Of a DNA stretch of 64,000 bases, positions 1 to 64,000 are shown one piece after another. Source of the DNA: Streptomyces virus Karimac. Taxonomy: Duplodnaviria; Heunggongvirae; Uroviricota; Caudoviricetes. Below the pieces are notes generated by a model, which saw only the letters and a program-made list of their open reading frames with translations, was not told where the DNA came from and ran no database searches. The translations under genes were made by a program, and so were the position numbers. How positions within the stretch are numbered: the first letter of the stretch is position 1; each line of letters starts with the position of its first letter. Where the stretch lies: IMG/VR virus record IMGVR_UViG_2974575442_000001, one strand, 5' to 3'.

Positions 1-381
1 CTTAATTCTTCATTCGTCGCTGACCTGATGGAGGAGACTGACGAAGAGGGTTCAATCACTGAGAAGACGTACAAGCTAACCCGTCGTGGTTCTGGTACTG
101 ACTCAACTTACTCCCTTCGTGAAGTAAAGAACGACACGACTTTCGACTCAATCGACTTCGATAAGCTAGAGCTTTTCGATATTGAGTCTCAGGTTCTTCG
201 TAGCATTCCTTACGAGACTGACTACGAGCACCGAGTATTCAGCCAGGAGCAGTTCTACACTCAGTCTCCTGGTGACTGGAAGCGAATTTTCGCTAACGAC
301 GATGACGACAATGCTCAGCCTGCAACTGCTTCAACACAGAAGGCTGACGATGCCGCTACCTCAATTGAGGTTGGTTGGTAA
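1..381 (+). CDS. hypothetical protein, C-terminal part (frame open to window start)
   Basis: No stop between nt 1 and ATG at 28 in the same frame; acidic C-terminus; no recognisable motif. Confidence 0.35.
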   Translation, partial: LNSSFVADLMEETDEEGSITEKTYKLTRRGSGTDSTYSLREVKNDTTFDSIDFDKLELFDIESQVLRSIPYETDYEHRVFSQEQFYTQSPGDWKRIFANDDDDNAQPATASTQKADDAATSIEVGW

Positions 382-474
382 CAGATTTGCGAGTGGCCCC
401 CGAAAGGGGGCCTTCTTGCTTGACAGCTCTGATCAGGGCTGATAGTGTAGACCTACACAACAAGAAAGGTAACC

Positions 475-3400
475 ATGAACATTACTGAGCTTCACCTTCA
501 TGATTACTACTCAGCCCTTGATGGATTGAATTCCCCCGATGAGTACATGGCTCGGGCAAAGGAGCTGGGAATGACACATCTTTCTCAGACTAACCACGGA
601 ACACTGGCAGGGCATCGAGACTTCCAGCGCGCGGCGAAGGATGCAGGCATTGTGCCTATCCTTGGCGTAGAGGCTTATATCTCTGAAACTGGTCGATTCG
701 ATAAGACTGCCAAGAACAAGCGAACAGACGGTACCAGCGTCTACAATCACCTCATCATCCTTTCTCAGAATGAGACGGGACTCAAGACCCTACAGACCAT
801 TAACGAAATTGCGTGGCGCGAAGGATACTACTACAAGCCGCGTATCGACATGGAGGTTCTTGAGGAGCACAATGACGGGCTGATCGTTCTGTCCGGATGT
901 CTCAATGGTCTCATCTGCAAGGCGCTCGAAGCTGGCAACGCCGAAAAGGCAATCAAGATCGCACAGCGATTCAAGAGCATCTTTGGTGAGCGATTCTTCA
1001 TTGAGGTTCAGGCTCACAATCCTCTGGAAATGAATCAGGGTCTTCTGCACATCGCAGACTCCCTTGACATTCGGCCGGTGGTGACGAGTGACTGTCACTA
1101 TGCTCGTAAGGAAGATCTATGGATTGAAGAGGCAATGCTGATTCTCTCCACGAATCCTAAGAGCATCAAGGACGGTGAGTTCAACATGGCCAAGTCTCAG
1201 AAGATGGAAATCATGGAGAGGTTCAACTACCTCTATCCTAACCGAACGATGACGTTTCAGGAAATTGAGATCTATCTTCGATCTGCTGAGGAACAGCGCA
1301 ACGCATTCCTTGAGCAGGGTATTGATCGAACCGACATTATCACCAACACGAATCTCGTGGCAGATATGATCGGTGACTATCCTTACCACTCTGGGCTTGA
1401 TCTTCTTCCTAAGCCTAAGAATGAAGATCCACAGGCACTTCTCGAAAAGAAGGCTCGTGCTGGTCTAAAGAATCTTGGTCTTGACGGAGACAAGAAGTAC
1501 GTTGAACGTCTCGAAGAAGAACTAAGCATCATCAAGCAGAAGGATTTCTCTGTCTACTTCATCATTGTAGGCAACATGATCAAGTGGGCTAAGGATCAGG
1601 GCATTCGTGTTGGTCCTGGCCGTGGTTCTGCCGCTGGAAGCCTTGTGTGCTACACGCTGGGAATTACAGAAGTAGATCCGATCAAATGGGGCCTGCTGTT
1701 TTTCCGATTCATTGACATCGGCCGTGATGACTGGCCTGACATCGATGTTGACTTTGCTGACCGTGATCGTGATAAGGTCAAGCAGTATCTTCGTCGTCAG
1801 TACAAGCATGTGGCTGAGATTGCTACGATTAACAAGTTCCAGGGTAAGGCTGCCGTAAAGGCTGCCGCTCGTGTATTCCGAGTCCCGGTGGGAGAGGTCA
1901 ACTCTGCTACTAAGGACGTAGATGCACCTGCCGATAAGCCTGACCTGTTCTTCGATTTGTTTAGCAAGTCAGACAAGGGAAAGAAGTTCACCGAGAAGTA
2001 CCCAGAGGTTCTTGAGCTTGCTCATCACCTCAGTGGACGTATTCAGTCAATGGGTAAGCACCCTGCCGGTATCGTAGTAGCGAAGGAAGAAATTGCTCGC
2101 TACGCTCCAATCGAAACGGCAAAGGACCCCAATGATGCGAATGCACCACGACTTCCTATCGTTGCTTATGACATGAACGAGGCGGCGGACATTGGGCTGA
2201 TTAAGCTTGACGCCCTTGGTCTAAAGACTCTGACTGTTATCGATGACACCCTTGCGATGATCAAGGATCGTACTGGTAAGGAAATTGACCTTCACAGCAT
2301 CAATCTGGAAGATCGAAGCGTGTACCAAATGCTTGCAGATGGTTACACTCTTGGCGTATTCCAGGCAGAAGGAAATACCTTCACCAAGTGGATTCTTGAG
2401 GCCGGTGCTAGTGAGTTCAATGATCTAGTTATTGGCACTTCAATCGCCCGTCCTGGTCCTCTAAACACCGTTGGTGTTAACTACAAGGCTAGGAAGAAGG
2501 GTAAGGAAAAGGTCGAGTATGATCACTTCATTATGAAGAGGCATACAGAGGAAACTCTTGGTCTCATCATTTATCAGGAGCAGGTCATGCTTGCGATGAC
2601 TGAGCTTGCCGGAATGTCAATGACAGAGGCAAACAAGGTCCGTAAGATCATCGGTAAGAAGCGTGACGCAAAGGAATTCGAGCAGTACAAGGACAAGTTC
2701 ATTGAAGGAGCCAGCACGAAGGTTCATCGAGCTGTAGCTGAGAAGCTATGGCACGACTTCGAGCAGCACGCAGGCTACTCATTTAACAAGTCTCACGCGG
2801 TTGTATACTCTATGATCACGTACTGGACTGCTTGGTTGAAGAAGCATTATCCTCTGGAGTTCATGTGCGCTCTGCTCAGGAACGAAAAGGACACAAGCAA
2901 GAAGACTTCAAAGCTGACTGACTATCTGATTGAGGCAAAGCGTCTGGGGATCAAGATCCTTCTTCCTCACGTGAACGCTTCTAAGGAGGAGTTCAGCATT
3001 GAAGAAAACGCGATCAGGTTCGGTATCACCAACGTAAAGTACATTCGTGGAAACACGGGTAAGAGGCTTCTGGAGCATGCTCCGTACGCCAACTACGCGG
3101 CACTCTACGAAAAGGTCAATGAGAAGGGCAGTGGACTAACGTCCCGAGTCCTCACAGCCTTGAACGCTATTGGTGGAGCTGCATTCGAGGACAATCCTCG
3201 TACCGGACATGAGCGCGACAACTTCTACGAATATCTGATGATTCCTGCATTCGGAACTCAGAAGGTAATTCCTAGGGTCATGAATCAGTTCAGAACTTTG
3301 GACGAATATTCTGGCACTGGAGCCTTCCCAGTTCTCGCAATGGTCAAGGACGTTCGTAGGGGCGAAGGCTGGGCGCGGGTGGAAATGGTTGATGAAACGG

Positions 3401-3795
3401 GTACGGCTGGTGTGTTCACCGATAAGGAAACTCCTATCGAAGCAGGCCAGATGTATGCTATCCTGGTATCTGACAACCGAGTCCACAGGTATGCTACGAT
3501 GGATGAGCTGATCGGCAAGATCGACACTCCGTTTGTCGAGTATCTGTATGCGAAGGACTACAGTGATATTCCTGCGGGAATGTACAAGGTTCTTAGCTTC
3601 ATGCCATACAAGACAAAGGCAGGAAAGATGATGGCCTACACCATCTTGGCAGATTCTGAAAAGGCTCTGCTTCCGGTTATGGCTTTCCCGACTACGTTCC
3701 ACAAGGCTTATGGCAAGTGCAAGCCTGGCGCAGTCATCGATCCTGTATTGAAGCAGACCCAAGAGGGCTCATTCTTCTACGACAACATTCTCTAG
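475..3795 (+). CDS. dnaE: DNA polymerase III alpha subunit (DnaE-family replicative polymerase)
   Basis: 1106 aa; N-terminal PHP-domain motif HLHDYYSALDG; conserved polymerase core block GPGRGSAAGSLVCYTLGITEVDP; purine-rich RBS before ATG 475. Confidence 0.85.
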   Translation: MNITELHLHDYYSALDGLNSPDEYMARAKELGMTHLSQTNHGTLAGHRDFQRAAKDAGIVPILGVEAYISETGRFDKTAKNKRTDGTSVYNHLIILSQNETGLKTLQTINEIAWREGYYYKPRIDMEVLEEHNDGLIVLSGCLNGLICKALEAGNAEKAIKIAQRFKSIFGERFFIEVQAHNPLEMNQGLLHIADSLDIRPVVTSDCHYARKEDLWIEEAMLILSTNPKSIKDGEFNMAKSQKMEIMERFNYLYPNRTMTFQEIEIYLRSAEEQRNAFLEQGIDRTDIITNTNLVADMIGDYPYHSGLDLLPKPKNEDPQALLEKKARAGLKNLGLDGDKKYVERLEEELSIIKQKDFSVYFIIVGNMIKWAKDQGIRVGPGRGSAAGSLVCYTLGITEVDPIKWGLLFFRFIDIGRDDWPDIDVDFADRDRDKVKQYLRRQYKHVAEIATINKFQGKAAVKAAARVFRVPVGEVNSATKDVDAPADKPDLFFDLFSKSDKGKKFTEKYPEVLELAHHLSGRIQSMGKHPAGIVVAKEEIARYAPIETAKDPNDANAPRLPIVAYDMNEAADIGLIKLDALGLKTLTVIDDTLAMIKDRTGKEIDLHSINLEDRSVYQMLADGYTLGVFQAEGNTFTKWILEAGASEFNDLVIGTSIARPGPLNTVGVNYKARKKGKEKVEYDHFIMKRHTEETLGLIIYQEQVMLAMTELAGMSMTEANKVRKIIGKKRDAKEFEQYKDKFIEGASTKVHRAVAEKLWHDFEQHAGYSFNKSHAVVYSMITYWTAWLKKHYPLEFMCALLRNEKDTSKKTSKLTDYLIEAKRLGIKILLPHVNASKEEFSIEENAIRFGITNVKYIRGNTGKRLLEHAPYANYAALYEKVNEKGSGLTSRVLTALNAIGGAAFEDNPRTGHERDNFYEYLMIPAFGTQKVIPRVMNQFRTLDEYSGTGAFPVLAMVKDVRRGEGWARVEMVDETGTAGVFTDKETPIEAGQMYAILVSDNRVHRYATMDELIGKIDTPFVEYLYAKDYSDIPAGMYKVLSFMPYKTKAGKMMAYTILADSEKALLPVMAFPTTFHKAYGKCKPGAVIDPVLKQTQEGSFFYDNIL

Positions 3796-3968
3796 GAGTA
3801 AGATGGAAGAGGCAGTGAAGGCGGAGGATCTTCTCCGCCTCCTGCTCCTTGCAAAGGGTGATATTGTAATCACCGCAGAGGAGCTGGAAAGAGCGGTTAA
3901 TGACCGCACGCGTTATTCAGTGGGTCTAAGTCATGACCCGCTCAAGAAAGAATTCACATTTCACCTGA

Positions 3969-4328
3969 TTGGAAACGATGAACGACCTGTCACTGACTGA
4001 TTACCAAGTCACTACGATGACCACCGCTATTTATCCCGGAGCTGGAAGCGGTGAGTTTGAGGCGCTGAATTACTGCCTTGTCGGCATGGCTGGCGAAGTA
4101 GGCGAGATCATGAATAAGTGGGGCAAGGTAATCCGGGACCAGAACTCAGAGCTGACTGCTGAGCAGTCAAAGGATATGGCCAAGGAAATTGGCGACGTTC
4201 TATGGTTTTCTGTCCGGGCTGTAGATGAGCTTGGCTTCTCTGTTGAGGAAATTTTAAAGCAGAATCTACAGAAGCTAAAGTCTCGGCAGGCTCGTGGGGT
4301 TCTCTCAGGTAGTGGCGACAACCGCTAA
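3969..4328 (+). CDS. MazG-like NTP pyrophosphohydrolase
   Basis: 119 aa all-alpha protein with MazG-type EVGEI...W and ELGDVLW motifs. Confidence 0.5.
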   Translation: METMNDLSLTDYQVTTMTTAIYPGAGSGEFEALNYCLVGMAGEVGEIMNKWGKVIRDQNSELTAEQSKDMAKEIGDVLWFSVRAVDELGFSVEEILKQNLQKLKSRQARGVLSGSGDNR

Positions 4329-4492
4329 GAGCTGATATACTGGCTTCATGAGCACAGAAGCATATTTCCTCCGGGGAGTCGAAGAAGAACACCTATTGGT
4401 ATTCCGAGGCGATGACCCGGAGGAAATTTTGTTTATCATCAAGCGGTTGGCCGCCTGCCGCGATAAGAAAATAAAGGCAATGGCAGAAAAAC

Positions 4493-5524
4493 TTGAAGAG
4501 GAATGGAACCAAAGAGAATATGGAAATCGAAGAGGAGATCCTAGCAAAGCTAAGCCCCAAGGTGCTGGCAAGGGCGAAGATGGGCTCAGAAGTAATTCTT
4601 CAAAAGCAGCCGACTCCAAGCACCGGACTTAATGCCGCATTGCGTGGTGGTATCGGCTACGGCCGTCAGACGCTAATCTGGGGCAGTAAGTCAGCCGGTA
4701 AGTCAACGTTCTGCCTAGGAACACTTGGTCTAGCGCAGGCTGCTGGCAAGAAGGTAGCGTTTATCGATTCAGAGCAGTCATTCGACCCTTCCTGGGCAGA
4801 AAGACTGGGAGTCGATACAAGAAAGCTGATCTACACAGACGTTAAGACGATTGAGGATATGGTCGGAGCCGGTGTCGAATTCATGAAGGCTGGCATCGAT
4901 GTAGTGACAGTAGACTCAATTTCAGCACTTCTTTCTTCTGCATACTTTGAGAAGGACAAGAAGGGTGACGAACTAAAGGATCTTAGCGGAACTAAGCAGA
5001 TTGGTTCTGAGGCTCGTGAGCTTGCCAATGGCGTTAAGATGCTTAACTACGCCAACAAGAATACAGCACTCCTGTTGATCTCACAGGTTCGTAACAAGAT
5101 TACGACTTATGGAGCTATGCATCAGGCGACTGGTGGACACGCTGTTGACTTCTTTAGCAGCACCGTCATTAAGCTTTGGTCATCTGCTCGTGAGGCTGAT
5201 CAGATTCAGGGAGAGGTTTACAATGGAGACATGATCCTTAAGGAGCCTATTGGTCGTGAGGTTACTTGGAGTATTGACAAGAATAAGCTAGGTCCACCAA
5301 ACAAGACTGGAAGTTACAATCTATTCTACGATGGTTCCTTCATCGGAATCGACAATCTTGGCGAAGCAATCGATCTCGCAATCGCTCTGGGAATTGTAGA
5401 AAAGAAGGGCAACTGGCTTTACTACCAGGACATTAAGGAAAACGGCAAGGCCGGATTCACGGCTGTCCTACGTGCAAGTGAGGAGCTATCCACCAAGCTG
5501 ATTGGGGAGGTGGAAAGTGCATAA
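4493..5524 (+). CDS. RecA-superfamily recombinase (RadA/Sak4/UvsX-like)
   Basis: Walker A GSKSAGKST; Walker B-like VVTVDSIS; start uncertain (alternative ATG near 4520). Confidence 0.6.
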   Translation: MKRNGTKENMEIEEEILAKLSPKVLARAKMGSEVILQKQPTPSTGLNAALRGGIGYGRQTLIWGSKSAGKSTFCLGTLGLAQAAGKKVAFIDSEQSFDPSWAERLGVDTRKLIYTDVKTIEDMVGAGVEFMKAGIDVVTVDSISALLSSAYFEKDKKGDELKDLSGTKQIGSEARELANGVKMLNYANKNTALLLISQVRNKITTYGAMHQATGGHAVDFFSSTVIKLWSSAREADQIQGEVYNGDMILKEPIGREVTWSIDKNKLGPPNKTGSYNLFYDGSFIGIDNLGEAIDLAIALGIVEKKGNWLYYQDIKENGKAGFTAVLRASEELSTKLIGEVESA

Positions 5525-6735
5525 TCCTTTCGAAGAAAACCCGGCGCAAGAGAAGCCAATTCAACCAGGCATCCTGATTGATGGAAGCTTCTCTTGTATG
5601 ACCTGTGGTGAAGTAGTTGATGAAGCGGAGTATTTGCCAGTCGATAAGATTCTCGGCTGGCTCTGCTCAGAAGGGCATAAGTCCTTGATTGAGAACTTTA
5701 ATCTAGGAGCGTAATGACAGAGCTAAACGAAATCAAGAGAGACGGCGGAAAGGCTCAAAAGAATTCCGGCCGTGGAAAGATTCAAAAGGGTGACGCGAAG
5801 CTAGGTCCATTCTGTTATGACATCAAGGAGTACGCTAATTCCTTTAGTGTCTCTAAGGATGTCTGGGGGAAGGTTTGCACAGATGCCTTCCGATCTGGTA
5901 GGATGGTACCGGCACTCAAGCTAGTTCTAGGAGCTGGCGACGAAAAGACCCGAGTGTGGGTTATTGGAGACAACATGTTCCATGAGATGCTAGAAGCCTG
6001 GGAGGAAAAATATGGTGAATCTGACGAGGATTGAGTTCATCCGTCGTGATAATGGCGGCTGGATGGTTTATGAGAAGTTTGAAGATGGAGCCGAACAGGG
6101 TGGCCCGGTGGGTTACGAAGAGGCTCGTCAGCTTCTTGCAGCCGCTTTTGGCGAAGATGAACATGGACCATTCACAATGGACCTAGTAAAGGAATCAAAT
6201 GAAGCTAATAATCACGGTTCCTGAGCAAGTATTCGAATACGACATTCCAGATTATGTAGCTGAGCGCTATCGAGAAATGATGGCCGAACCCCATGAAGAA
6301 TGGGAAGAGACAGACTTCTGGGATACTTGGTCATCTGATACGTGGCCAGAGACATATTTGGAGGTAGTTGATGACGACTGAGGAAAATCCTCTAGTCCTC
6401 ATTTCAAGAATTTCAGAGTTCCAAGAAGTTCATGAATTCATGGACGACGAAGATCTTGACAGAGCGCTTCACTATGTGATCAAGTTGATGATGAAGCCGG
6501 ACGTAAAAAACCCGGTGGCAGCACAGCAGCTCATCATTCAGCTACAAGCATATGCAGCTAAGTTCGCCATGATGGCCACGATCTATTCAACAATCAAGAA
6601 GGATCGTGGCGGAACAACAAATGGAATGAAGAAGAACATCTACTACACAGCGGCAGCCGAACTAGACAAGGTTGTCCAGTCCTTGAAGTATTCATTCAAG
6701 ACTCAAGTATGATACAATGATATTCGCGAAGAGAA

Positions 6736-7518
6736 ATGGATACTATGTCTACAGGACTAATTAAAACAGTACGGCTAGGAAAGAAGCTGTCTTTCGACAC
6801 TAAGAAGTTTCTTTCTATCGTTGAGCAGGCTTATGTCAACTCACGGCCGAAGAGTAAGTATTCCAAGAAGGTTTCCTTTTCTCCATCTTCTGTAGGCTAT
6901 GGTGCCGGTACTTGTCCAAGGTATTGGTACCTAGCCTTTACAGGTGGAGAATTTGAGAACACCTTCGACGGACTAAGTGTCGCCAATATGGCTAATGGTA
7001 CAGCAGCTCATGATCGAATCGAAAAGCTATTTGCTGATGCTGGTGTACTAGAAGAAGCAGAGCGTGAAATCACACATCAGAATCCCCCAATCAGGGGATT
7101 TGTTGATGTTATCGTGAACTTTGAAGGAAAGCGTGTGGTTGGTGAGTTCAAGACAACTCGCCAGGAATCTTACGTTCATCGTGAGTCAACTGGAACAGCC
7201 ATCGATTACCACAAGGTTCAGGTCCTTATTTATATGCGTGTCCTCGGTCTAGACGAGGGATTTGTTCTTTACGAGAACAAGAACACGCAGGAACTCTTCC
7301 TTGTCCCTGTCATCATGGATGAGACGAATTCAGAATATACGGACTACATCTTCAACTGGATGAACGAAGTTCGAAAGCTGTGGGAAGAAGACAAGCTTCC
7401 GACACGACCATTCAGTCAGAAGAATAAGGCATGCAAGTCATGCGCGCTATTCAATCTGTGTTGGAACGAATCTCCAGAGGGCGACATTACTAAAGCACCA
7501 TTGGAGGTGAAGAAGTAA
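6736..7518 (+). CDS. Cas4-like PD-(D/E)XK exonuclease with Fe-S cysteines
   Basis: N-terminal Cys (GTCPRYWYL); nuclease core VDVIVNFE...GEFKT; C-terminal CKSCALFNLC cysteine cluster. Confidence 0.6.
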   Translation: MDTMSTGLIKTVRLGKKLSFDTKKFLSIVEQAYVNSRPKSKYSKKVSFSPSSVGYGAGTCPRYWYLAFTGGEFENTFDGLSVANMANGTAAHDRIEKLFADAGVLEEAEREITHQNPPIRGFVDVIVNFEGKRVVGEFKTTRQESYVHRESTGTAIDYHKVQVLIYMRVLGLDEGFVLYENKNTQELFLVPVIMDETNSEYTDYIFNWMNEVRKLWEEDKLPTRPFSQKNKACKSCALFNLCWNESPEGDITKAPLEVKK

Positions 7519-7800
7519 TTGATTTGCGCCTATGGAGAATGCGGCAACATGTTTGAGCCCAAGACTCATAATCAGAAGTTTTGTAGCTCAGCATGTTGCC
7601 GTAAGGCGACCAACGCACGAATTATGGAAAAGTATTATGCCAGACGTGATCGCAAGAGAGGGAAAGTGCGAACATGTTCTGAGTGCCCGACCGTTCTTTC
7701 AAGATATAATGGCTCAGAAAAGTGCGAAAGTTGCCAGGGAAAAACGCGGCGGGATGAGAGAGCCGAACTTTTGGAGTTGATTGGTAGTGCCTCTTTCTGA
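7519..7800 (+). CDS. zinc-ribbon protein
   Basis: 93 aa with several CxxC pairs. Confidence 0.35.
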   Translation: MICAYGECGNMFEPKTHNQKFCSSACCRKATNARIMEKYYARRDRKRGKVRTCSECPTVLSRYNGSEKCESCQGKTRRDERAELLELIGSASF

Positions 7801-7828
7801 CCTTCACAAGACGAAGGCTCAGAAGGTA

Positions 7829-8356
7829 ATGGGTATCGACTGCTCAACTAAGTCTATTGCATTCACAATCTTCGACGGAGAGAACTTCTACAGATGTGGA
7901 GAGGTTAACTTCACAGGTTCAACAGTTTTTGAGAGAACTTATGACGCTCACGTAAAGACTTTAGCACTATTCGAAGAGTTCACTCCTGACTTTGTGGCAA
8001 TCGAAGCGGCGATTATGGTTCGAAGCACATCAGTAGCTATCAAGATGGCTTATGTGTTTGGTGCAGTAATCGCAGCTTTGCTCAAGAATGGAGCGACAGT
8101 AATTGAAGTTCCTCCTATGAGCTGGCAGTCATTTATTGGAAACAAGATTTTGACTAAGGCTGAGAAGGATGCGATTAAGGCTGAGTTCCCTGGGAAGTCT
8201 GCAAGTTGGTATCAGAATAAGGGCAGACAGATCAGGAAGCAGCGAACCATCACCTTTGCCAAGGATAAATTTGGCATTGAGCTGACAAGCGATAACGTGG
8301 CTGACTCACTGGGAATTGGCTGGTGGGCAGTACAGAACAAAACTAGAAGGAGCTAA
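7829..8356 (+). CDS. RuvC-like Holliday junction resolvase
   Basis: N-terminal MGIDCSTKS catalytic-Asp motif typical of RuvC/A22-type resolvases; alternative upstream start at 7781. Confidence 0.55.
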   Translation: MGIDCSTKSIAFTIFDGENFYRCGEVNFTGSTVFERTYDAHVKTLALFEEFTPDFVAIEAAIMVRSTSVAIKMAYVFGAVIAALLKNGATVIEVPPMSWQSFIGNKILTKAEKDAIKAEFPGKSASWYQNKGRQIRKQRTITFAKDKFGIELTSDNVADSLGIGWWAVQNKTRRS

Positions 8357-8357
8357 C

Positions 8358-8822
8358 ATGATAGTAGCGGGAACTGGACATCGAGATCTGAGGGACCGTG
8401 ACTGGATTGCTGGCCAAATGGAGAAGGCCCTCATTGATATGGGGGCCTCTCTTGTTTACGTCGGCATGGCCTCTGGAGCTGATCTCCTAATGGCGAAAAT
8501 CTCTTGGGGTCTAGGTATTCCATTCATTGCTGCAAAGCCCTGGAGGGGCCACAAGCCTCGCCTGGCAGATGAATATGACTATGGTCGAGCCCTGCACTAC
8601 GCAGAAGAGGTTGTCAATGTTACCAACTATGACAGCTATCCTGGTGCATGGGTGTACGAGGAGCGAAACCGATACATGGTTGACAACGGTGATGCCTATC
8701 TGGCAGTATTGGAAGCCGGTAGGACTGGCGGAACGTACAATTGTGTTAAGTACGCATCTCGCAAGGGGAAGCCAGGAATTGTCATTGATCCACTTATGAG
8801 GGAGGTGACGAAGCTTGGCTAA
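8358..8822 (+). CDS. SLOG/DprA-like Rossmann-fold nucleotide-binding protein (YspA/DUF1273-like)
   Basis: GTGHRDL and GMASGADL motifs; RBS gaaggag before ATG 8358. Confidence 0.45.
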   Translation: MIVAGTGHRDLRDRDWIAGQMEKALIDMGASLVYVGMASGADLLMAKISWGLGIPFIAAKPWRGHKPRLADEYDYGRALHYAEEVVNVTNYDSYPGAWVYEERNRYMVDNGDAYLAVLEAGRTGGTYNCVKYASRKGKPGIVIDPLMREVTKLG

Positions 8823-8960
8823 GCTATATGAGAGCAAGGCGTGGTTGCAGGAGAGATACCGAACAATGAATGCGGCTCAAATCGCAAAGATTTGTGGAGT
8901 TTCTGAAATGACGATCACTCGATGGCTCGGAAAACACAATATTCCAATCAGGAGGAGCCG

Positions 8961-9752
8961 ATGAGATATAATTCTCGTCAAGAAGTCGAACGTGCTGGAG
9001 AGCGCGGCGCAAAGAGTGAGACAGATGAGTATGGCACTCGTTACTGGATGCTAGATAGCTTCTGGATGTATGCAGAGGACGACGATTACGCCATGACTCC
9101 GCATTTTGCTGCGGGCCGGTGCTATTGGGAATCCTGGGTTACTGCATACATTTCACAAAGAGTAGAACCAGACGCAGTATTCGTGGACGTTGGTGCCAAT
9201 CTCGGCTACTACTCCTTGTGGGCCGCTACACATGGATGCAACGTATTTGCTTTTGAGCCAAATCAAGATTTGTGGATGAGGCTTTACCACGCAAAGAGAC
9301 TGAATGGTGCAAAGATCTACCAGGGCCATGTGGCTCTTGGAGATAGCTGGGAACCAACGGAAAGAATTCTTTACATTCCAGAGGGTCATTCTGGCGGAGC
9401 AAATATGTATGGAGCTTCTGGCAACTATACAATGCAGCACATGTACGTCCAGAGTTTTGACAATGCGGTTCCGATTCCACGAGATTATGATGGAACCATT
9501 TACGTAAAGATTGATGCAGAAGGTGCGGAGCCAGAGATTTTCGCTGGTATGAAGTGGTGCTGGAAGCAGAGATCAATGGTTCTATTCATGGAGTGGGACA
9601 TCAGCAGATACGATAAGTCATTTGGCGAGAAGCTTCTTGACAGTGGTAAGGTTAGCCTGATAGAGTACGATGGTACAGCCAGGGAGCTGGATCTTGATGG
9701 CCTACTTAGCCTAAAGGAACTACGAATGATTGTGGTGGAAAACAACAAGTGA
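8961..9752 (+). CDS. FkbM-family SAM-dependent methyltransferase
   Basis: VDVGANLGYYS SAM-binding motif; RBS aggagg 6 nt before ATG 8961. Confidence 0.55.
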   Translation: MRYNSRQEVERAGERGAKSETDEYGTRYWMLDSFWMYAEDDDYAMTPHFAAGRCYWESWVTAYISQRVEPDAVFVDVGANLGYYSLWAATHGCNVFAFEPNQDLWMRLYHAKRLNGAKIYQGHVALGDSWEPTERILYIPEGHSGGANMYGASGNYTMQHMYVQSFDNAVPIPRDYDGTIYVKIDAEGAEPEIFAGMKWCWKQRSMVLFMEWDISRYDKSFGEKLLDSGKVSLIEYDGTARELDLDGLLSLKELRMIVVENNK

Positions 9753-10372
9753 TTAAGATCGGAATGACCGGTGCTCAGGGCACTGGAAAGACATCAATGG
9801 CTCAGGCCATGATAAACAGCCCGGCGTTCAAGGATTTCGTCCTTGTTCCATCAACAGCTAGACAGATCAAGGACTATGGTTACCCAATTAATCGGGAAGC
9901 AACAGAGCTAAGTCAACTCCTTGTTCCAGCTCTTAGAATGGTTGATGAATGGGAAACCATGAACAGCCCACAGAATACTCTGTACAAGCAGGGAATCATC
10001 TCTGACAGAACTCTGATCGACTCACTAGCCTACACCTATTACCAAAATGAGCATGTCTGGGAGAATGGTGCACTAGTCGAGAATGTTACCAGACGATTGA
10101 CAGAGATGCACATGCAGTCTTACCATTTCGTACTATATTTCCCGGTGTATTGGGAGGCAGAGGACGATGGTGTAAGGGATGCTGACGAATCATATAGAAC
10201 GAGAATCGATGACTATGTGATTCAAGCGCTAGAAATGCTAAACGTTCCCTATCTGACAGTTCCAGATGTTTCACCAGAAGAACGAGTTGAATGGTTCATC
10301 AGTGAGATTCAGGAACTATACGCAGAAGCAGAGAGGCAGTATCTACGCCGTTTCGGCAACGATCTGCTATAA
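9749..10372 (+). CDS. P-loop ATPase (NadR C-terminal domain-like)
   Basis: Walker A GAQGTGKTS; start overlaps previous stop (ATGA). Confidence 0.45.
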   Translation: MIKIGMTGAQGTGKTSMAQAMINSPAFKDFVLVPSTARQIKDYGYPINREATELSQLLVPALRMVDEWETMNSPQNTLYKQGIISDRTLIDSLAYTYYQNEHVWENGALVENVTRRLTEMHMQSYHFVLYFPVYWEAEDDGVRDADESYRTRIDDYVIQALEMLNVPYLTVPDVSPEERVEWFISEIQELYAEAERQYLRRFGNDLL

Positions 10373-10706
10373 TAATCTTGAAAGCGAGGAGATATGGGAA
10401 CACCTACTAGAAGACGTTCCAAGGCTAAGAACCCTGACGCATGGTGGCAGCAAGCTTACCTTGGAATTGATCATATCGTTCCCGCGTACGAATTCGAACT
10501 TGATGGAGAAATGATTCTGCCAAAGGCGCTCATCAAGTTCAAGAACACGCGAGGCACTTATAAGTTTCGATGCGTTGCCACAAACATAAAGACTGGAAAG
10601 ACCTGGATTGACTGCATTAATGCGGACACTGGTGAATGGAAGTCTTTCTATGTGGAGCGACTAAAGGGACTGGTAAAGCCTAAGCGTTCACGCAGAAGGA
10701 GAAAGG

Positions 10707-11231
10707 TTGCCTAAAGAGCTAGAGCAGATCGACAGAATTGAGCGAATGAATGATGTCGTGACTGCATATCTTAAGGGCGACAATCCTACTCAGATTGCCA
10801 AGATCACTGGGCTTAAGCGCGCAGAAGTGCTTGAATATATTGAAGAGTGGCGCGTAGTCGCTCAGAACAACAAGACTATTCAAGCACGAGCGACTGAGGC
10901 ATTGACCTCAATGGATGAGCATTATAATATGATCATCCGTGAACTGTGGGAAACGATGGAGCAGGCCGACTTGAATAACGATTTCAAGCTAAAGGCCACA
11001 GTTCTAAAGTCTCTCGCAGACGTTGAAGGCAAGAGAGTTGACCTCTTGCAGAAGGCAGGACTTCTCGATAATCAGCAAATTGGTGATGAAGTAATCGAGA
11101 TGGAGAAGAAGCACGAAATCCTTATTGGAATTCTGCGAGAAGTAACCTCCGACTGTCCTCACTGTAAGGTAGAGGTCGCCAGAAGACTTTCCAGCGTAAC
11201 GGGCAAGACAGAAACAATTGTCGTCCCCTGA
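10707..11231 (+). CDS. putative terminase small subunit / HTH DNA-binding protein
   Basis: 174 aa with HTH-like segment (NPTQIAKITGLKRAEVLEYI); lies immediately upstream of the large terminase. Confidence 0.35.
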   Translation: MPKELEQIDRIERMNDVVTAYLKGDNPTQIAKITGLKRAEVLEYIEEWRVVAQNNKTIQARATEALTSMDEHYNMIIRELWETMEQADLNNDFKLKATVLKSLADVEGKRVDLLQKAGLLDNQQIGDEVIEMEKKHEILIGILREVTSDCPHCKVEVARRLSSVTGKTETIVVP

Positions 11232-11289
11232 TCAATAATCCTATATCCTTTCATGATATACTATTCAATATGAAAGGATATAGGATTTT

Positions 11290-13113
11290 TTGATGTCAAC
11301 AGACTTTACCGAGTTCTTCAATGCTCTATCAGACGAAGACTTTGAAGAGATTCCAGTTGATATTGAGACATTCGTTCAGAGTCCCGACTATTTGGGAATG
11401 CCTCATCTGTCCGAATATCAGTATCAGCTTATTCGTGCCTCCAGTCAGATCTATAAGGAGAGCACGCTTTACAACATTTACGAGGCACAAAAGGCCCGGC
11501 AGAGATGGCAGGAGACCTGTAACGAAGTAATCGCCTGTCTTGGAAAGGGTAGTGGTAAGGACTTCACATCAACCATTGCCTGCGCCTATATCGTGTATCT
11601 CTTGCTATGCCTGCGTAATCCAGCAAAGTATTTTGGAAAGCCTGCTGGAGACTCCATTGACATTCTCAACATTGCTATCAACGCAGCACAGGCCAACAAC
11701 GTCTTCTTCAAGGGCTTCAAGAGCCGTATCGAGGGCTCCCCCTGGTTTGTAGGAAAGTTCACGACTAAGGCGGGCCACATCGCATTTGATAAAAACGTGA
11801 ACGTCTACTCAGGCCACTCAGAGCGTGAAGCCTGGGAGGGCTACAACCTGATCTACTGCGTCCTTGACGAGATCTCAGGTTTTGCGCTAGACTCTACATC
11901 AGGAAACGAACAGGCAAAGACTGCTGATGCTGTCTACAAGATGTATCGAGCATCTGTGGACTCTCGATTCCCTGCCGAAGGAAAGGTAGTTCTTCTATCA
12001 TTCCCAAGATTCAAGAACGACTTCATTTCCCAGAGATATGAAGCTGTTGTTGCTGAAAAGCAGGTTATCGAAAGACAGCACACCTTCAAGCTAGATCCAG
12101 ACCTCCCAGATGAAATTGAGGAAAACAAGTTCTCAATTAAGTGGGAAGAGGATCACATTGTTTCTTATAACATTCCACGTGTATATGCGTTGAAGCGTCC
12201 TACATGGGAAGTAAATCCAACGCGTAGAATTGAAGATTTTACCACCGCGTTCTTTACTGATCCTGTTGATGCATTGTCTCGTTTTGCATGCATGCCGCCT
12301 GACGCAATTGACGCCTTCTTCAAGGATAAGGAGAAGGTCGAAGCGGCATTCTGTCGTCCAAATCCAATTGATGAAGATGGCACCTACAGCCCTGACTTTG
12401 TTCCAAAGGAAGGTGTGCGATACTATGTTCACGTTGACCTTGCACAGAAGCACGACCGGTGTGCAGTGGCTCTTGCGCATGTGGAGAAGTTTGTCCAAAA
12501 GAAGATCGGTGGTCAACTAAACGAAGTATTGCCATTTGTTGTGGTTGATGCTGTAAGATGGTGGACACCGAAGCCAGGACAAGACATTGACTTTGCTGAT
12601 GTTCGAGAGTACATTACTGGATTGAAGCGAAGAGGATTTGATCTAAGACTTGTAACCTTTGACCGATGGAACTCTAATGACCAGATGAAATATCTGCGAG
12701 GAGTTGGAATTAATTCAGAGGTGCTTTCTGTAGCAAAGAAGCATTACGAAGACTTGAGTTGGGTCGTATATGATCAAAGACTCATCGGTCCTGATGCTGG
12801 CGTTCTTCGCAGAGAGCTGCTACAGTTGAGAATCATGCCGAACGACAAGGTTGATCACCCAAGAACTGGCTCAAAGGACTTGGCTGACGCAACTTGTGGC
12901 GCGGTGCACAATGCGATCACACACACGCCTCGTGAAGAGAATGCTGTTATTGAGGTCCAGACCTATGAGACTCTTCGACGTGCAGAAGTTCAGGCTCGTC
13001 AGGAAGAGGTTGACAGCCAGCGAGAACGTGATAATGTGATTATAGCTCCTCGTGAGAGGCGTGAGATGCCTGATGACATTCAGGAATATCTCACGAGGCT
13101 AGAAATTATCTAA
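11290..13113 (+). CDS. terminase large subunit
   Basis: 607 aa; ATPase Walker A LGKGSGKD and Walker B VLDEISG; C-terminal RNaseH-like acidic residues; followed by HNH nuclease. Confidence 0.65.
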   Translation: MMSTDFTEFFNALSDEDFEEIPVDIETFVQSPDYLGMPHLSEYQYQLIRASSQIYKESTLYNIYEAQKARQRWQETCNEVIACLGKGSGKDFTSTIACAYIVYLLLCLRNPAKYFGKPAGDSIDILNIAINAAQANNVFFKGFKSRIEGSPWFVGKFTTKAGHIAFDKNVNVYSGHSEREAWEGYNLIYCVLDEISGFALDSTSGNEQAKTADAVYKMYRASVDSRFPAEGKVVLLSFPRFKNDFISQRYEAVVAEKQVIERQHTFKLDPDLPDEIEENKFSIKWEEDHIVSYNIPRVYALKRPTWEVNPTRRIEDFTTAFFTDPVDALSRFACMPPDAIDAFFKDKEKVEAAFCRPNPIDEDGTYSPDFVPKEGVRYYVHVDLAQKHDRCAVALAHVEKFVQKKIGGQLNEVLPFVVVDAVRWWTPKPGQDIDFADVREYITGLKRRGFDLRLVTFDRWNSNDQMKYLRGVGINSEVLSVAKKHYEDLSWVVYDQRLIGPDAGVLRRELLQLRIMPNDKVDHPRTGSKDLADATCGAVHNAITHTPREENAVIEVQTYETLRRAEVQARQEEVDSQRERDNVIIAPRERREMPDDIQEYLTRLEII

Positions 13114-13126
13114 GGAAGGTCATGCC

Positions 13127-13654
13127 ATGCCTGCTTTAAAGCAGAACCGTAAGGAAATTGTCAAGACTCTCCTAGTTCGTGATGGTAACCTTTGTAGTCA
13201 CCCCGATTGCGGGTTACCATTCACCAAGGAGAAGCCTGCTACTATTGACCACTGGTTACCTTTGAGTGCTGGTGGAACATGGGAACTAACTAACCTAGTT
13301 CTTATGCACCAGAAGTGTAACGCAGCTAAGGGAGACAAGATCCCCCTTGACGACGGTACGCTTCCTGTGGTACAAAAGAAGCAGAGGGTTGACCGCGCAG
13401 TTAAGCGGGCTGCTCGTCCAGTAGTTTGTGAGCGTTGTCAGTCTGGTAGGCTGCTCGGTCCAGACGAAGAGTGTGAGCAGTGTGGAAGCGGTCCTATGCC
13501 GCCAACATACCCTCAATGGTCTAAGATGAAGCCAAACGAGTGTACGCACGAAGGCATCTGGTGGTGCTGGTGCTGCATGTCTGGTATCATCGAAAGACAA
13601 CCAGCAAGCAAGTACGTCTTTAATGGCGGTGAGCCAGGCATAGACCTGGCGTGA
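13127..13654 (+). CDS. HNH endonuclease
   Basis: HWLPLSAGG...LMHQKCNAAKG HNH motif plus Cys-rich C-terminus. Confidence 0.65.
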   Translation: MPALKQNRKEIVKTLLVRDGNLCSHPDCGLPFTKEKPATIDHWLPLSAGGTWELTNLVLMHQKCNAAKGDKIPLDDGTLPVVQKKQRVDRAVKRAARPVVCERCQSGRLLGPDEECEQCGSGPMPPTYPQWSKMKPNECTHEGIWWCWCCMSGIIERQPASKYVFNGGEPGIDLA

Positions 13655-13663
13655 AAGGATTAA

Positions 13664-14284
13664 ATGTCTACTACTACAGCAATGTTGCTCATCGTTGATC
13701 GATCTGGTAGCATGTCTAGTATCCAGATGGAAGCTGAGCAAGCGCTGAATGACTTCCTGACTAAGCAGAAGGCTGTTGACGGCCGATGTGGAGTCAAGGT
13801 TGTTCAGTTTGATGGTGAAGTAGAAGATCTATTTGGTCCAGTTGCTCTAGCTCAAGCTCCTGAGATTAAGATCGTTCCTCGTGGAATGACTGCACTACTT
13901 GACGCAATCGGCAAGTCTGTGACAGAATTCAGGGAGACGATGGATCATATGCCGGTGGATAAGCGACTCGTCGTTATTCTCACCGATGGTCTTGAGAATG
14001 TGTCTCAGGAGTGGAAGCTAGATGCAGTTAATAAGCTGATTAGCGAGTCAAGGGAGCTGGGCTACGAGTTCATCTTCCTTGCCGCTAACCAGGATGCAAT
14101 TGCAACTGGCGCTCAGATGGGTATTCCAACAGCTTCAAGTTTGACCTTTGCGGCTAGTCCGGCTGGTGTACGTGGCATGGGAATGACTATGGACATGTAC
14201 GTCACCAACTATCGTGAAGGTAAGGCAGCAGAATTCACTGATCAGGATCGGGCCACAGCGTCCGGTTTGACAGACGAAGACTGA
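13664..14284 (+). CDS. von Willebrand factor A domain protein
   Basis: MIDAS motif DRSGSMS near N-terminus; vWA-like length. Confidence 0.55.
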   Translation: MSTTTAMLLIVDRSGSMSSIQMEAEQALNDFLTKQKAVDGRCGVKVVQFDGEVEDLFGPVALAQAPEIKIVPRGMTALLDAIGKSVTEFRETMDHMPVDKRLVVILTDGLENVSQEWKLDAVNKLISESRELGYEFIFLAANQDAIATGAQMGIPTASSLTFAASPAGVRGMGMTMDMYVTNYREGKAAEFTDQDRATASGLTDED

Positions 14285-14304
14285 TCTGTTAGAGTAGTAA
14301 ATGT

Positions 14305-14368
14305 GGGTCGAAGGGCTCGGTCGGTTATCTTACATTGGAAATAGAAAGGTCATTAAATTGGCCACCCG
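14305..14368 (+). ncRNA. Y-RNA-like element (degenerate copy), 5' motif GGGTCGAAGGG...TCGGTTATCTTACA
   Basis: Aligns closely with the 22370 locus (GGGCCGAATGGAATCGGTTATCTTACAC...); terminal helix not convincingly found. Confidence 0.3.
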
Positions 14369-14392
14369 ACTCCCAACACTTATCCACATAAT

Positions 14393-14466
14393 GCGGATGT
14401 AGTTTAATGGTAAAACCCCTGCCTTCCAAGCAGACGACGGGAGTTCGATTCTCCTCATCCGCTCCA
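14393..14466 (+). tRNA. tRNA-Gly (anticodon TCC)
   Basis: Cloverleaf by hand: acceptor gcggatg/catccgc, T-arm gggagttcgattctcc, anticodon loop ctTCCaa, CCA encoded. Confidence 0.8.
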
Positions 14467-14595
14467 TAGACCCGGATTCGCCTCTGTCATCTTTTGTGAT
14501 ATGCTACCGGCGAGATGTAGTCTAGAATGCATCTCGGTATCTGACCCGGATATGTTAAGAGAGCGCCAGGCTCTACAACTGGCAGGGTAACACAT

Positions 14596-14667
14596 TCCCC
14601 ATTGGTGTAACCGGCAACACAGCAGACTCTGACTCTGTCGTTCCTAGTTCGAATCTAGGGTGGGGAG
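14596..14667 (+). tRNA. tRNA-Gln (anticodon CTG)
   Basis: Acceptor tccccat/gtgggga, D stem gtgt/acac, anticodon loop ctCTGac, T-arm cctagttcgaatctagg. Confidence 0.6.
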
Positions 14668-14791
14668 CTGGTCCGACTTTACGATATCGGCGGAAATAAT
14701 CGAATCGGAACGCACGCAATAACCTAGGTAAAGGTGCGGAATGAGGAGAGGAAATATGCGGGAAGCGATGGGTAAAACCTCCTCGGACCGA
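14668..14791 (+). ncRNA. Y-RNA-like ncRNA with CTGGTCCGA 5' motif
   Basis: 5' CTGGTCCGA is identical to the conserved 5' end of metazoan Y RNAs; pairs with 3' TCGGACCG to close a ~124-nt RNA; contains AATCGAATCGG motif shared with other loci. Confidence 0.45.
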
Positions 14792-14899
14792 CAATTTGTG
14801 GCCTAGTTGCAGGCCAGAATAGAATAGTGGATCTCCCTGGGTTAGGCGCTTACGCCGTCCACTGTTTGAATTCAAAGGGGTCACGCCCAAGCAACTTAT

Positions 14900-14971
14900 G
14901 CGCCCTTAGTGTAATGGCTTTGCACACGAGCTTCCAAACCTCTTAGAGTGGGTTCGATTCCTACAGGGCGT
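14900..14971 (+). tRNA. tRNA-Trp (anticodon CCA)
   Basis: Acceptor gcgccct/agggcgt, anticodon loop ttCCAaa (one C-C mismatch in stem), T-arm gtgggttcgattcctac. Confidence 0.5.
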
Positions 14972-14985
14972 GCTTGTATAATAGA

Positions 14986-15016
14986 AAACCCCGGTGCTCA
15001 ATGTGCCGGGGTTTAG
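14986..15016 (+). terminator. hairpin ccccggtg...caccgggg followed by ttta
   Basis: 8-bp GC-rich stem after the tRNA cluster; overlaps the annotated GTG start of ORF 14994. Confidence 0.4.
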
Positions 15017-15476
15017 CATTGGAGTAATATGGGATACTACACTTCGATATGAACTAGAGATCGTAAGAGACAGCGAAAGAGCCAAGGATCTCATAGACTC
15101 TGCTGATAGCGTTACAATCCCTGGAAGCTACGATCTGAATCTATCTAGACTGCTCAACGGCAACTATGATACGATGAAGTGGTACGACTGGGAAAGTGAC
15201 ATGGCAAGTCTGTCAAAGGATTGGCCAAACGTCCTCTTTGCTCTAAGCGGAGAAGGCGAGGAGCCCGGTGATCTTTGGAAGGCTTGGGTGCGAAACGGCA
15301 AGGTCATCAAGGTACAGGGTAAGATTGTTTACGATGTACCAGACATTGACAAAGTGCTTCCAGTCAACGATACTGTAGAAGAGAAGTACAGAGCACAGAA
15401 GAAGGCAGAGCTTCAAGCCACAATCAAGGATCTTGAGAATAGGCTAGCGGAGCTTAAGGGACTATCTAAGGATTAA
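14994..15476 (+). CDS. hypothetical protein (start uncertain)
   Basis: ORF with GTG start inside a hairpin; no in-frame ATG until late; coiled-coil C-terminus. Confidence 0.35.
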   Translation: MLNVPGFSIGVIWDTTLRYELEIVRDSERAKDLIDSADSVTIPGSYDLNLSRLLNGNYDTMKWYDWESDMASLSKDWPNVLFALSGEGEEPGDLWKAWVRNGKVIKVQGKIVYDVPDIDKVLPVNDTVEEKYRAQKKAELQATIKDLENRLAELKGLSKD

Positions 15477-15477
15477 G

Positions 15478-15645
15478 ATGGCACTCGTTGGAAACAGCAA
15501 TACTTGTTGGTTTCAGCGGTGTGGCAACAAGCCAATCCATCGAATTAGGTACTACAACAAAACTGTAATGGTTTGCAACAAGCACAAGAATCTCGATGGT
15601 GCAGGCTGTGCGCCTAGTCGCAGAAGGCCAAAAGGTTCAGCTTGA
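15478..15645 (+). CDS. small Cys-rich protein (55 aa)
   Basis: ATG directly after the previous stop; CxxxxC...C..H pattern; below ORF-track size cutoff. Confidence 0.25.
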   Translation: MALVGNSNTCWFQRCGNKPIHRIRYYNKTVMVCNKHKNLDGAGCAPSRRRPKGSA

Positions 15646-15701
15646 CAGACGCTACAGGGTCTGTTAGTATTAAGTACAACGCAGCAAGCAGTTGCTGCTA
15701 T

Positions 15702-15773
15702 CTGGCACGGGGAAGATGGTAATCCATTCGCTTTGGAAGCGTAAGAAACCCGGTTCGATTCCGGGGTGCCAGA
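15702..15773 (+). tRNA. tRNA, probable Pro (anticodon TGG), atypical
   Basis: Acceptor ctggcac/gtgccag, T-arm cccggttcgattccggg, anticodon loop ttTGGaa with one T-T mismatch in stem. Confidence 0.45.
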
Positions 15774-15796
15774 CTCGGACTGCAAAAGCAGTCTAT

Positions 15797-15871
15797 CGGG
15801 ATGTAGCTCAGCTTGGTCAGAGCGCGCCGTTTGGGGCGGTGAAGTCGCAGGTTCGAATCCTGTCATCCCGA
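15797..15871 (+). tRNA. tRNA-Pro (anticodon TGG)
   Basis: Acceptor cgggatg/catcccg, D stem gctc/gagc, anticodon loop ttTGGgg (G37), T-arm gcaggttcgaatcctgt. Confidence 0.7.
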
Positions 15872-15877
15872 CAATTT

Positions 15878-15943
15878 GGGTCGAATGGGTAACGGTTATC
15901 ACTCAATGGATAATAGGTTCGATTCCTATCGCTGGGTTCGCCC
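15878..15943 (+). ncRNA. Y-RNA-like ncRNA (best-supported copy)
   Basis: 5' GGGTCGAATGGGTAACGGTTATCACTCAATGG resembles human Y1/Y4 5' regions (GGTCCGA[AT]GGTAGTG[AG]GTTATC...); terminal helix GGG[T]CGAA/TTCGCCC with a single bulged nucleotide; internal T-arm-like hairpin taggttcgattccta. Confidence 0.55.
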
Positions 15944-16034
15944 GGTAGATACAAGTCATCTCAGATTGTGTGTGGTAGGATGACATTAAGGACTACACAC
16001 TCTCCGTTCCCGCCTTATACCTAAAGGACTTATT

Positions 16035-16556
16035 ATGACGGTACTTCTTAGGACTATCCACGGAAGCCATCTGTATGGCCTCGCTCACGCAAACAGCGAT
16101 AAGGACATTTACGAAGTAATTGCAACCAATCGCACGAAGCGTAAGCGAAACATTAAGCAAACCATTGCGAATGGTGTTGACAAGACGACGGTAGATATGT
16201 CAACATTTATGAAGATGGTTGATGATTGCGTACCTCAAGCACTTGAAGCGCTATGGACGCCGGTCGCTGAGATCGATAAGATCCACGAATTCCGGACACA
16301 ATATCGAGTGAATCGCGCCAAGATGAAAGATGTGTACGTACGAACTGCCCTTAACTTCGCTAAGGGTGATGGGGTAAAGCAGAAGAAGCACGCAGTGCGA
16401 TTGCTGTTGAACCTTGGTCACACTTTGGAGTTTGGAAAGTTCAATCCTCGATTGGGTGCAATGGATAAGATCATTATCAATGCATCTGTCGGAGACGCGG
16501 GAAAGTATGATGCCGTGTTCGACGCTCTAATTGATGAGGTCGGCCGGTGGATATAA
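16035..16556 (+). CDS. minimal nucleotidyltransferase (Pol-beta superfamily)
   Basis: HGSHLYGLAHANSDKD matches the hG[GS]x9-13Dh[DE] NTase signature; sits inside the tRNA cluster. Confidence 0.45.
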   Translation: MTVLLRTIHGSHLYGLAHANSDKDIYEVIATNRTKRKRNIKQTIANGVDKTTVDMSTFMKMVDDCVPQALEALWTPVAEIDKIHEFRTQYRVNRAKMKDVYVRTALNFAKGDGVKQKKHAVRLLLNLGHTLEFGKFNPRLGAMDKIIINASVGDAGKYDAVFDALIDEVGRWI

Positions 16557-16565
16557 TCCCACCAC

Positions 16566-16642
16566 TGGGGCGTATACCCTCTGTCTGATAAACAGTTGAA
16601 AGGTTAAGTGGTCACATGTGGGTTCAACTCCCACCGTCCCAA
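16566..16642 (+). tRNA. tRNA-like element, possible Ile (GAT), non-canonical D region
   Basis: Acceptor tggggcg/cgtccca and T-arm gtgggttcaactcccac are good; anticodon hairpin ctgt-ctGATaa-acag; no regular D arm. Confidence 0.35.
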
Positions 16643-16682
16643 CTGGTCTCCTTGGTGAGACAAGTAACAGAAAAACTAAATC

Positions 16683-18494
16683 ATGGTGGATTTCGACAAG
16701 AAGCATTCTAAAGAACTTGTGAAACTCCCTGACTCAGACCTAGAGCATAGCTCTAGGTCTTTTAGGCTTTCCAGTCAGGGTGCTATTAGGCATGTCTCAG
16801 GTGGGGCACGCCTAAGTATGAAGAATCTGATTGACTGGTTGACTGTTGCAGACTACAAGATTGAGATTGCTAAGGCTCGTCATGAAGGCAATCATGAGAA
16901 GGCTCGCAAGCTGCGAATGGAACAACAGAAGCACGCACAACCACGCAGGAAGAGATTCTACATTTGCCTGGCGGCTACTCTAGCCATCACAGCATGGCTT
17001 ACAAGTGCATTCGGTGCAGTGACATTTGGCGCGGTGGCGGTGAGCCTCTTGATCCTCTTTGCCATAGTAGGAGTAACTAACAAGACTTACATCTTTGGCG
17101 AAGAGGTAGAAGATCAGGAAGAGGACGTTATGGCTCCATTCCCAATTGCTGACGCTCGTAATAGAGAAGAAGCAATTGAATGTCTACGCAGAGCCCTTCT
17201 TGCAGAGGGAATCACACCAAGGAATATCCTTGAACCAACTCGCTACAACTGGGGTTGGGAGTTTCCAGTCATTCTTCGTAAGGGAACCCCTGACGATGTA
17301 ATGGCCAAGACAAAGGATATGGAAACCTTGATGAGACTTCCTGCTGATGGAATGCTTGTCGCGGCCACTAGATTCAGAGCCGAAGTAATCATTCGTCTAA
17401 TGCAGTCTGACCCATTTGCTGATATGACTGGGCTAGGAAGGGCTGAGCCTCTTTCCCGTTCTATCAAGAACAAGTACAAGGTTGCACAGCGAATGGATGG
17501 ACAGTTCCTTGAGCTTTCTTTGCTAAGAAATCACGCAGTCATCATCGCCGCGCCTGGTGGTGGTAAGTCTATGTTCATGAGAACACTAGCAGACATCACT
17601 ACTAGTTGCAGAGATTGTGTGACTTGGGACATTGATCCCGGTGGAAATGGTCTTGAAGTATTCGGAGACGCTATTGCACGTAGAGGTAGAACAGAAGCTG
17701 AAATTGAAGAAATGCTAACCGAGGCTCTGGAGTATACCAAGATTCGTGCAAAGAAGCTGACCAAGCTTCGCATGGGTGACAATTGGCAGCCAACCAGAGA
17801 ACATCCAGCAGTTGTCATTTTCATTGATGAGTTCATTCAGCTTAGCAAGAAGTGTAAGGATTTGGCCGTAGACATTATTCGCAATGGTCGAAAGTCAGCA
17901 ATCACAGTCATTCTAGCTGCACAGCAGGCAACCAAGGATCAGCTTGGAGCGGCTATTGCAGACGCTGTATCAATTAAGGTAATGTTTGCCTCCCGTCACG
18001 CCGACATCCCTTTGGTATTTGGAGAGGGAGCCATCAGCCAAGGTTGGAGGCCAGATAAGCTTCACCCTGCATCTGGAGAAGATCCAGAAGACGCGGGTAA
18101 ATGTTACATTATGGGCGGTGGCTCAAGAGAGCCATATCTCTACAAGGCATTCCCAATTGATCCAGAAGAAGCTATTGAAATCGGTGACGAACGAGCCGGT
18201 GAAGGAATTGTTGAACTAGATAAGGACACTTATCTAGACGTAACAGTCACAGATGTAACAGACAGGCGACTGCTCGAAGACATCGTAGACATCTTTGAGA
18301 ACTTTGATGAGCATGACTGGCTCCCTGCCAGCATCTTGACCAAGGAACTCCGAGGTTACGGACACACCTTGACAGCTCGTCAGCTACATGAGATTCTAGG
18401 TAACACCGGTCGGGAGAGCCGAGTATGGGAAGGCTCTAAGTACAAGGTTGCCGGTTATTTCAGAAAGAACATCGAGAAGCAACTGGAGCAGTAA
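16683..18494 (+). CDS. FtsK/SpoIIIE/TraG-like membrane-anchored P-loop ATPase
   Basis: Two N-terminal hydrophobic helices; Walker A AAPGGGKSMF; Walker B VVIFIDEF. Confidence 0.5.
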   Translation: MVDFDKKHSKELVKLPDSDLEHSSRSFRLSSQGAIRHVSGGARLSMKNLIDWLTVADYKIEIAKARHEGNHEKARKLRMEQQKHAQPRRKRFYICLAATLAITAWLTSAFGAVTFGAVAVSLLILFAIVGVTNKTYIFGEEVEDQEEDVMAPFPIADARNREEAIECLRRALLAEGITPRNILEPTRYNWGWEFPVILRKGTPDDVMAKTKDMETLMRLPADGMLVAATRFRAEVIIRLMQSDPFADMTGLGRAEPLSRSIKNKYKVAQRMDGQFLELSLLRNHAVIIAAPGGGKSMFMRTLADITTSCRDCVTWDIDPGGNGLEVFGDAIARRGRTEAEIEEMLTEALEYTKIRAKKLTKLRMGDNWQPTREHPAVVIFIDEFIQLSKKCKDLAVDIIRNGRKSAITVILAAQQATKDQLGAAIADAVSIKVMFASRHADIPLVFGEGAISQGWRPDKLHPASGEDPEDAGKCYIMGGGSREPYLYKAFPIDPEEAIEIGDERAGEGIVELDKDTYLDVTVTDVTDRRLLEDIVDIFENFDEHDWLPASILTKELRGYGHTLTARQLHEILGNTGRESRVWEGSKYKVAGYFRKNIEKQLEQ

Positions 18495-18709
18495 TGGAAC
18501 TATTGATGGTTGGCCCGGTGTTCCTGTGGGTTCTGGTCACTCTCTATCTTGTAAAGAAGAAGGGTAGGCAGTGGCCAGATCTCTTTTGGGGAATTCTTGG
18601 CGGGCTCATCGTTGCCAAGCTATTTCCAGAGACTCCGAACACGATTTTCAATCTGTTCTCAGGAGCATGGGATGGCATCGTGAGCATCTTCCAGAGCGTC
18701 AGCGGTTGA
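18494..18709 (+). CDS. small membrane protein
   Basis: 71 aa, two hydrophobic helices; ATGA overlap with upstream gene. Confidence 0.35.
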   Translation: MELLMVGPVFLWVLVTLYLVKKKGRQWPDLFWGILGGLIVAKLFPETPNTIFNLFSGAWDGIVSIFQSVSG

Positions 18710-18757
18710 CAGACCAACTGATGAGCTGTAAGCTGTAGCTAAAGGTCTTCGGACCGA

Positions 18758-18831
18758 GCGCCTGTAGCATATGTGGTTGATGCGCCAGTCTTATAAACTG
18801 GAGAAAGCGGGTTCAAATCCCGCCAGGCGTA
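18758..18831 (+). tRNA. tRNA-Ile (anticodon TAT)
   Basis: Acceptor gcgcctg/caggcgt, D stem gcat/atgc, anticodon stem ccagt/actgg with loop ctTATaa, T-arm gcgggttcaaatcccgc. Confidence 0.6.
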
Positions 18832-18857
18832 CTTTGTAATCAACCGAAGGGATCGAA

Positions 18858-19031
18858 ATGGCTCTATCAAAGCTATTTCCTGTGGGGACTCGGGTAAAGG
18901 TTACTCGTGGCTCCTATAAGAACAAGTATGGTCACGTTCGTCTCGTGGGTAATGATCACAAGATCGTCATCCTTGAGAATGGTGGAACACCGCTGTATGG
19001 TGTGAGTGATGAGATGGTTCAAAGGGCCTGA
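18858..19031 (+). CDS. small KOW/SH3-like protein (family member)
   Basis: 57 aa; GTRVKVTRGSYKNKYGHV...IVILENGG pattern shared with at least 8 other small ORFs. Confidence 0.35.
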   Translation: MALSKLFPVGTRVKVTRGSYKNKYGHVRLVGNDHKIVILENGGTPLYGVSDEMVQRA

Positions 19032-19039
19032 TGGCCTAA

Positions 19040-19113
19040 GCTCCTGTGGCCCAAAGGCAGAGGCGAACGGCTTAAACCCGTTTCAAGTGTCGGTTCGAGT
19101 CCGACTGGGAGCA
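19040..19113 (+). tRNA. class-I tRNA with Leu anticodon TAA (short variable arm, A73)
   Basis: Acceptor gctcctg/tgggagc, perfect anticodon stem aacgg/ccgtt with loop ctTAAac, 6-nt variable region, T-arm gtcggttcgagtccgac. Confidence 0.55.
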
Positions 19114-19114
19114 C

Positions 19115-19429
19115 ATGATGACACTGAATGAACTGATGAAGTGCAGGCGTTGCCACCGACATGAGCCCTTGTGGTCACATGCTCTTGGAACCTTTTGCAC
19201 AGAATGTGCGCATCTGGCAGACAAGATCATGGATGATGATTGCAAGATTCTTGCGTTTCTTGCTTATGAAGTCCATGAGTTTGCTGAGGGAGATGCTGTC
19301 TGGGATCTTGAAACTGGAGATCATGGATACTTCTTCACGGAGGGATTGCAGTGCCATCATGTTCTGATCGATGGCGAAATCCGTCAATTCAACAAGATGA
19401 ACATCTATCTCTCAAACCTGGAGGTTTGA
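19115..19429 (+). CDS. Cys/His-rich putative zinc-binding protein
   Basis: CRRCHRH...CTEC motifs; ATG directly after the tRNA. Confidence 0.4.
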   Translation: MMTLNELMKCRRCHRHEPLWSHALGTFCTECAHLADKIMDDDCKILAFLAYEVHEFAEGDAVWDLETGDHGYFFTEGLQCHHVLIDGEIRQFNKMNIYLSNLEV

Positions 19430-19608
19430 TGGACAACAAGGATAAGCTTGAAGTTGGCACCAAGGTCATCGTTGGATCTGACAAGAAGAAGGGTGAGATC
19501 TGGGATCTCGGAACGAATCCTACTCTTGTTAAGGTTCTGATGAAGGAGGGCGCTTGGGAGGGGCAGGTTATGCTTGTCGTTCTTAAGCAGGTCAAGCTTG
19601 ACAAGTGA
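19429..19608 (+). CDS. small KOW/SH3-like protein
   Basis: MDNKDKLEVGTKVIVGSDKKKGEI... family pattern; RBS ggagg. Confidence 0.35.
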   Translation: MDNKDKLEVGTKVIVGSDKKKGEIWDLGTNPTLVKVLMKEGAWEGQVMLVVLKQVKLDK

Positions 19609-19636
19609 GTATGGGGCCTGATACACTCAGGCTATT

Positions 19637-19721
19637 GGAAGGTAAGCGATTGGTTAGCGGGCGTCTTGGAAAGGCGCTAAGGGTGTCAAAGCCCGGCAGG
19701 GTTCAATTCCCTGGCCTTCCG
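19637..19721 (+). tRNA. tRNA-Ser (anticodon GGA), class II
   Basis: Acceptor ggaaggt/gccttcc, anticodon stem gcgtc/ggcgc with loop ttGGAaa, long variable stem-loop gggtgtcaaagccc, T-arm cagggttcaattccctg. Confidence 0.7.
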
Positions 19722-19732
19722 CTGGAGGTAAA

Positions 19733-19957
19733 ATGATACTGTGTGGAACTAGAGTACGAGTAAAGCACGGCAATCCGAAGATCCTTCCTGAGTATTACGG
19801 GAAGGAAGGCACAGTTCATCTTCGCAGTAGAATGCTCAAGATGGCTGGTGCTGGTGAATATGAAATTCGATTCTTCGACAGATCACTCAACGACAAGATC
19901 TTTGGCGTTATGGGTGGATTCAATGAGAAGGATCTTGAAGTTGTCAGCGATCACTGA
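19733..19957 (+). CDS. hypothetical protein
   Basis: 74 aa ORF between tRNAs; RBS ggaggtaaa. Confidence 0.35.
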   Translation: MILCGTRVRVKHGNPKILPEYYGKEGTVHLRSRMLKMAGAGEYEIRFFDRSLNDKIFGVMGGFNEKDLEVVSDH

Positions 19958-19966
19958 CAGCTTTAT

Positions 19967-20054
19967 GGAGGCGTTAACGTTGGCAGTGTGGAAGGTCTTT
20001 GAACGGCCTACGATGTAGGGATACGTCGCGAGAGTTCGAATCTCTCCGCCTCCG
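19967..20054 (+). tRNA. tRNA-Ser (anticodon TGA), class II
   Basis: Acceptor ggaggcg/cgcctcc, anticodon stem aggtc/ggcct with loop ttTGAac, long variable arm, T-arm gagagttcgaatctctc. Confidence 0.65.
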
Positions 20055-20058
20055 CTTG

Positions 20059-20088
20059 GTCCGGTACATTATATGTGCCGGACTTTTT
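20059..20088 (+). terminator. rho-independent terminator
   Basis: 11-bp stem gtccggtacat/atgtgccggac, 3-nt loop, then TTTTT. Confidence 0.7.
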
Positions 20089-20433
20089 CATAGGAGCATT
20101 ATGCTAAGAAAAGGAAAGAAGCAGAAGGACTGCTATCACGTCAATGTGAGATCAATTCACGGAGACGAGATTATCCACAGTGGATACAAGCGGGCCTACT
20201 GCTATGACTGCGAACGATATCTACCAACATTGCCACCGAAAGGGCGAAATGGCTAAGTCAAAGAAGGAACTGGAAGCTCAGCTAAAGGCTTTCCAGAAGG
20301 AAGTTTCAAAGTATGAGGGCCTTCGAGACAAGGCACTAAAGGATGGAAACAAGAAGAAGGCGGCCGATTATGCAATGGCTGTAGCCGGACTCAAGAACTC
20401 CATCAAGGAAATCGGAACACAACTAAGGAACAT

Positions 20434-20826
20434 GTGAACGCTGTACTCATTGGCGTTCTACTGCATTTTATTGGAGACTATCTAATTCAGACGGATTGGA
20501 TGGCCCAATTGAAGACAAAGAGATGGGCACCGGCCATTCTTCATGGCGTCACCTATGGTGCTCCATTTCTTTTTGTCACGCAGTCATGGCTAGCTCTACT
20601 AGTCATCATTGGAACGCACATCGTAATTGATCATTATCGCTTGGCTCGTCATGTAGTCTGGGCAAAGAACCAATTGGCTCCGCGCGAGTTTAGATACTCC
20701 TGGGCCGAAGGCAGCAAGACAGGGTACAGAGATGACGCACCTGTGTGGCTTACCACATGGCTGATGATCATCGCTGACAACACTATTCATGTTGCCATCA
20801 ATACACTAGCCATCCTCTACCTATGA
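20434..20826 (+). CDS. membrane protein
   Basis: 130 aa, 3-4 hydrophobic helices. Confidence 0.4.
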   Translation: MNAVLIGVLLHFIGDYLIQTDWMAQLKTKRWAPAILHGVTYGAPFLFVTQSWLALLVIIGTHIVIDHYRLARHVVWAKNQLAPREFRYSWAEGSKTGYRDDAPVWLTTWLMIIADNTIHVAINTLAILYL

Positions 20827-20835
20827 GGGTGGCTT

Positions 20836-20978
20836 TTGTCATGTCACGACTGTCATGACATCGAGGTGACATGTCACGGTGACAGTGACACGTCTGTCAC
20901 GGCCTCTGTCACGCTGTCACGAATTTTGTAATGTCACGGTGTCACCTGTTGTCATCTGTCATTTTGTCATTTGTCACG
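20836..20978. repeat. iteron-like array: about 15 copies of TGTCA[CT](G) in both orientations
   Basis: tgtcatgtcacg, tgtcatgacatcg, gtgacatgtcacggtgacagtgacacgtctgtcacgg, ctgtcacgctgtcacg, tgtcacggtgtcacc, tgttgtcatctgtcattttgtcatttgtcacgg within ~140 nt. Confidence 0.7.
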
Positions 20979-21049
20979 GCGCGGCGGGCCGGTGCCGAGG
21001 GGTTACGTCTTTGCGGTTCTCCATATATCTAAGAGATGCAAGGAGGGAG

Positions 21050-21078
21050 TTGACAGAACGAAACAGACCTGTTAAGGT
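21050..21078 (+). promoter_or_regulatory. sigma70-like promoter candidate (TTGACA-17-TAAGGT) downstream of the iteron array
   Basis: Perfect -35 hexamer; weak -10; alternative TATACT at 21084. Confidence 0.35.
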
Positions 21079-21117
21079 AAATTATACTGGGAAGAGAAAA
21101 GAAAAAGAGTAACTGAA

Positions 21118-21135
21118 ATCGATACGGGTATCGAT
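21118..21135. promoter_or_regulatory. perfect palindromic operator-like site ATCGATAC-GG-GTATCGAT
   Basis: 8-2-8 inverted repeat in AT-rich leader of gene 21163. Confidence 0.5.
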
Positions 21136-21162
21136 ACAAGATATTAATATAGGATAGTATAT

Positions 21163-21417
21163 ATGAGACTGTTCGAACTACACAGAGACATCGACTCATC
21201 AGGAGTCAGCGGCACTGGCATTGTTGCTCAGGGAGTACAGTTTGACAACGGCCAGTGTGCCATGTCATGGTTGTCTCAGTGGACCTCAGTCGCCTTGTAT
21301 CCAGACATTGAAACGCTGGAAGCGATTCATGGACACAACGGCAACACTCGTGTAGTATGGCTAGAAGATGATGACGATTACTGGGCGGGCTATCAGTCAG
21401 CTCCAGTTGGATCTTAA
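21163..21417 (+). CDS. hypothetical protein
   Basis: 84 aa; first gene after the regulatory hub. Confidence 0.4.
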   Translation: MRLFELHRDIDSSGVSGTGIVAQGVQFDNGQCAMSWLSQWTSVALYPDIETLEAIHGHNGNTRVVWLEDDDDYWAGYQSAPVGS

Positions 21418-21657
21418 GGACTCAGATGTTCAACGGTTTCACGGCCTTCCTTGACACGATGAACAAGAGTATGGCACAGTGGGAAGCAGAGCAAGAGAAG
21501 ATCCGAGAAGCATTCGCTGAGGGTGTTACTGTAGAGTTTGAAGACGGTGAAGTGCGAGAGTACGGGCCGTTTGACAAGCCCTCACCTTGATGCTACTGTA
21601 GTTATAGGTGGTCAGTCGTAAGGAAGACAAATTCCGAATCGGCCCGCCACCGTTTGG

Positions 21658-21732
21658 CCTCTGGGACTGCTAGGTTGTGGTCACTGCCCTGTCAAGGCAG
21701 ACATCAGGCGGGTTCGATTCCCGTAGGGGTCG
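21658..21732 (+). tRNA. tRNA-like element with anticodon arm (GTC) and T arm but no pairing acceptor stem
   Basis: Perfect anticodon arm ctgcc-ctGTCaa-ggcag and T-arm gcgggttcgattcccgt; 5' and 3' ends cannot pair; upstream TTCCGAATCGG motif. Confidence 0.3.
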
Positions 21733-22175
21733 CTTTCAGAATAAAACGAACGAGCGAGGTTAAATGACCAAGCGAGAAGCTGCTGTTGTTGCAGTGTTTA
21801 CAGGAATCCTCATTGGTGACTTCTCAGATATGCATGAGTATATCGAGGAGCTTGCTGGCCGTCCGGTTTGGACACATGAGCTGGCGTCAGAGGAATTTGC
21901 CGCTGAGCTAAAGGAACTAGCTCGTCCCGACTTCATGGAAATTGAGGTTGTGTAATGGCGGATAAGCTATGGGAAGTCTTTGGTAATTACACCAAGGACG
22001 GTCGTAAGCAAGATTTCAATAACGTCTACTCAGCAGCAAATGCTTCACGTGCTGAGTAGAAGGCCAAGGCTGATTACACTAGCTACATTGCTGCCAAGTA
22101 TGAGAAGGGTAGCTTCGGTAAGCTTGTGATCACTAAGGTTGTTGAATACAAGTAATGGTTGCCCTGCGGGGCTAG

Positions 22176-22246
22176 CCCGGCGTAGTGTAATGGAAACACG
22201 ATACGTTGTCAGCGTATTATCGAGGGTTCGATTCCCTTCGTCGGGA
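22176..22246 (+). tRNA. tRNA-Asp (anticodon GTC)
   Basis: Acceptor cccggcg/cgtcggg, D stem gtgt/acac, anticodon stem atacg/cgtat with loop ttGTCag, T-arm gagggttcgattccctt. Confidence 0.75.
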
Positions 22247-22320
22247 CTTTTGGGTCGAATGACTATCGGTTATCTGTCTATGAAACAGACTGAAACACGG
22301 TTCGAATCCGTGGATTGCTT
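22247..22320 (+). ncRNA. Y-RNA-like / tRNA-like hybrid element upstream of Ro60 gene
   Basis: 5' TTTTGGGTCGAATGACTATCGGTTATC (Y-RNA motif), then tRNA-like anticodon hairpin (gtct-atGAAac-agac) and perfect T-arm cacggttcgaatccgtg; no pairing acceptor. Confidence 0.4.
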
Positions 22321-22369
22321 TGGCGCTAGGTTTACGGTCGATGTCAACAACTTACCCATACAATTTTAT

Positions 22370-22437
22370 ATCGGGCCGAATGGAATCGGTTATCTTACAC
22401 TGCAAATATAAGGTCGATTCCTACCAACTTGCCCGAT
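22370..22437 (+). ncRNA. Y-RNA-like ncRNA with bulged-C terminal helix
   Basis: 5' ATCGGGC[C]GAA pairs with 3' TTGCCCGAT giving the canonical Y-RNA helix with a bulged C; interior GAATGGAATCGGTTATCTTACAC...aggtcgattcct T-arm-like hairpin; ~30 nt upstream of the gene preceding Ro60. Confidence 0.55.
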
Positions 22438-22465
22438 CTTTTCATTTCTACGAAAGGATCGAAGG

Positions 22466-22801
22466 TTGGACACCGAAGCGCGCATTGCACGTTTCAAGGA
22501 GCTATGGTCTTCTGGCGATAGCTATTGGGCAGAAGACATTGTTGACGAGATTAACGAGTCTCTTGCCGAAGATGAGTTCAAGCTAAGGCATGTAGATACC
22601 ATCGAAGAGGCAGAGTCCCGGTGGATGGATCACATGCTAGACATCGTTGAGATTGACGAAGGTGTCTTTGTTGGAGTACGCTGGGAAAGCGGCAAGACAG
22701 AGATGCAAGAAAACATGTACGAAGACGATTCTGTCTATCTGCTTGAGCGAGTAGAGAAGGTCGTCACCACAATTGAGTGGAACGACGTCAAGTCTCTCTG
22801 A
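22466..22801 (+). CDS. acidic hypothetical protein, upstream partner of Ro60 gene
   Basis: 111 aa, TTG start, highly acidic; immediately upstream of the TROVE gene. Confidence 0.4.
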   Translation: MDTEARIARFKELWSSGDSYWAEDIVDEINESLAEDEFKLRHVDTIEEAESRWMDHMLDIVEIDEGVFVGVRWESGKTEMQENMYEDDSVYLLERVEKVVTTIEWNDVKSL

Positions 22802-22837
22802 AAACTAAATGCCCTTAAAGGGCCGGAAAGGAAAGAA

Positions 22838-24466
22838 ATGTCCAACGCACTAACTAATGCCGCAAAGGCAACCAACAAGACTTCTCAGTCAATGAAGGCT
22901 AAGGCTGGACAGGTTAAGAACAACGCTGGTGGATTCGTCTTCCAGGTTTCTGATCAGTCTCGTCTTGAGCGCTTCCTGATTCTGGGAACTGATGGAGGAA
23001 CGTATTACGTCTCTGAGGTTAACCACACCCAGAGCAACGTAGAATTCCTCAATGAGTTCATTGCTCGTGACGAAGCCTCTGTACTGAACACAATCGTTGA
23101 TGTATCTGTCAATGGTCGTGCGTACAAGCAGAGTCCAGCCCTGTTCGCTCTAGCCTCTGTCATTGTCAACGGCAAGGATAAGCAGGCGGTCAAGGCTGTA
23201 TTCAACAAGGTCGTAAGGACTGCTACTCACCTCTACGAGGTGGTTAACTACCTTAACGAGCTTGGCGGATGGGGTCGCGCAAAGCGTGAAATCGTAGCTA
23301 GCTGGTTCGATAAGGATGCTGATAAGCTTGCTTATCAGGCAGTCAAGTATCGTTCCCGTAAGTTCGGTGGAAACACCTGGACGCTGCGAGACGTAATGCG
23401 AAAGGCTCACCCACAGAACGTTAACACGTCTGTTGCTGATTTTGTCCTAGGCAAGGAGCACGCGGCTGTAGATGACCTTCGGGTTATTGAGGGCTTCAAG
23501 CTTATGCAGAAGGCGGAGTCTGTAGAGAGTGTTCACGCAGTTCTGCGGGACTACGAGATGCTTTCTTGGGAGACAATTCCAACACAGTTCCTCACGGATG
23601 CTAGTGTTTGGAAGCGACTCTTCGCAAATGGTCAGCTTCGTGGTCAGGCTGCTGTTCGAAACATCACTCGCCTCGCGCGTATTGGTGCTTTCAAGGACAT
23701 GCAGTTTGCTGCGAGCTTCGCTGGTCAGCTAACGAATGAGGAACTGATTCGTCAGTCTCGACTGCACCCAATTAACTTCCTTAACGCTGCCGTTGTTTAC
23801 GCAGAAGGCCAGGTGGATCGAAAGAACTACTATGGCGGACGCGTAAAGAACTGGGAGACTGAGGCCGTTATTGTCGATGCAATCGATGAGGCGTTCCACA
23901 AGTCATTCAAGACCATTGAGCCAGCCGGTAAGAGGACGATGCTAGCCATCGACTGTTCCGGATCAATGAGTGCTATGGCTATGGGTCTCGACCTAAGCTG
24001 TGCACAGGTTGCTGGTGCTATGGCGATGACCATTGCGCGTACAGAGCCAGCTCACATTCTTCGCGGCTTCTCTAGCGTGGGGTACAACTGGCGTGACAGC
24101 GGTATGACCGAACTCAAGATTACTGGTCGCAGCTCTCTTGCTCAGGCAATGAGTGCAATGCGTGCGGTAAACTGGGGCGGTACAGACTGCTCACTGCCAA
24201 TGACGTGGGCTCTTGAGAACGGTGTGGAAGTTGACACCTTTGTCGTTATCACTGATAACGAGACATGGGCTGGCAAGATTCACCCATTCCAGGCTCTAAA
24301 GAAGTACCGTAAGGACACTGGCATTGATGCCCGACTTGCTGTTCTAGGAGTTGCTTCAACGCCATTTACTATCGCTGACCCAAGTGATAGCGGAATGATG
24401 GACTTCGTTGGCTTCGATAGCAACGCTCCACGTGTTCTGGCCGACTTCTCCGCAGGTCGAATCTGA
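22838..24466 (+). CDS. rsr: Ro60-like protein (TROVE domain plus C-terminal vWA/MIDAS); Rsr orthologue
   Basis: 542 aa; C-terminal MIDAS LAIDCSGSMS...GGTDCSLPM...VVITDNETW as in Ro60 vWA domain; N-terminal region of Ro60-like length and composition; Y-RNA-like genes nearby. Confidence 0.6.
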   Translation: MSNALTNAAKATNKTSQSMKAKAGQVKNNAGGFVFQVSDQSRLERFLILGTDGGTYYVSEVNHTQSNVEFLNEFIARDEASVLNTIVDVSVNGRAYKQSPALFALASVIVNGKDKQAVKAVFNKVVRTATHLYEVVNYLNELGGWGRAKREIVASWFDKDADKLAYQAVKYRSRKFGGNTWTLRDVMRKAHPQNVNTSVADFVLGKEHAAVDDLRVIEGFKLMQKAESVESVHAVLRDYEMLSWETIPTQFLTDASVWKRLFANGQLRGQAAVRNITRLARIGAFKDMQFAASFAGQLTNEELIRQSRLHPINFLNAAVVYAEGQVDRKNYYGGRVKNWETEAVIVDAIDEAFHKSFKTIEPAGKRTMLAIDCSGSMSAMAMGLDLSCAQVAGAMAMTIARTEPAHILRGFSSVGYNWRDSGMTELKITGRSSLAQAMSAMRAVNWGGTDCSLPMTWALENGVEVDTFVVITDNETWAGKIHPFQALKKYRKDTGIDARLAVLGVASTPFTIADPSDSGMMDFVGFDSNAPRVLADFSAGRI

Positions 24467-25418
24467 GCAAGGACCCCTCTCCTGAGGGGTTTTTTGCTAT
24501 ACTGGATAGATGATAAGTAAAGAAGAACGACAAGAACTAAAGCTTGCAAGATCAAAGGCAGAACTTGTAAGAACCGTAGCGAGCATGTTTCAGATGATTA
24601 TCTCTTCTGCCACTCTAGTGATTCTGGTGTATGTGAACTTCTTACGTTGACAAGCTGCTGCGGATGCGATAGCTTAGAGACATGAACGAGGACGAGCCAG
24701 GAGTAACACTCTCCAGCCTGTTCCGCATGATCTTTAGAAGGTCTACTAAGGAACGCCCGGCGATAGAAGAGTCTACTTGTGGTCATTGTAAGACTAAGTA
24801 CAATGTCAACGTAGGGCATATGTGTCCCTATATCAAAGAACTCTACTCCAAACTGGGGGAAAAGTGAGTTACGAAACTCGCACCTATCGATTCACCGGTT
24901 CAATGAAGCTTGCCGACGAGATCGTTATGCTTGCGATCAAGTACGGTCTTCGAGTGAGCAAGCGTACAAACAGCGGACTCATTAAGAAGTCTCATTTCCT
25001 TGAGATTTTTGGTGACACTCCTGCTTTTGGTCGGTTTGAATCAGCGAAGGACAGCACTCAGCGGAGGCTTAAGTGACATTTGAACAGAGCTTCAAGAAGG
25101 CATTCAAGGAAACTCGAAAGATTGGCATTACTGCTAAGATGCAGGTTCAGGAGTGTTGCCGAGGATGCATCAACAAGGAAAAGCTGGGCATGAATTCTGA
25201 TTCAGATCCATATGTTTACACATATGCTGGTCAGGGTTCACGACTTCGGTTTGATGGAGACTCAGTTGTTTATGCAGACAGCCGATCTCCTGTGCCTCAC
25301 ATCTATGTTTACCACGGAAATGGCGGCGGCGAGAAGTTCGCAGATGTTGCCAAGTCACTTGGTCTTGATGTAGAGTGGGATGGAAGCCAGTGGTCAGCTA
25401 TCGTAGTAAAGGTACCCA

Positions 25419-25736
25419 ATGAAAGAATGTCCAATCTGCGGTAAAGACAAAGAGCTTGATGAGTTTGGAAGGCAGATCACAAATCCTTCCAAGTTCTACA
25501 AGTGGTGCCGAGACTGTAGGCTATCGATGGCCAGACGGAAGAAAAACAACTTTGACGAGGGTCGTGCACTCAGATCAAAGACTGTTCAGCTTAGAAGGCT
25601 GACTGACGCTCAAGTAACTGAGGTCCGCCTTCTGGCAGAATGGAATACTCCGTACACCGAGATTGCTCAACAGTATGGCGTCTCCGCAACTACAATTTCA
25701 AAGGTCGTAAACAGAGGATATGCAAACGTTTACTGA
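25419..25736 (+). CDS. zinc-ribbon plus HTH protein
   Basis: CPICGKD...CRDCR zinc ribbon and HTH-like YTEIAQQYGVSATTISKVV. Confidence 0.4.
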   Translation: MKECPICGKDKELDEFGRQITNPSKFYKWCRDCRLSMARRKKNNFDEGRALRSKTVQLRRLTDAQVTEVRLLAEWNTPYTEIAQQYGVSATTISKVVNRGYANVY

Positions 25737-25959
25737 CATGACTGGTCGCTCACTCAATGTGGGCGATAAAGTCATTTTTGCGAGGCCACAAGGTGGTAAC
25801 TCCAAAGGCGGCTTCCTAGACTCAGGAGTCATCACTAAGATCAATCCAGAGACTAATTACGTTTCCATTCGGGTTGACAAGGAGCCTGAGAACAAGTACG
25901 CTAAAAGAACAGTTGGTACTCCGTACCACATGAAAAAGTTCTATAAGCTGGAGGACTGA
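25720..25959 (+). CDS. small KOW/SH3-like protein
   Basis: SLNVGDKVIFARPQGGNSKGGFLDSGVITKI family pattern. Confidence 0.35.
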   Translation: MQTFTDMTGRSLNVGDKVIFARPQGGNSKGGFLDSGVITKINPETNYVSIRVDKEPENKYAKRTVGTPYHMKKFYKLED

Positions 25960-26347
25960 TGTCTAATAGCTGGTTTCATGCCGTTAGTAGTTCCCGAAAG
26001 TGGGGCGGCAAGCCAGAAGACTACCTAGCTATCCATGAGTGGATTGATGGATCAAAGGCTCATTTCGGTGACGCTCGTCACCGCGCCTTGCGTCATCACA
26101 CCGAAGGATGCTGGGAGGCTGAACGAGTCTTCGGACCGACTCTCACGGTAATGAAGAAAAACGGTATGGGTTCCCATCAGGTTCCTGTTAGAGAAATTGC
26201 AGAGCAGCACGTTTTCGAGGATCTAGGGCGAATTCCTAGTCTCGCTGACTGGCTTGAGTGCATGACTCTCAAGACTTGGATGGGTGGAAAGATCAAGAAA
26301 TTCCTAGGACGCGAGGACGTTCTAAACAACGTTGTTAAGGATGCTAA

Positions 26348-26887
26348 GTGACAGACAGAACAGATAAGTTCACAGGACGCCCGGTGACAGGTGATCGTCC
26401 TGAAAATACCTCTATGGTAGAGCAAGCCAATACACAGCTCTTTATTGATGCAATGGATGAACTACTTGCGCATCCTCTCGTAAAGGCTGTACGATGGACG
26501 CAGTACACCCCAGGATTCAATGATGGTGAGCCATGTACCTTTGATGGCCATACACCAGAAGTCTGCCTAACTGGCCTTGAACTAGGCGAAGAAGGCATTG
26601 AGACCGAACGTGATCACTATGAAGATGGTGATGAAGTCTGGCTAGGCGAGTATGACATGTATGAGTATCCTCGCAAGGAAAACGGTCAGATCGACTGGGA
26701 CCAGCCTAAGATCTACAAGGTTGGTGGGGTTGACACAACTGAGATCAATGAGCTACTATCAAAGTTCGCAGGGTGTGTTGAAGGTGGTCGTCACGATGTC
26801 TGGATGAACAGGACATTTGGTGATCCGGCAGAAGTCATTGCCACACCAGAGGGCTTTGAGGTAAGCTTCTACGACTGCGGTTACTGA
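26348..26887 (+). CDS. hypothetical protein
   Basis: 179 aa acidic protein; overlapping start/stop with neighbours. Confidence 0.35.
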   Translation: MTDRTDKFTGRPVTGDRPENTSMVEQANTQLFIDAMDELLAHPLVKAVRWTQYTPGFNDGEPCTFDGHTPEVCLTGLELGEEGIETERDHYEDGDEVWLGEYDMYEYPRKENGQIDWDQPKIYKVGGVDTTEINELLSKFAGCVEGGRHDVWMNRTFGDPAEVIATPEGFEVSFYDCGY

Positions 26888-27409
26888 GGAGTTACATGCC
26901 AATTGACAAGATCGACGCTGAACGTATCCTGGATGTTCTAACCAGTCATGTTGACGGAGACTGGAACGATGGTCTAGAGTGTTACGTAAGCGCAAGCCAC
27001 GATGGTGAAACCTTGAAGGTCACTGTTACTGACGACGAAGAGAAGAAGAAGATCTTCTACCTCACAGTCGAAAGCGACTAAGCCTCTTTCATAATCATTA
27101 GTCATATATAATGGCTAATGAAAGAGAGGTGAATCATGGCTTACTACCAGATTTCTCAGTTCTACTACAACTCAGAGACCAACAACATCATTGTGCAGTT
27201 TGCTCTAGTTGGAGATCCGCCAGAGTACGAAACAACTGCTGGAGACCTTCCATATGATGTTTACGAGGCAGAAATCTTCCTTGATGCTGGTCAGAACAAG
27301 GTGGGACAGTACATTCCGGGTTCAGCAGATGGTACGATCACTCCGCAGACTCTAGGTCGCGACATTGGTCAGTCTCCATCAGAGATCCCAGATACTCCAC
27401 TACCTTGAG

Positions 27410-27438
27410 TTGACAGAGCTTGAGGACTACGATAGACT
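27410..27438 (+). promoter_or_regulatory. promoter TTGACA-17-TAGACT
   Basis: Consensus -35 and TAGACT -10 with 17-nt spacer, 45 nt upstream of tRNA-Glu. Confidence 0.6.
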
Positions 27439-27482
27439 AGCTATACAGCGCAGGACGGAGCGCAGCAACTAAATCCGTTCAC

Positions 27483-27558
27483 GCCCCGGTAGGATAGTCC
27501 GGTCCAATCCGCCAGACTCTCAATCTGGAGAACACGGGTTCAAATCCCGTTCGGGGTA
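27483..27558 (+). tRNA. tRNA-Glu (anticodon CTC)
   Basis: Acceptor gccccgg/tcggggt, D stem ggat/atcc, anticodon stem ccaga/tctgg with loop ctCTCaa, T-arm acgggttcaaatcccgt. Confidence 0.75.
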
Positions 27559-27559
27559 C

Positions 27560-27808
27560 GTGCCAGCAAAGATACCAACCCAAATAGAAGCAAGAATAGT
27601 AGTGGCTATACTCTGTGGAGTCATCGGCGCACTACTCTCAAGCTTCCTCTTAATGGGTTGCATCGCTGAGGGCAATGAAACAAGCAAGATGAAAGCTTGT
27701 GTAAGCAAGGAAATGGAGTGGGTGAACGCGCCCGGTGGCCCGGAGTGCAGAAAGCCACTTGACAGAACAGTAGAACCAAGCTACAGTAGTACAAGTAAGC
27801 CAGAGTGA
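27560..27808 (+). CDS. small membrane/secreted protein
   Basis: 82 aa, N-terminal hydrophobic helix, GTG start directly after the tRNA. Confidence 0.35.
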   Translation: MPAKIPTQIEARIVVAILCGVIGALLSSFLLMGCIAEGNETSKMKACVSKEMEWVNAPGGPECRKPLDRTVEPSYSSTSKPE

Positions 27809-27812
27809 ACAT

Positions 27813-27887
27813 GCCCCGTTGGTCTAGTGGTTTAGGATACCGGACTTTCAATCCGTGTGAACGTCGGTTCGAATCCGACACGGGGTA
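27813..27887 (+). tRNA. tRNA-Glu (anticodon TTC)
   Basis: Acceptor gccccgt/acggggt, anticodon loop ctTTCaa, T-arm gtcggttcgaatccgac. Confidence 0.65.
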
Positions 27888-27945
27888 CGTGGGCCGTGAC
27901 GCAACAAACTCATTTAGAGAAAATCCTATGACGTACGCATAGGAA

Positions 27946-28018
27946 CACGGCTTATGCGGGTGTCGTCTAGCGGCAAAGGCTCCTGCCTTACAAGCAGGTA
28001 ATCGGAGGTTCGAGTCCT
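27946..28018 (+). tRNA. tRNA-Val (anticodon TAC)
   Basis: Acceptor gcgggtg/cacccgt, anticodon stem cctgc/gcagg with loop ctTACaa, T-arm ggaggttcgagtcctct. Confidence 0.7.
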
Positions 28019-28089
28019 CTCACCCGTACGTAATCTATCTGAATAGCACTTAGTAGATACGTCTACGCAATAGGTGCTATTCAATCTAT

Positions 28090-28167
28090 GGGTCTGACAG
28101 GTGTGACGTTACTGAAAGCCGACAATGGAACGGTAACGGATAGTGGGTTCGACTCCCACCAGATCCA
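28090..28167 (+). ncRNA. Y-RNA-like / tRNA-like element (GGGTCTGACAGG 5' motif)
   Basis: 5' GGGTCTGA pairs with 3' CAGATCC; perfect T-arm gtgggttcgactcccac; no canonical anticodon or D arms. Confidence 0.35.
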
Positions 28168-28187
28168 CTTGATGATAATTCATCTAT

Positions 28188-28261
28188 GCGCTCGTAGCCC
28201 AACGGCAGGAGGCACAAGGCTTAGACCCTTGGTAGTGTCGGTTCGAATCCGACCGGGCGTA
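28188..28261 (+). tRNA. class-I tRNA with Leu anticodon TAG (short variable arm, A73)
   Basis: Acceptor gcgctcg/cgggcgt, perfect anticodon stem caagg/ccttg with loop ctTAGac, 5-nt variable region, T-arm gtcggttcgaatccgac. Confidence 0.55.
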
Positions 28262-28273
28262 CGCATAATTGAT

Positions 28274-28354
28274 GGGCTCGTGGTGGAATGGTATACACGC
28301 TAGTCTTAGGAACTAGTGCCGAAAGGATTGTGAGTTCGAGTCTCACCGGGCCTA
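28274..28354 (+). tRNA. tRNA-Leu (anticodon TAG), class II
   Basis: Acceptor gggctcg/cgggcct, anticodon stem ctagt/actag with loop ctTAGga (G37), 13-nt variable arm, T-arm gtgagttcgagtctcac. Confidence 0.7.
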
Positions 28355-28408
28355 CTTTGAGAATACTCGCGATATTCTCAAATGCATATCAGGTCGCTCC
28401 TGATATGA

Positions 28409-28528
28409 GGAGTGTAGTTTAATTGGCAAAACCGCGAAATGCAATGTCGAAAGGGAAGTGCTGCTACGGCGGGTCTTACCTTAGTAGATATCAGAGTAGC
28501 AGTTGCGGGTTCGAGTCCCGTCACTCCG
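28409..28528 (+). ncRNA. unresolved ~120-nt tRNA-like RNA (acceptor-like stem ggagtg/cactcc plus T arm)
   Basis: T-arm gcgggttcgagtcccgt and terminal 6-bp stem enclose ~107 nt including 8-bp stem gctgctac/gtagcagt; too long for a tRNA and too short for tmRNA. Confidence 0.25.
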
Positions 28529-28668
28529 CTAGCCTGAGATGACGATCCGATGTAGGTCCCCTAGGGCTTGCGCAGGCCCGAAGGGCATTCGGGAAAGGTG
28601 CCTAGCTAGGTCCGTCTACCAATAAGGTGAGAGTTTTTCACGGCTTTTCTCATAATTAAACCGTGTTT

Positions 28669-28740
28669 GGTCCTTTGGCAGAGATGGTAATGCGCCGGTC
28701 TGAAAAGCCGGATATCTCAGTTCGATTCTGAGGGGGACCA
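28669..28740 (+). tRNA. tRNA-Phe (anticodon GAA)
   Basis: Acceptor ggtcctt/ggggacc, anticodon stem ccggt/gccgg with loop ctGAAaa, T-arm ctcagttcgattctgag. Confidence 0.75.
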
Positions 28741-28741
28741 C

Positions 28742-28819
28742 AATGACTTATGGGAGTTGAGAGGCATCACATGCCCGACTGTAATCGGGTGATCGCAGGT
28801 TCGAATCCTGCCCCTATGG
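28742..28819 (+). tRNA. tRNA-like element without pairing acceptor stem
   Basis: Perfect T-arm gcaggttcgaatcctgc; extended hairpin atcac-atg-cccga-ctgtaa-tcggg-gtgat; 3' ccctatg has no 5' partner. Confidence 0.25.
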
Positions 28820-28826
28820 TCAGCAA

Positions 28827-28897
28827 TCCGCAGTGGTGAAATGGTATCATGCGACCTTGCCAAGGTTGTGGCGCGAGTTCGATTCTCGTCTGCGGGA
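28827..28897 (+). tRNA. tRNA-Gly (anticodon GCC)
   Basis: Acceptor tccgcag/ctgcggg, D stem gtga/tcat, anticodon loop ttGCCaa, T-arm gcgagttcgattctcgt. Confidence 0.7.
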
Positions 28898-28902
28898 CTC
28901 TT

Positions 28903-28975
28903 GCCCCGGTAGCGTAGTGGATAACGCGGCTGTCTTCTAAACAGTTATAGGCAGGTTCGATTCCTGTCCGGGGTA
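28903..28975 (+). tRNA. tRNA-Arg (anticodon TCT)
   Basis: Acceptor gccccgg/ccggggt, D stem gcgt/acgc, anticodon stem gctgt/acagt with loop ctTCTaa, T-arm gcaggttcgattcctgt. Confidence 0.75.
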
Positions 28976-29498
28976 CTTTCTACATTGGAGGCGACGTGCC
29001 TGTAACGATGACTGAGCTTTTTCTGGCCGGTGTGATTGAGCATCATGGCGTAGAGTCAAACGGCGAAGCTCTAGTGAAGATTAATTGGGATGTTCTTCGC
29101 GAATACAACTATGATCTCTATGTTCACATGAAGGCGGCGGAGATTGACGCCGACCTAGATGGTGATACAATGGAGCCATGAATACATACGAAGTAGCTGT
29201 CAGCCTATTGGTTACAGTGGAAGCACCCGATGAGTCAGATGCAAGAGAAGCAGTCCGCGATGCATTTGATGTTGGCGAGTTCTGCGGACTAGATGTTAAA
29301 GACGTAGAGGTTGAGATCCTTGAGTCTTGATTTCAATACGATCTCTAACATGGTTCAAGATGTAGAGTTCCTGCTTAAGTGTACATTCTGTCCAGAACCA
29401 GCAACTACAGAGTTGACAGTAGAGGTTGGACCTGATACAGTAGTACCAATGCCAAGCTGCGAAGCCTGTAAGGTTGCAGAGGCAGAATGAGGCCGGAA

Positions 29499-29577
29499 GG
29501 CCAATGGGCGATTAGTGTTAGTGGAAGCACGTCTGTTTTGCAAGCAGATAGGAGGGGTTCGAGTCCCCTATTGTCCA
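29499..29577 (+). tRNA. tRNA-like element with 9-nt anticodon-position loop
   Basis: Acceptor ggccaat/attgtcc (one mismatch), T-arm aggggttcgagtcccct, hairpin gtctg-ttttgcaag-cagat. Confidence 0.3.
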
Positions 29578-29602
29578 CAACTCCTGCGCAGGAGGTGATA
29601 GA

Positions 29603-29680
29603 ATGCGAAACGAAGGCAGTATCCTATGGACGATTGTCGCAATTCTAGCGATTATCGCTCTAGTGATCTTTATTTTCTAA
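29603..29680 (+). CDS. 25-aa hydrophobic micropeptide (MRNEGSILWTIVAILAIIALVIFIF)
   Basis: Perfect SD aggagg 6 nt upstream of ATG; single predicted TM helix; preceded by small hairpin. Confidence 0.35.
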   Translation: MRNEGSILWTIVAILAIIALVIFIF

Positions 29681-29687
29681 GATTTTA

Positions 29688-29740
29688 GGCTGGCCGATAC
29701 GAACCCCATCGTATCCTCGCCCGAGGGTTAGGGACCAGCG
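29688..29740 (+). ncRNA. Y-RNA-like stem module (GGCTGGCCGA ... GGGACCAGC) upstream of tRNA-Lys
   Basis: 5' GGCTGGCC resembles Y-RNA 5' end GGCUGGUCCGA; pairs with 3' GG[A]CCAGC giving a bulged helix; two internal hairpins (gatacga/tcgtatc; cctcg/cgagg). Confidence 0.4.
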
Positions 29741-29743
29741 CTT

Positions 29744-29818
29744 GCTCCAGTCGCACAATCTGGTCGTGCAACGGACTCTTAATCCGTGTGGATGTCGGTT
29801 CAAATCCGACCTGGAGTA
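29744..29818 (+). tRNA. tRNA-Lys (anticodon CTT)
   Basis: Acceptor gctccag/ctggagt, D stem gcac/gtgc, anticodon stem acgga/tccgt with loop ctCTTaa, T-arm gtcggttcaaatccgac. Confidence 0.75.
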
Positions 29819-29874
29819 CATAAACCACCCTAGTCCTTGTGGCTAGGGTTTCTTCATATGTTACAATAGTTGGT

Positions 29875-30426
29875 ATGACTACACCAAAGAAGTACACACC
29901 AAAGCCCGGTGACATTGGGCTCACTCGTATTGGTGGTCTCACAGGAGTCCTAGTAGGTCTAGGTCAATTCATCATAAGAGACGCAAGCCGATACACCCAT
30001 GTGTTTGTTGTTTTGAACGACACAGAAGTCATCGAAGCTATGCCAGGCGGAGCGATCATCAGTCCGCTATCTAAGTATGAAGGAACTACCAAGTACGGCA
30101 GTCCGCTCGCTACCTACCTTGACATCAAGTTGACAGCAGAGCAGCGAGCACGTATCGTAGAGGAAGCTAGACAGCTCGAAGGAACACCCTACAGCTTCCT
30201 TGACTATGCTGCGCTAGCACTTGAACGATTTGGTTTTAAGTGGAAGTGGCTAGAGAACTATGTTGCTTCTACTAAGCACATGATCTGCTCCCAGCTAGCA
30301 GATGAAGTTTACAAGAGAGCTGGCGTCCATCTGTTCGAAGATGGTAGACTACCACAGAAGGTCACTCCGGGTGATCTTACCTACGTTGGAATGGACCAGC
30401 GATATGAAGAAGTGCCTGGGCTGTAA
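29875..30426 (+). CDS. papain-fold (NlpC/P60-like, permuted) peptidase/amidase
   Basis: Conserved Cys (HMICSQLADEVY) and His context; alternative GTG start at 29839. Confidence 0.4.
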   Translation: MTTPKKYTPKPGDIGLTRIGGLTGVLVGLGQFIIRDASRYTHVFVVLNDTEVIEAMPGGAIISPLSKYEGTTKYGSPLATYLDIKLTAEQRARIVEEARQLEGTPYSFLDYAALALERFGFKWKWLENYVASTKHMICSQLADEVYKRAGVHLFEDGRLPQKVTPGDLTYVGMDQRYEEVPGL

Positions 30427-30629
30427 CAAAAATAAGCCTGCTAACGACTTCGGAACGACCGGTAACGCAAGAGCCTTGTGCTCCAAGTGCAGATCTGGTA
30501 CAGTAGTAAGAACGAACAAGGGTACAGGTCGAAAGACTGCCGATGGCGTCTGGATTGGAAACATCTTCGCAGGCATTGCAGATTTCCTCGGAAGTCTGGT
30601 AGACTAAGTACAACGCCCGAAAGGGCTAT

Positions 30630-30705
30630 TCCGGTGGGGCAACTTTTGGCAGTTGCAACGAGCTGTTAACTCGTCACCCAGCAGGTTCGATTCCTGCCAC
30701 CGGAG
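30630..30705 (+). tRNA. tRNA-Asn (anticodon GTT)
   Basis: Acceptor tccggtg/caccgga, D stem gcaa/ttgc, anticodon stem acgag/ctcgt with loop ctGTTaa, T-arm gcaggttcgattcctgc. Confidence 0.8.
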
Positions 30706-30837
30706 CTGGCCGCCAAAGCTTGGAGAGATAGCTACTCTGGGCAAGGATATGCATGGATGGTAGCGTAAGTATTCTAGAACAGGCTTACGTAAGAGTAGAT
30801 GCGAAACAGGGAGATAAGCCCTGCACCGGCCAACCAC

Positions 30838-30866
30838 TTGACACACTAGCTATCACGCACTAGGAT
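30838..30866 (+). promoter_or_regulatory. promoter TTGACA-17-TAGGAT
   Basis: Consensus -35, 17-nt spacer, TAGGAT -10; 7 nt upstream of small ORF ATG 30873. Confidence 0.55.
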
Positions 30867-31466
30867 GGAAGCATGGAAAACATCGAGTGCTGGTTGATCA
30901 CTGAGTCAGTAGGTCTTCTTCACGGAACTTACAAGAACGAACTTGTGGTCAGGCACAACAGACTGTGGGTCTGGTACAAGAGCGATTCTGGTACCGAGTG
31001 GACCTTGCAAAATCCGAACATGATTGTTGTTGACGAGGAGCTGTGAATGCCCTAGATGAATATCTAGGATGCACCAGAGAAACAAAGAGATTCGATGTGA
31101 CTCTTAAGGTTGCAGCCTGGGACAGCAAAAATCACAAGGGTCCTCAGCCTGGTGCAAAAGGGAAGTGCTTCGAGCAGCGAAAGATTGATGGAGATTGGTA
31201 TTACTACATCAGGTTTCCTGGCTGGAAGGAATTTCATATCGCACTGGCAACCCAGGTGACAAAGTAACTTAGCTCACGGCACGTAGATTCTAAGATCGAA
31301 GGGGTTTTACGTCTTTTCAAATCCCGGCGTCGAAGATGAAGAACAGTTTAGCGGCTGTACTTGTACAAGAGGAAGACGTTGAGTACAATCGTGCTAGAGT
31401 AAAAGAAGCTGACGGACAGCTTAGAGCAAGAGACCTCGCTCAAAGAGGGAATGCTGCATCCGACTA

Positions 31467-31539
31467 TGGCCTATAGCTTAATTGGCAGAGCGGTTGGTTG
31501 TTACCCAATCTGGTGCAGGTTCGAGTCCTGCTAGGTCAG
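31467..31539 (+). tRNA. tRNA, probable second Asn (anticodon GTT)
   Basis: Acceptor tggccta/taggtca (one G-T), anticodon stem gttgg/ccaat with loop ttGTTac, T-arm gcaggttcgagtcctgc. Confidence 0.5.
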
Positions 31540-31568
31540 CTCCACAAAACAGCTAACAAAGGATATAA

Positions 31569-32435
31569 ATGGGTTACCTCATTTTCGCGGTGATCTTCAC
31601 CGTAATCACCCTCGGTGGTATTGGCCTCTTCCTCTTCACAAAGGATAAGCTGGCACTAGCCGTGGGAGCTGTTGGTGGCACAGTGCTGATTGCTGGATCA
31701 TTCCTATGGTCCATCACCAGCGTAGATAGCCGTAGCGTTGGTATCCAGACGTCATTTAATCGATACCAGGGAACGCTTAAGAGTGGTTTCCAGCTTACGG
31801 CTCCGTGGTCAGAGCATGAGGACTTTACTACACGAATTCAGTACCTCGACCTTGATGGTGAGAAGTGGGCCGATGGCGCACCGGTTACTTTTGAGGGCGG
31901 CGGTCGTGGTGTTGTCTTTGCTACTCCTCGTTGGAAGATTGACGAGGCTTCTGCTGGTAAGCTTTGGAACAAGTACAAGACTTTCGACAACGTTCGGGAT
32001 CAGCTTGTTCGTTCCTCAGTGAAGGATTCATTCCGAGCTGTGCTTACTGCCTACACTCCGAATGAGGCTCGTGAGAATATTCGCGAGATTACTCGTGAGG
32101 TAGAAGCGGATCTGGCTGCGACCCTTACTGATGATGGTATCAAGATCGACTCCATCAGCATTAAGGACATCAAGCTTGACGACCGTACACAGGCTTCTCT
32201 TGACAAGATCGTCCAGGCTAACAACGACATTGAGCGCGCTAAGGCTGAGCAGGAGCGTGCCAAGATCGATGCCGAGACGCTTAAGATCAAGGAGAAGGCT
32301 GGTAACCTTACTCAGGGTGGTCTGGCCGATAAGTGCCTGACTGTCATGGATAAGTGGGATGTCAAGAAGAACGGTCCGGCACCTGCTGCGGGCTTCTGCA
32401 ATGGGCTGCTTCCGTTCACTGTCACCAACAAGTAA
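31569..32435 (+). CDS. SPFH/band-7 (prohibitin/stomatin-like) membrane protein
   Basis: N-terminal TM helices then SPFH-like core and coiled-coil C-terminus (AKAEQERAKIDAETLKIKE). Confidence 0.55.
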   Translation: MGYLIFAVIFTVITLGGIGLFLFTKDKLALAVGAVGGTVLIAGSFLWSITSVDSRSVGIQTSFNRYQGTLKSGFQLTAPWSEHEDFTTRIQYLDLDGEKWADGAPVTFEGGGRGVVFATPRWKIDEASAGKLWNKYKTFDNVRDQLVRSSVKDSFRAVLTAYTPNEARENIREITREVEADLAATLTDDGIKIDSISIKDIKLDDRTQASLDKIVQANNDIERAKAEQERAKIDAETLKIKEKAGNLTQGGLADKCLTVMDKWDVKKNGPAPAAGFCNGLLPFTVTNK

Positions 32436-32475
32436 GAATCATCGCAGTGAGATAATTTCAATCTGCTCTCGTCAT

Positions 32476-32499
32476 GCCGGTCCTTCGGGACCGGCTTTT
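32476..32499 (+). terminator. rho-independent terminator
   Basis: 8-bp stem gccggtcc/ggaccggc, ttcg loop, TTTT run. Confidence 0.75.
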
Positions 32500-32527
32500 G
32501 GCGGTTAGAGGCCCGGTGGGAACGAGG

Positions 32528-32556
32528 TTGACACCACTCCTTGCCTCTAGTACAGT
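32528..32556 (+). promoter_or_regulatory. promoter TTGACA-17-TACAGT
   Basis: Consensus -35; 17-nt spacer; upstream of small ORF 32617. Confidence 0.5.
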
Positions 32557-33193
32557 AGTAACAAGCGAGCAAGCAGAAAGTGTGGTATCCTTTAATACAC
32601 AATTAAAGGAGCCGTTATGCTTAAGTTCGCTAAGAATCTAAAGCCTGGTGACATCACATCATATGGACGTGTGGTCGCCAATCAGGTACTATGGACTAAC
32701 AACACTGTTCAGCTTACGATAGCAGAACAGAGCGAGAACGTGTACATTCGAAAGTATAAGATCGTTCGGACTAACAAAGGATAAGAATTGAGCATCGAAG
32801 ACGACATTGCCAAGGAAATTGCAGGCGAAGCTGAGGCTGAGGCTGCTACCGGCAAGTCTTGGAAGCGTATTGCCGCTGAGGCAGCCTGGAAGTTTTCCAA
32901 GGAAAAGGGTTATCCTGCTTTCCGCGCTGGTGTAAAGTATCTTTACGCACATGGTAAGGATCTCAAGAACAAGCCAATGAAGACTGGCGAGAAGAAGGCT
33001 TCCGCTCTGCGCGTTGGCGATGTAACCGTTCTTGGTCAGGTTTCAGAGGCCAAGCGAGACCCGATTGAGAAGAATGTGTATCAGATCTCATTCATCTCTT
33101 CAACTGGAATCAAGATCGAGAAGGTTCCAGCGAATAAGAAGTTTGGCGTTGTAGAGCGCCGACAGGTCAAGTGATCATCGGCCTTCGGGCCTA

Positions 33194-33265
33194 GTCTCCA
33201 TAGTTTAATGGACAGAACGGTTGCCTCCTAAGCAACAGATTCCGGTTCGAATCCGGGTGGGGACA
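33194..33265 (+). tRNA. tRNA-Arg (anticodon CCT)
   Basis: Acceptor gtctcca/tggggac, anticodon stem gttgc/gcaac with loop ctCCTaa, T-arm tccggttcgaatccggg. Confidence 0.7.
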
Positions 33266-33267
33266 CG

Positions 33268-33296
33268 TTGACAGATTGGCCCGGTGAGGGTAGAGT
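33268..33296 (+). promoter_or_regulatory. promoter TTGACA-17-TAGAGT
   Basis: Directly after tRNA-Arg; drives small ORF 33348. Confidence 0.55.
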
Positions 33297-33508
33297 AGTT
33301 AACAGATCGACAGTGAGCGTCTTGGAGTACACTACACTGGAGGTCAAATGAAGGTCTGGATCGTAACGACGGACATCTGCTGCTGCGGCGAAGAAATCTT
33401 GGAAGTCTTTTCAACCGAAGAGAAGGCCAAGGAGTTCGTTGACAGCGGAGAGAAGTTCAAGTACGCTGAGATCACAGAATGGGAAGCGAAGTAAGGCCGA
33501 AAGGCCCT

Positions 33509-33581
33509 GGGGTTGTAGCTCAATTGGAAGAGCATCTGCATGGCATGCAGAAGGTTGTGGGTTCGAGTCCCATCTTCTCCA
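33509..33581 (+). tRNA. tRNA-Ala (anticodon GGC), weak acceptor stem
   Basis: G3-T70 wobble present, D stem gctc/gagc, anticodon stem tctgc/gcaga with loop atGGCat, T-arm gtgggttcgagtcccat; two T-T mismatches in acceptor. Confidence 0.5.
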
Positions 33582-33831
33582 CTCTTTTAATGGTTCTTCA
33601 CAGAGGTGATAGTAACCATGCGGGTCAGCTCTAGCAGGCTGATATTGGGTGCAAGGTAATAGCCCGTATAAACCCCTTGCAACTCACAGACTACATGTGC
33701 TAGCATGGTGAGTATGGCGGTGAAGGGTTAGTCACCCTGACCTAGCTTTTATATCGAGGCCCTAAGCCTCAAGCCTAGCCTAATAGGAACAACCGCTGAT
33801 GAAGTTGGCACTCATTGGTGAGGTTGTGTAA

Positions 33832-33904
33832 GCTCCGGTAGCTCAGTTGGTAGAGCAGTTGACTCTTAATCATCAGGTCCACGGTTCGAGTCCGTGTCGG
33901 AGTA
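33832..33904 (+). tRNA. tRNA-Lys (anticodon CTT)
   Basis: Strong similarity to E. coli tRNA-Lys backbone (gctcagttggtagagcagttgact...); loop ctCTTaa. Confidence 0.65.
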
Positions 33905-34029
33905 CAAAGCGATTATGCATGATCGCTCAATCGTATTGGGGTTCGATTCCCTCTGGTGAAACAATACGGTGTAATTGAGTAGGAAAAGGCGGCACCATTA
34001 TGCGGTGCGCTGTCTAGCCTCTCTCTTAT

Positions 34030-34103
34030 GATCCAGTCGCACAATTGGCCGTGCAATGGGCTCTTAACCCTTGCGGATGTGAGTTCGAGTCTCACCTGGA
34101 TCA
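34030..34103 (+). tRNA. tRNA-Lys (anticodon CTT), paralogue of 29744
   Basis: Acceptor gatccag/ctggatc, D stem gcac/gtgc, loop ctCTTaa, T-arm gtgagttcgagtctcac. Confidence 0.6.
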
Positions 34104-34466
34104 CGTTTGGAAGCAGGCAAGCACACGCCCCACGACTAGCCCAGAAGCCTGTGTAAGCTAGTCCGGCATAGAAGCGGCGCAGACAAGGGAAGGGCCGCCA
34201 GGTGGGAGTACCGCTACAGTGTGGCGATTGTAGTAGGCACAAGGGATGAGACCACCAGCCAACATTAATTCAATTCTCTGGGGAGCTATGGCTAACAACA
34301 AGGTATGGAAGGTCGGGGACAAGGTAAAGTCCAACGACAACAAGTACAGTGGCAAGGTTGTTGAGATTGTCAACGAGACACATGTAAATGTTGACGTTGA
34401 TGGATATGGCAAGATGCAGTTCCGCAACAGGGAGCTAAAGCGCCAGTACGGCGGCTGAGGCCCCAT

Positions 34467-34541
34467 GATTCCTTAGCTCAGTTGGTAGAGCACCAGACTT
34501 TTAATCTGTTGTGGTCCTCGGTTCGAGTCCGAGAGGAATCA
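34467..34541 (+). tRNA. tRNA-Lys (anticodon TTT)
   Basis: Acceptor gattcct/aggaatc, D stem gctc/gagc, loop ctTTTaa, T-arm ctcggttcgagtccgag. Confidence 0.75.
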
Positions 34542-34726
34542 CGTGAAAAATGGTGAGATAGTCAAGATAACGGACGGCCCAAATAAGGGTAAGTCGGGCA
34601 TAATAGAAGGTAAGGCTGGTAAGACGTACATTGTCAGAACAAACAGTGGTACATTCTATGTTCACGAGAACCACGTAAAACGAGCTTGACAGCAACACCA
34701 TCTAGGAGTAGAGTTACTTCTAGCTT

Positions 34727-34799
34727 CCCTCTGTGGCGCAACGGATAGCGCAGCGGTCTTCGAAGTCGTTGGTTGGGGGTTCGAATCCCTCCAGAGGGG
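34727..34799 (+). tRNA. tRNA, probable Arg (anticodon TCG)
   Basis: Perfect acceptor ccctctg/cagaggg and D stem gcgc/gcgc; anticodon loop ctTCGaa with wobble-rich stem. Confidence 0.5.
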
Positions 34800-34903
34800 C
34801 TTGACATAGCCAGACTGGCATGTCACACTGTTAACAGGACACAGCGGACAAGGCTTAGGCGGATGAAACAAGCCGGTGGGATGCGAGTGGCTGACCAGTC
34901 CTG

Positions 34904-34933
34904 TTGACACAAGCGGGGAACATTGAGTATGCT
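34904..34933 (+). promoter_or_regulatory. promoter TTGACA-18-TATGCT embedded inside a terminator hairpin
   Basis: -35/-10 lie between the two arms of inverted repeat gcggggaac (34913-21) / gttccccgc (34962-70), which is followed by TTTT. Confidence 0.5.
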
Positions 34934-35003
34934 AACCTCATAGAGGAACGACGACTAACAAGTTCCCCGCTTTTATAATATCCAATGCTATTCAAGGAGC
35001 AAC

Positions 35004-35798
35004 ATGGGAATCTTTTCCCGCAAGGTCAAGCCTGCTTTCGTTCCGGCTCAGAACCTTTCAGCTAAGAAGACTGTAAATCTTACTCCGATTGTTTCTGGTC
35101 AGCCTGCTGCGAATGTCAGCCTGATCAAGCAGAACGGTGTCTCCTTCGAGAAGAAGGTTGAAAGCGCTGTTAAGCTCCAGAAGGATGCTGGCGTTGCAAA
35201 CCGATTCGACGTAATCGGTCTTATCGATGAGTCCTACTCTATGGACTACCTGTTCGCCAACGGAACTGTTCAGACGATCTCAGAGCGTGTCCTTGCTTGG
35301 ACTGCTGGTGTTGATGCTGACGGAATGGCTCCGGTGGGCGGATTTGCCAACGGTTTCCAGTGGCATGGTGAGATCGACCTTACCAATGTCATGGGCTGTG
35401 CCTCTGGCTGGGGTTGCTGGGGTGGAACTGATCTAGCGGCTGGTCTTCGAGAGGCTTTCGAGGTCGCTAAGGGTGCTGACAACCCTGTTTATCTGTTCAT
35501 TGTCACCGATGGTGCTCCGAATGACCGACAGGCTGTCATTGACCTTATCGCTCAGATGAGCGAGTATCCGATCTTCATCAAGATTGTCCTTGTTGGTGAT
35601 GACCCGCAGGGCAAGAAGTTCGTTGAGTACCTTGACGATCTTGAGAAGCACGAGCCTGGTCGTCGTCTCTTCGACAACACTGACGCTCAGCACATCCGTG
35701 ACGCCTCTCGTGTCAGCGATGACGATTTCAACAAGGCGATGACGGAGGAAGTTCCTTCTGCGATTGACGCAATGCGTCAGGTTGGTCTGGTCGTCTGA
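35004..35798 (+). CDS. von Willebrand factor A domain protein
   Basis: MIDAS DESYSMD; vWA-like length and spacing of conserved Thr/Asp (IVTDGAPND). Confidence 0.55.
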   Translation: MGIFSRKVKPAFVPAQNLSAKKTVNLTPIVSGQPAANVSLIKQNGVSFEKKVESAVKLQKDAGVANRFDVIGLIDESYSMDYLFANGTVQTISERVLAWTAGVDADGMAPVGGFANGFQWHGEIDLTNVMGCASGWGCWGGTDLAAGLREAFEVAKGADNPVYLFIVTDGAPNDRQAVIDLIAQMSEYPIFIKIVLVGDDPQGKKFVEYLDDLEKHEPGRRLFDNTDAQHIRDASRVSDDDFNKAMTEEVPSAIDAMRQVGLVV

Positions 35799-35799
35799 T

Positions 35800-35828
35800 T
35801 TGACAAGCGCTGCTTGATCCTGTAGAGT
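35800..35828 (+). promoter_or_regulatory. promoter TTGACA-17-TAGAGT
   Basis: Immediately after the vWA gene stop; drives the tRNA-Met pair. Confidence 0.55.
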
Positions 35829-35856
35829 AATTACTACAGAGGCCCGAAAGGGCAAT

Positions 35857-35928
35857 GGCTCGGTAGTGAAACGGCTATCACGCTTCGCTCATAACGAAGT
35901 ATTTCGGGTTCGAGTCCCGGCTGAGCTA
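35857..35928 (+). tRNA. tRNA-Met elongator-type (anticodon CAT)
   Basis: Acceptor ggctcgg/ctgagct, D stem gtga/tcac, anticodon stem cttcg/cgaag with loop ctCATaa, T-arm tcgggttcgagtcccgg. Confidence 0.7.
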
Positions 35929-35931
35929 CAA

Positions 35932-36000
35932 AGCGGATTAGTGAAACGGTATCACGCGAGGCTCATAATCTCGTATTCCTGTTCGAATCAGGGTCCGCCC
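35932..36000 (+). tRNA. second CAT-anticodon tRNA (Ile-lysidine or initiator-like; unpaired 1:72)
   Basis: Paralogue of the previous tRNA; loop ctCATaa; A1xC72 mismatch and short T stem. Confidence 0.45.
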
Positions 36001-36567
36001 CCACTTAACCTGGAGATGACATGGCTTGCTTCGAAGTTGATGAAGAAGTTGTTGCAAATAAGGCAGCAGAGATGCTACGATACTTCAAGAGTGACGAAGC
36101 CAAGAGGAAGATGCTAGAAATAGCACGAGAGCTTCCTGACATCGCCAAGGTTGATTACATTTCACTTATGTCAAAGTGATAGTGAAAGGAAGCATCATAC
36201 CGATGCGATACGACTAAACTCCTTCTACCGTCAAAAGTAGAAGGAGGTGCAAATGCCAGGACCAATGAGTCGCCCCGATGGTGTTCGAGAGAATGCCGAA
36301 CAGCGCAAGGAGCGCGGGCGAAAGATTATTGCCGGTAAGCCTGTTAAGACAGGCAAGACAGCTAAGAGGTGAACTTGGCTAAGAGAGAGCAAGTTGGAAC
36401 AGCCTTCTCTCTCGAAGAGAAGAAGTCTACGCAAGAGCGGCTAGAAAAGCTCTTGAAGAGTCGGAAGGCAAAGGGTAGACTGGAAGTAGTTCACAAGACG
36501 CAAGGAAAGACCAAGCATCGCTGGGAATTCTGGTACGTCGAAGATTGAAAACGGCCTTCGGGCCTAA

Positions 36568-36650
36568 GCATGAGCGGCGAAGTTGGAGAGACGCGACGGT
36601 CTGTAAAACCGTTCCCTCTGGGTGAGTCAGTTCGAATCTGACCTCATGCA
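36568..36650 (+). tRNA. tRNA-Tyr (anticodon GTA), class II
   Basis: Perfect acceptor gcatgag/ctcatgc, anticodon stem acggt/accgt with loop ctGTAaa, variable stem ccc/ggg, T-arm gtcagttcgaatctgac. Confidence 0.75.
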
Positions 36651-36839
36651 CGCAACAGGCAAAGTCATACCTTAACTAGCTAGGGGTCCTGGAGAAAAGT
36701 GACTAGCTGAGCGGGAAGTGATTCCCCTTCTGGGCTGACAACCGCGACTGTCAATCCGTGCGCGGCACACGGAAAAGCTATCGAGTTTACCCATCAGGGC
36801 GACGGTCCAAAATGCGTAATCAGATAGCATGCCCCATCT

Positions 36840-36911
36840 GCATGTAAGCCAGGGATAAGCTAGGCGGGCCTGTAAAGCCCTACCTCGTTGGTTCGAATCC
36901 AACTACATGCA
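36840..36911 (+). tRNA. class-I tRNA with Tyr anticodon GTA (short variable arm)
   Basis: Perfect acceptor gcatgta/tacatgc, loop ctGTAaa on 4-bp stem, T-arm gttggttcgaatccaac. Confidence 0.45.
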
Positions 36912-36913
36912 CT

Positions 36914-36986
36914 GTGACGTAAGCCGAGCGGCTAAGGCACTTGGTTGTGACCCAAGGTTTGGCGGGTTCGACTCCCGTACGTCACC
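36914..36986 (+). tRNA. tRNA-His (anticodon GTG), no encoded G-1
   Basis: Perfect acceptor gtgacgt/acgtcac, discriminator C, anticodon stem cttgg/ccaag with loop ttGTGac, T-arm gcgggttcgactcccgt. Confidence 0.7.
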
Positions 36987-37018
36987 CTCTACAACGTCCC
37001 TCTAACATTGGAAAATAC

Positions 37019-37396
37019 ATGGAAGACAAGTGGGGCAAGCAGGGTTTTCTCAATCCCGTAGACAGCCGTGATGACGGTTGGTACAAGTTCGCTACTGAGT
37101 TCACCAAGGACGAACGAAAGATCGTCGTGAACACTCAGTTCACAATCTCAGACTGTTCAAACAAGGCTTATCTAGAGTTTGATGTTCGATACCTTTACTT
37201 TGGAACCGACGCTCTTGATGAGATCGCTGAGCGACAGAAGGAACTAAACGCCCGGCGAAAGAAGGTCAAGGAACTTCGTGATGCTGTAGCTGAATGGGCA
37301 GAAGGAACCCTCGCTATTTATGACAAATACGAGGATGCCCTAAAGAGCATCAAGAAGGAAGCCAAGAAGAATGCAAAGAAGAAGGGTAATAAGTAG
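37019..37396 (+). CDS. hypothetical protein
   Basis: ATG 37019 after tRNA-His; Lys-rich C-terminus. Confidence 0.4.
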   Translation: MEDKWGKQGFLNPVDSRDDGWYKFATEFTKDERKIVVNTQFTISDCSNKAYLEFDVRYLYFGTDALDEIAERQKELNARRKKVKELRDAVAEWAEGTLAIYDKYEDALKSIKKEAKKNAKKKGNK

Positions 37397-37703
37397 TCTT
37401 GCGATCTTGCTACTGACTGTAGTAGGATGTAGTCATGAGAATTCAGATCTCTCAACCAGAGATAAGGCTTTTGTCAAGACTGTGAGACAAGAGATCACAG
37501 CGGCAGAAGACAAGTCTGATGGTCAATTGATTGAGTCTGCCAAGGCTGTCTGCAATGTGGCGAAGGATGAACACAACTTCCTTGCTGTAGTTAGCAGAAC
37601 TCGCCCGGCGCTAGGATTTACACCTAGTGATACCTCATACTATGTAGGTGCATCAATAGCTGCTTACTGCCCTGAAAATCTAGATATCATTCCTGGAGCG
37701 TAA
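37371..37703 (+). CDS. lipoprotein
   Basis: Signal peptide with lipobox LTVVGCS. Confidence 0.45.
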   Translation: MQRRRVISSLAILLLTVVGCSHENSDLSTRDKAFVKTVRQEITAAEDKSDGQLIESAKAVCNVAKDEHNFLAVVSRTRPALGFTPSDTSYYVGASIAAYCPENLDIIPGA

Positions 37704-37978
37704 GATGCAGATCGGTTTTGAATACATTGAGGGCAGCGGTCCATTCACAGTTGTTGGATATATCGGAGACAGCTTCAATCCTTTGAAGCAGCCATTCGAA
37801 CTTCACTATCACGATGGATTCGCAGAGCTAATTGTCATCACTGATGACTTTGTAGTTCGTGCCACTGGAGAATACAATAGAGGCATCGGCGTTCTCAATG
37901 CTGGAGAAACTGGTCAGCTAATTTTCAATCTCGTTCATCAGCTTGACAACGGGGACTAACTGCTGTAATGTAGTTAAT

Positions 37979-38055
37979 GGCGCTGTTGCAGATGGTTTTT
38001 CTGCCGATAGTCTGCAAAACTACTCGTCTAGAGGGTTCGATTCCCTCCAGTGCCT
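37979..38055 (+). tRNA. tRNA-Cys (anticodon GCA)
   Basis: Acceptor ggcgctg/cagtgcc, D stem gcag/ctgc, anticodon loop ctGCAaa on 4-bp stem, T-arm gagggttcgattccctc. Confidence 0.55.
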
Positions 38056-38057
38056 CT

Positions 38058-38132
38058 GCCGGATTAGCTCATTTGGTGTAGAGCGTCTGTCTTGTAAACA
38101 GAAGGTGGTCGGTTCGAAACCGACATCCGGCT
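38058..38132 (+). tRNA. tRNA-Thr (anticodon TGT)
   Basis: Perfect acceptor gccggat/atccggc, D stem gctc/gagc, anticodon stem tctgt/acaga with loop ctTGTaa, T-arm gtcggttcgaaaccgac. Confidence 0.8.
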
Positions 38133-38223
38133 CAATGAAGGACCATCCTGGGGAGAATGCAACCGAACCAGGCAATGGGAATTCAGGACGGTCTAGTAGC
38201 TAGTTGCAGGTGAACGGCCTTTA

Positions 38224-38295
38224 GCCCCCATAGTGCTAGTGGTAACACATATCCTTGGTACGGATATATCGTCAGTTCGATTCTGACTGGGGGAT
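38224..38295 (+). tRNA. tRNA-Thr (anticodon GGT)
   Basis: Anticodon stem tatcc/ggata with loop ttGGTac, T-arm gtcagttcgattctgac; G1xA72 mismatch. Confidence 0.6.
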
Positions 38296-38418
38296 CTGGA
38301 AAGGATGTGTTTGAATGAACACTCTTAAGCTAAGGGCAAAGGCACTCTATCTAAAGGCCAAGCCTTATCTTCCACTAGCTCTAGCCTGGTGGAATTCACG
38401 CAAGAAGAAGGCGAAGTA

Positions 38419-38491
38419 AGCCTTCCCTCTCTCTATAGGCTAATTGGATAAACCAAGGTGCTACGAACGCCTAATTGTCGGTTCGAGTCCG
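38419..38491 (+). tRNA. tRNA-Arg (anticodon ACG)
   Basis: Perfect acceptor ctctcta/tagagag, anticodon stem aggtg/cgcct with loop ctACGaa, T-arm gtcggttcgagtccggc. Confidence 0.7.
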
Positions 38492-38493
38492 GC

Positions 38494-38520
38494 TAGAGAG
38501 ACTGGCCCCGATCATTTAGA
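38494..38520 (+). terminator. rho-independent terminator
   Basis: 10-bp stem ggccccgatc/gatcggggcc, loop attta, then TT. Confidence 0.7.
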
Positions 38521-38700
38521 TCGGGGCCTTAATTCATGTTAGGGATGATTTAACATGTGTGAAATCGAACGGTGGGAAAGCGAAGGAGGGAAGACAACCA
38601 AGATTCCTTGCATTTTCCACGGAAGAGAATATAAACAACATGACTTCTACTATGGCAATCAATGCCGTAGGTGTGGAGTCTGGAAAGATGAGGAACAAGA

Positions 38701-39258
38701 TTGAAGATCTTTTATGACACCGAGTTCTATGAGACTGGACCGGATGAGCCTGTTAGGTTCATCAGTCTAGGAGCAGTGAGAGATGATGGTGAGCGACTGT
38801 ACTTGATCACCAACAACCTCTACGTGCTCAACAGAGCAAATGAGAATCCGTGGCTGAGGGAGAACGTCATCAGCCATTTGCCAGTTAAGCAGAACGACGA
38901 CGGAAGCCTCTCCTGGGATACTCAGCATCCCGACTACGCCAGGGTTCTGCCCAACGAGGCGATTGCTGGATTGTGGAGAGATTTCGTTCTGGACTACGAT
39001 CCGGCGTATGAGTTTGACAAGCCTGAGCTGTGGGCATACTATGGTGCCTATGACCACGTAGTTGTGAGCCAACTCTTTGGCCGCATGATTGACTTGCCAG
39101 ATGGCATGCCAATGTATACGATGGACATCAAGCAGCGTTGGCACAATGAAGGAAAACCTCCGCTACCAGAGCAAGAAGGTAGCGAGCACAACGCGCTTGC
39201 GGATGCTCTATGGAATCAGATAGCATATAACTATCTGGACGCTTACGGCGAAAGGTAA
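38701..39258 (+). CDS. DEDD-family (DnaQ-like) 3'-5' exonuclease
   Basis: Exo I motif FYDTEFYETG, Exo II YGAYDHVVV, Exo III HNALADAL; TTG start overlapping upstream stop. Confidence 0.55.
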   Translation: MKIFYDTEFYETGPDEPVRFISLGAVRDDGERLYLITNNLYVLNRANENPWLRENVISHLPVKQNDDGSLSWDTQHPDYARVLPNEAIAGLWRDFVLDYDPAYEFDKPELWAYYGAYDHVVVSQLFGRMIDLPDGMPMYTMDIKQRWHNEGKPPLPEQEGSEHNALADALWNQIAYNYLDAYGER

Positions 39259-39677
39259 GTAATGGGAGATCGCACCAACGTTGGTGTAGTTATGCGTGAT
39301 AGCACTGGCCGTGAAAAGCTGGGGATTCTGTGGGTTTACTCACACTGGGGTCTGCCTGGCATCACAGCATCTATCGCAAAGGCTCTTGACAACGCTAAGG
39401 GTCGATGGGATGATGATATGTATGGACAGCGAATTTTCGTTCAGTCCATCATGGAGGCCGGTGGTATGGAGGCTGACTCAGAGCTAGGTGGTGGACTAAG
39501 CTTTAACTTTATCGCTGACAATGAGCATAAGCTTTGGGTAGCAGACTTCTACGATCAGAGTATGTATCTGTTCCCTGAGTACAAGGGAGACCTTGACACA
39601 CCGGAGCCTCTTGTAGTAACATCATTTCAGAACTTCGTCACTAAGTATCTTAAGTGACGTAAGCCCTTCGGGGCCTA

Positions 39678-39954
39678 GGGGATGCCTTGGTTTCGACTGG
39701 GGTGGATGACTTTAGTTTGCAGCCAGACATTGAGGAGATGTCTTTAAAAAGCCTCAAACCTATAAATGCCAACTCTAACGTTGCGTCTGCCTACGCCCTA
39801 GCGGCGTGATGGCCGGGCGGCAACTGCCTAGGAACAGAAAGTTGCGAATGTTTGGCCCGGTGGGGATAAACACATGCACTACCTGCTTGACACATGGCTG
39901 TGTATAGACTACTGTTTGAAGCATCAGGACGCGGGTTCGACTCCCGCCATCTCC
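39678..39954 (+). ncRNA. ssrA: tmRNA (SsrA), tag peptide (A)ANSNVASAYALAA
   Basis: 5' GGGGATGCCTTGGTTTCGACTGGGGT and 3' GGACGCGGGTTCGACTCCCGCCATCTCCAC align with E. coli ssrA ends; acceptor with G3-U70; tag ORF GCC AAC TCT AAC GTT GCG TCT GCC TAC GCC CTA GCG GCG TGA at 39767-39808. Confidence 0.8.
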
Positions 39955-39968
39955 ACTTAAGGATCAAC

Positions 39969-40283
39969 ATGAGGTTGACAGCACGGTCTACTATGGTAGA
40001 CTTCGAACTGACAGAGCAAGATGCTCGAACGATCCAGAAGCGTATGAAGACTGGTCCTGTGACTCTCAAGGTTACTAGAGTTCAGATCAGCTATACCTAT
40101 GGAATCGTCGCAGTCGGTCTTGACAGGAATCCTGGACCTCACTACACTGTAAGTGTGTCAGGTTACAGAATGAAAGCTGGCATGAAGCAGAGAGAGTCTG
40201 TTTCTATTCACAGTTATCTTCGACCTGAGATGCCTGACTGGCTAGAGCAAATGGTTGTTGACAACGCTCCCAACTGGTACTAG
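39969..40283 (+). CDS. hypothetical protein
   Basis: ATG 39969 with RBS aagga just after the tmRNA; longer ORF-track start 39894 would overlap the tmRNA. Confidence 0.4.
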   Translation: MRLTARSTMVDFELTEQDARTIQKRMKTGPVTLKVTRVQISYTYGIVAVGLDRNPGPHYTVSVSGYRMKAGMKQRESVSIHSYLRPEMPDWLEQMVVDNAPNWY

Positions 40284-40568
40284 GATGTAAACATGCCGAA
40301 CTGGATGAGACTTCCCACAACGCGCAAGGACGTGTCCCTCGGATACCGAGTTGGTTCAGCTTTTGAGAACGGCTATGGTGACGAAGGGCCTCTTGCCAAG
40401 GGGATCGTAATTGGCGGATGTGTATTTCTGCCGCTTCTGATTGTAATTGCCGCTTTTGGCGGTGCAGCTTACGGACTCTGGGAGCTTGCCACATGGCTCT
40501 GGACTATGATAGCCTGATGAAGAAGTGGATGGACGCCATCCGCAAGATCGAGAAACGTAAGGACTGAC

Positions 40569-40973
40569 ATGCGTACCAAAACAGTTACAAAGCTGGTGCG
40601 TAATCTAACGCAAAAAGAATACAGTCAGTGCAAGTCTCTGAACTTCCGCTACGATGGCTGTATGATGTATGATCTACCCTGGGCCAAGAAGACTTATCCA
40701 AAGCAGGCCAAGGTGGTTATGATCAGGGATGCTGAGACTGACATGCTTATTGCTTGGTGTCTAGCGTATCCCAACAAGACAGAAGACAACTTCATCACTC
40801 AGTATTACACTCGTGTGAAGTTTCGTGGGATGGGCTATGGAAGCCGTCTGATCTATCACGTCAGAAAGTTTGCTCCGAGTCCAGTTGTAATGCCACACGA
40901 TGAAAAGAGTCGTGTATTCTTCCGTAAGCACGAAGATCACATCACGGTCCGTGCTTCTCACTCACTTTACTGA
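40569..40973 (+). CDS. GNAT-family N-acetyltransferase
   Basis: Acetyl-CoA-binding motif RGMGYGSRL. Confidence 0.5.
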   Translation: MRTKTVTKLVRNLTQKEYSQCKSLNFRYDGCMMYDLPWAKKTYPKQAKVVMIRDAETDMLIAWCLAYPNKTEDNFITQYYTRVKFRGMGYGSRLIYHVRKFAPSPVVMPHDEKSRVFFRKHEDHITVRASHSLY

Positions 40974-41464
40974 AAGGCCCAAAATGGCTAAGCGTGTTAA
41001 GGCTCTTGAGCTTCGTTCCACCGACCGTGCCAACTTCTTCAACCTTTACGTTTCTGGTACGTGGAAGGGTCTCGTTGAGACCAGCAAGGTCGGTCGTAAG
41101 ACCAACTACCGTGTCCACGGCGCTAAGCGTAACTTCGAGGACTTCACTGGCACCAAGAAGGACTTCGAGACTTTCGCTAAGGAGCGCTTCTCTAGCTGAG
41201 AGGTAAACGATGTTTGACAGGATTGTAAGGAGTTGGGAATACTCCTGCTACGCCTGTCCGGTAATTGTAGATGGCTTCCTGTTCAACGGGGAGCCTTTCT
41301 ATTTCCGCCTTCGTCATGGTGTTGCTAGGCTTGTTCTGGAGGACACAAAGCGGGCGGCGGTCATGGATGCAGTTGACGGTCTAGACGGCACATGTAACGA
41401 TGAACAATTCAAGCGAATGTTCAATCGCCTCTACCTTGAAATCGTAACGGGCTGAAAGGCCCTA

Positions 41465-41534
41465 TGTCACATAGCTTAATGGGCAAAGCAGTCTTAGGCC
41501 AAAGACGATGTTGGTTCGAGTCCAACTGTGACAG
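41465..41534 (+). tRNA. tRNA with non-canonical (6- or 8-nt) anticodon loop
   Basis: Perfect acceptor tgtcaca/tgtgaca and T-arm gttggttcgagtccaac; anticodon hairpin gtctt-aggcca-aagac. Confidence 0.4.
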
Positions 41535-41559
41535 CAATATCAATTAGACTTCATAATCT

Positions 41560-41613
41560 TCCTCCTGTTATACTGTAACTGCCTAATTCATCAGAGGCAG
41601 GAGGATTGATTAT
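41560..41613 (+). promoter_or_regulatory. 5' leader hairpin sequestering the SD of gene 41614
   Basis: tcctcctg ... caggagga inverted repeat places the aggagg RBS in a stem; TTATACT -10-like box in loop. Confidence 0.4.
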
Positions 41614-42054
41614 ATGGATTTTGTAGAACATCTGGGCTACCAATACCTCACTGACCTTCTGACGGAAATCCGCGTAGGCCAGCAGGGATTGGAGGAAAGA
41701 ATGGCAGACCTAACAACTGAGGTTGCAAACCTCCGTGAGGCAGTAAGCGGTGTTAGCGCACGTGTAGATGCTCTTGTTGGACCACTAACGGACGCCGTTA
41801 GAGAGGCACAGGATGCACTAGCAACCGAGCGTCAGGCAGCAGCAGATCTTGCAGCAGCCGAGGATGCTGAGGACGTAGCGCAGAACCAGGCTCTAGCAGA
41901 CGCTCAGGCGGCTACAGATGCCGCTCTAGCAAATGCATCAAGCGCAGCAGATGAGATCAGTGCAGAAACAGCACGTCTAAATTCTATCGCGCAGCCAGAG
42001 CAGCCAAGCGAGCCAACGCCAGAAGAACCATCTGGTCCAGTAGTAGAAGGCTAA
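41614..42054 (+). CDS. Ala/Glu-rich coiled-coil protein
   Basis: 146 aa, low-complexity alpha-helical Ala/Asp/Glu composition. Confidence 0.4.
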   Translation: MDFVEHLGYQYLTDLLTEIRVGQQGLEERMADLTTEVANLREAVSGVSARVDALVGPLTDAVREAQDALATERQAAADLAAAEDAEDVAQNQALADAQAATDAALANASSAADEISAETARLNSIAQPEQPSEPTPEEPSGPVVEG

Positions 42055-42065
42055 CAAAAAAGGAG

Positions 42066-42095
42066 TTGACAGCCCCTATAGGTCTCTAGTAGACT
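42066..42095 (+). promoter_or_regulatory. promoter TTGACA-18-TAGACT driving a small RNA
   Basis: Same -10 hexamer as the 27410 promoter; no ORF downstream before 42311. Confidence 0.5.
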
Positions 42096-42101
42096 AGCTG
42101 T

Positions 42102-42239
42102 CATAAGCATGGCCCCAAAGAGATACTAGCGGTCTACGGTAGCGCTGCCGCCCGTTAGACTCCATTCGGGTACCGCGTCTATGCAACCGACGGGTTGAGC
42201 CCATAGACATTGGGGAGGGTTCGAATCCCTCTGGGGTCC
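42102..42239 (+). ncRNA. ~130-nt promoter-driven RNA ending in a tRNA-like T-arm/acceptor minihelix
   Basis: 3' module gagccca-tagacattgg-gagggttcgaatccctc-tggggtc (G3:U70-like); distal 5' ggcccca can also pair with the 3' end; internal hairpins. Confidence 0.4.
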
Positions 42240-42274
42240 ACTATGATTATCAACTATGACCCTGGTTAAGTAGC

Positions 42275-42303
42275 TTGACAGGCTACACAACAACAACTAG
42301 GAT
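42275..42303 (+). promoter_or_regulatory. promoter TTGACA-17-TAGGAT
   Basis: 8 nt upstream of ATG 42311. Confidence 0.55.
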
Positions 42304-43234
42304 GTGATGTATGGCTACCATCAAGGAACGCGGCACCGACAAGTGGAACATGAGTAAGGCGACTCGTCGCAGCGCTCGTAACTTTGTCGAGACCGAAAAG
42401 GTTGGTAAGGCTAAGAAGAAGAACACTCGCAAGTGGTGCAAGGGCAAGGAAGGACGTAAGCACGTTCTCGCCCTCTACAACAAGTACACTTGGAGCCACA
42501 GCCGCAAGTGTGTCAATTGCGGTAAGGAGCTGTGGGGTCCTCTTAAGCGCGAGGACTTTGATTTCGTAGAGAAGCGCTGGGAAGATTTTCACTGATGCAA
42601 CTCAAGATGTACGCTATTGCCTGTGATCAAGCAGAAGCTATCAAAAACTGCTTCACAGGCAAGTACACTAATCAACCATTTTGGCCAGAGCATAGAACTC
42701 TGGTTCCATATCTAGAAAGAGCCAGGGAGGAAAACCCTGGCCTTCCACTAAAGATCTTTGTTATTAAGGTGAGTGGATAAAATTGGCCGGAAACAAGAAC
42801 AGCCGTAAGAAGTGGCTCTGCCTTGACTGTGGTGTTGACACTGGCAAGATTGGTGAGCACTTCTTTCTGATCAACGAGGTTTGGTCCTTGACGGATCTTG
42901 GACACAAGGGTATGCTCTGTATTGAGCACGTTGAGAAGCGCATCGGCAGGCGTCTTGTTCCGGCCGATTTTGCTTCTGTGTGGATCAATGGACCGCGCGG
43001 CGGAATGAAGAGTCAGCGCCTCGCCAATCGATTGGGATATAAATGAAGCCAATGCGTGTTAAGGTTGGCGATACTGTCTGTGATTGCAGGTACCTTCACC
43101 AAAAGGTGTTGAAGATCTGGCCAGATGGTGATACAGTAACTCTAGAAGACGGGGCAAGCTGCTCCATACGTCACTGCCTCGATGAGGCAAATCACGAATG
43201 GCAACACCCCGAAGAAGGCTAATCAGGAGGGCCG

Positions 43235-44311
43235 ATGAAGTTCACCAAGATTTTCTCTCAGGAGCTTCTTGACGAGATGATCTCTGAGGGTTATGTCCGG
43301 GCGCAAACTCATCCGGTTCTGCCTCTCAAGATTCTCAACTACTCTGAGAAGACTCAGTTCGCCGGAAAGTGGAACGAGTGCACGCTTAACTGCCGTGGTA
43401 CGATCGTTGACTTTGACGGCAACCTGATTGCTCGTCCTTTCATGAAGTTCTTCAACCTTGGCGACTCTCAGTCTGCACAGCTTGACTGGGATGCACCTGT
43501 TGAGGTTACTGACAAGAAGGACGGCTCTATGGGAGTTCTTTACTCTTATGGAGGTGAGTGGGCTATTGCTACGCGAGGCTCATTCATGTCAGATCAGGCA
43601 ATTCACGCTACTCGTGTTCTGAACGAGCGCTACAGCCACATTCAGTTTGTCTCAGACTGCACATTCATCTTTGAGATCGTTTACCCTGACAACAGGATCG
43701 TTCTGGACTACGGTTCAATGGATGACCTGATTATGCTAGGGGCGGTTCACAAGGAGCATGGGTACGTCTGTGGTCCGCTGGAGGCGCAGGCAATTGTAAA
43801 TTGGGACGGGCCGGTGACGGAGGTCTTCAATTACAGGTCTTTGCGTGAGGCTGCTGTAGCAGATTACCGTAAGAACGCAGAGGGATTTGTCGTGCGTTCT
43901 GGTGCAAAGATGGTCAAGATCAAGCAGGCGGATTACGTTGAGCTGCACCGCATGATCTCAATGCTTTCTGAGCGCTCTGTGTGGTCTCAGCTTTCTCAGG
44001 GGTACTCTATCCTTGAGATCTGTGAGGCTCTGCCAGATGAGTTCCACCAGTTCGTCAAGGACGTGGGCGGGAAGCTTCTGGAGCAGTACCAGGAAATTGA
44101 GATTAAGGTTCGTGGCATCTTCCACAACCTTCTTTCTTCAATGGACGAGGGCTTCACACGTCGAGACTTCGCGATGGCTGCAAATCGGATTGATGGCTAC
44201 CGATCTCACATGTTTAACCTGCTTGACGGGAAGAGCATCGATGAGCTAATCTGGAAGCAGATCAAGCCGGAGGCCAAGCGAGAGGACGTACACCCTACCA
44301 ATGCGGGCTAA
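43235..44311 (+). CDS. ATP-dependent RNA ligase (Rnl-family)
   Basis: Nucleotidyltransferase motif I TDKKDGSMG (KxDG); size and downstream motifs as in phage RNA ligases; RBS aggagg. Confidence 0.65.
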   Translation: MKFTKIFSQELLDEMISEGYVRAQTHPVLPLKILNYSEKTQFAGKWNECTLNCRGTIVDFDGNLIARPFMKFFNLGDSQSAQLDWDAPVEVTDKKDGSMGVLYSYGGEWAIATRGSFMSDQAIHATRVLNERYSHIQFVSDCTFIFEIVYPDNRIVLDYGSMDDLIMLGAVHKEHGYVCGPLEAQAIVNWDGPVTEVFNYRSLREAAVADYRKNAEGFVVRSGAKMVKIKQADYVELHRMISMLSERSVWSQLSQGYSILEICEALPDEFHQFVKDVGGKLLEQYQEIEIKVRGIFHNLLSSMDEGFTRRDFAMAANRIDGYRSHMFNLLDGKSIDELIWKQIKPEAKREDVHPTNAG

Positions 44312-45119
44312 CGAGGAATGGCGCAAAGATCCTCGCCGTAGGTTTCTGGCCGGGCACCTTTGTAAAAAGCGTGCCCGGCTGTACCTTATGATGATCGAAG
44401 ATCTTGAGCGCGCACAGAGAAGTCTCCGTATGATTCAGGAGACTGGACTAGAGATTCCGGGACCACTCAACGGATATCGAGCAATGAGTTTTGCTTCTGA
44501 TATTGAGGACGCCCGGCGCAAGTATGACCACTATAACAACCCAACTAAAACCCTAATCGGCAATATGGCTGCATTTGGGGAGGGAGCAGAATGACCGAGT
44601 TTATTGCCAAGCACCCTGTTGCTTACGCCGTGGCCTTCTTTGTATTGGGATTCATCATCGGATGAGTAACTACGCCAGAGAAAAGGCCCAAAGGGCAGTC
44701 AAGCAGAGTAAGTGCGTAACCCTTAACTCCTTTGTCGGATGTGGCAAAGATGTCGATATAGATAAGGACTTCCGTGACTCTAACTCTCGAAGCGAGTACC
44801 GAATCTCAGGTCTCTGTCAGTCTTGTCAAGACAAGCTGTACTCCGACTAACGGATTCAAGTGTACCGAATGTGGTTATGAGTTTCCGTATCATGCGGACA
44901 ATTGCTCATATCACCCAAGCAATCTAGGTAAGTAATGATCTGGCTAGGAATTTTGATAGGTGTGGTGGCCGGTGTGGTGCTAGGTTTCATCATCGGCTGC
45001 CTCGCTCTGTTCTGGGGTTTGGTAGAGGGGTTGACAGACATCGATGGACCGCCTAAGCTAGGACTCATCGAAGACTGGAAGAACCGACGAGCTTACAAGA
45101 AGGAACAGAAAGGCAAGTA

Positions 45120-46010
45120 ATGCAGCTTCTCATTCTCCGGGGAATTCCCGGTTGTGGTAAGAGCACCTGGGCACATGAGGTATGGCTCAAGGAAAACCCG
45201 AATGGTGTTCGCGTCAATCGTGACGACATTCGTATGCAGCTCTTTGGCCGGGAGACCGGAGTAGACGAGGAGCTTGTTACTCGAATTGAGCACGGAATGG
45301 TCGATGGCGCTCTGTCAAAGGGCTACTCCGTGGTTGTCGATGACACGAACATCCGACACAAGTACATCAAGGAATTCGTCAAGATCGGTCAGCGTCACGG
45401 CGCTAGTGTTTCAGTTAAGCAGTTTGACGTTTCTCTGGAGACGGCAATTCAGCGAAACACTGTGCGTGCTGCGCTCGGTGGTCGAGACGTTCCTGAGTCT
45501 GTCATTCGTAAGATGCATCAGTCCATGAAGTCTAGTGGAGTTTTCACTGACTTCCACACAAGCGTTACGGCCGTTCGTCCTTATGAGCGTCCCGAAGGTG
45601 CAGAGAAGGTTTACCTCTTTGACATCGACGGAACCCTTGCTGAGATGAACGAGCGTGATCCTTTCTACTGGAAGGGTGTTGGCGACGATGATCCGCGACG
45701 ACAGGTGATTCTTACTGCTCAGGCTCACGCGAAGGCGGGATACAAGATCATCGTTATGAGCGGACGAGACGGCTCATGTCGCAATGAAACAATCGCTTGG
45801 CTGGATCTGTACGACATTCCTTTCTCAGAATTGCACATGCGTGCTGAGGGAGACATGCGCAAGGACTCTATTGTCAAGCAAGAGCTGTTCGATGAGCACA
45901 TTCGTGACATCTACGATGTTGTGGCTGTGTACGATGATCGTCAGCAGGTTGTTGACATGTGGCGTGCGATGGGCATAGACTGTTTCCAGGTAGCACCCGG
46001 AAACTTCTGA
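45120..46010 (+). CDS. polynucleotide kinase-phosphatase (T4 Pnkp-like)
   Basis: N-terminal P-loop GIPGCGKST kinase and C-terminal HAD phosphatase motif LFDIDGTLA. Confidence 0.7.
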   Translation: MQLLILRGIPGCGKSTWAHEVWLKENPNGVRVNRDDIRMQLFGRETGVDEELVTRIEHGMVDGALSKGYSVVVDDTNIRHKYIKEFVKIGQRHGASVSVKQFDVSLETAIQRNTVRAALGGRDVPESVIRKMHQSMKSSGVFTDFHTSVTAVRPYERPEGAEKVYLFDIDGTLAEMNERDPFYWKGVGDDDPRRQVILTAQAHAKAGYKIIVMSGRDGSCRNETIAWLDLYDIPFSELHMRAEGDMRKDSIVKQELFDEHIRDIYDVVAVYDDRQQVVDMWRAMGIDCFQVAPGNF

Positions 46011-46325
46011 CAGAAGGGGGCTTCGGCCCCCTTCTTCTATTTGGAGAGAAATGTTCCCAAACCCAGAAAAGTTTGCAAACATCGTTGCATGGCGCGCAAG
46101 CATGACAGAATGGCGTGTCATTGGCGTTATGTACAATGGTCAGGAGACTATTAAGTCTGGCTTCAAGAGCGAAGCACTTGCGCAAGCCTGGCTGAACGTG
46201 TACCTTGAGAGGTACGTCAAGGAGCACATGTTTCCTCAAGATCTCGATGGCTTCGAGTTCGAGTACCTTGACAGCACCAACTGAGCACGATAGAGTAGTA
46301 CCAACAACAACGACGAAGGGTCGAA

Positions 46326-46691
46326 ATGAACAAGCTGACTAACCTCGCTGTCTCATCCGTTGTCGTCGGTGGCCTCGCCTTTGGTCTCGTAGGCTGTAAG
46401 GACAAGGCTCCGAGTGACTTTCAGAAGCGGTGCGACAAGGTTCACGGCAAGGTAATGCGTGAAGACGACTTCGACACTCTTGGTATGGCTCCGATGGCTT
46501 TCGAGGCTGGCAAGTCTAAGCCTAAGAAGTCAAAGAAGTCTAGCCGAAGCTCTGGCCTTGGTAGCCTCTTTGACAAGGATGACAAGAAGAAGGACAAGAA
46601 GTCAAAGAAGTCTGGCAAGAAGTCCAAGAAGCACGATGACAACGAGTGGATTTGCGTCAAGGACGGCCAGGAACTTTTCGATGAGGACTGA
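46326..46691 (+). CDS. lipoprotein with polybasic Lys-rich tail
   Basis: Signal peptide plus lipobox GLVGCKD; KKDKKSKKSGKKSKK repeat. Confidence 0.45.
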   Translation: MNKLTNLAVSSVVVGGLAFGLVGCKDKAPSDFQKRCDKVHGKVMREDDFDTLGMAPMAFEAGKSKPKKSKKSSRSSGLGSLFDKDDKKKDKKSKKSGKKSKKHDDNEWICVKDGQELFDED

Positions 46692-46864
46692 TCTTGGTGG
46701 CATATAAGAAGGGCGACAAAGTAGAATTTACCAGAGGTCGCCTAGATGGTAAAAAGGGTAAGGTTTCATTCGTCACTGCTCATGGCAAGTTGCTTGTTGA
46801 CTTGAATGAGGGTGGAGATGTATACTGTAACCCAGAAGATGTTAAGCCTGCGTAAGCAGGCCCA

Positions 46865-46946
46865 GCGCTCATGGTGGAATGGCAGACACACTAGACTGAG
46901 ACTCTAGGTCCGTAAGGGCGTCCGGGTTCGAGTCCCGGTGGGCGCA
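46865..46946 (+). tRNA. tRNA-Leu (anticodon GAG), class II
   Basis: Acceptor gcgctca/tgggcgc, anticodon stem ctaga/tctag with loop ctGAGac, 14-nt variable arm, T-arm ccgggttcgagtcccgg. Confidence 0.7.
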
Positions 46947-47395
46947 CATGGCATATCTAAGAGTTGGTGGCTGGGCAATGGTTGTAGAAGACCATTGGAT
47001 TGGTCGTGAAAACTATAAAAACAGATATGGTCGAGTGGTCATGATGACGCGGAGCAAGATTGTCATTGACTTCCCTGGCCTCAAGCAATTCGAAGATGTT
47101 CCGAGGAAGAAGATCGTGGCTTATCAGCCACCTAATCAGGAGATCATGTGAACAAGGAACTCAAGAACATTGTTGACACCGGCAAGAAGCTTGGCAATAT
47201 GACTCTTGATGTCATCGAGCTTTTGCTTGTTGCTCGCAAGGCTGACATGGCTCAGCGAAAGGCGGCCGAAGCCTATATCTCTATGTTTGAGGAGCAGCGA
47301 GGCAAGGTCAAGACTGAGCAGGATTGGAAGATCCTCTACAACGGCGTCAAGAAGCGTCTGACGGTTTGAAAAATGGGAGTGGCAACACTCCACCC

Positions 47396-47466
47396 GCCCG
47401 CTTAGTTCAATGGAAGAACACCTGCTCGACACGCAGGATACGGGAGTTCAATTCTCTCAGTGGGCA
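47396..47466 (+). tRNA. tRNA-Val (anticodon GAC), C33 unusual
   Basis: Acceptor gcccgct/agtgggc, D stem gttc/gaac, anticodon stem cctgc/gcagg with loop tcGACac, T-arm gggagttcaattctctc. Confidence 0.5.
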
Positions 47467-47528
47467 CTCCATCGACCGAAGGGTTTCAAGTGAATCTCAT
47501 TCGAGCCGAGCGCCTTGCGCGCGATCTT

Positions 47529-47927
47529 ATGTGGGAGTACGATCTCTTTAGCAGAGGTTGGGACTTTGGTTGGAATCGGATGGTTAAGACATACGGCACC
47601 ACTTACCACATTCAGAAGATGATTAAGCTGTCAAAGACCTGCACTCCGAATCTCACGGAAGATCAGGTTGACAACGTAATTCGTCATGAAATTGCACACG
47701 CTCTGGTTGGGCCGGGGCATGGTCACAATGCTATTTGGCGAGCCAAGGCAATTGAGATTGGTTGCACGGGTAACACCTGTGAAAACTACACTCCTGCTAC
47801 GCCTAAGTGGAAGGCTGTTTGTCCTGTTGGACATACTGCTGGAACACGGTATCGTCGCCCGGCGCGAGGAAGGGTCCTTGTTTGCGCCACCCATAACAAG
47901 CGAGTAGATTGGATTGCAAATGCCTAG
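47529..47927 (+). CDS. SprT-like zinc metalloprotease
   Basis: HExxH motif HEIAHALVGPGHGH plus downstream Cys cluster. Confidence 0.5.
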   Translation: MWEYDLFSRGWDFGWNRMVKTYGTTYHIQKMIKLSKTCTPNLTEDQVDNVIRHEIAHALVGPGHGHNAIWRAKAIEIGCTGNTCENYTPATPKWKAVCPVGHTAGTRYRRPARGRVLVCATHNKRVDWIANA

Positions 47928-48592
47928 TCTTATTGACATTACGGCAGCCAGCATTGCTTTGATTCATCCTGGTGCACCATACGAGTGGATCGAGAAGGCA
48001 GCCAAGGAAATGATTTGGTTCTCTTCTCAGAATCCGAATCCGTCCATTGAGCAGATGGATGCCCTGAATGAGCGCATCAACAAGATGTGCACCACTGGGG
48101 AATGGTGACATGGACAGAAATGAAGTAAAGGTCGCTCTGATTATTGCATCAGTGTTCATTGCGCTGTTTGCATCAATCGCTGTCAGCGTCAACTACAATG
48201 ACTACCTAAAGAATCAGACTGCTCAGAAGTGTATTGCTTCTGGCAAGATCTGGGGCGAGGGAGCCTGTGTTGACAACGTGAGCGATCTCAAGTATATTGA
48301 TAATGACTGAACGACACAACGTTAGGAATAACATGCACTCTTCACGTCATCCTCTGGCCGGTCAGACCGTGACTGTTAAGTCTGGTCCGTACGCTGGTCA
48401 GGAGTACCGAATCGAAGACTGGCTGGATCGAGTTTTCGGAATGTCCTGGATGGATGCCGCTGGCAATCCGACTGCGCTTAAGTACGCAATGTCAGGGCAG
48501 CCAATGAACGATGAGGTTCTTTACGGCAAGGTCGGCGCTTTTGGCGAAGCCATTAACGTCACTTATCTCTGATCAAAGGCCGTAAGGCCGAT

Positions 48593-48666
48593 GGCCCTGT
48601 AGCAGAATGGCATATGCGGCGGTCTCAAACACCGCGTCAATGTGGGTTCGAGTCCCATCAGGGCTA
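48593..48666 (+). tRNA. class-I tRNA with Leu anticodon CAA (short variable arm, A73)
   Basis: Acceptor ggccctg/cagggct, perfect anticodon stem gcggt/accgc with loop ctCAAac, 6-nt variable, T-arm gtgggttcgagtcccat. Confidence 0.55.
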
Positions 48667-48901
48667 CATGGATTATACAATTGGTAAGGCACCAGAGGGC
48701 TATGAATGGTCCCTTGAATCTGCGGACGGAGATCCGCTGTTCATGAATCGTAAAGGCAAGACTTGGGGAATCCTTGTAACAAAGGACGGCAAGTTTGTCG
48801 AAAGGCGAGGAGTCTTTGTTCCAGCCGACAAGGAAGGCGATACGCAATTCTTTATCAAGGCAATGGAAGAAAGTCTTCGTCAGTCTCTTAAGTGAGACAT
48901 T

Positions 48902-48992
48902 GGAAGTGTGGCTGAGTCCGGTTTAAGGCGCATCACTGCTAATGATGTGAGTGAATTAAGTAGCTCCGCAGGTTCGAATCCTGTCACTTCCG
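48902..48992 (+). tRNA. tRNA-Ser (anticodon GCT), class II
   Basis: Perfect acceptor ggaagtg/cacttcc, anticodon stem catca/tgatg with loop ctGCTaa, long variable arm, T-arm gcaggttcgaatcctgt. Confidence 0.75.
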
Positions 48993-48997
48993 CTTAC

Positions 48998-49026
48998 AGA
49001 GGGAGGACTTTGTCTTCCCTCTTTTT
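48998..49026 (+). terminator. rho-independent terminator
   Basis: 10-bp stem agagggagga/tcttccctct, loop ctttg, then TTTT. Confidence 0.7.
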
Positions 49027-51077
49027 GTTGCCACAAGCGAACCGATCTGCTAAGATCTTAGTAGGAGGCAAGATGTTTTACATTAACTGCTCTCGATGTG
49101 GTGCCCACTACAGCGATGATGACTACATGGAAAATGGAGTTTGTGGGCCATGCATCCTTGTAGAAATTACCGAGGAGTTGGGACTATATGAGTCAAAGAA
49201 CGAAGTGGATTAAGCCAGGTTCAAGAGTTATGGATCGGGCTTACATGTATGACAAGAGTGGCAATGTCCACACTGGTGAAGCCCTATTGCTAGCGCTACT
49301 CCTGCATGCCAAAGGAAAGACAAAGCGCGGCGAGAAGGAGCTTCTAGAAGTAAGCAAGATTATGAAGGACCCGAATCTACCAAAGGATAAGAAGTGATTC
49401 AGAGTAAGCTTCCTGAACTTGTTACTCGCTACGAGTGGCACTACATTGACATGGAAGAGTTTATCCAGGAGCTTTGGGGTCAAAAGTGGGAAGGCGGTGC
49501 TGCAATGGGTTTTCCTGCGCAGGACACCTACCACGACTTTGAAGTGACCGGTGGATATATTGGCGAAGGTATTGATTCAGAGGGTAATACTCTCACCACC
49601 CGATGGATGGATGAAGAGTATACCTACGATCAGGCCAAGGAGCTGATCGAAAAGTTCAAGGTTGACGGCATGCCTCGCGAGGAGTATGCTAATCCTGGAG
49701 CTGAACTTCTGCTCAACTGGCTGGCATTCGAAGGCCACATTCCCACTGGAAACTACCGTATTATCGTTTGGTGGTGACAATGTTTAACCCGAAGCGTGAA
49801 GTGTACTACACCATTGATGCATTCGATCTGAACGAACTGGTCGAAGGTGAATTTGGTTTCGCATGGGATTTCGTAGCTGCGGAAGAGTGCAGCAATGACA
49901 GTGCTCATGTCATTCATCCTGACCTTGATGGTCTTGCTGAGGACGATGAGATTCAGTATGTCCCCGCTCGAAACATCGTTGGTGAACTTGTCAAGCGAGA
50001 GATTCTTCCTTCTGGCAAGTATCTGATCGAGGTGTGCTGGTAATGGGATGGGCCGGTGGAACGCAGTTCTTTGACGGTCCTCTAGATCTCATGCTAGAGT
50101 ATGTACCAGAAGACAAGCGCAAGGAAGTCATTGAGAAGCTGTATCGAACCATCCGCGATGGTGACTGGGATACAGTAGATGAGTCCGCTTACTTCAACTT
50201 GCTTGTCAAGTATGACATTGACGGGTATGGTGAGTTGAAGAACGATCCTGACTACCTTGAGGAATTGAGTGAGGACGAGGCAGCGGAACTTAGGTAAGTG
50301 CAAGTGTGGTCGGAATAAGCTGACCGGCCACCTTCGTACCTATAATGGTTACGATAAGAATCTCTGCCCGCAGTGCAATGCAGAAAGAATCATTTATGAA
50401 ATCACGGGTCGGTCTACTGCTGACCATCTTGATAGCAGTTGGAGCGCTGGGGAATCTGGCGCTGATGATAGCACTGAATGAAGCAGAGCATGAGTTCGTT
50501 AAGGAAGTAAATGAGATACAGTGATCTCCGGGTGGATATGGCGATAAAGCATCGTGCCACCGGACGCACAGCAATTGTTGCTAAGGTCGAGAAGGGTAAG
50601 TTCCAGATCGTAGATAGCAACGGACATCCTGAAACACTAGACCGGTATTACGCCGGGGAATGGGAAAAGAGATAATGGGTTTTTGGTCCGCAGTTAAGGA
50701 CATTAAGACCATTGTGGCTCTAGAAGAGGCTGCAAAGCGTAGCGATAGCGCTGCTCGATACCTACGGAATGTTCAGGAATGGGATTGCTTCGAAGATCTC
50801 GTTCTGGAGTGGAAGCGATACTTCGAGATCGCCGCTCGTAAGGCAAAGGTCAAGCCCGAAGATCTTAAGTTTGGTGGTAAGATCTTCGATGAGGCGATGA
50901 ACCTTACGGGCAAGACTCCGCCTGCAAAGCGAAGCGGCGGCAATGCTACTGCTCGTGCAAAGAAGCTTTGTGATAGATATGGCCGTGGTGACGGTCCTTC
51001 TTTCGGTGCTGCAATGGCCGAAGGTCTGCACCTTGCTCAGGGTGGACGAAGCAACTACAGGGTCTGAAAGGTAACAA

Positions 51078-51446
51078 ATGGCTAACAGTGAATCGACCGG
51101 TCTTTCTAAGAAGGATCGGTCATTCCTGTCTCTGGCAATGGAACTCAGTTCTAACAGTAACATGAAGCAGAAGCACGGCGCTGTCATTGTTAGGTCTGGC
51201 AGGGTTCTGTCCCGAGGCTGGAATACATTGAAGAACGATCCTAGCAATGTGAGCGACGAGCACATTGAGCGCTTCTGCTCTGTGCATGCCGAAGCAATGG
51301 CCATTGCCCGGTGCAAGAAGGCCGCTGGAGCAATTATTTATATCGCTCGCAACAAGGAAGGCCAGCCGGTTTTCTCAAAGCCGTGTGACGCCTGTGACAA
51401 GGCGATCAAGCTTGCTGGTATTAAGCGTGTTGTGTACACATGTTGA
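51078..51446 (+). CDS. CDA-fold zinc-dependent deaminase (dCMP/cytidine or TadA-like)
   Basis: HAE...PCxxC zinc motifs (CSVHAEAMAI; PCDACDKAIK). Confidence 0.5.
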   Translation: MANSESTGLSKKDRSFLSLAMELSSNSNMKQKHGAVIVRSGRVLSRGWNTLKNDPSNVSDEHIERFCSVHAEAMAIARCKKAAGAIIYIARNKEGQPVFSKPCDACDKAIKLAGIKRVVYTC

Positions 51447-51500
51447 CGAAGTGATCAGCCCTGTGTTAATGTTGTACTAACAACGAACGAAAGGAACGAC

Positions 51501-52271
51501 ATGGCAAAGATCATGATCGCTGGTGACTGGCATGGCGACACACTTCATGCTCGTAAGACTGTCCGACGTGCGGATGCCATGAACGTCCGTAAGATCATGC
51601 AGGTAGGTGACTTCGGTTACTGGGAGCATGAGGCAGATGGATTCAACTACCTTGACGCTCTGAATGAGGAGTGCCGTAAGTACGGCATCAAGGTGTATTT
51701 CGTCGCTGGTAACCACGAGAATTGGGATCGGCTCGACTGGCTTGAGAAGAACAATCCCAAGACTTACAATGGTTTGACAATCATCCGTAGTCACATTCGT
51801 TATACCGGTCGTGTTAACCGGTGGCGATTTGATGACAGGTGGTTCCAGGCTGTTGGTGGTGCCGTTTCAATTGACAAGAATCGGCGTAAGCTTGGAAAGA
51901 CTTGGTGGGCTCAGGAGGCTGTTCCTGAGCGAGTGGTTAAGAATCTTGAGATTCACGGGAAGCAGTCTGATATTCTCCTGACTCATGACTCTCCCACTCA
52001 TGCACCATTCGGTTTCCGGTTGAAGGACGATCCTGACTCAACGGCTCACCGTCAGCTTATGGACAGGGTTGGTCGAGTGGTCCGACCTACATTGTGGTTT
52101 CATGGGCACTATCACACGTGGATGGAGAATTATCCATTCGCTCATCAGCTTGGAGAGGCTGGCGTTTACGGCCTTGAGATGAACGGGATGTTCTACAACT
52201 ACTGTGTTCTTGACACCGACACAATGGCAGTTCAGACTGCAACTGGAAAGGTCAACGAGCTACCGTCTTGA
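51501..52271 (+). CDS. calcineurin-like metallophosphoesterase
   Basis: Motifs GDWHGD, GDFGYW, GNHEN, THDSP, GHYH. Confidence 0.6.
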   Translation: MAKIMIAGDWHGDTLHARKTVRRADAMNVRKIMQVGDFGYWEHEADGFNYLDALNEECRKYGIKVYFVAGNHENWDRLDWLEKNNPKTYNGLTIIRSHIRYTGRVNRWRFDDRWFQAVGGAVSIDKNRRKLGKTWWAQEAVPERVVKNLEIHGKQSDILLTHDSPTHAPFGFRLKDDPDSTAHRQLMDRVGRVVRPTLWFHGHYHTWMENYPFAHQLGEAGVYGLEMNGMFYNYCVLDTDTMAVQTATGKVNELPS

Positions 52272-52956
52272 TCCGCCTTATAAACAAGTCTGTGCTATTC
52301 TTTTAGAGAATTCTTCAAGAATGCGCAGACTTGAAGACAAGGAGGTGAAAGTAAAAGATGGCAGATAACAAGGATTACCAGTACAAGTCTTCACAGGACG
52401 TAGTTGCACCACATCTTGACCCACTAGCGGACGAGGATGCAAAGCGTGCTGAGGAAGCCGGTGTAAAGGACTCCGCATACGTTGACTACGAAGAGGCTCT
52501 AAAGAACTACGAATCCCGTCCAGACGTTGAGACCCTAGCGGCTCGTCGTGCTCGTGAGGGTGGTTGGAAGTTTGAAGATGCTGCATTCCGTCGTTCCGCA
52601 AAGGACGACGAACTAACCGGTGGTGGTGTTGTAACCACTGATCAGGCAACTGATAAGAAGGCAGAGCAGAAGTCAGACTCTACCTCTACCGCTCGTAAGT
52701 CAAGCAAGTAATCAGACTTTGTAGTACAATTGAACAGGAGGGAATGTTTCCTTCCTGTTCTTTTGTATCTCACAAACAAATAAGCACTAACTAAGGAAAA
52801 ACATGTCTGTTGTTCTGGATTACAATTCAGCCGATAAGTTCGTCACTGAGCAGCGCAAGCTGAGCAATGATGTTCGATGGGAAGGCTGGACACTAGTATT
52901 CTTCCGCAAGAGTCGTAAGAATCTCGGTTGGAACAAGCGCGAGGGCGCTTACCGTA

Positions 52957-53337
52957 ATGGCAACTGGGGCTTTGAGACTCGCATTGCGGTGGACAATGAT
53001 GGGAAGTGGAGGGTACCTTCTCGCAATGTCCGGAATTCTTGAACAGAGGGGCATAAGTCCGGATGAAGTACAGTGGGAAGACTTGGCTCTATGTCGTGGT
53101 CTTCCCACTTCCTTCTTCTTCGAGACTTACGAAGAGGATAAAATCTCTGCCCGATACGTAGATGAAATGTGCCTTCGCTGTCCAGTCATGAAGCAATGTG
53201 CAATGGCAGCCAAGGAGAACTCAGGCTTCGGAGTTTGGGGCGGCGTTTATTGGAACGCTGCCAGAGTAGACAAGTATCGTAATGCTCATAAGACTCCGGA
53301 AACATGGGAGAGGATCAAAGAGAGGTTGAGCGAGTGA
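52957..53337 (+). CDS. WhiB-like (Wbl) Fe-S transcription regulator
   Basis: Four Cys (C..C..CRCPVMKQC) and G[VI]WGG signature (GVWGGV); start likely downstream of 52957. Confidence 0.5.
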   Translation: MATGALRLALRWTMMGSGGYLLAMSGILEQRGISPDEVQWEDLALCRGLPTSFFFETYEEDKISARYVDEMCLRCPVMKQCAMAAKENSGFGVWGGVYWNAARVDKYRNAHKTPETWERIKERLSE

Positions 53338-54015
53338 GCGTGGAGAATGCCTTTGCGCTCATGGCCGTAGACAACGCCAGGAAGGCGTTCAGGGAATTCA
53401 GGTTTGAGTCTGGCACAGGATTTACATGTGACCTTGTTCAATACCCTGCAACGCAGCATGACGTTCCTAACTTCGCTCTGAGAGCCTACAGCAGTACCTT
53501 TGATCATCTTTCTGAACACAACAGGATGTTGATCACCGAGCAGATCAGCGACCTGATTAAAAAGATCCGTTCTCTTGGTGTAAACTGTATTTTGGAGGTT
53601 CATGATGCACCGGGAAAGCCAAGTGGTTCTGGTAGTCAGTGAAGGTGTTTACGGAATAATCACCGAAGTGCATAGCTATATGTGCAAGGTGCAGTATTCT
53701 GTGGATGGAATTGAGTTCCATGAATATTTTGAGAACGATGACCTTGAGGTCATTGGAGAGATTGGATATGAAGAGGAGTGAGCGAACTGGTTTGTCAGAT
53801 CTGTGACAAGCAGAGAAATTCACTGGTGAATTACAAGTCACGGCTGAATCCAGATATGGATTTCGTGGTTTGCTCCGAATGCGCGGCAAACGAACGAGAG
53901 CCTAGATGGCTTATAATTCTGATGGCTCGTTCAGGCACCGACGTAAGCAGATGGCGTGATAATAGGCTTTACGTCGGCGGAGACATCACCGAAGAACATT
54001 TGAATTAAGCCATCA

Positions 54016-54071
54016 GGCCGGGTATACTAGCCAAGACTAGGGAACTAAGGGGTTCGAATCCCTACCGGCCA
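54016..54071 (+). tRNA. truncated 56-nt tRNA-like element (acceptor, one hairpin, T arm)
   Basis: Acceptor ggccgg/ccggcc, hairpin ctag-ccaaga-ctag, T-arm agggg-ttcgaat-ccct. Confidence 0.3.
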
Positions 54072-55995
54072 CAATGAATCCCCTCGACAGGAGGAGAATG
54101 CATTTCGATAATGAGGTAGCAGTATCTATATATATCGAAGATCTGACCAGAGACATCTGGAGGGTCATTCGATTGGTCCTTGCACATGAGGCCACACAGG
54201 AAGACATCAGAGGCGCTGAGGAAAATGCGAAATACCTACGCCTCTACTTGTCCAGCTATGATTCCAGAAGATACAGTTACCTTCCCGATAGCACGGTATG
54301 GCTTGCCAATGAAGTGGCCGATGCCGTTGATGATTTGATTGATTGACTTTTAACTCATCAATGATTACAATTTGCATATGTCCAAGATATCAGCAGTTCT
54401 AGTTAAAGCTTACGCTCATCCCCTCGTGATCATCGAGGTGATTATTGCTGTTGGTCTTTTGGTCTCCGGATTGTATACGATGAGTTGGTTGTATCAGCCT
54501 AGTTCCACAACACCTTTGGGGCAGGCAATTGATTCAACCTACGTGAGAATGATTATTGGCGCTTTTTATGCATCCTCTTCTGTGGCTATTATGGCCGGTG
54601 CGAAGAGGGGAAATGTATCAATAGAGTCAACTGGTCTATTCATGGCTTCACTGAGCTACGCCTTTATGACCTTGCTCAGATGGCTTACAATTGGTTTCGT
54701 ACCTTTGACTTGGGTATTCAGCCTGACTCTTATGCTCATCGTGGCATTCCTATACTTTAGGATAAGGTTGCTGAGATGATGCCCGAGATGACTACGGCTT
54801 GGATTGCCCTATTGGGAACAGTGCTGGGTGGGGTTGGACTAAAGTTTGTCGAACACTGGCTCAGCCGTAGCAAGGTTCGGGACGATACTGCCGCTCAGCT
54901 CAGAAACGAATTGAGAACTGAAATTCAAGGGCTCAAGCAAGAGCTGAACAATGTTGAAGCCGACCTAGACAAGTGGCGCGGAAAGTATTACGAATTGATG
55001 GACAACTTCATCAAGGTAAAGAGTGAACTAGAAGCGGCCATGAGGCAGCTACAAAACAATCAACCCCCTGGCCCATAAGCTAGGGGCGTTGTGCTAAGTA
55101 AGGAGCAATATGCAAACAGTTGCGGAACGTCCGCTGAATAAGACAGAAGATCGTTGTGACAAGTGCAGCGCTCAGGCATTTGTAATTGCAGAGAAGGAAG
55201 ATCTAGTTCTTCTGTTCTGCGGGCATCATGGCAAGCAGTACAAGCAATCACTTGAAGTAAAGGGATGGAGTCTACTAGACTTCACAGACGAGATCGGATG
55301 ATCAATGGGTTACATCGAAGTATGGGTAGATGAAGAGGAATTCGAAGACGGCTTCCTTGACGCACTACGTGACGGCGAGTATGATGAACATGTAAGGCAA
55401 AGGGCGGAGGCGATTGGTCTCGACTTCTCCATTGCTCAGAAGTTTCACGAGTTGCTGCATCCGCAGGGCACGTTGACAATCGAGCGGTGCAGAGAGTATC
55501 CTTGTAACGAAGCCACTTGATTGGAGCACCATGAATCTTGAAGTAGGAACGCTTGTCGTTCTCACGAATGACCCCGACGCTGGATCTGGCTGGGAAGGAA
55601 TTACCTGTGAGGTTGTTGAGCCCGATGAATTCAGAAATGGATACGTGTGGGTCAAGCCTCTGAGTGATCGGCCTGACGGGTTCAAGCAGTCCGCCTTCTT
55701 CTGGAAGCGTGCTCGAATGCGGCTTAGTGAGACAGCAAACCCTGAGAATGTTGAAGAATCAATGCCTGTCGGTACGAGGGTTATGATTGTCAACTCTTAC
55801 GAGGAGCTGCACAAGAATCCTTATCTTGAGAAGTGGCAGGGTCTTACTGGAAAGACAACTGGTAAGCCTTTCCGTGGCAAGGTTCGGATCAAGCTTGATG
55901 GGCCTCGGCCTGATGGAATCAGTATTGATTCCAATGATTTCTTCTGGAGCCTTGAAGGTCTTATGACTGATTGATCCAGTGCCCTTCGGGGCTAT

Positions 55996-56075
55996 TCCCC
56001 AGTTGCTCTGTTTGGCAGGGGCCGCCTGACTTTGAATCAGGATTAGCGACGTAGGTTCGAATCCTACCTGGGGAG
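55996..56075 (+). tRNA. tRNA-Gln (anticodon TTG), slightly expanded
   Basis: Perfect acceptor tccccag/ctgggga, anticodon stem cctga/tcagg with loop ctTTGaa, T-arm gtaggttcgaatcctac. Confidence 0.55.
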
Positions 56076-57715
56076 CTTTCTATTTGGAGGGCTAATGAAA
56101 TTCGATAGATATCGATTCTCATGGGGAACTGAGGGTGAAATCACCATTCAGATCTTTGCTGGTAAAACACTGTTAAGCTCATTCACAATTGATGACACTG
56201 ATTCTGATAAGTTCATCAAAGACCTGGCGAAAGCTCGTCAGGAAGCCAAGAGAGCAAAGAGGAAGCGATGACAGCACAGTTCAGCTTCAATGATCCAAAG
56301 GGCAAGCCAGTCAACAAAGTTGACTTCGTAAAGGTGAAGGGCGCTCCACGAGCGCTAAAGAAGTGGAACAACGTCGTCTGTATGGTGATGAGTATTCCTC
56401 TTCCTGACGGCACAGTTCTTCTTTCTATTGAGAAGAATCGCCCGAAGGATTATGACCAGCGCATTGTCTACATTCCAACTCGTTACCTGCACCTTGAGCA
56501 GAAGAGGACTTGATTTGAAAGACATGGCTGGCAACACACTCTATGGTAACAGCATAGTAGAGTTGTACCACGATGGGCCGTGGAACGGCTTTCGAGCGAA
56601 AGTATCAAGTAGACGTGGGGAAAACCTCGTCTGGCTTTCTCCATTGAGCCCTAGGCCCGATGGAAACGGCATGAACAAGTTCGTCTGGCCACTGGACAGC
56701 TTGACGGTGGTCAGCTAATCAACTACTATGGAAGTAGTTGAAAGGAAGAAATGGACGAATACAGACTTACTGTGGAAGGGGCAGTTCTAGACTCAGACAA
56801 GGCAGCAATCGCTAGTCTTAATAAGGGTTTCGGACTGCTTCTTTCCATTTTGACAGAGCAGATCGAAGATCCTGATCACTACACTCAGCAAGCATTCATT
56901 GTGTCAGCTCAGCTTCATGACGCTGTTGCTATGTATCTTGAGAGACATGGTGAATGGTGACTGAGCTGAGTCAAGAGCTTAAGAAGCTTTTCGATGAAAA
57001 GCAATATCGCTGGAGAGTGAACGGAAGGCTTAAGAAGCCAACACTCCGTGACCTTGAAGACGCTCTTGAGAAGATCAAAGATAAACTCAAGGATGAGCCG
57101 GTGGGCACATGGGTTTATGTTGGTCGCCTCATTGTCGTAAAGGATGCGGAGGGCAAGCTAGACGTTTATGTGCATCACGGAACAATTGAAGAAGAAGATG
57201 CGGGTTCTGATCAACAGACTCCGTAAGGCCATTTACGAAGGAATCAAATGAACCAGTACGAATTCCCATACACCAGCCACTTTACTGCAAACAGCAGCGT
57301 AATTGAGGGCGTATACTACAATGAGAGCGAGCAGAAGCTTGCCGTTCTTTTCAACCGTGGTGATGTCCAGGTCTACAGCGGAGTGGCAAAGGATGAATTT
57401 GACCGTCTTCACTCTGCTCTGAGTGTCGGGGTTTACTACAATCGATACATCAAGGGCCAGTACAACTCACAGGGTTGGGGCGACAGGGTTAAGTTCTACA
57501 AGCTGCAAGAGAAGAAGCCGCTTGAGATGCATCCTGAGTTCAACACTGTTGAAGAGAAGTCCGGCGATGTGAATGTGACTGTTAACATTTATGTCAATGG
57601 CAATCCGGAGGACATTGCTAAGGCCGTTGAGCGTCTTGCTCCGTCATTCCGAGCAATGAGGCGATGATGTAGTATTCTGCTCTCTCATTAATGAAAGTAG
57701 TGTATAATAGACTAC

Positions 57716-58150
57716 ATGAGAGAGCAGAAGTGCATTGTTGAAGAATGCGAGACGACAGGCAAACTCACACGAAAGATGTGTGGGAAGCATTACGCCCGGT
57801 GGCTTAGAAATGGCAAGACAGATGCAATGCCTAGAGTCGGGCGAAAGACCTGGAGCTATATTAATGATGATGGATATGTTTGCATAACACTTCCTGATGG
57901 AAGAAGAATGCGTGAACACAGATACATCATGGAGCAGCATCTAGGCCGAAGACTTCTAGACTCAGAAACCGTTCATCATAAAAATGGAGACAGAGCGGAC
58001 AACAGGCTTGAGAATCTTGAGCTGTGGAGTTCTTCTCAGCCTCCAGGACAAAGAATTTATGATAAGGTCTCTTGGGCTCTAGAACTAATTAAACAATATC
58101 CAGAGGTGGCAAGAGAGATTGAGCGCGAGAGAAATCAAGAGTCTGGATGA
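57716..58150 (+). CDS. HNH homing-type endonuclease
   Basis: HHKNGDRADNRLENLEL HNH motif plus N-terminal zinc ribbon. Confidence 0.6.
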   Translation: MREQKCIVEECETTGKLTRKMCGKHYARWLRNGKTDAMPRVGRKTWSYINDDGYVCITLPDGRRMREHRYIMEQHLGRRLLDSETVHHKNGDRADNRLENLELWSSSQPPGQRIYDKVSWALELIKQYPEVAREIERERNQESG

Positions 58151-58433
58151 ACTAGACTCTGTGCTTGCCAGTAGCAAGAGGGTCCTTGTTGATTTCCATG
58201 CTATTGGATGGTGTGTTCCTTGCCGACGACTAGCACCACACATTGATTCATTGATCAATAAGGTCGAAGATGTTGTCTTTGTAAAAGTTGACATCGATGA
58301 AGTTGATGGTGCCAAGGATCGGTTCGAGATCATGTCAGTACCAACTCTCCATTTGTTTGAAGATGGAGAGTTTTCAAAGAATGTTATTGGTCGGACATCC
58401 GTTCAGATCAAAACGGAACTGGCCGCTGAGTAA
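58119..58433 (+). CDS. thioredoxin
   Basis: Active site GWCVPCR (WCxxC) and thioredoxin-like length. Confidence 0.55.
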   Translation: MSAREIKSLDELDSVLASSKRVLVDFHAIGWCVPCRRLAPHIDSLINKVEDVVFVKVDIDEVDGAKDRFEIMSVPTLHLFEDGEFSKNVIGRTSVQIKTELAAE

Positions 58434-58822
58434 TCAGCGGCCTTTGCCGTACCTTGACAGATAATCTCCACGGGAGTATCGTTTAACCATGAACGTTTAC
58501 ATAGCACAGACTATTGGTTTGATTCTTGGTGTTGTCGGAGTGATCATAGGTCACTACTCATATGAGTTGACAAACCACATATTCGATCGAAGGGGATGAT
58601 CACATGACTTGTGCTGCGTGTGGTGGGGAATGCGACGAAACTATCTGTTTCGAAACGTTTGGCGACAAGATGAAGAGGCTTTTCTTCTGTAGCATCGCTC
58701 ATCGGGCCGCCTGGTTCTTCGGGACGATGGTATGATTAGGCTTTTAATTATAGGAGGGGTCGTAGTATGGCTCCTTCTTATTCTTTTTATTTGTAGGTGG
58801 TTCTACGTGATCAGCGAGAGGC

Positions 58823-59311
58823 GTGAAGGTGAGAGTAAGTCCGATCGTGAAGTTCGTTGGTGAGGATTACTACCTTTCCAACTTCTATTCAGCTCCAGTA
58901 AAACTGGGCAATCTTACATTCAAGACTAATGAAGCTGCCTTTCAGGCTTCAAAGTATCGGGCAATGACAGGAACGCAGCAAGAGCAGTACGCATACATTG
59001 CCGCTATTCTTGCCTGCGAGAAGCCTGGTGAGACTAAGAGTCTTGGTAAGAAGGTAGATATCGACCTTGACAAGTGGGAGCAAATCAAGGTACGTTGTAT
59101 GAGAGACATCGTACGAGCAAAGTTTGATCAGAATGTAGATCTAAAGGTCAAGCTCATGTCAACAGGTGCAGCTCTGCTTGTTGAAGGTAATGACTGGGGA
59201 GATACATTCTGGGGCCGGTGCGATGGTAAGGGTGGTAATGTCCTTGGCTCTATACTAATGGAACTAAGAGGCTTCTACTACTGGTCAGATATGGATTCAA
59301 TTGGCTTCTGA
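58823..59311 (+). CDS. NADAR-family protein (YbiA/DUF1768-like)
   Basis: N-terminal FVGEDYYLSNFYSAPV...FKTNEAAFQASKY matches the NADAR signature. Confidence 0.6.
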   Translation: MKVRVSPIVKFVGEDYYLSNFYSAPVKLGNLTFKTNEAAFQASKYRAMTGTQQEQYAYIAAILACEKPGETKSLGKKVDIDLDKWEQIKVRCMRDIVRAKFDQNVDLKVKLMSTGAALLVEGNDWGDTFWGRCDGKGGNVLGSILMELRGFYYWSDMDSIGF

Positions 59312-60781
59312 GAGGTGCACATGGCACTGATGACTGATCTCGCTCGAATGACTGATGCAGAGATCTCAAATAAGTTCAAGGGTCTTGTCGAAGGCTACGC
59401 TAAGGATCTTGCTAAGAGCAACAAGAGCAAGGGTGATCCTGGCACTGCTTCTATCGCCTCTGTGCGAGTCGGTAAGATTAAAAGAAAGAAGGGTCAGCTA
59501 GTTCCCTCACAGATCCTTCTTGCAATGCGTGCGGCCATCTGGAAGATGGGATGGGCACAGGGTGTTCTTCGTGACGAAGAGGGAAGGCTTTGTCTTCGTG
59601 GCGCAATGGTATGGCTCTATCGTAAGGGCTATTTCCACCAGGAAGATGGCGACATTGCTGCTCAGTGGCTTCACGACGAAGTTCGCAGGAAGAATGGCGA
59701 TGCGCAGAAGTACAACTTCATTTACTGGAACAACGATCCTCGCAGGACTCTTGCAGAGATTCTAAAGATTCTGGAGGACGCTGGTAATCGTGCCAAGCTG
59801 GCAGGAGAGTGACTGGGAGCTAGCTGGATATCTTTCAGAAGAAGACTTTCAGCTAGCTCAGGTACAATGGGAAAGAGTGGCTGAGGAGTTCTCACAGCTA
59901 CGACAGCGAATGCAGGAAATAGGCCCGGTGGCTGAGGCGGCTGGTAATTCTTTCAATGCATTCAGAGAGGCACAGGGCATGGCAGTGGACATTCGACACA
60001 ACGAATACCCAATGCGTGATGGCTATGGAACCTATTGGTATGATCCGAGCGGATTTCATGGTGACCACGAAGAGAACTGCTTTATCTGTGGTGAGTTCAC
60101 TAACAGAGTAGACATTGATTTCCACGGATACTTCTGCAACTCAGACGAGTGCAACGAGGTTATTCGTAAGGATCTCGAACGTCTGAACGGTGGACCAGAG
60201 CAGACTGATTGACAAATCCATATGTTCTGATCTAGCATAAGAACATTATGAGATATACAATCGTAAAGGAGTCTCTTAAAAGAGGCAGGGTGGTGGAAGG
60301 CTACAACTACTGCATCCTTGACACCAAGGTTGATAAGGTAGTCTTCCGTCACTCATCCGAATTCAAAGCTGAGTTCATCAAGGACTCTTTCAATGAAGCA
60401 AATGTAAGTAGCCGATTCGAATACGAATTGTCAGGCAACGAAAGCATTGAAGATCTAGATGATTCAGCATTTCAAGGGGAATGAATGCTGGAGAAATTGG
60501 CCTGGCGATATTTGGCCCGGCGCATGGAGTCCCATCGTAAAGCAGGTAGACACCATGAAGCAGACCATATAAGAGCAGCCCTTGCTACTAGACCACAAAA
60601 GCAATGCGCACTCTGCTGCATATTGGAGAATACAGACTGGCTTGCATGGGCAGTAAGGTTTGACCCAACGTCCGATATGGACAAGGACAGTGAGCTGTAT
60701 GCAGGTATTATTGCAGATGAATCCCGGTTTGGCGATGTGGTTCGGAGAGCTGGATTGGACTGACTGGGAATGGGAAGAAGA

Positions 60782-60815
60782 AGAGGACCGGCTTAGTGCT
60801 GGTCCTTTTCCGTTT
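60782..60815 (+). terminator. rho-independent terminator closing the plus-strand block
   Basis: Stem aggaccgg/ctggtcct, loop cttagtg, then ttttccgtttt. Confidence 0.6.
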
Positions 60816-60841
60816 TCAGCAGGCAATTCGGATTTGGTGGA

Positions 60842-61810
60842 TTTTTAGTCAGAGTTCGATTTTTTAGTCATGAATCAGTTGGCCAGATTTTTAGTCAGAA
60901 AAAGCCCGGTGGCTAGAGTTCCCCCATACATATAAGACTCATAAGACATAACCACATAAGACAGATAAGACAAGACAGAGCAGACAGAAGACGCTGTATG
61001 GCTTTGTAATAAAGAGGGCATAGTCAGAGACACCAATCATTTAAAGCATTGTGAGAAGCGAACGTAGGCATGTCAGCAGCCTTGATAGAAGACTGATTGA
61101 TGGCTTCGTGTCAGCCTTGAAATCATCAAAGTATCTTGACATCGAGACATAGTTATCCACAACCTGTGTACTTACCTGTGGATAACTTTCTGAGATTGTT
61201 GACTATCTTGATATAGAGATACTTGTTGAAAGATAGTGTGTAATGGTGCAGGAAATCGAAGGCGGATCGTAAGCCATATCTTCATTTCTAAGGTCAGAAG
61301 GGGGTTCCAGCCTTAGATTCACAGCCAATATATGCAGCCAGCCTAATAAAGTATCGATTCAAGGGCTCAGCGGGCCTCTTAAAACCAGCAAAAATAGCCC
61401 CAAAACCTATGAAAACTGCCAATAATCGGCCTAAAACCTGCGAAAACACGGCATTTCTGCACATTTTTGGATGCATTCGTAAAGGGCATGCCAGATAGAC
61501 CTTAGAATCATAGCTATGCATGCCTATTTTGCCTTAGATTCGTAAGTCAGCCCTAGTAGACAGCCAGATTATGCAGCCATGACTATACAGCCTGGATAGT
61601 CAGCCAAGACAGATTGATTGTGCTATGTCTTATATGTAGAATTGACCCGGTGGAGTATTGGTTGATTCTCTATGTCTTATATAGTACAAGGACACCTACT
61701 GCCACCGGCCAATCATCCTTGTATATCCTATGTCTTATATCGTAAAACAGAAGAAGCCTCCCAATAAAGACGGGAGGCTTTGTTTCATGTCTTATATAAG
61801 ACAGACCGAA
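60842..61810. repeat. non-coding repeat hub: 3x TTTTTAGTCA, 4x ATAAGACA, 4x ATGTCTTATAT, 16-bp palindrome TGTCTTATATAAGACA, CAGCCA/CCTTAGATTC repeats
   Basis: Core TGTCTTAT and its reverse complement occur at least 8 times; bidirectional terminator aagcctccc/gggaggctt at 61754-61780; no ORF over 60 aa. Confidence 0.65.
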
Positions 61811-62153
61811 CTAACTGTCTTGAATTTGAAATTGAAAATCATCCGGGGAATTTCGGCCCATTCGTAAATGCGCTTCAAGATCTTCCGGGAATTTTAGTCC
61901 CTATCGTAAAGGGCGAAAAATCGGACATGAAGGACAAATGACTAATCGACCATGTAGTCATGGGAGTTAGTTAGGATAAGCAACGAACCGGGGCGGCTAG
62001 CACTTCGTGCCATAGGATAAAATTGAAAGGTCCCTGGGTTGCAGCCGACCATCTGCTATTTAATCCCTCGCCCGAGATGGACTGATAGGGAACCCAGGAA
62101 CACACCTTATGACCTCACTACAATAGTGTAACAAGGCCATCGCTCTGTGTCAA

Positions 62154-62396
62154 TCACCACTGCAACTCGTCAGTGACGTTGTAGTGCGAGACGAACGGCA
62201 CCACCCAACGAGAGTTCAGAAGCTTGCCCTTCTCCTCCCACAGGGTGAGAGTGCCAGTCTTGACATCGAACTCGATGCCATTGTCCATGATGCCTGTGAA
62301 TTCCAGCTCCCTTCGGATACCCTCTTCGAGAACGATCACGGTCACAGTGCGAGTCATGTTCTGTCCCTTCGTTGATACTAGTCTAACAGAGTACAA
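62154..62396 (-). CDS. hypothetical protein
   Basis: 80-aa minus-strand ORF; first gene of the minus-strand block. Confidence 0.4.
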   Translation of the reverse strand: MYSVRLVSTKGQNMTRTVTVIVLEEGIRRELEFTGIMDNGIEFDVKTGTLTLWEEKGKLLNSRWVVPFVSHYNVTDELQW

Positions 62397-62457
62397 GGGA
62401 CATGTCTACCACCGGGCCAAAATGACCGGGGCGGTCAGGCCCCGAAGGGCCTAGCCT

Positions 62458-62760
62458 TTAGAAGTCGGTTTCGTCGTTGTACAGATCCTCTTCGATCTCG
62501 CTCAGAGCCTCACCCAGCCAAAAAGCCTTTTCCTTACGACGGATCTCACGACGGTGCCATTTCCCATTGTCCAGCTCATCCATGTAGCGGTGAGCGAGGA
62601 TACGGCTACCACCCATGACGCCAGACTTTCCAGAGCTGGAGTGACAGCAGTAGCCACCACACGTCCGACGCCCGGTGCCGGGGATCGGGATTCCCTTGCT
62701 CATGTTGGCACGCTCCTTTTCGAGAATGTAGGAGTAGTATCCGTTGAGATCCGTTGCCAT
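62458..62760 (-). CDS. hypothetical Cys-rich protein
   Basis: 100 aa; CGGYCCH motif; RBS aaggagga upstream on minus strand. Confidence 0.4.
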   Translation of the reverse strand: MATDLNGYYSYILEKERANMSKGIPIPGTGRRTCGGYCCHSSSGKSGVMGGSRILAHRYMDELDNGKWHRREIRRKEKAFWLGEALSEIEEDLYNDETDF

Positions 62761-62824
62761 GCTCCTCCTTCGAACTGTTGCCAGTCTACACTAGTAGTCT
62801 CAGGATGTCCAGAGACCGGGGCGG

Positions 62825-62850
62825 CCAAAAGCCCCCGCCGAAGCGGGGGC
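62825..62850 (-). terminator. rho-independent terminator (minus strand; palindromic hairpin)
   Basis: gcccccgc-cgaa-gcgggggc hairpin followed on minus strand by TTTTGG. Confidence 0.6.
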
Positions 62851-62857
62851 CGTTGAC

Positions 62858-63898
62858 TCAGGCAGCCAGACTCAGCACTGCCTTACGGATCTTGTTCTTC
62901 TCAGCGTTGATCACCGGGTCGAAACCACTCGCCGCAGCGAACAGATTGTCAACCTCACCCTTACGCGGCATCCGGTACCAGTCCAGACGCTCAGTCAGCG
63001 CGTTCAGCGCACCGGCCATCGTGCCAGCCAGAGACTGAGTGGTCTTGGGGCCGTCGCCCGTGTCGGTGAAGATTCCCATCAGCAGATCACGCTTGCCGTC
63101 CCACTTGACCTGAGAACCCTTGACGTTCTCAGTCGGACGGTCACCGTAGATCGTCTTGATCAGTTCATCGAACTGATTCTTCGTGCACTCCGTGCGGAAC
63201 AGTTCGTTCATCTCGCGCTCGAACTCATCCGCGTAGGCGAAGGTGATGTTCAGTGCCTCACGCGCGGCAGCCATGCGACCCTCGATGGTCTGAGTGTGGC
63301 GCATCTTGAACGTCTGCTTCACACCGTTACGGAGTGCGAAGTTCAGCGTGTTCTGACACACGACACGAACCGGAGTGACGCTCGCCTGCACCGCGAGAGA
63401 ACCGTCATGGGAGGTGTTGACCAGCAGATACATGTTGGTCACGTCGGAGTCACCGACCAGAACCTCTCGGCCGATACGCAGAGATCCGAAGACCTGCGTA
63501 CCATCCTTGATAGAACCGGCAGTCTCCCACGTTCCACCACCCGCAAGGATGCCGTCACCGAAGGCGAACAGCTCCTCATTCTGCACCACCTTATAGCGAG
63601 CGGCCACGATGCCAAGGGAGTCGTCCAGCCCATCGAACGGGTTGGTACGGATCACCTCGAACATGTCCTTAGACACGCGACCCTTACGCTCCAGAAGTTC
63701 CAGCCGCACGTTCCAGTTGGACAGGTGTGCGAGCCGAAGCATCTCGGAAGTGGTGAGTTCACCTTCGAAGACAGTTCCGAGGTTGTGCCACGCGGGCTCC
63801 AGACGAGAAGCGAACGCGACCTGACCACGGGAACCGATTTCGAGACCGTGCATTTTTGCTCCAATGATTGGCGGATTTACTACTAGCTTACCTTGCAC
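62858..63898 (-). CDS. putative structural (major capsid-like) protein
   Basis: 346 aa; composition and size like HK97-fold capsid proteins; assignment tentative. Confidence 0.3.
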   Translation of the reverse strand: MQGKLVVNPPIIGAKMHGLEIGSRGQVAFASRLEPAWHNLGTVFEGELTTSEMLRLAHLSNWNVRLELLERKGRVSKDMFEVIRTNPFDGLDDSLGIVAARYKVVQNEELFAFGDGILAGGGTWETAGSIKDGTQVFGSLRIGREVLVGDSDVTNMYLLVNTSHDGSLAVQASVTPVRVVCQNTLNFALRNGVKQTFKMRHTQTIEGRMAAAREALNITFAYADEFEREMNELFRTECTKNQFDELIKTIYGDRPTENVKGSQVKWDGKRDLLMGIFTDTGDGPKTTQSLAGTMAGALNALTERLDWYRMPRKGEVDNLFAAASGFDPVINAEKNKIRKAVLSLAA

Positions 63899-64000
63899 GG
63901 GGACTACTTGTCAAAGTAGTCAGAGAACACCCTGTGGAGTTGATCAAGCAACAGATCATCCAAGGCTTCGGGCTTTCGCCTTCCCCCTTGCTGATAGCTC

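What the first reader, a model, noticed from the sequence alone, without database searches (positions are those of the whole stretch)
14668..14791. RNA element starting with the exact metazoan Y-RNA 5' sequence CTGGTCCGA
Directly after tRNA-Gln the sequence reads GCTGGTCCGAC, identical to the conserved 5' end of vertebrate Y RNAs (GGCUGGUCCGA). Its complement TCGGACCG lies 115 nt downstream, so a ~124-nt stem-closed RNA is possible. The interior carries AATCGAATCGG, a motif also present in the 22370 locus and upstream of the 21658 tRNA-like element. A related module GGCTGGCCGA...GG[A]CCAGC occurs at 29688-29740 upstream of tRNA-Lys.
Basis: seen in the sequence. Interest (0 to 1): 0.6.

Follow-up and report, generated by a model that had tools for sequence, protein, structure and literature searches.

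The report
Phage tRNA-island RNA with self-pairing loop
The stretch is a real, previously undescribed 126-base structured RNA gene wedged between tRNA genes of a Streptomyces phage; its resemblance to animal Y RNA is confined to one lineage's version of a covarying end helix, while its conserved feature is a loop that can pair with itself.

Summary
The window is Streptomyces phage Karimac (MH590599.1). CTGGTCCGA (14668-14676) and its complement (14783-14790) are there and do pair. The element (14669-14794) belongs to a family of about 30 distinct variants, found only in Stanwilliamsviridae-type Streptomyces phages and absent from Rfam.

On a curated alignment, five helices form a three-way junction: 95.6% of cells are paired against 36-44% in slid controls, and 19 of 24 pairs show compensatory changes.

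The Y-RNA heptamer is not a family feature. Other members carry GGAACGU, GGACGC or CACACGC at that position, with matching partners. Karimac's helix has no bulged C and reads CGAC, not CGAA.

Canonical Y-like RNAs lie next to the phage Ro60 gene, 8 kb away. One of them approaches the Rfam stem-bulge RNA model.

The conserved features are:
- flush placement against tRNA genes;
- a 3' tail that reads ACCA or GCCA in many members (GACA in Karimac);
- an 18-nt apical loop holding the 8-nt palindrome ACCWWGGU.

Two lineages that purged CCATGG from their genomes switched the loop to CCUAGG, never to a single-step variant.

Best reading: a tRNA-array-processed RNA with an acceptor-like end that dimerises through its loop. 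Its function is unknown, and Ro60 binding is not excluded.

The parts
14669..14676 (+). P1 5' strand (UGGUCCGA). It begins at the first base after tRNA-Gln and contains the GGUCCGA heptamer.
   Evidence: Pairs with 14783-14790. In A4, 4 of the 8 P1 pairs show changes on both sides, and the C-G/G-C step (14674-14675) is invariant in all 27 sequences.
14677..14687 (+). J1, an unpaired linker (CUUUACGAUAU). It is ACAGAA in most other members.
   Evidence: Segmentation.
14688..14691 (+). Px 5' strand (CGGC)
   Evidence: Pairs with 14758-14761. All 4 pairs covary across the family (C-G/U-A and C-G/G-C/U-A). Karimac has one G-G mismatch.
14692..14704 (+). Ja, the purine-rich 13-nt side of a symmetric 13x13 internal loop
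   Evidence: Ja is 13 nt in all 27 curated variants; the opposite side Jb is 13 nt in 25 of them (9 in Braelyn, 14 in L066).
14705..14706 (+). P2a 5' strand (UC)
   Evidence: Pairs with 14743-14744. U-A is replaced by C-G in 9 sequences; C-A/U-G occurs in L179 and G-A/U-C in L422.
14707..14710 (+). Conserved GGAA, one side of a 4x4 loop (opposite GAAU at 14739-14742)
   Evidence: Nearly invariant columns in A3 and A5.
14711..14715 (+). P2 5' strand (CGCAC)
   Evidence: Pairs with 14734-14738. 100% of cells are paired and 4 of 5 pairs have changes on both sides.
14716..14733 (+). Conserved 18-nt apical loop, GCAAUAACCUAGGUAAAG. The self-complementary 8-mer ACCUAGGU lies at 14722-14729.
   Evidence: The loop core is invariant in the family apart from the central AU/UA. 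The palindrome is kept through a double substitution in the two lineages that purged CCATGG. Self-duplex energy is -11.4 kcal/mol, against -4.7 and -6.3 for the single-step intermediates.
14734..14738 (+). P2 3' strand (GUGCG)
14743..14744 (+). P2a 3' strand (GA)
14745..14757 (+). Jb, the purine-rich 13-nt side of the internal loop
14758..14761 (+). Px 3' strand (GCGG)
14767..14781 (+). P3 hairpin (GA[U]GG-GUAAAA-CCUC). In Loccivirinae members it is a 5-bp stem carrying a further covarying extension.
   Evidence: All 5 P3a pairs show changes on both sides. A-U becomes U-A in Bmoc. The extension covaries by eye: CCAAGA/UCUUGG, CCUAGA/UCUAGG, GCUGC/GCGGC.
14783..14790 (+). P1 3' strand (UCGGACCG)
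14791..14794 (+). 3' tail ACAA (G14790 plus ACA corresponds to N-CCA in other members)
   Evidence: The tail reads ACCA in Loccivirinae-type members, GCCA(A) in Yaboi, Anedea, L180 and L146, and GACA(A) in the Karimac group. In 10 contexts the next tRNA starts 0-3 nt after the tail.
14596..14668 (+). tRNA-Gln(ctg), whose 3' end abuts the element (context, not part of the RNA)

Best explanation
Window 14669-14794 (+) encodes a member of an undescribed family of structured noncoding RNAs, 123-150 nt long, specific to large Streptomyces phages of the Stanwilliamsviridae.

Shown:
- The RNA folds as a three-way junction. One arm is a terminal helix P1 made from the 5' and 3' ends. The second is a long irregular arm: Px, a 13x13 purine-rich internal loop, P2a, a GGAA/GAAW loop, P2, and a conserved 18-nt apical loop. 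The third is a hairpin, P3, next to the 3' strand of P1.
- The gene sits flush against tRNA genes on the tRNA strand.
- The apical loop carries an 8-nt self-complementary sequence, and that self-complementarity is under selection.

Inferred:
- The RNA is transcribed as part of the tRNA array and cut out by the tRNA-maturation enzymes. RNase P cutting at the downstream tRNA, and RNase P or RNase Z cutting at the upstream boundary, would set its ends.
- The product would have a 7-8 bp end helix and a short single-stranded tail, N-CCA in many members, that imitates a tRNA acceptor end.
- Two molecules pair loop to loop through ACCWWGGU to form a homodimer, or the contact seeds a larger assembly.

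Speculative: the RNA acts as an accessory tRNA-end mimic (decoy or scaffold) within the phage's tRNA, tmRNA, Ro60 and RNA-repair programme.

The GGUCCGA match to Y RNA is one lineage's version of the covarying P1 helix. It is not the defining feature of the family.
For: Identity and distribution.
- The window is 100% identical to phage Karimac.
- The element is a precise 126-nt presence/absence difference between close relatives.
- blastn finds one copy per genome in 48 phage records.
- Loop-motif scans of IMG/VR and metagenomes add more variants, all on phage-type contigs; the bacterial genome scan gave only chance hits.

Structure.
- RNAalifold independently recovers P2, P2a and Px.
- On the curated alignment A4, 95.6% of cells are paired against 36-44% when partners are slid. 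19 of 24 pairs have changes on both sides. The covariation score is 0.654 against at most 0.124, and no shuffle in 500 reaches it.
- Frequent U-G and G-U pairs fit only the + strand, the strand of the tRNAs.
- Karimac's free minimum-energy fold equals the consensus fold.

Novelty.
- No Rfam family matches at gathering score, or at E<=10.
- A covariance model of the core finds one copy in the window and none around Ro60 in Rhodococcus phage Trina or Mycobacterium phage Catera.

Processing context.
- An upstream tRNA (Gln-CUG or Asn) abuts P1, or overlaps it by 2 nt, in 28 of 34 contexts.
- The next tRNA starts 0-3 nt after the ...ACCA tail in 10 contexts.
- A sigma-70-like promoter lies at 14267-14295, with no terminator-like site before tRNA-Trp.

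Self-pairing loop.
- All 27 curated variants have CCAUGG (24) or CCUAGG (3); none has a single-step variant.
- Karimac has 0 CCATGG in 131,909 bp (31 expected). Kenrey has 0 in 34 kb (6.6 expected) and Gilson-like L145 has 0 in 14 kb. These are exactly the genomes with a CCUAGG loop.
- LukeCage, Daubenski, Mildred21 and Coruscant carry CCATGG at roughly expected numbers elsewhere and keep CCAUGG in the loop.
- The self-duplex is -11.2 or -11.4 kcal/mol for the natural loops, against -4.7 and -6.3 for the intermediates.
- No second ACCTAGGT lies in the window. The whole genome has one other, at record 54561, inside a coding region.
Against: - There is no transcript data. The ends, stability and any CCA addition are inferred.
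- Karimac's own tail is GACAA, not N-CCA, and 105 nt separate it from tRNA-Trp.
- There is no T-loop or D-loop, so RNase P recognition is a guess.
- For the single Karimac sequence, the folding energy is not unusual (z = -0.88).
- The curated alignment was fitted to the proposed structure, which inflates the pair counts somewhat. The slid controls and the independent RNAalifold result mitigate this.
- Palindrome conservation rests on two independent switch events.
- A dimeric protein that reads only the outer bases could in principle also explain the palindrome.
- The element is dispensable: a whole clade (CeilingFan and about 17 relatives) lacks it.
- The proposed decoy or scaffold role has no direct support.
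Confidence: 0.6

Rival explanations
1. It is a Y RNA. The P1 helix with GGUCCGA is bound by the phage Ro60 (gp130), and the rest of the RNA tethers or gates Ro60, as Y RNAs do in animals, Deinococcus, Salmonella and Thermus phage phiLo.
For: - The heptamer that X. laevis Ro60 contacts (PMC4201824) is matched exactly, at the 5' end of a terminal helix.
- The phage encodes Ro60 with TROVE and vWA_Ro60 domains.
- P1 is nearly invariant among the 13 Karimac-type variants (at least 94% identity), although their interiors diverge to 64%.
- The C-G/G-C step in P1 is invariant in the whole family.
- Loccivirinae members have a purine-purine mismatch in P1, a distortion loosely like the Y RNA bulge.
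- Single substitutions in the CGAA motif lower phiLo Ro60 binding only 3- to 4-fold (PMC12135203).
Against: - The heptamer is replaced by unrelated sequences, with compensating partners, in Yaboi, L179/L180, L146 and all Loccivirinae members. These phages also encode Ro60.
- Karimac's helix has no bulged C and reads CGAC.
- There is no GUUAUC or CAACUUG upper-stem motif and no T or D arm.
- No Rfam Y or stem-bulge RNA match appears at E<=10, whereas 22367-22439 scores 33.9 bits on RF01656.
- The element lies 8 kb from Ro60, while three CGAA-bearing modules lie within 600 nt of it or at the head of the array.
- Ro60 is retained at 99.8-100% identity in phages that deleted the element.
- The family is absent around Ro60 in Trina and Catera.
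Confidence: 0.15
2. It is a cis-acting spacer of the tRNA precursor, for example a processing, folding or stability signal. It would have no function of its own once cut out.
For: - It sits flush between tRNA genes.
- It is dispensable in a whole clade without loss of the flanking tRNAs.
- Other conserved hairpins exist in the neighbouring spacer at 14795-14899.
Against: - An 18-nt loop and two purine-rich internal loops are conserved across two phage subfamilies, while the flanking tRNAs differ (Gln/Trp versus Asn/Arg or Gln).
- The palindrome is preserved by a double substitution when the restriction site is purged.
- Five covarying helices are more than a processing hairpin needs.
Confidence: 0.1
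3. It is a decayed tRNA or tmRNA-like gene, a relic with an acceptor stem and no present function.
For: - It has a 7-8 bp terminal helix with an N-CCA-like tail.
- A 5-bp stem occupies the T-arm position.
- The loop contains UAAUAACC, a string I recall (from memory, not checked with the tools) at the end of the tag reading frame of E. coli tmRNA.
- It lies inside a tRNA array that also holds a tmRNA gene.
Against: - ARAGORN and the Rfam tRNA and tmRNA models find nothing in 14669-14794.
- There is no T-loop or D-loop.
- Strong purifying selection and compensatory evolution across about 30 variants are not what a pseudogene shows.
Confidence: 0.05
4. The functional object is DNA: a palindromic protein-binding site or a small mobile insertion near the terminase and HNH genes.
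For: - It is a precise 126-bp presence/absence difference.
- It has an 8-bp palindrome flanked by inverted repeats.
- Terminase and an HNH endonuclease lie about 1.5 kb upstream.
Against: - Many conserved U-G and G-U pairs would be A-C mismatches on the other strand, which indicates an RNA read from the + strand.
- There are no target-site duplications or terminal repeats.
- There is one copy per genome.
- A sequence-reading protein should not tolerate CCATGG changing to CCTAGG.
Confidence: 0.04

Closest known systems
Y RNAs: metazoan Y and nematode stem-bulge RNAs (Rfam RF00019, RF01656), and bacterial or phage YrlA/Yrl RNAs
   Same: - It is a small RNA closed by a helix made from its 5' and 3' ends.
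- Karimac's 5' strand carries the Ro60-contact heptamer GGUCCGA.
- It is encoded in a genome with a Ro60 orthologue.
- It lies among tRNA genes, as actinobacterial YrlA RNAs mimic and are processed like tRNAs (PMC4201824).
   Different: - The motif is not conserved in the family.
- There is no bulged C, no CGAA, and no tRNA-like T and D arms.
- There are no upper-stem Y motifs and no covariance-model match.
- It is not adjacent to Ro60.
- Canonical Y-like RNAs exist separately in the same phage, at 22367-22439, at about 22250-22345 and at about 14303-14378.
ROOL and GOLLD RNAs
   Same: - They are phage or prophage noncoding RNAs of unknown function, 'often near tRNA islands', that form RNA-only homo-oligomers (PMC12286853).
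- This RNA is also phage-encoded, lies inside a tRNA island, and has a selected self-complementary loop.
   Different: - It is 4-6 times smaller (126-150 nt against more than 500 nt).
- Its sequence and secondary structure are unrelated, and no Rfam match was found.
- Oligomerisation here is inferred, not observed.
- The palindromic loop predicts a dimer rather than a cage.
Phage T4 RNAC and RNAD (species 1 and 2 RNAs)
   Same: They are small stable RNAs of still unknown function (PMC9697503). From memory, they are encoded within the T4 tRNA gene cluster and released by tRNA-processing enzymes.
   Different: No sequence or structural similarity was tested or is expected. The host phylum and phage family are different.
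tRNA-like domain of tmRNA
   Same: - The topology is the same: an end helix with a single-stranded N-CCA tail, a long arm leaving the junction, and a short hairpin next to the 3' strand.
- It is encoded in the same phage region as a real tmRNA (39678-39956).
   Different: - There is no T-loop and no G3-U70 alanine identity pair.
- There is no tag reading frame and there are no pseudoknots.
- Neither ARAGORN nor the Rfam tmRNA model detects it.
   Same: A self-complementary 6-8 nt sequence is displayed in an apical loop. Natural variants keep complementarity by paired substitutions, a pattern recalled from memory for the HIV-1 DIS variants GCGCGC and GUGCAC.
   Different: - The biological context is unrelated.
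- pRNA uses two different loops and binds the packaging motor.
- Nothing links this RNA to packaging apart from its position 1.5 kb downstream of the terminase gene.

Membership tests
Y RNA (metazoan Y / stem-bulge RNA type) | Terminal helix formed by the 5' and 3' ends | tested here: met
   P1 (14669-14676 with 14783-14790) is kept through compensatory changes across 27 variants.
Y RNA (metazoan Y / stem-bulge RNA type) | Ro60-contact sequence GGUCCGA(A) on the 5' strand, conserved among homologues | tested here: not met
   It is present in 13 Karimac-type variants only. Others carry GGAACGU, GGACGC, GAACGU, CACACGC, CGCUCGU or CGUUCGG with matching 3' strands. Only the central C-G step is invariant.
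Y RNA (metazoan Y / stem-bulge RNA type) | Bulged C and distorted helix at the Ro60 site | tested here: not met
   Karimac P1 is 8 contiguous pairs. The canonical Y-like RNA at 22370-22436 has lower stem AUCGGGC/GCCCGAU, then a bulged C and G-U and A-U pairs.
Y RNA (metazoan Y / stem-bulge RNA type) | Match to the curated covariance models | tested here: not met
   No hit at E<=10 in 14450-14920. The positive control inside the same window is 22367-22439, which scores 33.9 bits (E=5.5e-5) on RF01656.
Y RNA (any type) | Encoded beside the Ro60 gene (bacteria and phages) | tested here: inconclusive
   It is in the same genome and the same tRNA-rich region, but 8 kb upstream of Ro60 (22838-24466). 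Ro60 is kept at 99.8-100% identity in relatives that lack the element.
Y RNA (any type) | Physical binding to Ro60 | not testable with these tools
   This needs EMSA or RIP with gp130.
YrlA (bacterial tRNA-like Y RNA) | GNCGAAN0-1G / CGAA motif near the 5' end | tested here: not met
   Karimac reads GUCCGAC and the family consensus is CGNAC. The motif definitions come from PMC4201824 and PMC12135203.
YrlA (bacterial tRNA-like Y RNA) | Domain with tRNA-like T and D arms | tested here: not met
   No GUUCGAAUC-type T arm is present. ARAGORN and the Rfam tRNA model find nothing inside 14669-14794. By contrast, 22298-22314 has CACGGUUCGAAUCCGUG.
tRNA-like / tmRNA-type acceptor mimic | 7-bp end helix followed by single-stranded N-CCA | tested here: inconclusive
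   ACCA follows a 7-position helix in the Loccivirinae-type members. GCCA occurs in Yaboi, Anedea, L180 and L146. Karimac and most Boydwoodruffvirinae have GACA. In 4 contexts the next tRNA begins immediately after ACCA.
tRNA-like / tmRNA-type acceptor mimic | T-loop; aminoacylation identity elements; tag reading frame for tmRNA | tested here: not met
   P3 has no T-loop consensus. P1 has no G3-U70 pair. No tmRNA or tRNA model matches.
ROOL / GOLLD (phage tRNA-island RNAs that self-assemble) | Match to the Rfam models, and size above 500 nt | tested here: not met
   There is no Rfam hit. Members are 123-150 nt long.
ROOL / GOLLD (phage tRNA-island RNAs that self-assemble) | Phage-encoded, located in tRNA islands | tested here: met
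   The description of ROOL and GOLLD is from PMC12286853.
ROOL / GOLLD (phage tRNA-island RNAs that self-assemble) | RNA-only homo-oligomer | not testable with these tools
   Support is indirect only: a selected 8-nt self-complementary loop.

The most novel reading that the evidence does not exclude
This would be a new class of small phage RNA with three properties:
- It is excised from a tRNA array.
- It carries a tRNA-like acceptor end.
- It self-associates through a kissing loop, making it a miniature, dimer-forming counterpart of the ROOL and GOLLD tRNA-island RNAs.

It would serve the phage's tRNA and RNA-repair counter-defence, for example as a decoy for host enzymes that attack tRNA 3' ends. 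In the Karimac lineage its end helix would additionally have converged on the Ro60 contact sequence, so that it doubles as a Y-type Ro60 ligand.
Probability: 0.3. Interest if true: 0.8.

Novelty: new variant of a known kind. Interest (0 to 1): 0.6.

Why it matters
Phage tRNA islands are now seen as counter-defence modules, and the large RNAs found beside them (ROOL, GOLLD) have turned out to be self-assembling RNA-only particles of unknown function.

This family is a small and tractable example from the same niche. It is 126-150 nt long, has a well-supported secondary structure and is dispensable in nature. A natural experiment, the purge of a restriction site, points to one specific and testable property: loop-loop self-pairing.

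It also sits in a phage that carries Ro60, several canonical Y-like RNAs, a tmRNA, an RNA ligase, a polynucleotide kinase and an RlaP-type nucleotidyltransferase. That makes it a good system for asking how phages organise an RNA-repair and tRNA-supply programme.

For genome annotation, it is a gene missing from about half of the cluster BE Streptomyces phage records and from Rfam.

The case also carries a methodological lesson. An exact 9-10 nt match to a famous motif proved to be a lineage-specific state of a covarying helix.

Tried and rejected
- **Rfam on the element.** No family matched at gathering score over the whole window, or at E<=10 on 14450-14920. This rules out membership of Y_RNA, stem-bulge RNA, tRNA, tmRNA, ROOL, GOLLD, the ribozymes and the riboswitches.
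- **Rfam on neighbouring loci.** At E<=10, 14200-14400 and 29640-29760 gave only noise.
- **Single-sequence folding.** The energy is not significant (z = -0.88), so one sequence alone does not make the case.
- **RNAalifold on the raw MAFFT alignment.** It missed P1 and P3 because the ends were misaligned across subfamilies. I therefore built a hand-segmented, N-padded alignment. MAFFT shifted one row (L066) by a column, which slightly lowers the counts.
- **Paralogue search with a covariance model.** The 22370 locus, the 21636 locus and the 29688 module are not related to this family.
- **Search in other Ro60 phages.** Trina and Catera, 20 kb either side of Ro60, gave nothing.
- **Bacterial genomes.** Only chance matches to the loop pattern were found.
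- **Coding potential.** There are only short unconserved ORFs. The ATG of the 21-aa ORF is lost in Mildred21 and Coruscant, and the 105-aa minus-strand ORF runs across tRNA-Gln.
- **Loop-loop contact between the P2 loop (UAAUA) and the P3 loop (UAUUA) in Loccivirinae.** It is not kept in L167, L156 or L066, so I rejected it.
- **A k-turn at the 3-nt bulge next to P2a.** The positions after the bulge covary as Watson-Crick pairs, so I rejected it.
- **Resemblances to other RNAs.** Similarities to RNase P conserved regions (ACAGAA, AGAUGAA), to the sarcin-ricin loop and to the 11-nt tetraloop receptor were considered. I dropped them as short coincidences with no model support.
- **A helix extending P2a beyond the bulge.** Support is partial (Karimac, LukeCage, L156, Kenrey) but it is broken in Mildred21, L179, L180 and L066, so I did not include it.
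- **Attributing the CeilingFan-clade deletion to the CCATGG purge.** This cannot be claimed, because the shared ancestor with Karimac may already have carried CCTAGG.
Full report
**Source and context.**
The window is 100% identical to Streptomyces phage Karimac, MH590599.1 (record position = window position + 58074). Karimac belongs to the Stanwilliamsviridae, Boydwoodruffvirinae (cluster BE). The window holds 44 tRNA genes and one tmRNA gene, all on the + strand. It also holds a gene annotated as a Ro-like RNA-binding protein at 22838-24466. Pfam confirms this as Ro60, with vWA_Ro60 at 2e-59 and TROVE at 1.5e-34. The element lies between tRNA-Gln(ctg) (14596-14668) and tRNA-Trp (14900-14973), about 1.5 kb downstream of the terminase and HNH genes. 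No feature is annotated there.

**Checking the observation.**
CTGGTCCGA is at 14668-14676 and TCGGACCG at 14783-14790. Together they give 8 contiguous pairs: U-G plus GGUCCGA/UCGGACC.

As bare strings these matches are unremarkable. GGTCCGA occurs 5 times in the window against 6.2 expected. Allowing up to one mismatch, the 9-mer matches 10 times against 13.6 expected.

The interior motif said to be shared with other loci reduces to the 7-mer GAATCGG, which occurs 9 times against 7.4 expected. The module at 29688-29740 exists and folds into a small three-way structure. It is not related to this element.

**It is a discrete genetic unit.**
Aligning the tRNA-Gln to tRNA-Trp spacers of relatives shows a precise 126-nt presence/absence difference covering 14669-14794.
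- Present: Karimac, LukeCage and, much diverged, Yaboi.
- Absent: CeilingFan and about 17 phages that are at least 95.7% identical to Karimac in the flanks.

blastn with the element finds one copy per genome in 48 phage records, all from Streptomyces. I then scanned three collections with the conserved loop motif (GGAA-N4-7-AATAACCWWGGTAAA):
- IMG/VR gave further variants on contigs of 110-135 kb, including Loccivirinae-type phages such as Kenrey and Gilson.
- Metagenomes gave three more variants.
- One genome for each of 185,579 prokaryotic species gave only chance hits.

In all there are about 30 distinct sequences.

**Structure.**
RNAalifold on a plain MAFFT alignment recovered the P2 hairpin, a 2-bp helix (P2a) and a long-range 4-bp helix (Px). 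Ten of the 11 predicted pairs had compensatory changes.

The ends were misaligned between subfamilies, so I segmented all sequences by hand and counted pairs on the resulting alignment, A4. The five helices are P1 (8 positions), Px (4), P2a (2), P2 (5) and P3a (5). The results:

| Measure | Proposed structure | Controls |
|---|---|---|
| Cells forming standard pairs | 95.6% | 36-44% with 3' partners slid by 1-3 columns |
| Pairs with changes on both sides | 19 of 24 | 5-9 of 24 |
| Covariation score | 0.654 | at most 0.124 |
| Shuffles reaching the observed values | none of 500 | not applicable |

Many pairs are U-G or G-U, which only works for an RNA read from the + strand.

The architecture is strikingly regular:
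- P1;
- a linker, ACAGAA in most members and CUUUACGAUAU in Karimac;
- Px;
- a symmetric 13x13 purine-rich internal loop;
- P2a;
- a GGAA/GAAW 4x4 loop;
- P2;
- an 18-nt apical loop;
- then, on the way back, Px', a linker of about 5 nt, hairpin P3, one C, P1' and a short tail.

Karimac's unconstrained minimum-energy fold is this same structure. For a single sequence, however, the energy is not exceptional (z = -0.88).

**Is it a Y RNA?**
The family answers this directly. P1 is conserved as a helix, not as a sequence:

| Member(s) | P1 5' strand / 3' strand |
|---|---|
| 13 Karimac-type variants | UGGUCCGA / UCGGACCG |
| Yaboi | UGGAACGU / ACGUUCCG |
| L179, L180 | UGGACGC / GCGUCCG |
| L146 | UGAACGU / GCGUUCG |
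| Kenrey type | CACACGC / GCGUGGG |
| L156 type | CGCUCGU / ACGAGGG |
| L066 | CGUUCGG / UCGAAGG |

. Only the central C-G/G-C step is invariant.

The published Ro60 determinants are these:
- GGUCCGA in a bulged helix for vertebrate Ro60, and GNCGAAN0-1G for bacterial YrlA (PMC4201824).
- CGAA for a phage Ro60, where each base matters 3- to 4-fold (PMC12135203).

Karimac's helix has no bulge and reads CGAC. The element has no T or D arm. It matches no Rfam model at E<=10.

The same window contains a positive control. The locus at 22367-22439, about 400 nt upstream of Ro60, scores 33.9 bits (E=5.5e-5; gathering score 38) on the nematode stem-bulge RNA model RF01656. Its features are those of a Y RNA:
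- a lower stem AUCGGGC/GCCCGAU;
- a CGAA-containing internal loop and an upper stem;
- GGUUAUC and CAACUUG motifs.

The fold has z = -2.66. Two further CGAA-bearing modules lie at about 22250-22345 and about 14303-14378. The first has a perfect T arm, CACGGUUCGAAUCCGUG.

Ro60 is found in 115 Streptomyces phage records. These include element-less phages (Jollison, Wipeout, Starbow and PumpkinSpice, at 99.8-100% identity) and the Loccivirinae. A covariance model of the element's core finds nothing within 20 kb of Ro60 in Rhodococcus phage Trina, which is syntenic with Karimac, or in Mycobacterium phage Catera.

The Y-RNA reading therefore fails most of the membership tests that can be run here. 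Ro60 binding in the Karimac-type lineage cannot be excluded. There P1 is at least 94% identical across variants whose interiors fall to 64% identity.

**What is conserved instead: tRNA-flush ends.**
In 28 of 34 contexts an upstream tRNA ends exactly at the first base of P1, or overlaps it by its encoded CCA. That tRNA is Gln-CUG in Boydwoodruffvirinae and Asn in most Loccivirinae-type contigs. In 10 contexts the next tRNA begins 0-3 nt after the tail.

The tail reads:
- ACCA after a 7-position helix in Loccivirinae-type members;
- GCCA(A) in Yaboi, Anedea, L180 and L146;
- GACA(A) in the Karimac group.

A 5-bp stem (P3a) sits one nucleotide from the 3' strand of P1, which is the position of a T stem. 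A sigma-70-like promoter (TTGACA-17-TAGAGT) lies at 14267-14295, and no terminator-like site lies before tRNA-Trp.

From this I infer co-transcription with the tRNAs and release by tRNA-processing enzymes, giving an RNA with an acceptor-like end. That step is not shown. Karimac's own tail is degenerate, and 105 nt of separately conserved hairpins separate it from tRNA-Trp.

**What is conserved instead: a self-complementary apical loop.**
The loop R-UAAUAACC-WW-GGUAAA-R is the most conserved part of the RNA. It contains the 8-nt palindrome ACCAUGGU (24 variants) or ACCUAGGU (3 variants). No single-step variant is seen.

The CCUAGG form arose twice, once in Karimac/Wofford/Elmer and once in Kenrey/Gilson. 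In each case the nearest relatives (LukeCage and L106; L160) have CCAUGG.

These are exactly the genomes that have purged the NcoI-type site CCATGG:

| Genome or stretch | Length examined | CCATGG observed | CCATGG expected | Element loop |
|---|---|---|---|---|
| Karimac | 131,909 bp | 0 | 31 | CCUAGG |
| Kenrey | 34 kb | 0 | 6.6 | CCUAGG |
| Gilson-like L145 | 14 kb | 0 | 2.9 | CCUAGG |
| LukeCage | 34 kb | 4 | 7.1 | CCAUGG |
| Daubenski | 22 kb | 6 | 4.8 | CCAUGG |
| Mildred21 | 22 kb | 6 | 4.8 | CCAUGG |
| Coruscant | 22 kb | 7 | 4.5 | CCAUGG |

So when the site had to go, both lineages took the double substitution that keeps self-complementarity, rather than any of the six easier single changes. 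The predicted self-duplex is -11.4 or -11.2 kcal/mol for the natural loops, against -4.7 and -6.3 for the intermediates.

Base identity changes while complementarity is kept. That favours RNA-RNA loop-loop pairing over a sequence-reading protein. CeilingFan's clade is also purged (0 CCATGG in 34 kb) and lacks the whole element. Whether those two facts are linked cannot be said.

**Most likely mechanism, with its weak points.**
- Shown: this is a conserved, covarying three-way-junction RNA gene on the tRNA strand. It sits flush with tRNA genes and has a selected palindromic loop.
- Inferred: it is excised by tRNA-maturation enzymes, it has an acceptor-like end, and it forms a homodimer by loop-loop kissing.
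- Speculative: it acts as a tRNA-end mimic (decoy or scaffold) in the phage's tRNA and RNA-repair programme. That programme comprises Ro60, Y-like RNAs, tmRNA, RNA ligase, polynucleotide kinase and an RlaP-type nucleotidyltransferase at 16035-16556.

The element is dispensable in nature, as accessory counter-defence genes often are.

**Comparison with known systems.**
- By context and by the inferred self-association, the nearest analogues are ROOL and GOLLD. These are phage RNAs "often near tRNA islands" that form RNA-only homo-oligomers (PMC12286853). Recent work also shows RNAs under 200 nt forming multimers (bioRxiv 10.64898/2026.07.01.735769).
- By position, T4 RNAC and RNAD are similar and are still of unknown function (PMC9697503).
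- By topology, it resembles the tRNA-like domain of tmRNA.
- It is a member of none of these.

I found no paper describing it.

**Verdict.**
The Y-RNA label is not supported at family level. The element is best filed as a new family of tRNA-island RNA, with an unusually clear and testable hint of dimerisation.

Noticed in passing
window 22367-22439 (+): A canonical Y-RNA-like gene lies about 400 nt upstream of the Ro60 gene. It scores 33.9 bits (E=5.5e-5; gathering score 38) on Rfam RF01656, the nematode stem-bulge RNA that is a Y RNA homologue. Its fold has lower stem AUCGGGC/GCCCGAU, a CGAA-containing loop, upper stem GGAAUCG/CGAUUCC, and GGUUAUC and CAACUUG motifs (z = -2.66). It is not annotated in the GenBank record.
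   Followed up: partly
window ~22250-22345 (+): Directly after tRNA-Asp lies GGGUCGAAUG, which fits the YrlA motif GNCGAAN0-1G. It is followed by a perfect tRNA-like T arm, CACGGUUCGAAUCCGUG. This is probably a YrlA-type tRNA-mimicking Y RNA. It is not annotated.
   Followed up: partly
window ~14303-14378 (+), with promoter-like site at 14267-14295: A third CGAA-bearing module, GUGGGUCGAAGGGCUCGGUCGGUUAUCUUACA..., lies upstream of tRNA-Gly and shares GGUUAUCUUACA with the 22370 locus. It starts just after a TTGACA-17-TAGAGT promoter-like site, so it may be the first RNA of this tRNA transcription unit. There is no Rfam hit at E<=10.
   Followed up: partly
window 14795-14899 (+): The spacer between the element and tRNA-Trp is itself conserved and structured, including in phages that lack the element. 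It has a GGCC-loop-GGCC hairpin and a long hairpin whose stem covaries: AGUGGA/UCCACU in Karimac, AAUGAA/UUCAUU in LukeCage and AAUAGA/UCUAUU in Yaboi. The motif AAAGGGGUCACGCCCAA recurs upstream of tRNA-Arg in the Loccivirinae phage Kenrey (L016).
   Followed up: partly
window 29688-29740 (+): A small three-way structure lies 4 nt upstream of tRNA-Lys. It comprises a GGCUGGCC/GGGACCAGC closing stem, GAUACGA/UCGUAUC and CCUCG/CGAGG hairpins, and a GGCCGAU sequence. The fold is -22.2 kcal/mol (z = -1.69). It is unrelated to the family studied here and has no Rfam hit.
   Followed up: partly
whole Karimac genome (L005-L007); also L426, L427: CCATGG (the NcoI-type site) is completely absent from Karimac: 0 in 131,909 bp against 31 expected. 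The same holds for 34-kb stretches of Kenrey and CeilingFan, but not for LukeCage, Daubenski, Mildred21 or Coruscant. GGATCC and CTGCAG are absent from every Stanwilliamsviridae stretch examined. This looks like lineage-specific restriction-site avoidance.
   Followed up: partly
window 13664-14284 (+) and 16035-16556 (+): The gene just upstream of the tRNA array encodes a stand-alone von Willebrand factor A domain protein (VWA_2, 1.3e-6). The 'nucleotidyltransferase' about 1.2 kb downstream matches RlaP, the RNA repair pathway polymerase-beta family (2.9e-5). Both are possible partners for the RNAs of this region.
   Followed up: no
window 28408-28529, 36840-36911, 28748-28821, 41465-41535: Rfam's tRNA model reports two extra matches that ARAGORN does not list. 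One spans 122 nt, which suggests an insertion or intron. ARAGORN calls two tRNAs with 2-base 'anticodons' (tRNA-???). These are odd tRNA-like genes that deserve a look.
   Followed up: no
L424 (Rhodococcus phage Trina) 19631-19839: A 209-nt feature annotated as a 'tRNA-OTHER' pseudogene lies immediately upstream of Trina's Ro60 gene. It is likely a YrlA-type Y RNA mis-annotated as a tRNA. Trina is syntenic with Karimac (terminase, HNH, tRNA arrays, Ro60, band-7 protein).
   Followed up: no

What the first reader, a model, noticed from the sequence alone, without database searches (positions are those of the whole stretch)
15878..15943. Best-supported extra Y-RNA copy between tRNA-Pro and the nucleotidyltransferase gene
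This 66-nt segment has the same 5' motif (GGGTCGAATGGGTAACGGTTATCACTCAATGG). Its ends pair as GGG[T]CGAA / TTCGCCC with one bulged nucleotide. It encloses a hairpin (ttatc/gataa) and a T-arm-like hairpin (taggttcgattccta). It sits 7 kb from the Ro60 gene, so Y-RNA paralogues are dispersed through the tRNA clusters.
Basis: seen in the sequence. Interest (0 to 1): 0.7.

Follow-up and report, generated by a model that had tools for sequence, protein, structure and literature searches.

The report
Phage tRNA-like Y RNA, 145 nt

Summary
The window is Streptomyces phage Karimac. The motif, the ttatc/gataa hairpin and the T-arm hairpin are real. The proposed 66-nt molecule is not. Its closing helix GGG[T]CGAA/TTCGCCC uses the loop and 3' strand of a hypervariable hairpin and is not kept in related phages.

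Sixteen distinct orthologues from BE-cluster phages support a ~145-nt RNA at 15878-16022:
- a terminal Ro-type bulged helix, GGGU[C]GA with AUACCU;
- a second closing helix;
- a UUAUC hairpin;
- a perfect T arm;
- a 7-bp acceptor-stem mimic, with double changes at 5 of its 7 pairs;
- an enlarged D-like arm;
- an extra helix between the D loop and the 3' linker.

This is the circularly permuted tRNA layout of YrlA. Rfam's YrlA model does not detect it. Models built here link it to environmental phage RNAs that Rfam scores as sub-threshold YrlA, and to the YrlA locus of mycobacteriophage Bxz1.

Three shorter paralogues share the two closing helices: 14305-14385, 22252-22357 and 22373-22434.

The RNA follows two tRNA-Pro genes behind a conserved promoter-like site. 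It ends 12 nt before an RlaP-type nucleotidyltransferase gene and lies 7 kb upstream of Ro60.

Verdict: a real feature and a new, divergent member of a known kind. Ro60 binding and function are inferred, not shown.

The parts
15642..15670 (+). Promoter-like site TTGACA-17-TAGTAT with TG, upstream of the tRNA-Pro pair and the Y RNA
   Evidence: A motif of the form TTGACA-N11-GTCTG(Y)TA(R)(K)AT lies 215-352 nt upstream of the RNA start in 16 of 17 orthologous loci; Riptide has a more divergent TTGAC site in the same place. Function is inferred.
15702..15774 (+). tRNA-Pro(tgg), first copy, same transcription unit
15797..15872 (+). tRNA-Pro(tgg), second copy. The discriminator is at 15871 and 6 nt (CAAUUU) separate it from the Y RNA.
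   Evidence: CCA is not encoded, so 3' processing of this tRNA would set the Y RNA 5' end (inferred).
15878..16022 (+). Full YrlA-class Y RNA (145 nt), unannotated in the GenBank record
   Evidence: The whole spacer is alignable in 83 phage records. Across 16 orthologues 95.2% of cells pair, against 36-51% in slid controls, and 10 pairs show double changes. Model R1 scores it 153 bits full length. There is no annotation in MH590599.
15878..15884 (+). P0 5' strand GGGU[C]GA. It overlaps the Ro/Rsr motif GNCGAAN0-1G (GUCGAAUG, 15880-15887).
   Evidence: Invariant in 16 orthologues. The motif is defined in PMC4201824 section 6. It pairs with 16017-16022 (helix 1, 92.7% paired). U-A changes to C-G at the fourth pair across family members.
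15887..15895 (+). P1 5' strand GGGU[A]ACGG
   Evidence: RNAalifold pairs it with 16004-16011. G-C changes to A-U at the second pair, and 97.7% of cells pair. All 8 pairs covary across the wider family.
15896..15912 (+). YUAY (UUAU) followed by the V hairpin UAUC...GAUA
   Evidence: helix 3, invariant. YUAY starting the V loop is a YrlA feature (PMC4201824, Fig. 2 legend).
15913..15929 (+). T arm: 5-bp stem AUAGG/CCUAU with the 7-nt loop UUCGAUU
   Evidence: Aligns to positions 47-63 of the Rfam tRNA model. A-U changes to C-G at the closing pair (helix 4).
15930..15947 (+). Acceptor-stem mimic (AS): CGCUGGG-UUCG-CCCGGUA. The stem is 7 bp in most orthologues.
   Evidence: The hairpin is kept in all 16 orthologues despite different sequences. 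Five of its 7 pairs show double changes (helix 5).
15955..15984 (+). D-like arm: 7-bp stem GUCAUCU/GGAUGAC with a 16-nt loop CAGAUUGUGUGUGGUA
   Evidence: U-A changes to C-G with a U-G intermediate (helix 6). It keeps AG...GGUA of the canonical GUAGCUCAGUGGCAGAGC seen in relatives. It is enlarged enough that Rfam YrlA fails.
15969..15999 (+). Extra helix: D-loop UGU and GUAG (15969-15971, 15975-15978) with linker CUACACA (15993-15999). It is either a pseudoknot or an alternative fold.
   Evidence: Two pairs show independent double changes, U-A to C-G (helices 7-8). The single-sequence MFE prefers it. Its role is unexplained.
16004..16011 (+). P1 3' strand CCGUUCCC
16017..16022 (+). P0 3' strand AUACCU (UUACCU or UUAUCC in the Samistivirus group), 4 nt before the rlaP ribosome-binding site AAAGGA
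   Evidence: Daubenski's ACCU-to-AUCC change keeps the pairing.
16035..16556 (+). Downstream gene gp109, a small Pol-beta nucleotidyltransferase of the RlaP family
   Evidence: Pfam PF10127 RlaP, 24.3 bits against a cut-off of 23, so marginal. The family is described in PMC7824862. No terminator-like site lies between the RNA and the gene.
14305..14385 (+). Paralogue A (81 nt, short form) at a promoter-like site and 7 nt before tRNA-Gly
   Evidence: R2 scores it 22.6 bits, E 0.008, full length, and it was not in the training set. Promoter-like site at 14267-14295. Orthologues exist in Yaboi and StarPlatinum.
22252..22357 (+). Paralogue C (106 nt; P0, P1, V, T arm, AS-like hairpin, no D arm), 5 nt after tRNA-Asp
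   Evidence: R1 scores it 22.2 bits, E 0.001, full length. Orthologues in Bmoc and EGole have compensated T arms.
22373..22434 (+). Paralogue D (62 nt; P0 GGGC[C]GA/UUGCCC and P1 only)
   Evidence: R1 scores it 13.3 bits, E 0.2, full length. LukeCage has an orthologue.
22838..24466 (+). Ro60 orthologue gp130, the presumed protein partner
   Evidence: Pfam TROVE 1.5e-34 and vWA_Ro60 2e-59. Annotated as Ro-like RNA binding protein.

Best explanation
Positions 15878-16022 encode a ~145-nt noncoding RNA of the YrlA class, that is, a bacterial or phage Y RNA with a circularly permuted tRNA-like domain.

Shown here:
- Its ends form two stacked closing helices. The outer one carries the Ro-binding signature GNCGAA in a bulged helix, GGGU[C]GA/(U)UACCU.
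- The interior folds into a V hairpin, a canonical T arm, a 7-bp closed acceptor-stem mimic directly abutting the T stem, and an enlarged D-like arm.
- The fold is maintained by compensatory changes across BE-cluster Streptomyces phages.
- The RNA is homologous to RNAs that Rfam scores as YrlA and to the mycobacteriophage Bxz1 YrlA locus.

Inferred:
- It is transcribed with the two upstream tRNA-Pro genes from the promoter-like site at 15642-15670.
- Its 5' end is set by 3' processing of tRNA-Pro.
- It is bound through the closing helix by the phage Ro60 protein gp130.
- Its tRNA-like module recruits or decoys a tRNA-recognising factor, so the Ro60 particle acts in quality control or repair of tRNA and other structured RNA during infection.

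The three shorter paralogues share the Ro module and would compete for, gate or diversify the same protein.
For: Conservation:
- The whole 165-nt spacer aligns in 83 Streptomyces phage records at 76-100% identity.

Structure:
- RNAalifold recovers P1, V, T, AS and D.
- For my full model 95.2% of cells pair, against 36-51% in slid controls. Ten pairs show double changes, five of them in AS.
- The AS hairpin is re-created by at least five different sequences.

Defining YrlA motifs are present: GNCGAAN0-1G, YUAY, and the order T, AS, D (PMC4201824 section 6).

Homology:
- R1, built only from orthologues, finds paralogues C and D full length. It also finds four RNAs in phage Stigma and tandem RNAs in environmental phage contigs.
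- Rfam YrlA RF02553 hits largely the same intervals at 24-43 bits, mostly over the full model 1-114.
- The family model R2 hits the Bxz1 YrlA locus at 45 bits, E 6e-8. That sequence was not in the training set, and Rfam YrlA hits the same locus.
- Family-wide, 90% of cells pair and 26 of 37 pairs show double changes (this alignment is fitted to the model).

Context:
- Same strand as an intact Ro60 gene.
- A conserved promoter-like site lies upstream and no terminator-like site lies before rlaP.
Against: - There is no expression, end-mapping or Ro60-binding data for any BE-phage RNA.
- Rfam's curated YrlA model gives no hit at E<=10, even in a 162-nt search.
- The RNA lies 7 kb from Ro60, while published YrlAs are nearly all within 4 kb (PMC4201824).
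- The D arm is atypical. Its loop can instead pair with the 3' linker, which would conflict with a tRNA-like D/T-loop contact.
- Folding energy is not better than shuffles, z = -0.44.
- The P0 3' strand lies next to the rlaP ribosome-binding site, so part of its conservation could be translational.
- The orthologues fall into only two or three clades, so the double changes in P1, T, D and the extra helix are few independent events.
Confidence: 0.75

Rival explanations
1. One reading: a stand-alone 66-nt mini Y RNA (15878-15943) closed by GGG[T]CGAA/TTCGCCC.
For: The helix can form in Karimac and is the single-sequence MFE for the 66-mer. Paralogue D really is a ~62-nt stem-loop form.
Against: In orthologues the proposed 3' strand is not conserved: 66% of cells pair and three pairs are unpaired in half the sequences. 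TTCGCCC belongs to the covarying AS hairpin. Conservation and covariation continue for 80 more nt. The 66-mer folds worse than shuffles on average, z = +0.70.
Confidence: 0.04
2. A cis-acting 5' leader of the rlaP nucleotidyltransferase mRNA. The tRNA-like fold, with or without bound Ro60 or RlaP, controls translation or stability of rlaP rather than acting as a free RNA. This could coexist with the Y RNA role.
For: The RNA is immediately upstream of the nucleotidyltransferase gene in every listed row but two (where the match stops just short of the gene) and in all 18 orthologous loci inspected. The P0 3' strand ends 4 nt before the AAAGGA ribosome-binding site and 12 nt before the ATG. No terminator-like site lies between them. 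The unusual D-loop/linker helix occurs in the lineage where the RNA abuts rlaP, while Stigma, which lacks an rlaP homologue in the fetched region, has a canonical D arm.
Against: Paralogues with the same closing helices sit in front of tRNA-Gly or other genes. Stigma keeps YrlA-type RNAs without rlaP in the region examined. Rhodococcus phage homologues of the nucleotidyltransferase have no upstream RNA. The ribosome-binding site is not sequestered in the supported fold.
Confidence: 0.15
3. A decayed tRNA gene or inert inter-tRNA spacer with no function of its own.
For: It lies in a tRNA cluster, has a perfect T arm, and phage tRNA islands carry degenerate tRNA-like elements, for example 16566-16642.
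Against: ARAGORN and the Rfam tRNA model find no tRNA here. The element order is permuted (5' stem, V, T, closed acceptor stem, D, 3' stem). Compensatory changes maintain six helices across phages that are only about 76-78% identical over the spacer. The Ro-binding motif recurs in four copies.
Confidence: 0.04

Closest known systems
YrlA (Y RNA-like A) of S. Typhimurium and M. smegmatis; Rfam RF02553; Chen et al. 2014 (PMC4201824); structure in bioRxiv 10.1101/312249
   Same: GNCGAAN0-1G near the 5' end. YUAY opens the V region. Element order is V, T arm, closed acceptor-stem mimic, D arm. The 5' and 3' ends pair. Length is ~145 nt (M. smegmatis ~147 nt). Same strand as Ro60. The AS is 7 bp, as in M. 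smegmatis.
   Different: The Rfam model does not score it at all. The D stem is 7 bp rather than 4 and the loop is 16 nt. The linker after the D arm is 19 nt and pairs with the D loop. Both strands of the Ro helix are recognisable. It lies 7 kb from Ro60, directly after a tRNA and directly before an RlaP-type gene.
Mycobacteriophage Y RNAs upstream of Ro (Bxz1/ET08 group; Chen et al. 2014)
   Same: Phage-encoded. Several Y-like RNAs per genome: three in Bxz1. They share the signature G(G/C)CGA...CGGUUAYC. One copy has a full tRNA-like domain and the others are short. R2 hits the Bxz1 YrlA locus at 45 bits.
   Different: The Bxz1 copies are clustered within 400 nt just upstream of Ro. Here they are spread over 8 kb among tRNA genes. 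Bxz1 YrlA has a canonical D arm, UAGCUCAUGGUAGAGC.
Metazoan Y RNAs and D. radiodurans Yrn1 (Ro-binding bulged helix GGUCCGA/UUGACC)
   Same: A terminal helix formed by the 5' and 3' ends with a bulged C: GGGU[C]GA/UUACCY. Paralogue D reads GGGC[C]GA/UUGCCC.
   Different: Metazoan Y RNAs have no tRNA-like module. The Yrn1 T and D elements are arranged differently (PMC4201824).
Thermus phage phiLo Yrl1/Yrl2 (PMC12135203)
   Same: Phage Y-like RNAs found through the CGAA motif near a phage Ro60 and shown to bind it.
   Different: They are described as stem-bulge-stem RNAs next to the Ro60 gene. No tRNA-like domain or tRNA linkage is reported.
Circularly permuted tRNA genes and viral tRNA-like structures
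   Same: A T arm stacked on a 7-bp acceptor-type helix. There may be a pseudoknot within the tRNA-like fold.
   Different: No free CCA end and no anticodon arm. It is not detected by tRNA finders.

Membership tests
YrlA-class Y RNA (Chen et al. 2014 definition) | GNCGAAN0-1G motif near the 5' end | tested here: met
   GUCGAAUG at 15880-15887. The GNCGA core is invariant in 16 orthologues; positions 8-9 vary: AAU, AUU or AAA.
YrlA-class Y RNA (Chen et al. 2014 definition) | Conserved YUAY that opens the V region, followed by a V stem-loop | tested here: met
   UUAU at 15896-15899. The hairpin UAUC/GAUA is invariant.
YrlA-class Y RNA (Chen et al. 2014 definition) | T-arm-like stem-loop with the tRNA T-loop consensus | tested here: met
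   15913-15929 aligns to Rfam tRNA positions 47-63. The closing pair covaries.
YrlA-class Y RNA (Chen et al. 2014 definition) | Closed acceptor-stem-like hairpin between the T and D arms | tested here: met
   15930-15947. Five of 7 pairs show double changes.
YrlA-class Y RNA (Chen et al. 2014 definition) | D-arm-like stem-loop with tRNA-like conserved nucleotides | tested here: inconclusive
   A stem-loop is present and covaries and keeps AG...GGUA. However, the stem is 7 bp and the loop 16 nt, and the loop can pair with the linker.
YrlA-class Y RNA (Chen et al. 2014 definition) | Encoded within about 4 kb of the Ro60 gene on the same strand | tested here: not met
   Same strand, but 6,960 nt upstream. 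Paralogues C and D meet the criterion.
YrlA-class Y RNA (Chen et al. 2014 definition) | Bound by Ro60/Rsr; modified by TruB and DusA | not testable with these tools
   Needs immunoprecipitation or gel-shift assays and modification mapping.
Rfam RF02553 YrlA | Score at or above the gathering threshold (69 bits) | tested here: not met
   No hit at E<=10 in an 11-kb or a 162-nt search. Control: the Bxz1 YrlA locus also fails the threshold, at 32.5 bits.
Rfam RF02553 YrlA | Homology to recognised YrlA sequences through intermediates | tested here: met
   R1 hits coincide with Rfam YrlA hits of 24-43 bits in L023, L028, L048, L058 and L081. R2 hits the Bxz1 YrlA locus at 45 bits.
Y RNA (general) | Long stem formed by the 5' and 3' ends that carries the Ro-binding bulged helix | tested here: met
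   P0 and P1 pair in 92.7% and 97.7% of cells among orthologues. In the family alignment 10 of their 14 pairs show double changes.
tRNA | Cloverleaf in canonical order with an anticodon arm; detected by ARAGORN or Rfam RF00005 | tested here: not met
   Only the T arm matches, at 12.3 bits. ARAGORN makes no call.
   66% of cells pair and 3 of 7 pairs are unpaired in half the sequences.

The most novel reading that the evidence does not exclude
The RNA is the scaffold of a phage tRNA-end repair particle. Ro60 binds the closing helix while the tRNA-like module engages the RlaP-type nucleotidyltransferase encoded 12 nt downstream.

A variant of this reading: the 7-bp acceptor-stem mimic is opened by RNase P, as in M. 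smegmatis YrlA, giving ~63-nt and ~82-nt halves, and the new 3' end is completed by that enzyme.

[quoted passage not shown] It would also tie in with the fact that 36 of the 38 phage tRNAs checked here lack an encoded CCA. The lineage-specific helix between the D loop and the linker would then be an adaptation to this partner.
Probability: 0.12. Interest if true: 0.8.

Novelty: new member of a known kind. Interest (0 to 1): 0.45.

Why it matters
Y RNAs with a tRNA-like domain are known in bacteria and mycobacteriophages, but what that domain binds is still open. This finding contributes three things.

- It adds an unannotated, well-conserved gene family to more than 80 sequenced Streptomyces phages, with up to four paralogues per genome. 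The curated Rfam model misses them, so the family model built here could improve annotation.
- It shows Y RNAs embedded in tRNA operons, typically about 5 nt after a tRNA. This suggests their ends are made by the tRNA-processing machinery.
- It places the most tRNA-like copy directly in front of an RlaP-family RNA-repair nucleotidyltransferase, in a genome whose tRNAs almost all lack encoded CCA. That gives a concrete, testable candidate for the effector recruited by a YrlA-type RNA.

Tried and rejected
- Rfam at gathering and at E<=10 gave nothing at any of the four copies. The positive control on Bxz1 showed the family exists in Rfam but is insensitive for actinophage members.
- Single-sequence folding z-scores were uninformative, ranging from +0.70 to -2.09.
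- The supplementary alignment of Chen et al. 2014 is not held, so I could not rebuild their covariance model.
- The search for related loci with the nucleotidyltransferase gave only 6 IMG/VR loci. I used GenBank phage records instead.
- The IMG/VR pattern scan returned mostly chance matches. Only 5 of the 80 listed loci held new relatives once filtered with R1; three more are Karimac-type phages found earlier.
- I tested whether the Y RNA and rlaP adjacency is general. In Rhodococcus phages it is not.
- A fifth motif match at 31869 lies inside a 288-aa ORF and was rejected. Further weak R2 hits lie on or next to annotated tRNA genes.
- PDB and NCBIfam searches for the nucleotidyltransferase added nothing beyond the marginal Pfam RlaP hit.
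- An alternative register of the extra helix, with a 1-nt bulge, gives 8 bp in Karimac. By inspection of the alignment it does not explain the double changes, so I prefer the 3-nt-bulge register counted.

Full report
**Identity of the window.** The region is 100% identical to Streptomyces phage Karimac, MH590599 (window position = record position minus 58,074). It is a ~132-kb siphovirus with about 45 tRNAs and a tmRNA. The flagged segment lies in an unannotated 162-nt gap. Upstream is the second of two tRNA-Pro(tgg) genes, ending at 15872. Downstream is gp109, annotated 'nucleotidyltransferase' (16035-16556). gp130 (22838-24466) is a bona fide Ro60 orthologue, with Pfam TROVE at 1.5e-34 and vWA_Ro60 at 2e-59.

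**Checking the observation.** The sequence is as quoted.
- The complete 32-nt 'motif' is unique even with three mismatches allowed.
- A shorter core, CGAAKG-N(2-12)-GGTTAT, occurs exactly four times, all on the + strand, at 14305, 15878, 22252 and 22373. Shuffles give 0.15 expected.
- This core is not arbitrary. It combines GNCGAAN0-1G, the conserved 5' motif of bacterial YrlA/YrlB RNAs thought to contact Ro60/Rsr, with the YUAY that opens the V region of YrlA (PMC4201824, section 6).
- The three Y-like RNAs upstream of Ro in mycobacteriophage Bxz1 carry the same signature, GGCCGA...UCGGUUAYC.
- The two internal hairpins are real.
- The proposed terminal pairing GGG[T]CGAA/TTCGCCC can be drawn in Karimac but does not survive comparison, as shown below.

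**Comparative analysis.** The whole spacer, not just 66 nt, aligns in 83 Streptomyces phage records at 76-100% identity. I collected 16 distinct versions from Karimacvirus and Samistivirus phages and two IMG/VR contigs.

The conservation pattern is that of a structured RNA:
- invariant blocks: GGGUCGA, ACGGUUAUC, GGAUA, AGGUUCGAUUCCUA, UGGUAGGAUG, CUCUCCGUUC;
- one hypervariable stretch that nevertheless forms a 6-8-bp hairpin in every sequence. Examples are Karimac GCUGGG-UUCG-CCCGGU, Evy CGGUUCC-CCUG-GGAACUG, Samisti12 GGGGUGCU-...-GGCGCUCU and Daubenski CGGUGGGU-...-GCCCGCUG.

**The supported fold.** RNAalifold pairs GGGU[A]ACGG (15887-15895) with CCGUUCCC (16004-16011) and shows a G-C to A-U double change. 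It also recovers the V hairpin, T arm, variable hairpin and a D-like arm. Adding an outer helix gives the full model:
- P0: 15878-15884 with 16017-16022
- P1: 15887-15895 with 16004-16011
- V hairpin: 15897-15900 with 15909-15912
- T arm: 15913-15929, a 5-bp stem with loop UUCGAUU
- AS: 15930-15947
- D-like arm: 15955-15984

The outer helix reads GGGU[C]GA with UUACCU, or AUACCU in Karimac, where one A-A mismatch replaces the A-U pair. On the 16 sequences 95.2% of cells form standard pairs, against 36-51% when partners are slid by 1-3 columns. Ten pairs show changes on both sides, five of them in AS.

The order 5' stem, V, T, closed acceptor-stem mimic, D, 3' stem is exactly the circularly permuted tRNA layout described for YrlA (PMC4201824; bioRxiv 10.1101/312249). 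The AS abuts the T stem directly and is 7 bp in most orthologues. It would therefore stack like the acceptor/T minihelix of a tRNA.

**An unexplained extra helix.** Part of the 16-nt D loop (UGU and GUAG, 15969-15978) can pair with CUACACA (15993-15999) in the unusually long 19-nt linker after the D arm. Two of these pairs changed U-A to C-G independently, in the LilMartin/Mildred21/Bmoc/Riptide group and in Daubenski. With the D stem this has H-type pseudoknot topology. Alternatively it is a competing fold, and the single-sequence MFE prefers it. Relatives with a canonical D arm (GUAGCUCAGUGGCAGAGC) lack both the D-loop insertion and the long linker, so the two insertions appear to have arisen together.

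**Is it a YrlA?**
- Rfam contains YrlA (RF02553). It detects the Bxz1 YrlA locus only at 32.5 bits against a gathering score of 69.
- It finds nothing in the target, even in a 162-nt search at E<=10. By that formal test membership is not met.
- A covariance model built only from the orthologues (R1) finds paralogue C (22.2 bits, E 0.001) and paralogue D (13.3 bits, E 0.2), both aligned end to end.
- R1 also finds four RNAs in the more distant Streptomyces phage Stigma, two flanking tRNA-Ile and two upstream of Ro, and tandem RNAs in five environmental phage contigs.
- Rfam YrlA hits largely the same intervals at 24-43 bits, mostly over the full model 1-114 (E from 4e-6 to 0.6).
- A family-level model built from these (R2) recovers the Bxz1 YrlA locus at 45 bits (E 6e-8). 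It also recovers paralogue A at exactly 14305-14385 (22.6 bits, E 0.008). Neither sequence was used to build it.
- In the family alignment 90% of cells pair and 26 of 37 pairs show double changes, including all eight pairs of P1. The caveat is that this alignment is fitted to the model.

I conclude that the target is a divergent but homologous member of the YrlA class. Its enlarged D arm and long linker explain why the curated model fails.

**The paralogues.** All four window copies share P0 and P1, with compensatory differences:
- P0: GGGU/ACCC (C), GGGC/GCCC (D), GGGU/AUCC (A), GGGU/ACCU (target).
- P1: GGGU-ACGG/CCGU-UCCC (target), GACU-UCGG/UCGA-UGUC (C), GGAA-UCGG/UCGA-UUCC (D).

Only the target has the complete T, AS and D module. 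C has a T arm and an AS-like hairpin. A and D are short, YrlB-like forms.

Corrected coordinates are A 14305-14385, C 22252-22357 and D 22373-22434. The UCGAUUCC in copy D is the 3' strand of P1, not a T arm. C has orthologues in Samistiviruses, with T arms that differ at both sides of the stem. D was not found in the stretches of Bmoc and EGole that I fetched. A has orthologues in Yaboi and StarPlatinum.

**Genomic context and likely biogenesis.**
- A promoter-like site with a perfect -35 hexamer and an extended -10 (TTGACA-17-TAGTAT) lies at 15642-15670. A similar motif lies upstream of the tRNA-Pro pair in 16 of 17 orthologous loci, and Riptide has a more divergent site there.
- No terminator-like site separates the RNA from gp109.
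- The target starts 6 nt after the tRNA-Pro discriminator. Copy C starts 5 nt after tRNA-Asp. The Stigma YrlA starts 5 nt after tRNA-Ile. Copy A begins at about the predicted start site of a second such promoter and ends 7 nt before tRNA-Gly. End formation by tRNA-processing enzymes is therefore the simplest inference.
- gp109 matches Pfam RlaP only marginally, at 24.3 bits against a cut-off of 23. This is the RNA-ligase-associated Pol-beta nucleotidyltransferase family, predicted to restore RNA 3' nucleotides (PMC7824862).
- The adjacency looks specific to BE phages. Rhodococcus phage homologues have no upstream RNA, and Stigma has YrlA-type RNAs but no rlaP in the region examined.

**Mechanism.**
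- Shown: a conserved, covarying, YrlA-type fold carrying the Ro-binding signature, on the same strand as an intact Ro60 gene.
- Inferred from the family (PMC4201824; 10.1101/312249; PMC12135203): gp130 binds P0 and the GNCGAA motif. The tRNA-like module tethers Ro60 to, or decoys, a tRNA-recognising factor. The short paralogues gate or compete for Ro60.
- Speculative: the partner is the neighbouring RlaP-type enzyme, or the 7-bp AS is opened by RNase P as in M. smegmatis YrlA. That RNA is ~147 nt, is cut into 82-nt and 65-nt halves, and has CA added (PMC4201824, section 8).
- A cis role as the rlaP leader cannot be excluded and may coexist with the Y RNA role.

**Novelty.** I found no paper in the searchable library that describes Y RNAs in Streptomyces phages. 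Genome announcements mention only the Ro-like protein. The kind itself, phage YrlA-type Y RNAs, has been known since 2014. I therefore rate this a new and divergent member of a known kind, of moderate interest.

Noticed in passing
window, all 38 Rfam-called tRNA 3' ends (e.g. 15871, 22246): All 38 phage tRNAs checked have a C immediately after the discriminator, but only 2 (ending at 14463 and 36000) encode CCA. Nearly the whole phage tRNA set therefore needs CCA completion.
   Followed up: partly
window 16566-16642: An unannotated tRNA-like element lies in the gap between the RlaP-type gene and the FtsK-like gene. It scores 30.3 bits on the Rfam tRNA model (cut-off 29) and is not called by ARAGORN. 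It has a 7-bp acceptor stem UGGGGCG/CGUCCCA, a T arm, an anticodon-like loop CUGAUAA, no D arm and a long variable region. It is invariant in five Karimacvirus loci. The nucleotidyltransferase gene is thus flanked by tRNA-like RNAs on both sides.
   Followed up: partly
window 14267-14295 and 15642-15670: A recurrent promoter-like motif, TTGACA-N11-(A/G)TCTGTTAG(A/T)(G/A)T, i.e. a perfect -35 with an extended -10. One copy sits so that transcription would start at about the first base of Y-like copy A. A similar motif lies upstream of the tRNA-Pro pair in 16 of 17 related loci.
   Followed up: partly
window 13664-14281: gp101, immediately upstream of Y-like copy A, is a stand-alone von Willebrand A domain protein (Pfam VWA_2, 1.3e-6). 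Ro60 itself ends in a vWA domain.
   Followed up: no
window 36840-36911, 28408-28529, 28748-28821, 41465-41535: Odd tRNA calls. Two Rfam tRNA hits are not called by ARAGORN (35.3 bits; and 33.1 bits spanning 122 nt, which suggests an insertion). ARAGORN also reports two 'tRNA-???' with 2-nt anticodons.
   Followed up: no
L020 (Bxz1) 1548-1612, 1646-1780, 1823-1884: Mycobacteriophage Bxz1 carries three tandem Y-like RNAs upstream of its Ro gene, none annotated in the RefSeq record. The middle one is the YrlA-type copy: Rfam 32.5 bits, R2 45 bits.
   Followed up: partly
L023 (Stigma) 6716-6831, 6921-7053, 8036-8096, 8126-8249: Streptomyces phage Stigma (Gilsonvirus) also has four unannotated Y-like RNAs, two flanking tRNA-Ile and two upstream of Ro. 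Their 5' motif reads GGGUCGG instead of GGGUCGA.
   Followed up: partly
L014-L018 (Samisti12 group), about 80 nt upstream of the RNA: In the Samisti12 group an extra ~77-nt element sits between tRNA-Pro and the Y RNA. It is annotated as tRNA-Gly only in EGole and left unannotated in Samisti12, Jay2Jay, Peebs and Paradiddles.
   Followed up: no

Follow-up and report, generated by a model that had tools for sequence, protein, structure and literature searches.

Two TGTCAY repeat arrays in Streptomyces phage Karimac as candidate docking DNA for the membrane-tethered DUF2637 protein gp33

Introduction

The Streptomyces plasmids pSVH1, pIJ101 and pJV1 carry clt loci, cis-acting clusters of short, element-specific direct 8-bp repeats that the element's own TraB, anchored in the membrane, reads with its small C-terminal winged-helix/helix-turn-helix (HTH) domain (PMC4447253). 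Putative homologues of SpdB2, a Streptomyces plasmid spread protein, have been noted in actinophages and were suggested to aid the spread of phage DNA (PMC4447253). The locus that we describe here belongs to the Streptomyces phage Karimac (cluster BE; complete genome of 131,909 bp), from which we analysed a stretch of 64,000 nt, hereafter the window. Like the clt/TraB systems, Karimac has clusters of short repeats with a word private to the element, a predicted reader that is membrane-anchored and ends in an HTH-like domain, and a TraB-like motor. Unlike clt, the Karimac repeats are 6-7 bp long, lie in both orientations, number 17-30 copies and form two arrays per genome; the main array sits in the gene of a four-helix DUF2637 protein, gp33, and not in that of the translocase, and the element that carries them is a lytic phage. 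In overall architecture gp33 resembles SpdB2, but SpdB2 binding is reported to be non-specific and no cognate repeat array has been described for it. Searching Pfam with pIJ101 SpdB, we obtained neither a DUF2637 match nor any other family, and aligning it to the gp33 alignment by hhalign gave an insignificant probability of 0.9%, so that this comparison does not indicate homology with SpdB.

Phages offer further points of comparison. The lambda origin (O/ori-lambda) and the SPP1 origins (G38P, with oriL in gene 38 and a distant oriR) are iteron origins placed in initiator genes. The Karimac sites likewise occupy the linker-coding part of the presumed binder's gene, with a second cluster elsewhere and an AT-rich stretch beside it. 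In contrast to lambda and SPP1, the Karimac units are far shorter and lie unphased in mixed orientation, the protein is embedded in the membrane, the array in its gene has no AT-rich neighbour, and there is no skew signal. The phi29 protein p16.7 consists of one transmembrane helix and a small helical DNA-binding domain, and brings phage DNA to the membrane in a sequence-nonspecific way, without cognate arrays; it shares with gp33 a membrane anchor and a helical domain of DNA-binding type, as a functional analogy only and without homology. As in ParB/parS, multi-copy cis sites would serve a DNA-binding protein and may lie within the binder's own gene, but the presumed reader in Karimac is a membrane protein. 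A protein of 117 aa with a ParB N-terminal domain is encoded in the Karimac terminal repeat; the Karimac annotation contains no ParA-type NTPase and the motif is not a 16-bp palindromic parS, which sets the system apart from ParABS.

Results

Scanning the window, we found 89 copies of TGTCAY, a total not raised over shuffled sequences (83 ± 9), so the anomaly is one of clustering and not of abundance. Seventeen of these (13 on the + and 4 on the - strand) are packed into the 141 nt from 20837 to 20977 (array 2; Table 1) of a 336-bp gap with an intrinsic terminator on one side and a host-type promoter on the other. The background over the complete 131,909-bp genome is 1.13 per kb, and the Poisson probability of at least 17 copies in 141 nt is about 1e-27. 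The longer form TGTCACG is concentrated likewise, with 7 of its 10 copies in the window falling inside array 2. Thus, the count of about 15 TGTCA[CT](G) copies, in both orientations within 140 nt, given by a first-pass annotation made from the sequence alone was close, and the density is far above that elsewhere (17 in 141 nt versus 1.1 per kb), the lack of which it had named as a reason to discard the array.

Table 1 Features at and around array 2, with the genes of two membrane proteins discussed as readers. Positions are those of the window unless stated.
Feature	Position	Strand	Basis or remark
Gene 110, membrane-anchored FtsK/TraB-like DNA translocase	16683..18494	+	PHROG 12531 (FtsK/SpoIIIE-like)
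Gene 122, DUF3307 membrane protein, upstream neighbour	20434..20826	+	Pfam PF11750, 31 bits; annotation
Intrinsic-terminator-like hairpin, 10-bp stem then TTTTGT	20808..20834	+	Overlaps gene 122 stop codon; terminator scan
Array 2, TGTCA[C>T][G] x17	20837..20978	both	Start-to-start spacing 5-17 nt, irregular
ORF, 77 aa, spurious	20879..21112	+	Spans array 2, GC block and promoter
GC-rich block between array 2 and promoter	20978..21003		Composition; 62% GC in 60-nt window
Predicted sigma-70 (HrdB)-type promoter	TTGACA 21050-21055, 17-nt spacer, TGT-TAAGGT 21070-21078	+	Read from sequence
TTATACTGG box and purine-rich leader (GGGAAGAGAAAAGAAAAAGAG)	21083..21112	+	Invariant in four Karimacvirus genomes
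Palindromic leader element, ATCGATAC twice at 12-nt period	21118..21137		Variable in sequence; candidate operator or RNA hairpin
Gene 123, 84 aa, first gene of transcription unit after array 2	21163..21417	+	Annotation; PHROG 7499
Gene 33 (gp33), DUF2637 membrane protein, carries array 1	record 14558-15442, outside window

Array 2 was found in Karimacvirus, in part of Samistivirus and in Coruscantvirus. Between Karimac, LukeCage and BoomerJR the motif columns are 92-95% identical and the spacers 57-73%. The spacers are unrelated to one another, which rules out tandem duplication of the copies. In Wofford the middle of the array is missing (11 copies), so the copy number is not tightly constrained. 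A scan of IMG/VR for three TGTCAC words with short gaps returned at least 120 matches and, among the matches listed, most were unrelated. In the literature we found no published description of these arrays, and an Rfam scan of the window at the gathering threshold reported tRNAs and a tmRNA only, with no match in the gap that holds array 2.

The open reading frame over the array received no match in a Pfam search. TGTCAC contains no stop codon in any frame of the + strand; the frame that is open differs between relatives 84-92% identical, and the spacers carry indels of 1-2 nt. With its frame not kept, the ORF is spurious, as the first-pass annotation had supposed, and its own counter-proposal, that the repeat encodes a low-complexity protein segment, fails at array 2 for the same reason. 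Some annotators call this ORF as a gene in BoomerJR, Riptide and Spilled. The findings support array 2 as a selected, non-coding array of predicted protein-binding-type sites that acts at the DNA level.

We also checked the surroundings of the array. The terminator hairpin has a predicted RNA folding energy of -20.3 kcal/mol (z = -5.0; 0 of 200 shuffles equally stable) and is kept in all relatives, array-less ones included. The counterpart of gene 122 in the Samistivirus and Coruscantvirus relatives holds 7-12 motif copies inside the gene, above codon resampling. On the other side, the GC-rich block is 71-96% conserved between relatives and shows no RNA structure beyond shuffles (z = +0.6); Mandalore lacks it, and there the array reaches the promoter. 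The promoter candidate consists of TTGACA and a TAnnnT box within the 16-18 nt spacing of the sigma-70 type, upstream of a gene; its -10 hexamer TAAGGT (21073-21078) has a TG extension and the promoter lies 85 nt before the ATG of gene 123. A stricter scan missed it, the -10 matching TATAAT in only 3 of 6 positions. It is invariant in Karimacvirus. On the + strand between 40 and 118 kb there are about 50 similar TTGACA/T-N16-18-TAnnnT matches, the others of which have no array. In Jay2Jay, where a gene has replaced array 2, promoter and leader are fully kept. A twin of the leader, with TTATACTKGGAGAAGAAA, lies upstream of gene 66 (record 51043). No 100-nt stretch of the genome is lower in GC (30%, equalled at two other sites) than the one that begins about 90 nt past array 2. 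Gene 123 is preceded by a Shine-Dalgarno-like AGGA at 21151-21154, and its product had no Pfam match.

The GC-rich block, the -35 box and the perfect 8-2-8 palindrome (ATCGATAC-GG-GTATCGAT, 21118-21135) are all located where the first-pass annotation had placed them. The palindrome had been taken for an operator. The window contains 19 perfect inverted repeats with 8-nt arms, against 4.4 in shuffles, and so the palindrome is unexceptional taken alone. At the same leader spot, relatives have AAATCGAT twice, 12 nt apart, ACCGGT twice, CTAG-based repeats or 9-3-9 palindromes; the 8-2-8 form is lineage-specific and not conserved as such. Its RNA fold is weak (z = -1.8).

Searching the 131.9-kb genome for TGTCAY, as the first-pass annotation had proposed, we detected two clusters only, array 2 and a larger one (array 1) in the gene of a membrane-anchored HTH-type protein. 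This position of the larger array points to a specific reader, gp33. Array 1 has about 30 copies in and just past the 3′ half of gene 33, 64 kb from array 2, and its 3:1 strand bias and flank preference are identical to those of array 2. It was seen in every Boydwoodruffvirinae genome checked. Its GC content is 43-57% across, and its flanks have no AT-rich stretch. The 24 copies within the gene are spread over four frame/orientation classes (VT, RDK, xSR and PVM/NVT). Resampling the codons of gene 33 with the protein fixed gave 3.8 copies on average and 9 at most, so selection on gene 33 acts at the DNA level.

In gp33, four membrane helices are joined by a disordered linker of about 60 residues to a small, HTH-like bundle of three helices at the C-terminus. 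Residues 23-165 match Pfam DUF2637 (PF10935) with 28.0 bits (cut-off 22.8), and PF10935 was precomputed for 60 of 73 gp33 homologues. Comparing the full gp33 model with the PDB by Foldseek, we found no match with E < 2, and a profile of the C-terminal domain gave no matches in PDB or Pfam.

The word in the arrays varies with the element. The Karimacvirus arrays are 100% TGTCAY with zero TGTCC at both loci, and in Samistivirus TGTCAY and TGTCC occur at about 1:1 in both arrays. DUF2637 genes of other elements carry different hexamer arrays at the position matching array 1: TGCGAA x16 in the satellite MiniFlayer, RCGACA x24 in the satellite MulchRoom, TGAGCG x33 in a Streptomyces plasmid-borne homologue, and GGACA in the genes of integrated satellites. 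Every such private in-gene array that we tested far exceeds its codon-resampled expectation. Three distant DUF2637 genes (L031, L032 and L026, the last a second plasmid-borne homologue) have no in-gene array. MiniFlayer and MulchRoom have no FtsK-like gene and no TGTCAY array, their TGTCAY density being at background. In the protein, the C-terminal ending SRLD goes with 10-20 GGACA copies (7 of 7), and phage-clade proteins that end in SRM or SRV come with 0-1 (4 of 4, two lineages); with array 1 lying in-gene, this co-variation of tail and motif could partly be shared descent. Phages of the Jay2Jay type, which have a hydrolase gene in place of the intergenic array, hold 23 motifs in it (resampled mean 7.3, maximum 13) and 7 in the DUF3307 gene (resampled 1.7). 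This locus retains the motif excess by codon choice. Our observations on the system cover the arrays and their conservation, selection at the DNA level, co-variation at two loci, the private arrays inside homologous genes, and the type of fold that the tail has.

Gene 110 encodes an element-borne membrane translocase of the FtsK/SpoIIIE type, as TraB/clt systems have. gp110 aligns with the pIJ101 TraB motor domain (24% identity over 258 residues; pairwise E = 2e-6) and has weak AAA matches in Pfam, below cut-off; searching its sequence against the PDB gave no matches. Its C-terminal region is nearly invariant across genera, and a homologue search with the C-terminal fragment returned one match only. 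gp110 is a possible partner or alternative reader of the arrays.

Host factors and two other kinds of site were rejected. The host proteins WhiA (GACAC), DnaA (box TTGTCCACA), PhoP/MtrA (direct repeats) and ParB (parS) fail on motif mismatch, on the irregular spacing and on the other words in satellites of the same hosts. Nuclease-protection sites of the Chi type are ruled out by the element-specific words. KOPS-like polarity is not seen: beyond the arrays the motif stands 2:1 on the antisense strand along the whole + transcribed region, and the arrays mark no switch.

Discussion

We propose that the arrays are multi-site docking DNA, centromere-like or clt-like, for membrane-tethered gp33, a reading to which we give about an even chance and which the earlier suggestion of a centromere-like site had come near. 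The C-terminal HTH domain of gp33 would read independent 6-7-bp sites, TGTCA[C/T], often followed by G. The gene 33 array would be the main docking site, and array 2 a second one, 64 kb off in the terminator-promoter gap. Many weak monomeric contacts, made by a membrane-anchored and probably oligomeric gp33 through flexible tethers, could give high avidity; such binding would need neither helical phasing nor a fixed orientation, and this matches the irregular layout. Phage DNA would thereby be fixed to the membrane at two defined loci. The purpose might be to organise or segregate replicating genomes, or to pass DNA to the FtsK/TraB-like pump gp110 for movement between hyphal compartments, comparable to proposals for Spd/TraB of Streptomyces plasmids. 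We infer both the binding of gp33 to the arrays and its effect; what ties gp33 to the motif is correlation.

We consider it unlikely, though worth weighing, that array 2 is the initiator-binding part of a replication origin, with the GC block and the AT-rich promoter/leader as the unwinding element and either gp33 (lambda-O-like, its gene housing the primary origin and a second one lying at a distance, like oriL and oriR of SPP1) or another protein as the initiator. The genome-minimum GC window, tied with two sites, does lie just past array 2, and the annotated Karimac replication genes (helicase, primase, SSB, Pol III alpha) include no initiator. The two-site layout, with one site in the gene of the binding protein, recalls lambda O/ori and the two SPP1 origins. 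Satellites have been reported without replication genes (PMC10690885). MiniFlayer and MulchRoom both retain a DUF2637 gene that carries a private array; in the latter this array is the sole repeat cluster, our repeat search finding no second one fit to be an origin. However, the first-pass term iterons does not suit array 2, since iteron origins have direct repeats of about 17-22 bp in one orientation and helical register and the units here are 6-7 bp, spaced at 5-17 nt without a period, and inverted in 4 of 17 cases. Nor does array 1 have an AT-rich flank, and initiators are not usually integral membrane proteins. The GC-skew analysis once suggested for mapping an origin gave no inflection at array 2 (79 kb); the cumulative skew, lowest at the 18-kb strand switch and highest at the right repeat boundary, tracks transcription direction only. 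The AT-rich stretch is equally explained by promoter and leader, which have their twin at record 51043. Moreover, MiniFlayer gene 13 is a separate, classic-looking candidate origin, with a winged-helix-like N-terminus, six TGTCTGTCC repeats and an in-gene AT-rich stretch, which suggests a different role for the DUF2637 system; a tblastn search of Karimac with MiniFlayer gp13 found no homologue.

The pump itself might be the reader, a C-terminal winged-helix-like domain of gp110 recognising the TGTCAC repeats and driving phage DNA across septa like TraB at clt. The membrane anchor, the alignment with the pIJ101 motor, the short direct repeats that cognate TraB reads at clt loci (PMC4447253), the distance of 2.3 kb by which array 2 lies downstream of gene 110, and the presence of TGTCAC in all genera alongside the nearly invariant C-terminus favour such a role. 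We nevertheless judge it improbable: the main array is 60 kb from gene 110 and within another gene, the gp110 C-terminus stays the same in spite of TGTCC entering the arrays, the motif beyond the arrays has no polar KOPS-like strand pattern, and satellites, which should gain from the helper's pump, have background TGTCAY and private motifs in their DUF2637 genes. Still less credible is an upstream regulatory array on which a phage or host transcription factor tunes the 21050 promoter and so times genes 123-124, with the ATCGAT palindrome as second operator. Array 2 does lie 70-215 nt upstream of a consensus promoter, and the leader element varies by lineage yet stays palindromic, as co-evolving operators do. 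The same array, however, also occurs in a coding region far from any promoter-like context, about 50 similar promoters do without one, and the intervening GC block is variable or, in Mandalore, missing. Because promoter and leader stay intact in Jay2Jay-type phages, where a gene replaces the array, the array is not a required part of the early regulatory switch that the first-pass annotation had envisaged. The idea that array 2 has no function, being a leftover of low-complexity coding sequence, a product of slippage or a cluster formed by chance, is effectively refuted; the gene calls for the overlapping ORF and the partial loss in Wofford speak for it, but against it stand the Poisson probability, the spread of the array over three genera, a motif kept while the spacers diverge, an unconserved frame, and unrelated spacers that exclude tandem duplication.

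Returning to docking DNA for gp33, we tentatively extend it beyond Karimac. DUF2637, an HTH tail and a private in-gene hexamer array may together form an undescribed, element-specific address label system, common to large lytic Streptomyces phages, satellites and some plasmids, that would tether the DNA of each element to the membrane and, working with an FtsK/TraB-like pump, move it between mycelial compartments or partition it among them. If so, a virus would be using a conjugation-like spreading device, and the satellites, having a label of their own, would be handled apart from their helper.

We know of no account of how 130-kb lytic phages organise or move their DNA in compartmented Streptomyces hyphae, and DUF2637 is, to our knowledge, a widespread actinobacterial family without an assigned function. 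The pairing of an array with an HTH-tailed membrane protein gives a concrete, testable hypothesis for this family, with predicted binding words in five specificity classes (TGTCAC, TGTCC/GGACA, RCGACA, TGCGAA and TGAGCG). Low-complexity linker-coding regions, moreover, can conceal strong constraints at the DNA level. If the arrays were origins after all, they would define the origins of the BE phages and of satellites thought to have no replication functions. The system is also relevant to how the Streptomyces satellite phages, described only recently, stay distinct from their helpers.

A TGTCAY array lies between two transcription units

Megablast assigns the window to Karimac (NC_048724.1, 131,909 bp; cluster BE, genus Karimacvirus, subfamily Boydwoodruffvirinae), a lytic phage with about 45 tRNA genes, a tmRNA and a direct terminal repeat of 12.6 kb (PMC5764925). 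Base 1 of the window is base 58,075 of the record. Array 2, the TGTCAY array of the window, is housed in the 336-bp intergenic gap from gene 122 to gene 123. It follows a hairpin with T residues and precedes a promoter-like sequence, an order that puts the array in the space separating two consecutive transcription units.

Features of the array 2 gap and of gene 33 (window coordinates unless marked as record)
Feature	Position	Strand	Remarks
Gene 122, DUF3307 membrane protein	20434-20826		left side of gap
Strong hairpin followed by T residues	20808-20834		over gene 122 stop codon; fold -20.3 kcal/mol, z = -5.0
GC-rich block	between array 2 and promoter		no special structure, z = +0.6
Promoter-like TTGACA-N17-TAAGGT	21050-21078		with TG extension
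Conserved TTATACTGG box, then purine-rich leader	3' of promoter
ATCGATAC repeat	21118-21137		after purine-rich leader
AGGA ribosome-binding site, then ATG	after ATCGATAC repeat, before gene 123
Gene 123, 84-aa protein of unknown function	21163-21417		right side of gap
Gene 33, DUF2637 protein	record 14558-15442	minus	Pfam 28 bits

Array 2 holds 17 TGTCAY copies at 20837-20977 (13 on the + strand, 4 on the - strand; 89 in the whole window), including 7 of the 10 TGTCACG copies of the window. Against a complete-genome background of 1.13 per kb, the Poisson P of this cluster is about 1e-27, so the dense array reported in the first-pass annotation is real. The copies share the consensus TGTCA[C>T][G>others], show no preference in their 5' flank and start 5-17 nt apart without periodicity. 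Four Karimacvirus genomes retain 11-17 copies in a region of 84-92% identity. In the Karimac, LukeCage and BoomerJR alignments, motif columns are 92-95% identical versus 57-73% for spacer columns (Fisher p 4e-7 to 4e-4). Copies come and go at the 3' end, and the middle of the array is missing in Wofford. ORF 20879-21112, already suspected to be spurious, has no conserved frame among relatives: 1- and 2-base spacer indels shift it, and different phages have different frames open. Long open frames span the array because TGTCAC can be read without a stop in all three + strand frames. A chance cluster or a coding artefact is excluded as the explanation of array 2.

The array-adjacent promoter is one of many

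Scanning the + strand, we find about 50 matches to TTGACA-N16-18-TAnnnT between 40 and 118 kb, many of them preceding tRNAs and small genes or ORFs; the array-adjacent promoter is therefore not special. Examples in window 1-60000 lie at 14267, 15642, 18706, 19598, 21050, 21571 and 24647. TG often precedes the -10 and TAGTA often follows it. The matches suggest that the tRNA region is transcribed from host-type promoters in many short units. The promoter upstream of gene 66 is another of the 50 and shares the TTATACTKGGAGAAGAAA leader with that of gene 123; both lie where the GC content of the genome is lowest. An extended format, TTGACAg-N17-TTAnrGT..TTATACTKGG with a AGAAGAAAGAGGAAAA-type purine leader, is seen at record 51012-51090 (gene 66) and window 21050-21112 (gene 123).

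The first-pass coordinates hold for the GC-rich block, for the TTGACA box and for the perfect 8-2-8 palindrome. The palindrome, ATCGATAC-GG-GTATCGAT, was read as an operator; it is present, but its sequence is not kept in relatives, and Karimac alone has it in perfect form. Its place in the leader is taken by two (A)AATCGAT units 12 nt apart in LukeCage, BoomerJR and Wofford, by ACCGGT- or CTAG-based pairs or a 9-5-9 inverted repeat in Samistivirus, and by two 9-3-9 palindromes in Mandalore. A palindromic element thus recurs in the leader while its sequence is free, as would be expected if it were an operator bound by a co-evolving dimer or, alternatively, a hairpin in the RNA; folded as RNA, the Karimac element is only weakly stable (z = -1.8).

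Several other features were observed in the genome. Two tRNA-like genes with two-base 'anticodons' (gt, gc) and unusual anticodon loops lie at window 28748-28821 and 41465-41535 (ARAGORN); the latter is tRNA-OTHER in the GenBank record. A gene 1.4 kb downstream, surrounded by tRNA genes (window 22838-24466), specifies an RNA-binding protein of Ro60/TROVE-like type that includes a vWA domain, and a TROVE protein is also found on L032, a distant DUF2637-bearing contig. Five ATATAAGACAT(AG) copies crowd into 400 nt of the terminal repeat close to the left end of the genome (record ~380-800; copied in the right repeat), and three TGACTAAAAA copies lie just before the right repeat boundary (record 118,916). 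Both repeats may be tied to the genome ends, packaging or replication.

A second array in gene 33 is selected as DNA

The motif search proposed at first pass returned, on the complete genome, a density at array 2 above background and exactly one further cluster, array 1, of about 30 copies (record 14,449-14,925; locus L014); elsewhere no 150-nt window has more than three TGTCAY. Array 1 spans the 3' half of gene 33 and 100 nt beyond. Its consensus and its 3:1 bias to the genomic + strand are identical to those of array 2.

The 24 in-gene copies fall into four frame/orientation classes, over which the peptides are Val-Thr, Arg/Asp-Asp-Lys, x-Ser-Arg and Pro-Val-Met/Asn-Val-Thr. Redrawing codons from phage codon usage with the protein fixed gave a mean of 3.8 copies and a maximum of 9 (500 trials); shuffling synonymous codons within the gene gave 8.8 and 16. 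The observed count exceeds both expectations, which means that selection acts on the repeat at the DNA level. The first-pass annotation had allowed that the repeat might simply encode a low-complexity protein segment; protein-fixed resampling falls short of the observed count, and the low-complexity linker of gp33, the product of gene 33, merely tolerates the DNA-level repeat.

An AlphaFold model of a 96%-identical gp33 homologue (alignment of 32 sequences) predicts a membrane domain, then a flexible linker and an HTH-type tail. Residues 6-136 form four long hydrophobic helices, accompanied by two amphipathic ones; the linker (180-242), which is the part encoded by array 1, is disordered, and residues 250-292 make up a C-terminal three-helix bundle. 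Sequence searches with a profile of the C-terminal domain gave no match in PDB or Pfam, and Foldseek with the full-length model was uninformative.

The motif varies in parallel at both loci and is replaced in other elements

Array 1 was found in all relatives examined (LukeCage, BoomerJR, Riptide, Braelyn, Jay2Jay, Coruscant and four metagenomic relatives). Between lineages, the motif make-up shifts in parallel at both loci. Karimacvirus has 29-30 TGTCAY in array 1 and 16-17 in array 2, with no TGTCC in either; Samistivirus has 13-18 TGTCAY and 17-20 TGTCC in array 1, and 5-6 and 5-7, respectively, in array 2.

The array 2 locus is ancestral. Mandalore (Coruscantvirus) carries about 14 mixed TGTCA/TGTCC copies 3' of the DUF3307 terminator and another 12 within the DUF3307 gene (L013, 2295-2400). 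In Jay2Jay, EGole and Paradiddles a gene for a 650-aa 'hydrolase' stands where the intergenic array would be, with terminator and promoter kept; this gene (L008 Jay2Jay 1099-3051; likewise L009 and L010) holds 23 TGTCAY/TGTCC versus a resampled mean of 7.3 and maximum of 13, about threefold. The Jay2Jay-type DUF3307 gene (L008 ~770-860) has 7 copies versus a resampled mean of 1.7. Through synonymous codons, the DUF3307 genes of Coruscantvirus and Samistivirus contain 7-12 copies, whereas Karimac encodes the same peptide without the motif (Jay2Jay spells Gly-Val-Thr as ggTGTCACa, Karimac as ggcgtcacc). A motif-rich patch at the same genome position in different physical forms favours a positional function over a role at the gene 123 promoter.

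MiniFlayer and MulchRoom are the two satellites of BE helper phages (deCarvalho et al. 2023, PMC10690885). Both encode a full-length gp33 homologue (27-32% identity, E 1e-24 to 5e-45), and neither has a TGTCAY array. Instead, the linker-coding part of the DUF2637 gene holds 16 TGCGAA in MiniFlayer and 24 RCGACA in MulchRoom, versus codon-resampled means of 1.6 and 3.6. The homologue in a 93-kb Streptomyces plasmid has 33 TGAGCG, and GGACA is the word of MulchRoom-like satellites integrated in Streptomyces chromosomes. In 13 of 17 loci, the hexamer cluster in the DUF2637 gene ranks as the strongest of the locus or close to it. In the phage clade, a protein that ends in SRLD(xVPG) goes with 10-20 GGACA/TGTCC copies (seven of seven), and one that ends in SRM/SRV with 0-1 (four of four: the Karimac group and the distant protein P0058). 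Taken together, the co-variation, the private words and the tracking C-termini indicate that each element encodes a specificity determinant, for which the tail of the DUF2637 protein is the obvious candidate.

Further DUF2637-bearing elements were noted. L026, the 34-kb plasmid of Streptomyces sp. NBC_01335, looks like a phage-plasmid; its DUF2637 gene has no in-gene array, and 14 CCCTGC/CAGGGA copies between its primase-polymerase and helicase genes (859-1183) form a separate candidate iteron origin. On the 93-kb metagenomic contig L031, the segment 7442-10858 has a gene for a 745-aa TrwB/FtsK-like ATPase followed immediately downstream by a distant DUF2637 gene, physically linking the two protein types outside Karimac. 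A short protein with only a ParB N-terminal domain accompanies an array-bearing DUF2637 gene in two elements, the 93-kb Streptomyces plasmid (L027 3434-3781) and Karimac, where its copies fall in the terminal repeat (record 6790-7143 / 126109-126462); it may be a partner protein.

How the arrays may be read

Every functional step we infer from comparison. The gp33 tail, as a monomer, would bind single 6-7-bp sites, and many tails of the membrane-embedded, probably oligomeric protein would engage many close-set sites. With flexible 60-residue tethers, neither phasing nor fixed orientation would be needed, which would account for the irregular layout.

A replication origin at array 2 would suit the lowest-GC 100 nt of the genome directly 3' of it (30%, tied with two other sites), the lack of an annotated initiator in Karimac, and MulchRoom, which has no repeat cluster besides that of its DUF2637 gene. 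We nevertheless consider it unlikely, because the aperiodic site geometry is unlike the iterons suggested at first pass, array 1 has no AT-rich flank, and GC skew, suggested as a check, merely mirrors transcription. MiniFlayer also has a separate, classical-looking initiator-plus-iteron candidate, although satellites have been described as without replication genes (PMC10690885). Its 'hypothetical' gene 13 (L023, OQ357865, 11911-13017) encodes a winged-helix-like N-terminus, and its interior (12250-12420) has six TGTCTGTCC/GGACAGACA repeats and then an AT-rich stretch. By sequence it looks like a lambda-O-type initiator with an in-gene origin; it has no Karimac homologue and no Pfam or PHROG match.

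Reading of the arrays by gp110, the FtsK/TraB-like translocase of the window (16683-18494; 24% identity to the pIJ101 TraB motor), is less probable still: its C-terminal region is near-invariant across genera although the motif set changes, the satellites use their own words rather than copying the helper's, and motifs outside the arrays show no polar distribution. Also improbable, and more so, is an upstream regulatory array for the gene 123 promoter; the early switch imagined at first pass is disfavoured by the same array lying inside a gene and by the promoter being retained where the array is missing.

The arrays and gp33, their putative reader, resemble in kind centromere-like arrays and the plasmid clt loci, in which TraB reads 8-bp repeats (Thoma et al. 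2015, PMC4447253). They differ in the putative DUF2637 reader, in sites inside the linker-coding region, in two loci per genome and in the private words of satellites. Homology of gp33 to pIJ101 SpdB was not demonstrable on comparison, and a full-text search of the literature on DUF2637, on SpdB2 with phage, and on BE-cluster phages and satellites found no description of the arrays. Binding by gp33 would give the phage genome two points of membrane attachment, 64 kb from each other, which may serve to organise or partition replicating DNA or, alternatively, to hand DNA to the gp110 pump.
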